DNA of 64,000 nucleotides from Macrostomum lignano (taxonomy: Eukaryota), in NCBI GenBank assembly GCA_002269645.1, contig NIVC01000070.1, positions 310,001-374,000 of the forward strand. Reading direction: 5' to 3'. Both the position numbers and the translations under genes were made by a program. Each line of letters begins with the position of its first letter. Position 1 is the first letter of the stretch. The notes under the pieces were generated by a model. It did not search any database, had not been told where the DNA came from, and saw only the letters and a list, made by a program, of their open reading frames with translations. Of this stretch, positions 1 through 64,000 are shown one piece after another.

Positions 1-14025: not shown

Positions 14026-15579
14026 CCAACGAATTGATGAGGAACTGATGAACTACTTACTACTATGATGGATGGCATCACTCTAATGAGCTGAATAACT
14101 AACAAATTTCAATGCTAAAAAATGAGACAATGCCGAAAGTTAAAATCAGGCACGTGAAAGTATGATTAAATTACCTTTGAAAAATATATACGAAATTAAA
14201 CCATCTTCGAGTGAAAGAAAATACGCATACAGCAAACAAAAATAGTGGCTTTCAATTGCTCTATCTTCCTCGTATTTTTCTAAAAATACACCTTTTACTT
14301 CCGATTTTGAAAAAAAACCCTTTAATCCAAACAAGCGGACGCATTAATTCAGACACTGATGCAGACGTTGTTGGAAAGCCTCTATGGTCAAAAGCCTCGC
14401 AGTGCAATTTCCGCATTACTTTTGCAGCATCTAAGAATAGTCTATGTTGCATAGTGCTTGCAGAAAATCAGTTAAGACAAATACCCATACGTCTGCATCA
14501 GTGTCTGAATTGAATTGGATTGTCTAAATAAAATGGGAGTTTGCTCAAAGTAGAAGGTAAAAAAGGTATACTGGTCTTTTACTGTATGGAAGTCGATGTT
14601 TTAAGCATGATTTCCATGAGAGGTTGCCGCTGGCATCTTTTGTGCTGATGTCTATAGTCGAATTGTCTTTTTTGTCAATGTCTATGTCTATGACTATGGG
14701 GAAGACAAAATAGACCATAGACTATTAGCTTCTGCTGCTCCCTAGCATTCGCAGCAGCAGCTGGTGTCTGTGGCTCTAACCCCCGGGGTTCTCGAGGCCT
14801 TGGAGACGGCCGCTAAATACATTTAGCGGATGCTGGTGTGACACATTTCGGTAATATATACTCAGCAACAGACAAAAGTGTTCACCCGTTTCTGTTGATG
14901 TGTTCCTTATTACCAGACTTTTCTGTACTCAAAGAACACTCAGTTCTAGCTATTGCTAGGCAACCCAGTAGTCAACTGCAGGTATTTAATTACCTTAATC
15001 CGGATTAGCAGTGTCTTCCTTTGCCTCCTGAGTAGTTCTCGTTTGTAGATCTCGTCTGTGGATCTCTCAGCTGATCTCGTAGATCAGGCGCCTTGATTCT
15101 TCAGTTGCTCTGGTCCTGGTTTTCTTGTGCTTCCGATGAACTTATTTCCGGCCGGTGTCTGCAGTCAGGACCAATCAGAGGCCTCGTGTCAACAATATGT
15201 ACCCTGCGCCGAATAGCGGTTTCTCCTTAGCCTTCTCATTCTAGTAGTGCCTCTATGCACTCTAGGTAATGCTCCGATAATCTCTAATAGATCCTCTAAG
15301 ATCTATTAGGGTAGTCCTTCGGGCGAATACTGCCAATGGAATCTCAAATGGACTCAAGAGTCTCAACAGACTCTAACACTATAACAATAATGAGTCGACT
15401 CAATAACAACTGGCGCAAATGAGCAAGGCTTACCGCAACAACTCGACCGAGTCTCGATTGACTTGGTGATCAGGAAGTCCTCCTAAGGCTTCCTCTTCGG
15501 AGCTTCTCCTATCGTCGGGAGTTGGCTCCGGTACCGCTTTGGACCTCTTGTATTTATAGACGATTTTGCAGGCCAGAAA

Positions 15580-15780
15580 TAGTAACATGATTCACATGTT
15601 ACGCTATAAGGGGTAACATGATTCATCGCGTGGTTATAAATAGTAACGTGACTCATGGTGCTGCCATGAATAGTAACATGATTCATTTTGCTGCTATAAT
15701 TAGCAACATGAATCATTCTGCTGCTATGAATAGTAACATGAATCATTCTGCTGCTATAAATAGTAACATGATTCATCGTT
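15580..15780. repeat. 30-bp minisatellite TAGTAACATGAATCATTCTGCTGCTATGAA (about 6 copies)
   Basis: Tandem units with period 30 seen directly. Confidence 0.85.
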
Positions 15781-18638
15781 AAAGTTTAGGTGCGCATGCG
15801 TGCACTTACTTACTTATAGTAGCATCCTACGATTGACTTATTTTACTTATGCGGGAGATAAAATTCTACACTGTCTCTCCCAGTTGAGTGGCAAATCGAT
15901 CCCACAGTTCGACCATCGACAAAATTCGTCTATGGGTGCATGGGCGTTGCTCAGGCAATAGCGGACGCCTGGAAAAGATGGCTTCTCCCATAAATGTCTA
16001 TGGCCCAGAGTCTCCGATTTTTCAGCGCTGTGCAAAAAGCAGATCTTTGCAAATTTCGTTTACAAAAGCTTTTTCCGTATGCATACAGGTGGATAAAGTG
16101 CATCGCGGGAAATAGCATCGTATATTTTAACGAATTAAATTTTTATCACAGAATGACGAATTGCTTAGAGTTTTTTATAGGAAGAAGATTCTGGTTTCGT
16201 TGTAATTTTCGTCACAATGACAATTTTGGCACATGGATGCCTTTTCTGCAAACATAAATTGGTGCACACCATCAAAAGAATCTGATAGAAATAAGAAATG
16301 ATTTAAAGTCTTTTGCTGAAAGTTTAATCCCGTTTGAAAATGCAATAATAATATGTTAGTATTACTTACAGTATACAAGTGGGTAAACTACGCATTTCAT
16401 TATTGTGCATGTATATTTTCGAATTTTCGACTATTATTGTATAAACTATGAGAATGTTTTTAGAATGACTTACAGTTATAATCTTCAAATACTTGCAGCT
16501 AACTCAGACAAGGGAAACTAAGCAAATTAACGCACCAAGTAAAAACCTATTGGCTCCCATGCATTGATTTGCGTCTAGTCGGATAAATCATACGAAATCT
16601 GCATTGCAGCGGTGCAGTAGTGGCCAAGCATGCGTTACTATTAAGTATTCATACATATTTATGCTTTCCAGGTTCCTTGTTCGGCCCATTTAATAAATAG
16701 CTAATGCGTGTCAAACGCTCGATACGCGTACGATATAAATAAACAACATGGACTTCATATAGTGTAAGTAAATAATGGATATGGCACGCTGGGCAAGGAA
16801 AGATATTCGAGTTTTCAGTCCAGAATTCGTGAATTCTGCAGTAAACTGATATATTCGAAGTAATTTGCATGGATTAGGCAAGTCTCGGAAAACTTATTAT
16901 CTTTCACGAAGTATCTTTCAGAGCAATCAAACATGGCTAACTACCAGGAGTCGGTGCTCACCAAAGGTCACCAGGTACACGTCTAAATTCGCTCTTCCAA
17001 AACTTTCAACAAAAACAGGCAAATAGGTTGCGGTGAATACAAATGGTGCTACACAGTAGCATATGGGTCAAGCGTCAGTTGTACGTCGCCCTATTCAGCG
17101 CTCCCTGCAGCAGGACTCTCCACCCACAAATACGCTCGTATATAGCCCGTTTCCTCAAACCCGAGTTGACCTGCTTCAGATCCAGGACCTGCTGGATCCA
17201 ACAGGTCCTTATATAGGGGCGTACACTGCGCACTCCTTTCCCGATTGTTCATGACTCACTATCTTGCCTCACCAATCATTCATCACTTAATTCCAATATT
17301 GACTCACACAAATTAGATATATAGAGCAGACAAACCCGTACAGTGGCAACCTTTTCGGCACTCAAAATCGCTACCTCCAGGTACATGTTGACACAAAAAG
17401 ACGCATGATATGACGATTTACTGCGAGCATACGAAAGACAAGCAAGGTGATATTTACCTGAATCTACTGTAAAGAGACCATTAGTTTTCAGACGCGTTGC
17501 TAACCATCTAGCTGTCTGAGAAATGCTACACTCGCATAAAATACACTCGTAGCTTCATAGGCGTGCAGACCGAGAGGGAGAGAACGATAGAGGCATGCCT
17601 GGAATTCGTCTCACACCCGGTTTATCAGCTGTTTGGTCAATAAAAAACGACCCGCCGAAAAACGACTTCTCTCGGTAGCCTCCAAAACCTCGGCAAATTA
17701 CTTACGTTCTCCCATTTGCCCCATCTTGCCCTGCTGCCCGCGAGATAGAGGCACAGTATAAAGGTACCGGATACTTTGTTCGCTAGCATACTTTTCCCCC
17801 TATACGACGTAGCTGTCCGCGCAGTCCATTGCCGCGCCATTGCGAAACTTGGCTAGCGATTGTCCGACTGCGGATGCAACACAGGCCATGGTTGACCCCC
17901 AGTCCCTGCCTTATCCAACACGGGCAACAATTTAGACATTCGAATCCTCCTCTCTCTGCATGAACCTGGCCTCCGCTTCTCTACCTGCAGCAGCGCTTGC
18001 ATCCTTGATCAACCCACGCAGTCTGTTAGCTACTGTCCGAACTGCATGGTCTCTTCCCTTTCGTCGAATTCGCTAACGGAGCTACCGAGCCCTCCATGGC
18101 GCCAGTTCACCTTCCCACTCCGTTCGCTTTGTACCAAGCCAGGTACGTCAAGAGGGGCGGGAGGTGGTCAGGAAGGTTCGAAGTGGGGCAGAGAGTTTGA
18201 GGCCTCTCTCATGCGCGCCGCTAGTTTTGGGGTAGAAAACGGTTAGAGCGTTTGCCTCGCCGGGACAGCCTACAGGGGGATTTTAGGGCACGATTCGAAA
18301 CAGTATATAAACTGAAAATTCTCCCTGCGTAAAACCTGTATTTCGGCCTCTACATTTATCTCCGTCTTTCTTACCCCAGTCGTTTTCCCTTCCCTTACCT
18401 TTTTCTAACCTCACAGCGAATCGCGCCCTAACCTCTTTCCCATTGTGGCAGACGGTTTCCCGAATCAGCGGCATCGCCCACCTAGTTTCCTGGGTTTGTC
18501 TGAATTCCTTCGGCCCTCTTTGTTTAAATCCAGCATCCTATTTAAGTGTTCCAAGACCCATACGGCTAAGCTTAGTTGAGAAAGCCTCAAAATCGCCAGC
18601 TCAACACAGTAGCCAATAGGGGTTTCCTACAGGACCCA

Positions 18639-39075
<20,437 letters not shown>

Positions 39076-39229
39076 GCAGCGGTGAAGAGTTCCAGACTAA
39101 CGGCGAGCATCGATTTGATAGAAGCAATCGGTAGTTTTTTACCATAATCCAGTCACTTTGGACTGTCCAGCTTCATCAATTTCATCGACTTTTCTGGTCT
39201 GTGCCTTTCTGCCACGCCCCGCCTCTTCA

Positions 39230-39700
39230 AAGTTATCGATTTTTTAGTCTAACAGGTTGCCCCAATTCCACCTAATCAAAATTATAGATTTTCTAGTCTA
39301 AGACATTGCCCCAACTCCCCCTCTTCAAAAATATCGATTTTATATCGATTTTCTAGCCTGACACGGTGCCCCAATTTTACCTCCTCAAAATTATCGATTT
39401 TCTATCGATTTTCTAGTCAGTCCAACACGTTGCCCCAACTCCACCTCCTCAAAATTATCGATTTTCTAGTCCAACACGTTGCCCCAACTCCACCTCCTCA
39501 AAATTATCGATTTTCTAGTCTAACACGTTGCCCCAAGTCCACCTCCTCAAAATTATCGATTTTCTATCGATTTTCTAGTCAGTCCAACACACTGCCCCAA
39601 GTCCACCTCCTCAAAATTATCAATCTTCTAACGATTTTCTAGTCTAAAACGTTGGCCCAACCTCAACTTCTTAAATTTATCGATTTTCTAGCCTGACCTC
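39230..39700. repeat. Degenerate ~50-63-bp tandem repeat (TTGCCCCAACTCCACCTCCTCAAAATTATCGATTTTCTAGTC...) just downstream of the stop codon
   Basis: About 8 units seen directly. Confidence 0.88.
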
Positions 39701-40364
39701 TTCTACCCTACCCAGTTGATGAACATATATTTTAAAAGTACATAATCGATCAAGAACTAGCAATCAGTATCGCGTCTCCACCAATCCACCCACAACCATA
39801 TTACAATACCTGTGGGTAAGCACATCTACGTGTATTGCTCATAAAAGTATAGAAACGTTTTACTTAGTATTGCACGCCATAATGTACTTTTAATCAAAAG
39901 AATTTTCAGTAGCAAATTACCCGTAGCGGTAGAAAGGGTAGTCTCTTAAGTTGTCGATTTTAACTAATTATCGTGTGCAAAACTGTACAGAACAATGCAA
40001 AACTGCATCACAATTTGCGTTATTATCTTATAAATAAATTAACCAGTTTTCAGTATTTTGGAAAGATTTGATATTACGAGTATTTCGTATTAGAGAGTTC
40101 TGAAACTCAGATAAAAGCTTCTCTGACTCCCAGTCTAAGAGTATCTTTTGTTCACACCTCTGTACTTCAGCGCCCGCCATTTCGGTATTAATATTTGTCT
40201 GACTTGGAAACCATTTTCTTAATTCAGTCACTAGCATTACTGAATACAACAGAAAAATAAATATTTGCTCCTGTATGATAATTGCCGGTACTTGTTTCTT
40301 TTTTTTCTTAGAAAATTTCTATACTTTCATAATTAGCAATTGCAAAAGAAAAATGTACGTTATT

Positions 40365-40518
40365 GTCTGTCCGTCTGTCATTCGTCTGTCTCTCTGTCTT
40401 TCTGTTTGTCTGTCTGTCTGTCTGCCTGTCTTTCTGCCTGTCTGTCTGCCTGTCTGTCTGCCTGTCTTTCTGCCTGTCTTTCTGCCTGTCTGTCTGCCTG
40501 TCTGTCTGCCTGTCTGTG

Positions 40519-40599
<81 letters not shown>

Positions 40600-40733
40600 G
40601 CCTGTCTGTGTGTCTGTCTGTCTGTCTGTCTGTCTGCCTGTCTGTCTGCCTGTCTGTGTGTCTGTCTGTCTGTCTGTCTGTCTGCCTGTCTGTCTGCCTG
40701 TCTGTCTGCCTGTCTGTGTGTCTGTCTGTCTGT
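40365..40733. repeat. (TCTG)n variant microsatellite
   Basis: TCTG/CCTG/TGTG/TTTG tetramers. Confidence 0.97.
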
Positions 40734-40736
40734 TCT

Positions 40737-43700
40737 ACTGTCTGTGTGTTTACGTGGACTTTTTGGAAGTTCAGTAGCCTCGTTAGCTGGACCAACCGGT
40801 GTAGGTAGACCACTTAGGTGGACCACCAAATAATTTTGTCTCTGGTGGGGTTAAGACGTTGATGAGGATCTCACATTAATGTCAGGCGGGTCAAGAAAGG
40901 CTTAAGCAATTTTGGGATGTCTAGCATGGTTTTTTCCAAAGTTATTCGCATTTCAGTTTAGCTGGACCTCCAGCCTGGTCTACCTAAACCGAGCGAGTCT
41001 GGTCCACGTAAACCGAAAAATTTTAGAAAATTTTTCGAAAATCGTCTGTTTGTGTCTGTTTGTGTCTGTTTGTGTCTGTTTGTGTCTGTTTGTGTATAGC
41101 AGTTATTAAGCATAGATTCAATGCAAAACTGAATTTTTTACAGATCATTACCTTACGAACAAATGGCTATGTTAACATCATATTATGACCGCCACTGGCT
41201 TTAAAACAATATGCGTTCAACATCTTTGACATTCAAGTAGGTACGCAGGTTAATTAAAAATTCTGAAACCTCGTATGCGAAATGAATTTGATACAGTAAA
41301 CTTTAAACTCCATTTAATTAGCTCAGTTCCAGCAATTCCGGTATCGTACTCTGAGCACAGACTCACAGAGTAAGACACCAACGTAAAGAAATCCAATTCG
41401 CGAACCAGATCAAACGATAAAGACTCCGAGACAAGAAAGATATTTAAGTGAAGCTTAAATAGTATTCTTCAATGACTTCTCAAGAACTCCCAGTGGTCCT
41501 TGATAGCCACACTGTGTAAATGCGAATTTCTGAGGCTCTACCATTACACAAGAAGAAAATAGCAACTTCATGAATTAAGTGCTTGCCAATTCTATCCTAA
41601 ACACTATGGGATATCCTGTTCTATCCTCCTCCAATTTTGGAAGAAGAAGATCCTAAGCTGCAGCCTTTCAAGTGCAAAGTTGAAGATGCAATTTACCTAA
41701 TTGAAAAGGACAATTCATCCATGTACATGCAAAAGATTTGATCGAGAGGACGCAATTAAGAAGGGCCTTTTAACTAGCGATCGGGTCCCTGACTCTCTAG
41801 CAAAAGGTCGACTTGATTGCGGTCCCAGTAAAACTAAGAACGCATTAACAGTCAGCCTAACACTCACTGTCTGTTTGGTCCACGTAAACACATGTGCAGG
41901 AGTATAGGGTTGGAACAGACAGACAGACAGACCTCCCTTTCTATAATTGGCTGGTTAACACTTAGGAGGATAGATCCACCCCAACAATGGGACCGACCGC
42001 AGCCAATAGGAAACCCGCAAGCGTTCTGAAGGTAAGACAGTGGAGAGAGGGATATATAATGTCTAAGCGGGTGGTCCACGTAAACCATGGCGTAGTGAGA
42101 CCAGACACATACAGTTTAAAAGAAAGTACTTATAATCCATACTATACAACTCTAAAGGATTGCAATTGTATAGATTAGAACGGTTTTTTATACTTAATAG
42201 GTCTAATGTTAATCCTTACTCCAAGTTTCATCCATATATAAATTTATTGTGCCAAAAACTGTAATCTACAACCAAAATATGATGACCCGCAAAAAAGGAC
42301 GCCAAGCCTAAAATAAAAACTAAAAAAACACCGTCGCAAAAAGCCACTGCGAAATCGAAGAAGCCGCATCGCCTGGTGAAAATCATCAGTCTGCTCGCAA
42401 ATCCGTCGACACCGAGTCCAGAAAAGTGAGTTTCGTTTGATGATCTCAAAGTAGCTAGCTGCAAGGCCTGCAACTCAATTGCTGTAGAGAAGCTGGTCCA
42501 CCTAACCTACAGACACAACTGAATCAGCTCTCTCAGTCTGTTTGAGGCTTTGGCTCTCAGAAGGTGGTCCACCTAACCTACAGACACAACTCGAACAGAT
42601 TTCTCTGTCTGTTTAAGGCTCTGGCTCTCAGAGCCGCCGAGAAAGTTTAGTGCCGAGAATGCTTCAGTTTGTTAGAATGCAATCAGAACAGATTCCTAGA
42701 AAGTGAGCTAGTCCAGCATCAAGGTAGAACATCTGGATGTGTAACGAGAGGCTCTTGGAGATTCCTGGCTCAGATTATCGCCTAGAAGTGCTTTGGAGTA
42801 GCTGGTCCACCTAACCTACAGACACAACTCGAACAGATTTCTCTGTCTGTTTGAGGCTCTGGCTCTTAGGTGGTCCACATAACCTACAGACACAACTGAA
42901 GCAGCTCTCTCAGTCTGTTTGAGGCTTTGGCTCTCAGAAGGTGGTCCACCTAACCTACAGACACAACTCGAACAGATTTCTCTGTCTGTTTAGGCTCTGG
43001 CTCTTAGAGCCGCCGAGAAAGTTTAGTGCAGAAAATGCTTCAGTTTGTTAGAATGCAATCAGAACAGATTCCTAGAAAGTGAGCTAGTCCAGCATCAAGG
43101 CAGAACATCTGGATGTGTAACGAAAGTCTCTCGGAGACTCCTGGCTCAGATTATCGCCTAGAAGTGCTGTGGAGTATCTGGTCCACCTAACCTACAGACA
43201 CAACTCGAACAGATTTCTGTCTGTTTGAGGCTCTGGCTCTCAGAGCCGCCGAGAAAGTTTAGTGCCGAGAATGCTTCAGTTTGTTAGAATGCAATCAGAA
43301 CAGATTCCTAGAAAGTGAGCTAGTCCAGCATCAAGGCAGAACATCTGGATGTGTAACGAGAGGCTCTCGGAGATTCCTGGCTCAGATTATCGCCTAGAAG
43401 TGCTTTGGAGTAGCTGGTCCACCTAACCTACAGACACAACTCGAACAGATTTCTGTCTGTTTGAGGCTCTGGATCTCAGAGCCGCCGAGAAAGTTTAGTG
43501 CCGAGAATGCTTCAGTTTGTTAGAATGCAATCAGAACAGATTCCTAGAAAGTGAGCTAGTCCAGCATCAAGGCAGAACATCTGGATGTGTAACGAGAGGC
43601 TCTCGGAGATTCCTGGCTCAGATTATCGCCTAGAAGTGCTTTGGAGTAGCTGGTCCACCTAACCTACAGACACAACTCGAACAGATTTCTCTGTCTGTTT

Positions 43701-46700
43701 GAGGCTCTGGCTCTCAGAGCCGCCGAGAAAGTTTAGTGCCGAGAATGCTTCAGTTTGTTAGAATGCAATCAGAACAGATTCCTAGAAAGTGAGCTAGTCC
43801 AGCATCAAGGTAGAACATGGATGTGTAACGAGAGGCTCTCGGAGATTCCTGGCTCAGATTATCGCCTAGAAGTGCTTTGGAGTAGCTGGTCCACCTAACC
43901 TACAGACACAACTCGAACAGATTTCTGTCTGTTTGAGGCTCTGGATCTCAGAGCCGCCGAGAAAGTTTAGTGCCGAGAATGCTTCAGTTTGTTAGAATGC
44001 AATCAGAACAGATTCCTAGAAAGTGAGCTAGTCCAGCATCAAGGTAGAACATCTGGATGTGTAACGAGAGGCTCTTGGAGATTCCTGGCTCAGATTATCG
44101 CCTAGAAGTGCTTTGGAGTAGCTGGTCCACCTAACCTACAGACACAACTCGAACAGATTTCTCTGTCTGTTTGAGGCTCTGGCTCTTAGGTGGTCCACAT
44201 AACCTACAGACACAACTGAAGCAGCTCTCTCAGTCTGTTTGAGGCTTTGGCTCTCAGAAGGTGGTCCACCTAACCTACAGACACAACTCGAACAGATTTC
44301 TCTGTCTGTTTAGGCTCTGGCTCTTAGAGCCGCCGAGAAAGTTTAGTGCAGAAAATGCTTCAGTTTGTTAGAATGCAATCAGAACAGATTTCTAGAAAGT
44401 GAGCTAGTCCAGCATCAAGGCAGAACATCTGGATGTGTAACGAGAGGCTCTCGGAGATTCCTGGCTCAGATTATCGCCTAGAAGTGCTTTGGAGTAGCTG
44501 GTCCACCTAACCTACAGACACAACTCGAACAGATTTCTGTCTGTTTGAGGCTCTGGATCTCAGAGCCGCCGAGAAAGTTTAGTGCCGAGAATGCTTCAGT
44601 TTGTTAGAATGCAATCAGAACAGATTCCTAGAAAGTGAGCTAGTCCAGCATCAAGGCAGAACATCTGGATGTGTAACGAGAGGCTCTCGGAGATTCCTGG
44701 CTCAGATTATCGCCTAGAAGTGCTTTGGAGTAGCTGGTCCACCTAACCTACAGACACAACTCGAACAGATTTCTCTGTCTGTTTGAGACTCTGGCTCTCA
44801 GAGCCGCCGAGAAAGTTTAGTGCCGAGAATGCTTCAGTTTGTTAGAATGCAATCAGAACAGATTCCTAGAAAGTGAGCTAGTCCAGCATCAAGGTAGAAC
44901 ATGGATGTGTAACGAGAGGCTCTTGGAGATTCCTGGCTCAGATTATCGCCTAGAAGTGCTGTAGAATAGCTGGTCCACCTAACCTACAGACACAACTCGA
45001 ACAGATTTGTCTGTCTGTTTGAGGCTCTGGCTCTCAGAGCCGCCGAGAAAGTTTAGTGCCGAGAATGCTTCAGTTTGTTAGAATGCAATCAGAACAGATT
45101 CCTAGAAAGTGAGCTAGTCCAGCATCAAGGCAGAACATCTGGATGTGTAACGAGAGGCTCTCGGAGATTCCTGGCTCAGATTATCGCCTAGAAGTGCTTT
45201 GGAGTAGCTGGTCCACCTAACCTACAGACACAACTCGAACAGATTTCTGTCTGTTTGAGGCTCTGGCTCTCAGAGCCGCCGAGAAAGTTTAGTGCCGAGA
45301 ATGCTTCAGTTTGTTAGAATGCAATCAGAACAGATTCCTAGAAAGTGAGCTAGTCCAGCATCAAGGCAGAACATCTGGATGTGTAACGAGAGGCTCTCGG
45401 AGATTCATGGCTTAGATTATCGCCTAGAAGTGCTTTGGAGTAGCTGGTCCACCTAACCTACAGACAACTCGAACAGATTTCTGTCTGTTTGAGGCTCTGG
45501 ATCTCAGAGCCGCCGAGAAAGTTTAGTGCCGAGAATGCTTCAGTTTGTTAGAATGCAATCAGAACAGATTCCTAGAAAGTGAGCTAGTCCAGCATCAAGG
45601 CAGAACATCTGGATGTGTAACGAGAGGCTCTCGGAGATTCCTGGCTCAGATTATCGCCTAGAAGTGCTTTGGAGTAGCTGGTCCACCTAACCTACAGACA
45701 CAACTCGAACAGATTTCTCTGTCTGTTTGAGGCTCTGGCTCTCAGAGCCGCCGAGAAAGTTTAGTGCCGAGAATGCTTCAGTTTGTTAGAATGCAATCAG
45801 AACAGATTCCTAGAAAGTGAGCTAGTCCAGCATCAAGGTAGAACATGGATGTGTAACGAGAGGCTCTTGGAGATTTCTGGCTCAGATTATCGCCTAGAAG
45901 TGCTTTGGAGTAGCTGGTCCACCTAACCTACAGACACAACTCGAACAGATTTCTCTGTCTGTTTGAGGCTCTGGCTCTTAGGTGGTCCACATAACCTACA
46001 GACACAACTGAAGCAGCTCTCTCAGTCTGTTTGAGGCTTTGGCTCTCAGAAGGTGGTCCACCTAACCTACAGACACAACTCGAACAGATTTCTCTGTCTG
46101 TTTGAGGCTCTGGCTCTTAGGTGGTCCACATAACCTATAGACACAACTGAAGCAGCTCTCTCAGTCTGTTTGAGCTTTGGCTCTCAGAAGGTGGTTCACC
46201 TCACCTACAGACACAACTCGAACAGATTTCTCTGTCTGTTTGAGGCTCTGGCTCTCAGGTGGTCCACATAACCTACAGACACAACTGGAACAGATTTCTG
46301 TGTCTGTTTGATTGTCAGTTAATTTTATTTTCTACCTTTGTAGGAGCCTGTGGTTGATTTTGTTCGCCTGAGCTCGACGAGACTGACTGCGTTTCACCGA
46401 GATGAAGGTTAAAACGAACTGTAAAAGAAGATTCAAACCACTAATTGACGAGAAATATAGAAAGGTTCATCATAGAGCTGAGCTGACGAAAGCGGATTCG
46501 ATGGCTGAGTAAGCTGAAATTCGTGAGAGAGGCAATGACAGATCAATAACAGAAGCGGTCCGGGACCACGGAGGCAGGGAAGGTCCAGGAGAATATTTCG
46601 TAGAAAAATAAGAAGATTAAGCCATCATCTGCGTGAACGAAAAGATGAAAGTCGGTAAAATGATTGGCTTATCATATGATTGCTCACCAACTCATTCAGT

Positions 46701-47375
46701 ATAATAGGACTGATGTAGTCAAATCAATTTAATTTCAGTTTTAGTAACTTTTGTCGTTATTAAAAATGCCCTTCAACTTCTTGTAGGCTCGTACTCGGAT
46801 GACCTTTTTTAACTAATGGAATCTTACGTTTGTTAACATGTATTTGAAGCATACATTTTGACCTAAATTAGTTTTAATGACTTTACAGTCATTTGATATG
46901 ATTCTGTATTTATTTTCAAAATGCTTTATTTTCATTCACCTTCTTGTATTCACGCGACGCAACTAACTAATGCGATCGTACATTTGTTTAACCCGATTAA
47001 CCCGATTAATAATGCTAAATAAATTGGTTTGAACTTGGGATATTTTCATTAAATGACGTCGTAACCCTTTTATCTGTTCTTTTTGAGAATTTCTGTTTTA
47101 ATTAGTTCAAAAGAACAGTTTAAAGCAATAAATTTTCTACAACGAAAGAGGTCTAACTAAACCAACTGTTTTTTTGCGGTCCACCTAACCCGGTCCCCAA
47201 AACGTAGTTAGTGAACCACCACAGTTTCCCCGAACTGGCTATTTCGTCAAGTTAACAAAAAGATAACCCTAGCTAGCCTTTCGCGTTGTCAAAACAGACT
47301 CTATTTTTTAACCGGAATTGCGTGGTCCACGTAACGCATTAACATAACTCAGGTCCCGCTAAACACACAGACAGT
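40737..47375. mobile_element. Putative 6.6-kb non-autonomous DNA transposon carrying an internal satellite
   Basis: 16-bp perfect inverted termini ACTGTCTGTGTGTTTA (40737) / TAAACACACAGACAGT (47375). The motif GGTCCAC[GC]TAA is inverted at the left end (about 40751, 40815) and forward at 41001, 41877, 42073, 47178, 47324 and in every satellite unit. No TSD or transposase identified. Confidence 0.55.
42493..46310. repeat. Satellite array: ~236-bp long units interspersed with ~68-70-bp short units (higher-order structure)
   Basis: Unit starts at 43413 and 43649 (period 236). Pairs of short units recur at about 42801, 44120, 45912 and 46051. Confidence 0.97.
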
Positions 47376-47384
47376 CGTAAGAGT

Positions 47385-47423
47385 GTCTGTCTGTCTGTTT
47401 GTCTGTGTGTCTGTCTGTCTGTT

Positions 47424-47468
<45 letters not shown>

Positions 47469-47587
47469 GCCTGTCTGTGTGTCTGTCTGTCTGTCTGTCT
47501 GTCTGCCTGTCTGTCTGCCTGTCTGTGTGTCTGTCTGTCTGTCTGTCTGTCTGCCTGTCTGTCTGCCTGTCTGTCTGCCTGTCTGTG

Positions 47588-47630
<43 letters not shown>

Positions 47631-47631
47631 G

Positions 47632-47688
<57 letters not shown>

Positions 47689-47735
47689 GACTATCTGTCT
47701 GTCTGTCTGTCTGTCTGGCTGTCTGTCTGCCTGTC
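47385..47735. repeat. (TCTG)n variant microsatellite
   Basis: Shares a ~170-bp variant pattern with 40561-40732. Confidence 0.97.
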
Positions 47736-48223
47736 TGTCCGGCAACATATCGTTCACTAAATGTGCACATGTAAAACGACTTTCAAAATTTGAATGCTAT
47801 TTCAGGCTGCTGATAGAGCCCCTGGTTCGATTCCGTGCGCGGTTAACTTCATTTGGGGCTCGTGTGTGCTCAGGGTCAGCTGAATGGGCAGATCGCCTCG
47901 CCGGTTGCGGGACCGATGTCGCAGAAAGGGTTGCGCCAGGGTGCATGTAGTCCAGCAAATATTTAAATGTAAAAGTGACTCACACAGTCATGAAGTACAT
48001 CTAATTTTATCTTGAATAAGCATTCGAATAAACTATTATACCAATCAAGCTGGAGTCATAAAAACATTTCGTAGATTTATTTGAGTAGAAAACCTCAAAC
48101 TGGTATACAGTTGCTATGGGCTTTAAATAATTAAACATTAATTTCATAACTATCGAAGTTATGTGACATTTTACCTGTCAAGTACGATAGCCTCTGTCCT
48201 GGTTCTATCTACTGGAAATTAAA

Positions 48224-48386
48224 ACAAACTACTAATCCGGTGAAGAAGCATAGACCAAACATCCAAATTCTTTGTGAAAAGACAATGCTGCTGCAAGTCA
48301 TTATATTAAACGAATATATCTTGTGCTACAAATTTTGAGTAATAGTCTATGGCTACTTATGTTTCTTCACCGGATTAGTAGTTTGT
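48224..48386. mobile_element. Small MITE-like inverted repeat element (163 bp)
   Basis: 24-bp perfect inverted termini ACAAACTACTAATCCGGTGAAGAA. Confidence 0.6.
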
Positions 48387-48683
48387 ACGCATATCTATTT
48401 CTACGCAGTTTAATTTCATAAAATCGCTGATTGAGCATTCTGGGTAAGTTCTGTGGCTTGCGCCATCCTCTAAGGCAAGAAGTTTATGGCCTCAGCTATT
48501 CAATGGCTCCTTAAATTGATATCCTTAATTCTTAATTTGACCTCTTTAACAAGAGGAGTTATGTCTATGGCCAAGACTGTTTGCACAGCCAGAATACGAA
48601 AGTTCTTCCTTAAATTGAATTCATTAAATCTTAAACTTGATCTGGGACTTGGCAGCAATTCATTCAACTCTCCATTAGTTGAG

Positions 48684-49025
48684 TCACTTTGTCACCCCAC
48701 CAGACGAGGCTCGTTTAGCCATGATTTTAAACATCAGCCAAGGTGCCAGGCGCCTCAGCAGCGGTGCCGCCCGCAGATGCCAGGGCCCGAGCAGCAGCTC
48801 GGAGCTGTCTGACTCCAGAGCGTCCAGAACGGCCTCGGCGGCTGCCTCCGGTGTCATGCCGCTGGCCGTTGCAGAATCGGTTTTGGCGTAGGCGGCTCCG
48901 CTGGCGGTGAGCGCGTTGGCTGACAGGCCGGTCCGGATGTACGCGGGGCTCACCGTCAGCACTCGGTACACCCTGCCGGGCTTCTCGTGGCGGGACAGCT
49001 CCGCTCGGAGACCGTCATGGAAGGC
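48684..49025 (-). CDS. DHRS7B: DHRS7B-like exon 3
   Basis: [11 protein letters not shown]...[15 protein letters not shown]...[17 protein letters not shown]; AAG acceptor. Confidence 0.9.
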   Translation of the reverse strand, partial: AFHDGLRAELSRHEKPGRVYRVLTVSPAYIRTGLSANALTASGAAYAKTDSATASGMTPEAAAEAVLDALESDSSELLLGPWHLRAAPLLRRLAPWLMFKIMAKRASSGGVTK

Positions 49026-52000
49026 CTTCGTAGGAAGGGGGTTTTTGACTGTTGGGTTGGTGCGTGTGAAAACTGGGAGTGAAATTCCGGTGTAACATTA
49101 AGTGAGTGCTATATCGCAGGTGTGACATTGGGTGAGTGCTATATCAGGTGTGACATTAAGTGAGTGCTATATCAGGTGTGACATTGGGTGAGTGCTATAT
49201 CATGTGTGACATTAAGTGAGTGCTATATCAGGTGTGACATTGGGTGAGTGGTGTCAGGTGTGACAATGGTTGAGTACTATATCAGGTGTGACATTGGATG
49301 AGTGCTATATCAGGTGTGGCATTAAGTGAGTGCTATATCAGGTGTGACATTAAGTGAGTGCTATATCAGGTGTGACATTAAGTGAGAGCTATATCGCAGG
49401 TGTGACAGTGGGTGAGTGCTATATCAGGTGTGACATTAAGTGAGTGCTATATCGCAGGTGTGACAGTGGGTGAGTGCTATATCAGGTGTGACATTAAGTG
49501 AGTGCTATATCGCAGGTGTGACATTGGGTGAGTGCTATATCAGATGTGACATTAAGTGAGTGCTATATCAGGTGTGACATTGGGTGAGTGGTGTCAGGTG
49601 TGACAATGGTTGAGTGCTATATCAGGTGTGACATTGGATGAGTGCTATATCAGGTGTGGCATTAAGTGAGTGCTATATCAGGTGTGACATTAAGTGAGTG
49701 CTATATCAGGTGTGACATTAAGTGAGTGCTATATCGCAGGTGTGACATTGGGTGAGTGCTATATCAGGTGTGACATTAAGTGAGTGCTATATCAGGTGTG
49801 ACATTGGGTGAGTGCTATATCAGGTGTGGCATTAAGCGAGTGCTATATAAGGTGTGACATTGGGTGAGTGCTATATCAGGTGTGACATTGGGTGAGTGCT
49901 ATATCAGGTGTGACATTGGGTGAGTGCTATATCAGGTGTGACATTGGGTGAGTGCTATATCAGGTGTGGCATATGTGCGACGCGAGTTGTGAATAGGGTG
50001 TGAAATTAGGGTGCGCTTTCAATAGTGGCATTCAGTGTGACATTGTTTTGTGGCACGGATGCGAAAATTGCTGCTAGAAGTGACTATTTAAACTGCGTGC
50101 CCTAAGATACAACATTGAGTCTGACATAGGGTATTAGATCAAATATTAATTATCGATTAGATTATGAGATTAGCTGTGGGATCAGGTATGGGATTAGCTG
50201 TGGAATCAGGTATGAGATCAGGTATGGGATTAGATGTGGGATCAGTTGTGGGATTATGTGTGGGATTAGGTGTGGGATCAGGTATGGGATTAGCTGTGGG
50301 ATCAGGTGTGGGATTATGTGTGGAAATAGGTGTGGGATTAGGTGTGGGATTAGGTGTGGGATCAGGTATGGGATTAGGTGTGGAATCAGGTATGGAATCA
50401 CGTGTGAGATCAAGTAGGAGATGAGGTATGGGATTACGTGTGGGATCAGGTGTGGGATCAGGTGTGAGATAAGGTATGGGATTAGGTGTGGGATCAGGTG
50501 TGGAATTAGGTGTGGGATCAGGTATGGGATTAGGTGTGGAATCAGGTATGAGATCAGGTATGGGATTAGGTGTGGGATCAGGTGTGGGATTAGGTGTGGG
50601 ATCAGGTGTGGGATTAGGTGTGGGATTATTTGTGGGATTAGGTGTGGGATTAGGTGTGGGATCAGGTATGGGATTAGGTGTGGGATTAGGTGTGGGATCA
50701 GGTATGGGATTAGGTGTGGAATCAGGTATGAGATCAGGTATGGGATTAGGTGTGGGATTAGGTGTGGGATTAGGTGTGGGATTATGTGTGGGATTATGTG
50801 TGGGATTAGGAGTCGGATCAGGTATGGGATTAGGTGTGGGATTAGGTGTGGGATTAGATGTGGGATTATGTGTGGGATTAGAAGTGGGATTAGGTGTGGT
50901 ATCAGGTGTCGGATTAGGTGTGGGATTATGTGTGGGATTAGGAGTGGGATTAGGTGTGGGATTAGGTGTGGGATTAGGTGTGGGATTAGGAGTGGGATTA
51001 GGTATGGGATTATGTGTGGGATTATGTGTGGGATTAGGAGTGGGATTAGGTGAGGGATCAGGTGTGGGATTAGGTGTGGGAATATTTGTGGGATTAGGAG
51101 TGGGATAAGGTGTGGGATTAGGTGTGGGATTAGGTGTGGGATTAGGCATGGGATTAGGTGTGGGATTAGGAGTGGGATTAGGTGTGGGATCAGGTGTGGG
51201 ATTATGTGTGGGATTAGGTGTGGGATTAGGTGTGGGATTATGTGTGGGATTATGTGTGGGATTAGGAGTGGGATCAGGTATGGGATTAGGTGTGGGATTA
51301 GGTGTGGGATTATGTGTGGGATTAGAAGTGGGATTAGGTGTGGTATCAGGTGTGGGATTAGGTGTGGGATTATGTGTGGGATTAGGAGTGGGATTAGGTG
51401 TGGGATTAGGTGTGGGATTAGGTGTGGGATTAGGAGTGGGATTAGGTATGGGATTATGTGTGGGATTAGGAGTGGGATTAGGTGTGGGATCAGGTGTGGG
51501 ATTAGGTGTGGGATTATTTGTGGGATTAGGAGTGGGATTAGGTGTGGGATTAGGTGTGGGATTAGGTGTGGGATTAGGCATGGGATTAGGTGTGGGATTA
51601 GGAGTGGGATTAGGTGTGGGATCAGGTGTGGGATTATGTGTGGGATTAGGTGTGGGATTAGGTGTGGGATTAGGTGTGGGATTATGTGTGGGATTAGGAG
51701 TGGGATTAGGTATGGGATTAGGTGTGGGATTAGGTGTGGGATTAGGCATGGGATTAGGTGTGGGATTAGGAGTGGGATTAGGTGTGGGATTATGTGTGGG
51801 ATTAGGTGTGGGATTAGGTGTGGGATTAGGTGTGGGATTAGGTGTGGGATTATGTGTGGGATTAGGAGTGGGATTAGGTATCGGATTATGTGTGGGATTA
51901 GGAGTGGGATTAGGTATGGGATTAGGTGTGGGATTAGGAGCGGGATTAGGTGTGGGATCAGGTGTGGGATTAGGTGTGGGATTAGGTGTGGATTAGGTGT

Positions 52001-55000
52001 GGGATTAGGAGTTGGATTACGTGTAGGATTAGGTGTGGGATCAGGTGTGGGATTAGGTGTGGGATTAGGTGTGGGATTAGGTGTGGGATTAGGTGTGGGA
52101 TTATGTGTGGGATAAGGAGTGGGATTACGTGTAGGATTAGGTGTGGGATTAGGTGTGGGATCAGGTAAGGGATGAGGTGCCCAGTTAGTTGCAGGATTTG
52201 TGGCACACCTGAAACGCGTGCTTGGACGCAGCGTAGGCGGACCTGTACGGCTGGCTGACGAGGCCCTGCAGGCTGCTGATTCCGACCACAGTCAGACCGC
52301 AACCCGCCTCGATGGCTTTGCGGCACAAGGCCGTTGTCAAGGCAACGTGGCCGAAGTAGTTAACCTGGCGAGTTGGATTCAGTGGATTTTATAGATTTGA
52401 TTTTGAAAGGCGGTAAAGTAGATCAGGCATGCGGTAGAGTAGATCAGGCATGCGGTAGAGTAGACCAGGCATGCGGTAGAGTAGATCAGGCATGCGGTAG
52501 AGTAGATCAGGCATGCGGTAGAGTAGATCAAGCATGCGGTAGAGTAGAACAGGCATGCGGTAGAGTAGATCAGGCATGCGGTAGAGTAGATCAAGCATGC
52601 GGTAGAGTAGATCAGGCATGCGGTAGAGTAGATCAGGCATGCGGTAGAGTACATCAAGCATGCGGTAGAGTAGAACAGGCATGCGGTAGAGTAGATCAGG
52701 CATGCGGTAGACTAGATCAAGCATGCGGTAGAGTAGATTAGGCATGTGGTAGAGTAGATCAGGCATGCGGTAGAGTAGATCAGGCATGCGGTAGAGTAGA
52801 TAAAGAATGCGGTAGAGTAGATCAGGCATGCGGTAGAGTAGATCAGGCATGCGGTAGAGTAGATCAGGCATGCGGTACAGTAGATCAAGCATGCGGTAGA
52901 GTAGATCAAGCATGCGGTAGAGTAGATCAGGCATGCGGTAGAGTAGATCAGGCATGCGGTAGAGTAGATCAAGCATGCGGTAGAGTAGATCAGGCATGCG
53001 GTACAGTAGATCAAGCATGCGGTAGAGTAGATCAGGCATGCGGTAGAGTAGATCAGGCATGCGGTACAGTAGATCAAGCATGCGGTAGAGTAGATCAAGC
53101 ATGCGGTAGAGTAGATCAGGCATGCGGTAGAGTAGATCAGGCATGCGGTAGAGTAGATCAGGCATGCGGTAGAGTAGATCAGGCATGCGGTAGAGTAGAT
53201 CAGGCATGCGGTAGAGTAGATCAGGCATGCGGTAGAGTAGATCAGGCATGCGGTAGAGTAGATCAGGCATGCGGTAGAGTAGATCAGGCATGCGGTAGAG
53301 TAGATCAAGCATGCGGTAGAGTAGATCAGGCATGCGGTAGAGTAGATCAGGCATGCGGTAGAGTAGATCAGGCATGCGGTAGAGTAGATCAGGCATGCGG
53401 TAGAGTAGATCAAGCATGCGGTAGAGTAGATCAGGCATGCGGTAGAGTAGATCAGGCATGCGGTAGAGTAGATCAGGCATGCGGTAGAGTAGATCAGGCA
53501 TGCGGTAGAGTAGATCAGGCATGCGGTACAGTAGATCAAGCATGCGGTAGAGTAGATCAGGCATGCGGTAGAGTAGATCAGGCATGCGGTAGAGTAGATC
53601 AGGCATGCGGTAGAGTAGATCAAGCATGCGGTAGAGTAGATCAGGCATGCGGTAGAGTAGATCAGGCATGCGGTAGAGTAGATCAGGCATGCGGTAGAGT
53701 AGATCAGGCATGCGGTAGAGTAGATCAGGCATGCGGTAGAGTAGATCAAGCATGCGGTAGAGTAGATCAGGCATGCGGTAGAGTAGATCAGGCATGCGGT
53801 AGAGTAGATCAGGCATGCGGTAGACTAGATCAAGCATGCGGTAGAGTAGATTAGGCATGTGGTAGAGTAGATCAGGCATGCGGTAGAGTAGATCAGGCAT
53901 GCGGTAGAGTAGATAAAGAATGCGGTAGAGTAGATCAGGCATGCGGTAGACTAGATCAGGCATGCGGTAGAGTAGATCAGGCATGCGGTACAGTAGATCA
54001 AGCATGCGGTAGAGTAGATCAGGCATGCGGTAGAGTAGATCAGGCATGCGGTAGAGTAGATCAGGCATGCGGTAGAGTAGATAAAGAATGCGGTAGAGTA
54101 GATCAGGCATGCGGTAGACTAGATCAGGCATGCGGTAGAGTAGATCAGGCATGCGGTAGAGTAGATCAGGCATGCGGTAGAGTAGATCAGGCATGCGGTA
54201 GAGTAGATCAGGCATGCGGTAGAGTAGATCAGGCATGCGGTAGAGTAGATCAAGCATGCGGTAGAGTAGATCAGGCATGCGGTACAGTAGATCAAGCATG
54301 CGGTAGAGTAGATCAGGCATGCGGTAGAGTAGATCAGGCATGCGGTAGAGTAGATCAGGCATGCGGTAGAGTAGATCAGGCATGCGGTAGAGTAGATCAG
54401 GCATGCGGTAGAGTAGATCAGGCATGCGGTACAGTAGATCAAGCATGCGGTAGAGTAGATCAAGCATGCGGTACAGTAGATCAAGCATGCGGTAGAGTAG
54501 ATCAGGTATGCGGTAGAGTAGATCAGGCATGCGGTACAGTAGATCAAGCATGCGGTAGAGTAGATCAGGCATGCGGTAGAGTAGATCAGGCATGCGGTAC
54601 AGTAGATCAAGCATGCGGTAGAGTAGATCAGGCATGCGGTACAGTAGATCAAGCATGCGGTAGAGTAGATCAGGCATGCGGTAGAGTAGATCAGGCATGC
54701 GGTAGAGTAGATCAGGCATGCGGTAGAGTAGATCAGGCATGCGGTAGAGTAGATCAAGCATGCGGTAGAGTAGATCAAGCATGCGGTAGAGTAGATCAGG
54801 CATGCGGTAGAGTAGATCAGGCATGCGGTAGAGTAGATCAAGCATGCGGTAGAGTAGATCAGGCATGCGGTAGAGTAGATCAGGCATGCGGTAGAGTAGA
54901 TCAGGCATGCGGTAGAGTAGATCAAGCATGCGGTAGAGTAGATCAAGCATGCGGTAGAGTAGATCAGGCATGCGGTAGAGTAGATCAGGCATGCGGTAGA

Positions 55001-56532
55001 GTAGATCAGGCATGCGGTAGAGTAGATCAAGCATGCGGTAGAGTAGATCAGGCATGCGGTAGAGTAGATCAGGCATGCGGTACAGTAGATCAAGCATGCG
55101 GTAGAGTAGATCAGGCATGCGGTACAGTAGATCAAGCATGCGGTAGAGTAGATCAGGCATGCGGTAGAGTAGAGCAAGCATGCGGTAGAGTAGATCAGGC
55201 ATGCGGTACAGTAGATCAAGCATGCGGTAGAGTAGATCAAGCATGCGGTAGAGTAGATCAGGCATGCGGTAGAGTAGATCAGGCATGCGGTAGAGTAGAT
55301 CAGGCATGCGGTAGAGTAGATCAGGCATGCGGTAGAGTAGATCAAGCATGCGGTAGAGTAGATCAGGCATGCGGTAGAGTAGATCAGGCATGCGGTAGAG
55401 TAGATCAGGCATGCGGTAGAGTAGATCAGGCATGCGGTAGAGTAGATCAGGCATGCGGTAGAGTAGATCAGGCATGCGGTAGAGTAGATCAGGCATGCGG
55501 TAGAGTAGATCAGGCATGCGGTAGAGTAGATCAGGCATGCGGTAGAGTAGATCAGGCATGCGGTAGAGTAGATCAGGCATGCGGTAGAGTAGATCAGGCA
55601 TGCGGTAGAGTAGATCAGGCATGCGGTAGAGTAGATCAGGCATGCGGTAGAGTAGATCAGGCATGCGGTAGAGTAGATCAGGCATGCGGTAGAGTAGATA
55701 AAGAATGCGGTAGAGTAGATCAGGCATGCGGTAGAGTAGATCAGGCATGCGGTAGAGTAGATCAGGCATGCGGTAGAGTAGATCAGGCATGCGGTAGAGT
55801 AGATCAGGCATGCGGTAGAGTAGATCAGGCATGCGGTAGAGTAGATCAGGCATGCGGTAGAGTAGATCAGGCATGCAGTAGAGTAGATCAGGCATGCGGT
55901 AGAGTAGATCAGGCTTGCGGTAGAGTAGATCAGGCATGCGGTAGAGTAGATCAGGCATGCGGTAGAGTAGATAAAGAATGCGGTATAGTAGATCAGGCAT
56001 GCGGTAGAGTAGATCAGGCATGCGGTAGAGTAGATCAGGCATGCGGTAGAGTAGATCAGGCATGCGGTAGAGTAGAACTCACCTGCATCAGTCGCCTATG
56101 TACATCCATCTCGGTTTCCACGATCTCACCCCGGTAGCTCTGCCCAGCATTGTTGATCAGCAGGTCCAACCGGCCGCCAGCCGCAGCCCACACCCGGCTG
56201 GCCGCATCGCCAGAAAGTTCGCCGTCTGACGCGGCCAAGTCGAGCTGAACCACTGCGTGCCTGGCCGGTTCCGACAGTCGCTGCTGAGTAGCTTTCAGCT
56301 TGTCGACGTCACGACCGGCTAGAAGCAGGCGAGCTCCTTGGCGAGCGAAAGCCGCGGCCAAGGCTTCGCCCAGGCCCGAGGAGGCGCCCGTGACAAGCAC
56401 AGTTTTGCCCGACAGGATTCTCCTCAAGCCGGAACCGCGACGCCGGCGACTGGCGAGCCAGACGAGACCGACCGCGGCGGCGGCGGCTGGCCCAAGCAGC
56501 CAGCGAAGCAGCCACCAAGGCAAAGTTGCCAT
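48684..56532 (-). CDS. DHRS7B: Short-chain dehydrogenase/reductase family member 7B-like, 3 exons (56532-56083, 52364-52209, 49025-48684), 315 aa
   Basis: N-terminal hydrophobic anchor; TGASSGLG; [13 protein letters not shown]; [10 protein letters not shown]; ISSLQG; catalytic YAASK in [23 protein letters not shown]; [14 protein letters not shown]. All introns are phase 0 GT-AG. Confidence 0.92.
49096..49972. repeat. 28-30-bp minisatellite GTGAGTGCTATATCAGGTGTGACATTAA (about 31 copies), DHRS7B intron 2
   Basis: Seen directly. Confidence 0.97.
50160..52170. repeat. 12-bp minisatellite GGTGTGGGATTA (about 165 copies), DHRS7B intron 2
   Basis: Seen directly. Confidence 0.98.
52209..52364 (-). 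CDS. DHRS7B: DHRS7B-like exon 2 (catalytic YxxxK)
   Basis: [52 protein letters not shown]; CAG/GTGTGC borders. Confidence 0.93.
52412..56076. repeat. 21-bp minisatellite GTAGAGTAGATCAGGCATGCG (about 174 copies) filling DHRS7B intron 1
   Basis: Seen directly; highly homogeneous. Confidence 0.99.
56083..56532 (-). CDS. DHRS7B: DHRS7B-like exon 1 (membrane anchor plus Rossmann fold)
   Basis: MATLPWWLL...[17 protein letters not shown]...[28 protein letters not shown]; donor GTGAGT. Confidence 0.93.
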
Positions 56533-57054
56533 CGTTGCCGTTATTTTTAACTGGAATATTGTACACGTAGTTAATTGGTGAGTTAGTTGGCTATTTCCGT
56601 TTAGGCGCTGCCGAAAATAAAAAAGGCTCACAGCGGCCCGGACTGACTCATCAGCAGGCAGGCACTTTGGGAAAAACAAAATCCCGAGTTTTGACAATCC
56701 CGGGATTCTCGGGATCGGGATTTCCCGGACTTTGCGAATCCCGGGATTGAAAAAAGTTTCTAATCTTTGTGCAATTTTGGTTGTTGACAACGTTGTTTGT
56801 TGACAAGTTGACAAAAGTAGAGCAGAATAAAATATTTTGGTATCAAGAAGCTGACAGTGAGCTCTGATTGGAGTCTGATGTACGGGCTGGCGCAATAGAC
56901 GTGCTTCTTTACATGCCAGTATCAGCTCAGGAAAATCACACTTGTGATTTAACCTTGGGAATGATAGCTTAAATCAGAGCTATAGCCCGAGATACTGAGT
57001 GATACCTGGGTAGAAGGGGATCAGACGTCACCCTCCCAGGGGCACCCGCCCTAG

Positions 57055-57275
57055 ATGGAGAATTGGTAGCGTTGGTTGTGGTCCGATAGCAAGGTCCCAC
57101 TGTTCTAATCCCAACTACGGCCAAGGAGTTTTGAAGGTAGGGACTGCTTAAAGTAGTTCTACATTTACACCTTAATATACCCTTACGACTTGATAACAGC
57201 TTCTGTTTTGTATCCCTGCAGTCCTATAGCCTTCTACTCACTAGCCAGCATGCTTTAAATGATTAAGAAATCAAA
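57055..57275 (+). mobile_element. Possible degenerate tRNA-derived SINE of a second family
   Basis: Head resembles A/B boxes (GGAGAATTGGTAGCG...GTTCTAATCCC); only one copy in the window. Confidence 0.3.
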
Positions 57276-58240
57276 TTAGAACAACTGGCTTATGATTTTA
57301 ACCTGACAAGTAGCTCAGCTGCAGATACTACTCCTCGATAATTTAATCATTGAATTATTGCAAAGCGGGATCGGGATCTTACAAAACGTGTTGGATTATA
57401 TTCTCTAATTAAACGTATTAGATTCGATTCGATGTCATCAGGACCAATTCTTCAACGCACAGTGTGTAAACTGACTGTGAGAAAGTCAGGTAGATGTGCA
57501 CTGCCTCGCTAGCTGCGGTTCTTCATTAGAAAAGTCACAAGTGTGACATGTGACAATACTACAAGTAGATAGTGTGGTTTTTAGATTAGTAGCCCATTGT
57601 TAGAACGAAAGTCAAACAATTATACTGTTAATTTTCCGGGTGTTACTTTTTCGACGATTGATACAAGAAAAAGGACGATATTTAGAGTGTAATTAACACA
57701 GGTTGATACATTTCATGGCTTTGCAATAGGTAGCAAAACCTAGATTACAATTTATGCCTTTCTTGAATACACAATGTATTTATTAAAAATAAACTTTACT
57801 CAATGCTTTGTTATATTTAACTAGCAAAAAATAATCCAACGTTTGTTCCACAACCAAAAGTATTTTGAATAAAAGTATAATTGCGCCAGAATATATATTT
57901 CTTGTGGAGTTTTGCGAAGCATAATCCATTGCAGATACTCTATAGAAGCGAAAAGTTTAGTAAAAGTTTTACTCAATAAGTTAGTATAAGTAAAAATGTA
58001 CAAAATATTAGGTTTCTATTATAACTTTGAAAGGCTAGGAACAAGTAAACTTAAATATTAACCAGACCTCTTCAAACATTTTGACAGCCATTTTCTCATC
58101 ATGCAAATGGTTACCATGGTTCTGAACGGGGGGTCAACCCCCACGGCATGCACCGTGAAGTGTACATGCCTAACGATAAAAAAGTTAGGACCGGTGTACA
58201 CTCATGTGTGTGTGTGTGTGTGTGCCTGTGCTAATTGATT

Positions 58241-58523
58241 GATAATAATTGATTACATCTGTCCTAATGGGCAGATATGCAACCGAAAACTCAGCCGCAG
58301 TTATTGCGCGGCGTACCTGAAGGCTGCGTACGGCTGTTCAGTCCAAGGACTGGGGGGGGGTCGCCACACACCCTCAGTTACCCCAATTTTACAGGTGGGT
58401 GAACTGAATAATTCAGAGTCGAATGACTTGCTCAAGGACACAAAAATTTTCCGAGTCAAGTAGAGAATCGAACCCCCGTCCTTCAAGTCGTGAGTCCGAC
58501 GCTCTAACCACTAGGCTACAACC
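58241..58523 (-). mobile_element. tRNA-derived CORE-type SINE, copy 2 (full length)
   Basis: Minus-strand A box TAGCCTAGTGG and B box GGTTCGATTC, CORE-like segment, short ATT tail; homologous to 33561-33849. Confidence 0.85.
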
Positions 58524-58820
58524 CCCTCTGTGCGTATGACTGCGTACGTATCCGCGCGCTTGTGTGCCTGCTCAGGAGAGTCGGCGGAATGGGCAGCAAA
58601 GCCTCTTGCCGGCTGTGTGACAATGTCGCACACAGCCACCTGCCTTTAATAAAAAAATAGAAATAGATCTGGACATTTTTAAAAAGATGGACATTTTTAG
58701 AAATCAGCGGGAAGTGTTGTCAGTCATTGGTAGAACCAAATGTAGTTTAGGAGTGCAAGCAATCGATTAATAATACTTAAATAGCTAATCAACGTAACAC
58801 TGATTGTAACCAGAAACTCG

Positions 58821-61800
58821 TCATTCACGCCAGTAGTAGGCAGGGTTGACTCGGCTAACATTAAAACTGTCTTGGAAGACATTTCCGTTGCTGCTGCTGC
58901 TGCCACCAGCCCTCGCGTCAATGTCGTCTCCATATCGACCGCGTCGATCGTGATGGATTCGCTGGTAGCTGTGGTAGGGACTCGAGCGATCTGCTGGAGC
59001 GTCACCTGCTGTCCCGCGAGCATTGTCGGAATCCAGCTGTCGAAGTGCGGCGGCAACCATGGCGTCTCGTTGACGTCGCCCACTACTGCGACGACGCGGC
59101 ATGATTTCCTCGACGGGAATGGCGTCGTCCATCGATTCTGAAATTTTAGAACTCAGTTTAGTTACAGGTAAGAAAACATATAGACATCTCTACGCATAAG
59201 TTCTTCAATCGCAAGCTCACCATTTGAACCAGTTTGATTGATATTATCAGTCGACTGGAAGTGTCGCTTGTGCGCAACACTTTGTCTACTATCAGTAGTT
59301 GAATAAGGATGTTGATCTTGATCATCATAATTTTCTCCGGAGTCTGTTTCTGCTTGGTATTTGCTCGGGCTTGAATCAACAGCATCATAAGCCGCTTGAG
59401 ATGCAGGCACTTTGTGGACAACAGTCCACTCCTCGAATTTCGGTGCATTCTCACTCGCGTCCGATTCGTAGCTACTCTGTCGACGATAAGAAGTCCCGCT
59501 TGGCGCTTCGAGCTGCGGCGGCACAGAATGATACTCGGTCCACTCTTCAAAGCGCGGCGTCTCTTCGTCGGAAGAAGCCGCCTCAGTTTTTGAAATGTAT
59601 CGCGAACGACGAGTTGGGGGAGCTGATTTCTCTTCACGCCTCTGCCTGCCGTTGCTATCATCGTTGGTGATTCGTACTCTGTTCCTTGTCGTCCTGTCAT
59701 TTGATCGGCTTCTGTTACTGTCAGGCTTTGGTTCGCTTTCTTCCAGCAGCCGTCGATAGCCAACAACCGAGTCCTCCTGATTGGGACTGCCGTGCACTTC
59801 AGACTGATTCATGGGCGCCTGTTCAGATGGAACCGACTCAAACAATCCCCAGTCATCACGTGAGAAGAAGTCATTATGGTCTCCGAATTGACCATTGTTT
59901 TGTCGCCAACGATTGAACCGGTCCTCTCTTGTGCTCCACTGAGTTTCATTATCGCGCCTTCTTTCATCTTCCAGTTGACGTCGACTTTGCTCTTGCTCGC
60001 GGCGACGCCTATCTTCCGCTTCCTGGCGTCTCTGCTCCTCCTCAATTTCTCTGCGTCGTCTTTCTTCAGCTTCTCGACGAGCTCTCGCTCTGGCTTCGTC
60101 TTCTTCACGCCGACCTGCGTCGTCTTGAGGTTTATAGCTATTGGCCTGGTTGGAAGCATCGTTAGCGTCATTATCGAGGAATCGACGGTAACCGATTGCA
60201 GATCCAGAATCGAAAGGCTCAGAATCCGCCAGTGCGGTCCATTCGTTTACGCCTTCCTTGAATCTCTGCCTGTCAGTCTGTGGGCTTTTGGTTTCATTTT
60301 GACGACTTTTGTGTTCTTCCGGACCTAGAGTTTGCAGGCGGTCAGCCTCGCGACTGCGCTGGGTGCGTTCCTTTAGTTTCTGCTGACGCTGCTTCTCCTC
60401 GATCTCTCGCAGGTTGCGCATGTACTCGCTCTCGATGCTGGCATCAGACTCACCGGAGTTTTCGTTTCCGCTAGGTTTTTGCAGGCTACGATAACTACGC
60501 GTTGACTTTGAGTAGCGCGAGTCAGATGGTGACGCTTCAGCGCTTTGCATACTTGCTTGCGCTGTAGGAGCGGTTTCATAGACGGTCCACTCTTCAGTAG
60601 TGTACAAATCTGGATTGCTCTCTTGAGCCTTCGCTCTTTCTCTTCTTCGAGCTTCTTCCTCTCTTCTTTGTAGCTCCTCTTCCCTTCTTTGTAACTCTTC
60701 TTCCCTTCTGCGAGATTCTTCTTCCTTTCGCCGCCTGTCTTGTTCCTCTTGCTCCGCCTGGCGTCGCCGTTCCATGCGTTGGCGCTGCTCCTCCTCTTCC
60801 TGCTGCTGTGCAAGGCGGCGCTTCTCACGCGCCTCGCGAAGCCGACGCTCATTTTCCTGCCTGGCAACTTCGCGCTCCTCTTCCTCCAGCCTGCGTCTCT
60901 CCTGCTCCTCCTGCTCTCTGCGACGCCGCCTGTCTTCTTCGGCCTTCCAGCGTCTCTCTTCTTCTTCTTCAAGCTCTCTTCTGCCCCGCTGTTCTTCAGC
61001 AAATTGTTTTTCTTGCCTACGCAAGTCTTGAGCTTGCAGTTCTTCGCGGTGCTTTCTATCGTACTCATTCTTGCGTCGCTCAGCCTCTTCCATTCGTTGC
61101 TTTTCCAATGCTTCCAGCCGTTTCCACTCTTCCTCGTCTTTCTTCTTTGTTTGGGCTTCACGTTTGGTACCATTGCTATCCGCTGCATTTTTTCGATTTG
61201 TTCCAAACGGCAACGTTTCATAAACTGTCCACCGACCGACTTTGACAGAGTTTGGTGCTTCGCCACTATTTTGTCTCTTGTACATGTCTGCTTTTTCATC
61301 CGCGCGAAGCGTTCTCGGTACATACTTGGACTTGTTGATGACAATAGTTGGTTGGCTTGGGGCACTGGCCGGAGCAGACTCGCTCGCACGGACTTCGGTT
61401 GAGCTAACATATAAATCCGAGTCCGACTTGCCAAAGCTTTTTAACGGCTTCAATTGAGCAGCAGCAGACTTTGGCCACGGCGTTCGATGCGGAGCGTAGG
61501 ACGACTTCGTGGATGAATCTCCCGTATTAACCGGCTGAGAATGCGATACAGATGACACTTGACTTGCAGTAACGTCTCTTTCCTGCGGCACTATCGGAAT
61601 ACGCGGCGTCTTTGATCCAGTAGTTGAGCGGTTACTCGGCCTGCGACTAACACCTGACTGACGACCGCGACTAGCTGATGGCCGTCTGGAGACGGAAGCT
61701 GCAGACTGTTGCGGACCGAACAGGCTAGCAATGTTATTGACGTGACCCTTCTTGATGCCGGCTTCGCTCTCGATGAGAGCAGCCGAGCTTGCTTGGCTTC

Positions 61801-61960
61801 GTTGCGTCACATTTACCGGCCTCTGGGGGCTTTGGTTTCTTGACGAGCTGACAACATCCGGATAGCTCATTTTCTCATAGACAAGATGTTGTATTCGGAC
61901 TTCTAAAAAACGAAGAGTGTCAATGGAAAGAATGGAAAACTGGGCGTGATAGATTGGCAT
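58821..61960 (-). CDS. Uncharacterized ~1018-aa E/R-rich protein, 2 exons (61960-59221, 59137-58821)
   Basis: 932-codon non-repeat ORF. An 83-nt phase-1 intron (G|GTGAGC...AAATTTCAG|AA) joins it in frame to the MDDAIPVEEIMPRRR...YYWRE* ORF. Start is ATG 61960 (after an acceptor) or 61870. Confidence 0.8.
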
Positions 61961-63139
61961 CTCTTTAAATCTGAGAGAAATTTCTCAAGCTCAACCCGCC
62001 TCGTCAGTTATTCGTGAGACTGCTAAACGCCCGATTTCCCAGGGCAAATCTTTCAAGATTTCAACGCGATTGTTGAGTGGACAGACTGTAACTTGACAGA
62101 GCTGAACGGAACAATTTGAGAAACTTAGCTGGAAATTTGTGTTCACACACACGTTAAGTCAAATAGTTAGGCAGTAGCCGTGAGCACTACAATAAAAATA
62201 CTCACAGCCATACAGTCACGAAAGAGCAGATTATTTCATGCATTCAGACCAGATTTTGGGCGCTAAAAATGAGCAAGAAAATTAATGCAAAATGCAAGGA
62301 GCAAAAATCAATACAGATACTGCTACTTAGGAAATTATTTCCCCATATATTCCAACATGCTCTGTTCCCAGATTGTACCCTATAAGATTATAGCTTTACT
62401 TTAAAGCCCCTCTGCATGCATGCAAACTACACAGCCTTATGGATCTAAAATTAGTGAAGTATCAGCTTTAAAAATGCAAATTAATACTCGAGGTCTCTGG
62501 GCTATCTATCCTAATCTAATGGAGCAGTCGCGACTACGATCTCGTCCAAATAGCCAAGCTAAGCAAGCCTTTCCTGCGAGCAGTATTGCTAGCCAGTGGC
62601 CCTATCGATTCCAGGGGTCACTGCCGGCAGCTGGCTTGTATCGGCTGCTTGATGCCTGCCTCCACTTGGATCTCTGAAGTGCGCCGGAATCAATTCTATT
62701 CAGGACGATATAAAAATAATGCAAGAGCCGAGTTCTCGGACCGCACGGCATGGCCAATGAAGCCAATGGCTCTCAGGAGGAGAGATAAGAGAATACATTT
62801 AGACATACGAGGGCGCACTCGCCAGGCCTACTGGGAGATGGGAGAAACAGATGAGATAAAGCGAACCCGACCCTCTTGACTTGAGCATGTTGCAGTCTTA
62901 TTGAGTCAAGTAGTTTTTGTTGCATGATATCCACTCTCTCGAGCGTCTCCCTGACCATATTTCTTAATTTCATAAAGCTACAAAAAGTGCTGCTTAACCT
63001 ACATGCATGTCGATATTCATTAGAAGAAACTACTTATAATATATGATAAATTGGGTTGAAACTATGCTATTACCGATTTTGATACAAGATTATGAACTAG
63101 CATTAGTATAAGCGTATTACCGTATGAATAAATTCCAAT

Positions 63140-63360
63140 GAACCCAATTAACTATCTATTGAGCAATTACCAATGAGCCCGATTGACTATCTATTGAGCA
63201 ATTAATTACCAATGAGCCCGATTGACTATCTATTGAGCAATTAATTACCAATGAGCCCGATTGACTATCTATTGAGCAATTAATTACTAATGAGCCCGAT
63301 TGACTATCTATTGAGCAATTACCAATGAGCCCGATTGACTATCTATTGAGCAATTACCAA
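63140..63360. repeat. ~35-39-bp tandem repeat ATTACCAATGAGCCCGATTGACTATCTATTGAGCA(ATTA), about 6 copies
   Basis: Seen directly. Confidence 0.92.
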
Positions 63361-64000
63361 CTTCTCATGAGCCTTTGGCAATCTCTTCGAGACCCTAGGG
63401 CATCGAGAATTTTAAATTTCTTGTACGAATTTCTCAACTTCCTTAATAAGTACAGCAACACGCTATTAGCGAGAAAAAAAAATTATACCAGAATGCCTTC
63501 ATGAATTCGCATAAATTAAAAAGGAAAAAACTATTTTGTAGACGAAAACAAATTTTTTTTAAATGTATATGTTTAAAAATCGATAAAAAATCTTAGCTAT
63601 AAAAAACTGTTTTCTATGACATAAGTACCGTTCTCTTAGAACGTTGCAAATGCAAAACTTTGTGCAATATATACTCGTATTTTTTAATTTTTCGCATTAA
63701 GCAATTCAACTCTAGCTACAGCGGAATATTCAGACAATTTTAGTAGTGGCATCGGACGACAACCAATAGTTTTTTATACGCAGCTGCATATTCAACTATC
63801 TTAGTTAGTTCTGATTCTGGCTCGAAATTACGTGAAGTACGAGCATTTAAATCATAAGATAAATTTCTAGTTTAACGAAACCACTTCTAGGAAGCCTTCT
63901 AGGAACTTCTTCCCATATTTAAATAAGATTAGCTATTCAAGGTGTGCCCAGAACCGGCAAAAATAATACTGAACTAAACTAATGCAGACATCAATTTAAT

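What the first reader, a model, noticed from the sequence alone, without database searches (positions are those of the whole stretch)
58821..61960. Orphan ~1018-aa protein alternating E/R single-alpha-helix-like rods with a six-copy acidic-Trp motif
Seen: E/R-rich tracts (about 60620-61140, 60340-60420, 59990-60130) alternate with related motifs: GRWTVYETLP, TEEWTVYETAP, VNEWTALADSEP, RDDWGLFESVP, FEEWTEYHSVP, FEEWTVVHKVP. The last members are often followed by GYRR/SYRR. Established: ER/K tracts form stable single alpha-helices that act as spacers, and acidic-flanked Trp motifs are short docking sites (LIR/AIM W-x-x-L/V, AP-2-binding WxxF, kinesin-light-chain W-acidic). EEWTVV and EWTAL fit LIR; DDWGLF fits WxxF. 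Inference: a multivalent ruler/scaffold that spaces repeated binding sites. I recognise no family.
Basis: partly seen in the sequence, partly recalled or inferred. Interest (0 to 1): 0.7.

Follow-up and report, generated by a model that had tools for sequence, protein, structure and literature searches.

The report
Flatworm rod-and-Trp-motif scaffold protein
This is a real, spliced gene of the flatworm Macrostomum lignano that encodes a mostly unfolded protein in which long charged helices separate six copies of a conserved tryptophan motif; it has one distant paralogue in the same species, no detectable relative elsewhere, and no known function.

Summary
A two-exon gene on the minus strand (exon 1 61870/61960-59221, 83-nt intron, exon 2 59137-58821) encodes a 988/1018-aa protein carrying all six quoted Trp motifs and three E/R tracts. 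An independent Macrostomum lignano gene model (UniRef A0A1I8J1Y6) equals its last 202 residues across my predicted splice, which fixes the organism and the intron.

AlphaFold2 gives three uninterrupted helices of 180, 39 and 76 residues; everything else, motifs included, is low-confidence coil. The helices are charge-neutral and lack a hydrophobic seam, so they look like single alpha-helices, not coiled coils.

A 709-aa M. lignano paralogue has the same plan. The motifs, an N-terminal box, GYRR boxes and a C-terminal box are conserved (about 70-78% for the boxes, against 17-27% for linkers), with many synonymous codon differences.

An exhaustive profile search of 1.84 billion proteins found only M. 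lignano sequences. Pfam, PDB and the literature gave nothing.

The multivalent-scaffold reading is plausible. The LIR, WxxF and KLC assignments do not fit the family consensus ([TN]P[DE][IL][FY]xx[ED]E-W-T-V-Y-E-T-x-P). Rod length varies between copies, which argues against a strict ruler. The partner and function are unknown. Interest is moderate to low.

The parts
59221..61870 (-). Coding exon 1, from the probable start Met (MSYPDVV...). An upstream in-frame ATG at 61960 would add 30 residues.
   Evidence: ORF, sequence. The paralogue P0001 aligns from the second Met.
59138..59220 (-). 83-nt intron (GTGAGC...TTTCAG), phase 1.
   Evidence: The junction ...QTGSN|ESMDDAIPVEE... is reproduced exactly in the independent M. 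lignano model P0003.
58821..59137 (-). Coding exon 2, including the TGA stop.
   Evidence: P0003 is identical to the last 202 residues.
61718..61765 (-). N-terminal box EAGIKKGHVNNIASLF (aa 66-81 in 1018 numbering).
   Evidence: 13 of 16 residues are identical to P0001, 4 of them with different codons. It is the highest-identity block, at 78%.
61208..61252 (-). Trp motif 1, NSVKVGRWTVYETLP.
60629..61168 (-). Rod 1: a 180-residue E/R(K) helix (aa 265-444), about 27 nm if fully helical.
   Evidence: AF2 helix 235-414 in 988 numbering, pLDDT 82-94. Composition: 57 E, 49 R, 13 K; net charge 0; 9% strong hydrophobics. The coding DNA holds 21-nt tandem repeats at 60638-60760.
60566..60616 (-). Trp motif 2, NPDLYTTEEWTVYETAP (closest to the consensus).
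   Evidence: Top score of 24.5 with the paralogue-derived matrix.
60329..60445 (-). Rod 2: a 39-residue charged helix (aa 506-544).
   Evidence: AF2 helix 476-514, pLDDT 82-88. It is less E/R-rich than the others, with 18% hydrophobics.
60215..60268 (-). Trp motif 3, QRFKEGVNEWTALADSEP (divergent copy).
   Evidence: Not recovered by the paralogue matrix.
60173..60202 (-). GYRR box a, SAIGYRRFLD.
59894..60121 (-). Rod 3: a 76-residue E/R helix (aa 614-689), about 11 nm.
   Evidence: AF2 helix 584-659, pLDDT 87-91. Composition: 25 R, 0 K, 18 E; net charge +1.
59828..59875 (-). Trp motif 4, NDFFSRDDWGLFESVP.
59741..59773 (-). GYRR box b, DSVVGYRRLLE.
   Evidence: 8-9 of 11 residues are identical to the two P0001 boxes, with 3-4 synonymous codon differences.
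59519..59563 (-). Trp motif 5, ETPRFEEWTEYHSVP, followed by SYRR at 59477-59497.
59405..59449 (-). Trp motif 6, NAPKFEEWTVVHKVP.
58842..58883 (-). C-terminal box NVFQDSFNVSRVNP, possibly a degenerate seventh motif copy.
   Evidence: 10 of 14 residues are identical to P0001, 8 of them with different codons. MAFFT repeatedly aligned the paralogue's box onto the Trp motif.

Best explanation
This is a genuine protein-coding gene of Macrostomum lignano. It belongs to a small family that, so far, appears restricted to that lineage, with two divergent paralogues.

The product is an extended, mostly disordered scaffold. It has a basic Ser/Pro-rich N-terminal region carrying a conserved 16-residue box. 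Three charge-neutral E/R helices follow, and they most likely behave as stable single alpha-helices of about 27, 6 and 11 nm. Between and after them lie six copies of a 15-17-residue linear motif ([TN]P[DE][IL][FY]xx[ED]E-W-T-V-Y-E-T-x-P), several followed by a GYRR[LF]L[DE] box. The protein ends in an acidic tail with a conserved box.

The most likely mechanism is that the motifs are repeated docking peptides, rich in strand-forming residues. They would engage several copies of one partner (an oligomer, a polymer such as a cytoskeletal filament, or a multi-domain protein), while the helices keep the sites apart and extended.

Shown here: the gene structure, the repeats, their conservation under purifying selection, and the predicted helices and disorder. 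Inferred: that the motifs bind a partner, and that the rods act as spacers. The partner is unknown.
For: - Gene model and organism. P0003 is an exact match across the splice.
- Same architecture in paralogue P0001 (N-box, five Trp motifs, E/R rods, GYRR boxes, C-box).
- Purifying selection on the blocks: 71 of 98 block residues are identical, and 37 of those use different codons.
- Identity by class: N-box 0.78, GYRR 0.73, C-box 0.69, 17-residue motif windows 0.45, linkers 0.27 of aligned residues and 0.17 overall.
- Motif significance, cross-validated from the paralogue.
- AF2: uninterrupted helices with pLDDT 82-94, and motifs in coil with pLDDT <50, in both paralogues.
- Rod composition fits the single-alpha-helix type: neutral, many i/i+4 opposite-charge pairs, a/d occupancy <=0.38. 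[quoted passage not shown]
- W-to-W spacing of the later motifs is similar in the two paralogues: 130/103/38 versus 130/97/48 residues.
Against: - No binding partner, expression pattern or localisation is known.
- The only comparison is with a paralogue; there is no orthologue.
- AF2 used an alignment of 1-2 sequences. It cannot tell a single alpha-helix from a coiled coil, and it could miss a fold formed by the motifs.
- Rod 1 length is not conserved: 180 versus 113 residues, and P0001 and P0005 differ by two 19-residue units. Exact spacing there is therefore not constrained.
- Rod 2 is only moderately charged.
Confidence: 0.45

Rival explanations
1. Filament-binding repeat protein. Each Trp motif (perhaps together with the N-terminal box) binds one subunit of F-actin or a microtubule protofilament, as Xin or nebulin repeats or MAP repeats do. 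The protein would then lie along the polymer, or cross-link it.
For: - Repeated short motifs sit on an elongated molecule.
- The N-terminal region is strongly basic, net +17.
- From memory only: the Xin repeat consensus GDV(K/Q/R)(T/S/G)x(R/K/T)WLFETxPLD resembles W-T-V-Y-E-T-x-P with one extra residue. The N-box KKGHVNNIASLF has the KG.V.....LF spacing of that consensus.
Against: - Pfam (which holds a Xin model) gave no hit at E<=1 for the whole protein or at E<=10 for motif fragments.
- The register differs by one residue.
- Motif spacing is irregular (214, 116, 130, 103 and 38 residues) and does not match a polymer repeat.
- No homologue with a known cytoskeletal role was found.
Confidence: 0.15
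2. One reading: the motifs are LIR/AIM (ATG8), WxxF (AP-2 alpha appendage) or W-acidic (kinesin light chain) docking sites.
For: - Acidic residues precede W in most copies.
- EEWTVV and NEWTAL fit an acidic-[WFY]xx[LIV] core.
- WTVYE and WGLFE fit a relaxed W..[FWY][DE] pattern in 3 of 6 window copies and 3 of 5 paralogue copies.
Against: - The strict WxxF-acidic pattern W..[FW].[DE] matches 0 of 11 copies.
- The KLC W-acidic pattern matches 0 of 11. The reference peptide is TNLEWDDSAI, with acids after W (PMC6214655), whereas here W is followed by T-V.
- A LIR in the W register matches 2 of 6 window copies and 0 of 5 paralogue copies. The conserved +3 residue is Tyr, not L/I/V.
- The conserved upstream aromatic, T at +1 and P at +7 are not explained by any of these classes.
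Confidence: 0.08
3. The motifs are self-association or structural elements. The strand-prone W-T-V-Y-E-T segments would pair with each other within or between molecules (a beta-sheet bead or higher-order assembly), and the charged helices could pair as antiparallel or dimeric rods, giving a structural polymer rather than a docking scaffold.
For: - The motif core is made of strong strand formers (W, T, V, Y, T) with an upstream aromatic that could form a hairpin.
- The C-terminal box looks like a degenerate copy.
- The opposite net charges of the N-terminal (+17) and C-terminal (-16) halves could favour head-to-tail association.
Against: - AF2 predicts no strands and no contacts between motifs in either paralogue, though with very shallow alignments.
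- The rods lack a hydrophobic seam.
Confidence: 0.15
4. A nuclear or RNA-associated protein. The E/R helices and the Arg/Ser-rich N-terminal region (RRPS, SRRPSNRS) would bind RNA or chromatin, with the Trp motifs recruiting a partner, as GW/W-motif proteins do.
For: - The N-terminus is basic and Ser/Arg-rich, and the helices are Arg-dominated (25 R and 0 K in rod 3).
- Single alpha-helices can provide protein-RNA contact surfaces (PMC5812594 abstract).
Against: No RNA-binding or chromatin domain was found. The rods are net neutral. There are no localisation data.
Confidence: 0.1
5. A non-functional or spurious ORF, arising from low-complexity or repeat sequence in a very repeat-rich genome.
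For: The window is full of satellites and microsatellites that create long spurious ORFs. The rod-coding DNA contains 21-nt tandem repeats.
Against: - The ORF is 2.8 kb, with a canonical in-frame intron that an independent model reproduces.
- The blocks are conserved at the amino-acid level with 37 synonymous codon differences against a paralogue.
- The sequence outside the rods is non-repetitive.
Confidence: 0.03

Closest known systems
ER/K-type stable single alpha-helix (SAH) domains (myosin VI/X, caldesmon, INCENP, drebrin, MAP7-type linkers)
   Same: Long stretches of E with R/K, many i/i+3 and i/i+4 opposite-charge pairs, neutral net charge and no hydrophobic heptad seam. They are predicted as uninterrupted helices of 76-180 residues, and they sit between functional elements as connectors (PMC5812594, PMC4183817).
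   Different: Arg dominates over Lys (49 R to 13 K in rod 1; 25 R to 0 K in rod 3). The helices connect short linear motifs in disordered segments rather than folded domains. There is no motor, kinase or other known domain in the protein.
Multivalent short-linear-motif scaffolds (FAM21 LFa repeats, Eps15/epsin DPF/DPW, GW182 GW repeats, LC8-binding TQT arrays) - named from general knowledge
   Same: Several copies of one short conserved motif sit in an otherwise poorly conserved, disordered chain. Motifs are conserved and linkers are not.
   Different: The motif is longer (15-17 residues) and matches none of those classes. It is interspersed with rigid helices rather than flexible linkers. No partner is known.
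Xin actin-binding repeat (Pfam Xin family; consensus recalled from memory)
   Same: A W-hydrophobic-aromatic-E-T-x-P core. The N-terminal box has a KG.V.....LF spacing similar to the first half of the Xin consensus.
   Different: One extra residue lies between W and E-T. No Pfam hit was found, even at E<=10 on fragments. There are 6 copies with irregular spacing rather than tens of tandem 16-mers.
Trichohyalin and TPH-type E/R-rich helical proteins; the automatic names 'CCDC66 domain-containing' and 'DUF3824 domain-containing' carried by the UniRef entries
   Same: Very E/R-rich helical segments. The UniRef names of P0005/P0006 and P0003 point to such families.
   Different: Current Pfam gives no hit at all for the window protein, P0001, P0003 or P0005 at E<=10. 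I could not reproduce the domain matches those names imply, and no Pfam domain is conserved.

Membership tests
ER/K single alpha-helix (SAH) segment | Long segment dominated by E and R/K, with dense i/i+3 and i/i+4 opposite-charge pairs and no helix breakers | tested here: met
   Rod 1: 57 E, 49 R, 13 K in 180 residues, with 36+32 i/i+4 pairs. Rod 3: 18 E, 25 R in 76 residues. AF2 gives continuous helices with pLDDT 82-94. Rod 2 meets this only weakly.
ER/K single alpha-helix (SAH) segment | No hydrophobic a/d seam, which distinguishes it from a coiled coil | tested here: met
   Strong hydrophobics are 7-18%. The best a/d occupancy in any 28-residue window is <=0.38.
ER/K single alpha-helix (SAH) segment | Monomeric, stable helix in solution | not testable with these tools
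   Needs CD, AUC or SAXS on the recombinant rod.
LIR/AIM (ATG8-interacting motif) | Core [W/F/Y]-x-x-[L/I/V] preceded by acidic residues, conserved across the copies | tested here: not met
   In the W register it fits 2 of 6 window copies (EWTAL, EEWTVV) and 0 of 5 paralogue copies. The consensus +3 residue is Tyr. The regex was recalled from memory.
WxxF-acidic AP-2 alpha-appendage motif | W-x-x-[F/W]-x-[D/E] | tested here: not met
   0 of 11 copies match. Only the relaxed W..[FWY][DE] fits, in 6 of 11 copies. The pattern was recalled from memory.
Kinesin light chain W-acidic motif | Trp flanked by acidic residues on both sides (for example TNLEWDDSAI) | tested here: not met
   0 of 11 copies match. 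W is followed by T/G then V/L/A/E. The reference peptide is from PMC6214655.
Xin repeat | Match to the Pfam Xin repeat model, with tandem 16-residue repeats | tested here: not met
   No Pfam family at E<=1 for the whole protein, and none at E<=10 for 13 motif fragments. HMMER filters limit what can be seen above E of about 0.1.
CCDC66 / DUF3824 (names on the UniRef entries) | Match to the corresponding Pfam model | tested here: not met
   0 families for P0003, P0001 and P0005 at E<=10, and for the window protein at E<=1.
New M. lignano 'EEWTVYETxP' family (window gene plus Mlig023050) | N-box EAGIKKGHVxxxASLF, at least 5 Trp motifs, E/R rods, GYRR boxes and C-box NVFxxxFNVSRxNP, in that order | tested here: met
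   Both proteins carry all the elements in collinear order. The profile of the blocks scores P0001 at 164 bits, E 9e-44, against 1.84e9 proteins.

The most novel reading that the evidence does not exclude
The 15-17-residue motif [TN]P[DE][IL][FY]xx[ED]EWTVYETxP (with the GYRR and terminal boxes) is a previously undescribed binding module. The family would then be a flatworm-specific molecular tether or cross-linker: its single-alpha-helix rods hold multiple copies of one cellular partner (for example a cytoskeletal polymer in the epidermis, muscle, adhesive organ or sperm) tens of nanometres apart. That would be a new filament- or complex-binding repeat, analogous to but unrelated to Xin or nebulin repeats.
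Probability: 0.2. Interest if true: 0.5.

Novelty: new variant of a known kind. Interest (0 to 1): 0.3.

Why it matters
If the motifs are docking sites, the protein would be a natural example of rigid single alpha-helix spacers presenting an array of identical short motifs. Protein engineers build that design deliberately, and it is rarely documented in nature. The motif itself would be a new interaction module.

It would also add to the catalogue of genes restricted to flatworms, in a regeneration and bioadhesion model where RNAi and in situ hybridisation are routine. The question is therefore testable.

As it stands it is an uncharacterised, taxonomically restricted gene with no functional data, so its wider significance is limited.

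Tried and rejected
1. Full-length search in the 5.8-billion-protein index. E/R words saturated the 8000 candidates; only P0001 and an unrelated E/R-rich fungal protein passed.

2. The E/R-deleted query and the block alignment A3 returned nothing, not even P0001. Yet the A3 profile scores P0001 at 188 bits locally. I treat these two results as failures of word-index retrieval, not as evidence of absence.

4. Several alignment designs for the exhaustive search were rejected by the tool or misaligned by MAFFT. I solved this by testing inputs locally and then using A7.

5. The exhaustive search found only M. lignano proteins.

6. Pfam on the whole protein, the fragments and the paralogue models gave nothing. 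The Xin, CCDC66 and DUF3824 leads were dropped.

7. PDB profile and sequence searches gave nothing.

8. Metagenome scans for relatives found nothing. The scan for the invariant EAGIKKGHV box gave a single hit that was chance, with stop codons all around it.

9. Literature searches for the motif strings, the gene id and Macrostomum plus SAH returned no papers.

10. The large neighbouring 'ORFs' at 50157-56063 are translated satellites, not genes.

11. Synteny with the paralogue locus L001 was uninformative; its only neighbour is a RhoGEF/WD40 gene.
Full report
**What is there**

The minus strand carries a 932-aa ORF at 59162-61960. Reading the DNA shows a canonical donor (AAATG|GTGAGC, last exon base 59221) and acceptor (TTTCAG|AATCG, first exon base 59137). 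These join it in frame to a 103-aa ORF that ends at the TGA at 58821. The spliced product is 1018 aa from the first ATG.

GYRR follows motifs 3 and 4, and SYRR follows motif 5.

**Organism and gene model**

An exhaustive profile search (below) returned P0003, a 202-aa Macrostomum lignano UniRef entry (A0A1I8J1Y6). It is identical to the last 202 residues of my spliced model, including the exon junction ...QTGSN|ESMDDAIPVEE.... P0004 is a near-identical second M. lignano copy of the same C-terminus.

The window is therefore M. lignano (a free-living flatworm), and an independent prediction confirms the intron. The rest of the window is typical of that repeat-rich genome, with many satellites and microsatellites.

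**A paralogue with the same plan**

The only meaningful hit of the first database search was P0001, a 709-aa M. lignano hypothetical protein (BOX15_Mlig023050g2). Because the window is M. lignano too, P0001 is a paralogue, not an orthologue.

It is collinear with the window protein:
- an N-terminal box: EAGIKKGHVSSLASLF versus EAGIKKGHVNNIASLF in the window;
- five Trp motifs: EQWTVYETLP, EEWTVYDTVP, EEWTVYERIP, EEWTVYHSAA and EEWTVTRQIP;
- E/R rods between the first three motifs;
- DSV(I)GYRR(Y/L)LD boxes;
- a C-terminal box: NVFHQQFNVSRENP versus NVFQDSFNVSRVNP in the window.

The paralogue aligns from the window's second Met (MSYPDVV, 61870), so the real protein is probably 988 aa.

The family consensus, from 11 copies, is [TN]P[DE][IL][FY]xx[ED]E-W-T-V-Y-E-T-x-P.

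**Is it more than chance, and is it constrained?**

- A weight matrix built only from the five P0001 motifs ranks window motifs 2, 5, 1, 6 and 4 as the five best of about 970 positions. In 2000 shuffles of the protein the maximum averaged -4.8 (sd 3.5), against observed scores of 24.5, 16.0, 12.5, 9.3 and -1.2. Motif 3 is a divergent copy that this matrix does not recover.
- In eight conserved blocks, 71 of 98 residues are identical between the paralogues, and 37 of those 71 use different codons. This indicates conservation at the protein level after synonymous sites have diverged.
- By class, identity is 0.78 for the N-box, 0.73 for the GYRR boxes, 0.69 for the C-box and 0.45 for 17-residue motif windows. 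Other linkers reach 0.27 of aligned residues, or 0.17 of all residues.

The motifs pass it, but only against a paralogue.

**Structure**

AlphaFold2 on the 988-aa protein (alignment of two sequences) gives three uninterrupted helices:
- residues 235-414 (180 aa, pLDDT 82-94);
- residues 476-514 (39 aa, pLDDT 82-88);
- residues 584-659 (76 aa, pLDDT 87-91).

There is also a weak helix at 904-922. Everything else has pLDDT below 50, including every Trp motif.

P0001 alone gives the same picture, with helices at 214-326 and 363-449. The second of these starts at the GYRR box.

The rods are charge-neutral (net 0, +1 and +1). Strong hydrophobics make up 7-18%, and the best a/d heptad occupancy is no more than 0.38. 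Rods 1 and 3 also have dense i/i+4 opposite-charge pairs. That is the signature of ER/K single alpha-helices rather than coiled coils (PMC5812594, PMC5347031, PMC4183817). At 0.15 nm per residue the rods would span about 27, 6 and 11 nm.

The N-terminal disordered region has net charge +17, and the motif 4-6 region has net charge -16.

**Relatives and families**

- Pfam: no family for the whole protein at E<=1, for 13 motif or box fragments at E<=10, or for P0001, P0003 and P0005 at E<=10. The UniRef names 'DUF3824 domain-containing' and 'CCDC66 domain-containing' are therefore not reproduced; I suspect, but did not test, that they reflect low-complexity matches.
- PDB: nothing by profile or by sequence.
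- Exhaustive search: I built a 106-position profile of the four kinds of conserved block (A7) and had HMMER read all 1.84 billion cluster representatives. Only three proteins reached E<=1e-3, and all are M. lignano: P0001 (164 bits), P0003 and P0004.
- Metagenomes: two scans found nothing real.
- Literature: the motif strings and the gene id return no paper.

Within the reach of these tools the family is restricted to M. lignano. The caveat is that other macrostomid proteomes are probably not in the libraries, and a short-block profile has limited reach.

**How it most likely works**

Shown here: an elongated molecule in which conserved short motifs, lying in disordered segments, are separated by long charged helices.

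Inferred: the motifs are docking peptides for several copies of one partner, and the helices keep them extended and apart. The motif core W-T-V-Y-E-T is made of strand-forming residues, so binding by strand addition is a reasonable guess.

I put about 0.45 on this multivalent-scaffold reading. The partner is unknown.

A strict ruler is unlikely for rod 1, for three reasons. It is 180 residues here and 113 in P0001. P0001 and P0005, two models in the same 90% cluster, differ by two 19-residue ERERRRREDSERRRLAEAE units. The rod-coding DNA contains 21-nt tandem repeats. In contrast, the spacing of the later motifs is similar in the two paralogues: 130/103/38 versus 130/97/48 residues.

I tested these with patterns recalled from memory:
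- W..[FW].[DE] matches 0 of 11 copies.
- The KLC W-acidic pattern matches 0 of 11. The reference peptide is TNLEWDDSAI (PMC6214655), whereas here W is followed by T-V.
- An acidic-[WFY]xx[LIV] core in the W register matches 2 of 6 window copies and 0 of 5 paralogue copies, because the conserved +3 residue is Tyr.
- A relaxed W..[FWY][DE] fits 6 of 11 copies.

None of these classes explains the conserved upstream aromatic, the T at +1 or the P at +7.

A resemblance to the Xin actin-binding repeat is a lead from memory only. It failed the one test available, the Pfam scan.

**Verdict**

The general idea (single-alpha-helix spacers plus repeated linear motifs) is supported in silico. The named partner classes are not. 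The family is undescribed and taxonomically restricted.

It is a new variant of a known design rather than a new kind of system, and nothing yet links it to a biological process. Interest is 0.3.

Noticed in passing
window 52410-56076 and 50168-52179: Two very large tandem arrays: a 21-bp unit x175 (GCGGTAGAGTAGATCAGGCAT) and a 12-bp unit x168 (GATTAGGTGTGG). They create spurious ORFs of 1224 and 530 aa (MPDLLYR... and PNPT... repeats) and a GC skew of up to 0.86.
   Followed up: partly
window 8876-10442, 11175-12923, 27553-30682, 35751-36585, 37869-38484, 42488-46311, 49089-49972: Further mini- and microsatellites: (TCTG)x438, a 21-bp unit x75, 20-24-bp units, and a 236-bp satellite of more than 12 copies. 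These explain most long 'ORFs' and composition swings in the window. The finding's gene is one of the few real genes here.
   Followed up: partly
window 56056-56895 (-): An exon encoding the N-terminal half of a short-chain dehydrogenase/reductase (Pfam adh_short, E 8.5e-17) lies immediately downstream of the finding's gene on the same strand. The rest of that gene was not modelled.
   Followed up: no
window 58842-58883 (-), and P0001 residues 681-694: The conserved C-terminal box NVFxxxFNVSRxNP aligns onto the Trp motif (F at -4/-5, W replaced by F, V at +2, P at +7). It may be a degenerate seventh copy.
   Followed up: partly
P0001 versus P0005 (paralogue locus L001, 3081-6135): Two gene models of the paralogue differ by two 19-residue ERERRRREDSERRRLAEAE units in rod 1. 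The cause could be copy-number variation between homeologous copies or assembly collapse. Either way the rod length is labile.
   Followed up: no
window 61871-61960 (-): The start codon is ambiguous. An upstream in-frame ATG adds 30 residues (MPIYHAQFSILSIDTLRFLEVRIQHLVYEK) with no counterpart in the paralogue. A TTTTAG at about 61903 could be a trans-splice acceptor, as is common in M. lignano; this was not tested.
   Followed up: no
P0004 (UniRef A0A1I8IYG5): A second M. lignano copy of the gene's C-terminus differs at four residues over about 120. Its upstream part is mis-framed: it matches the alternative-frame ORF at 59158-59766. This fits the duplicated genome of this species.
   Followed up: no
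window 59028-59114 (-): A short, weakly predicted helix (VEEIMPRRRSSGRRQRDAMVAAALRQLDS, pLDDT about 50-58) sits in exon 2 and has an RRRSS basic patch. Only RRSS is shared with the paralogue.
   Followed up: no
tool behaviour: The word-indexed protein search returned no hit for block alignment A3, although the same profile scores P0001 at 188 bits locally. Negative results from that tool on short-motif queries should not be read as absence.
   Followed up: yes
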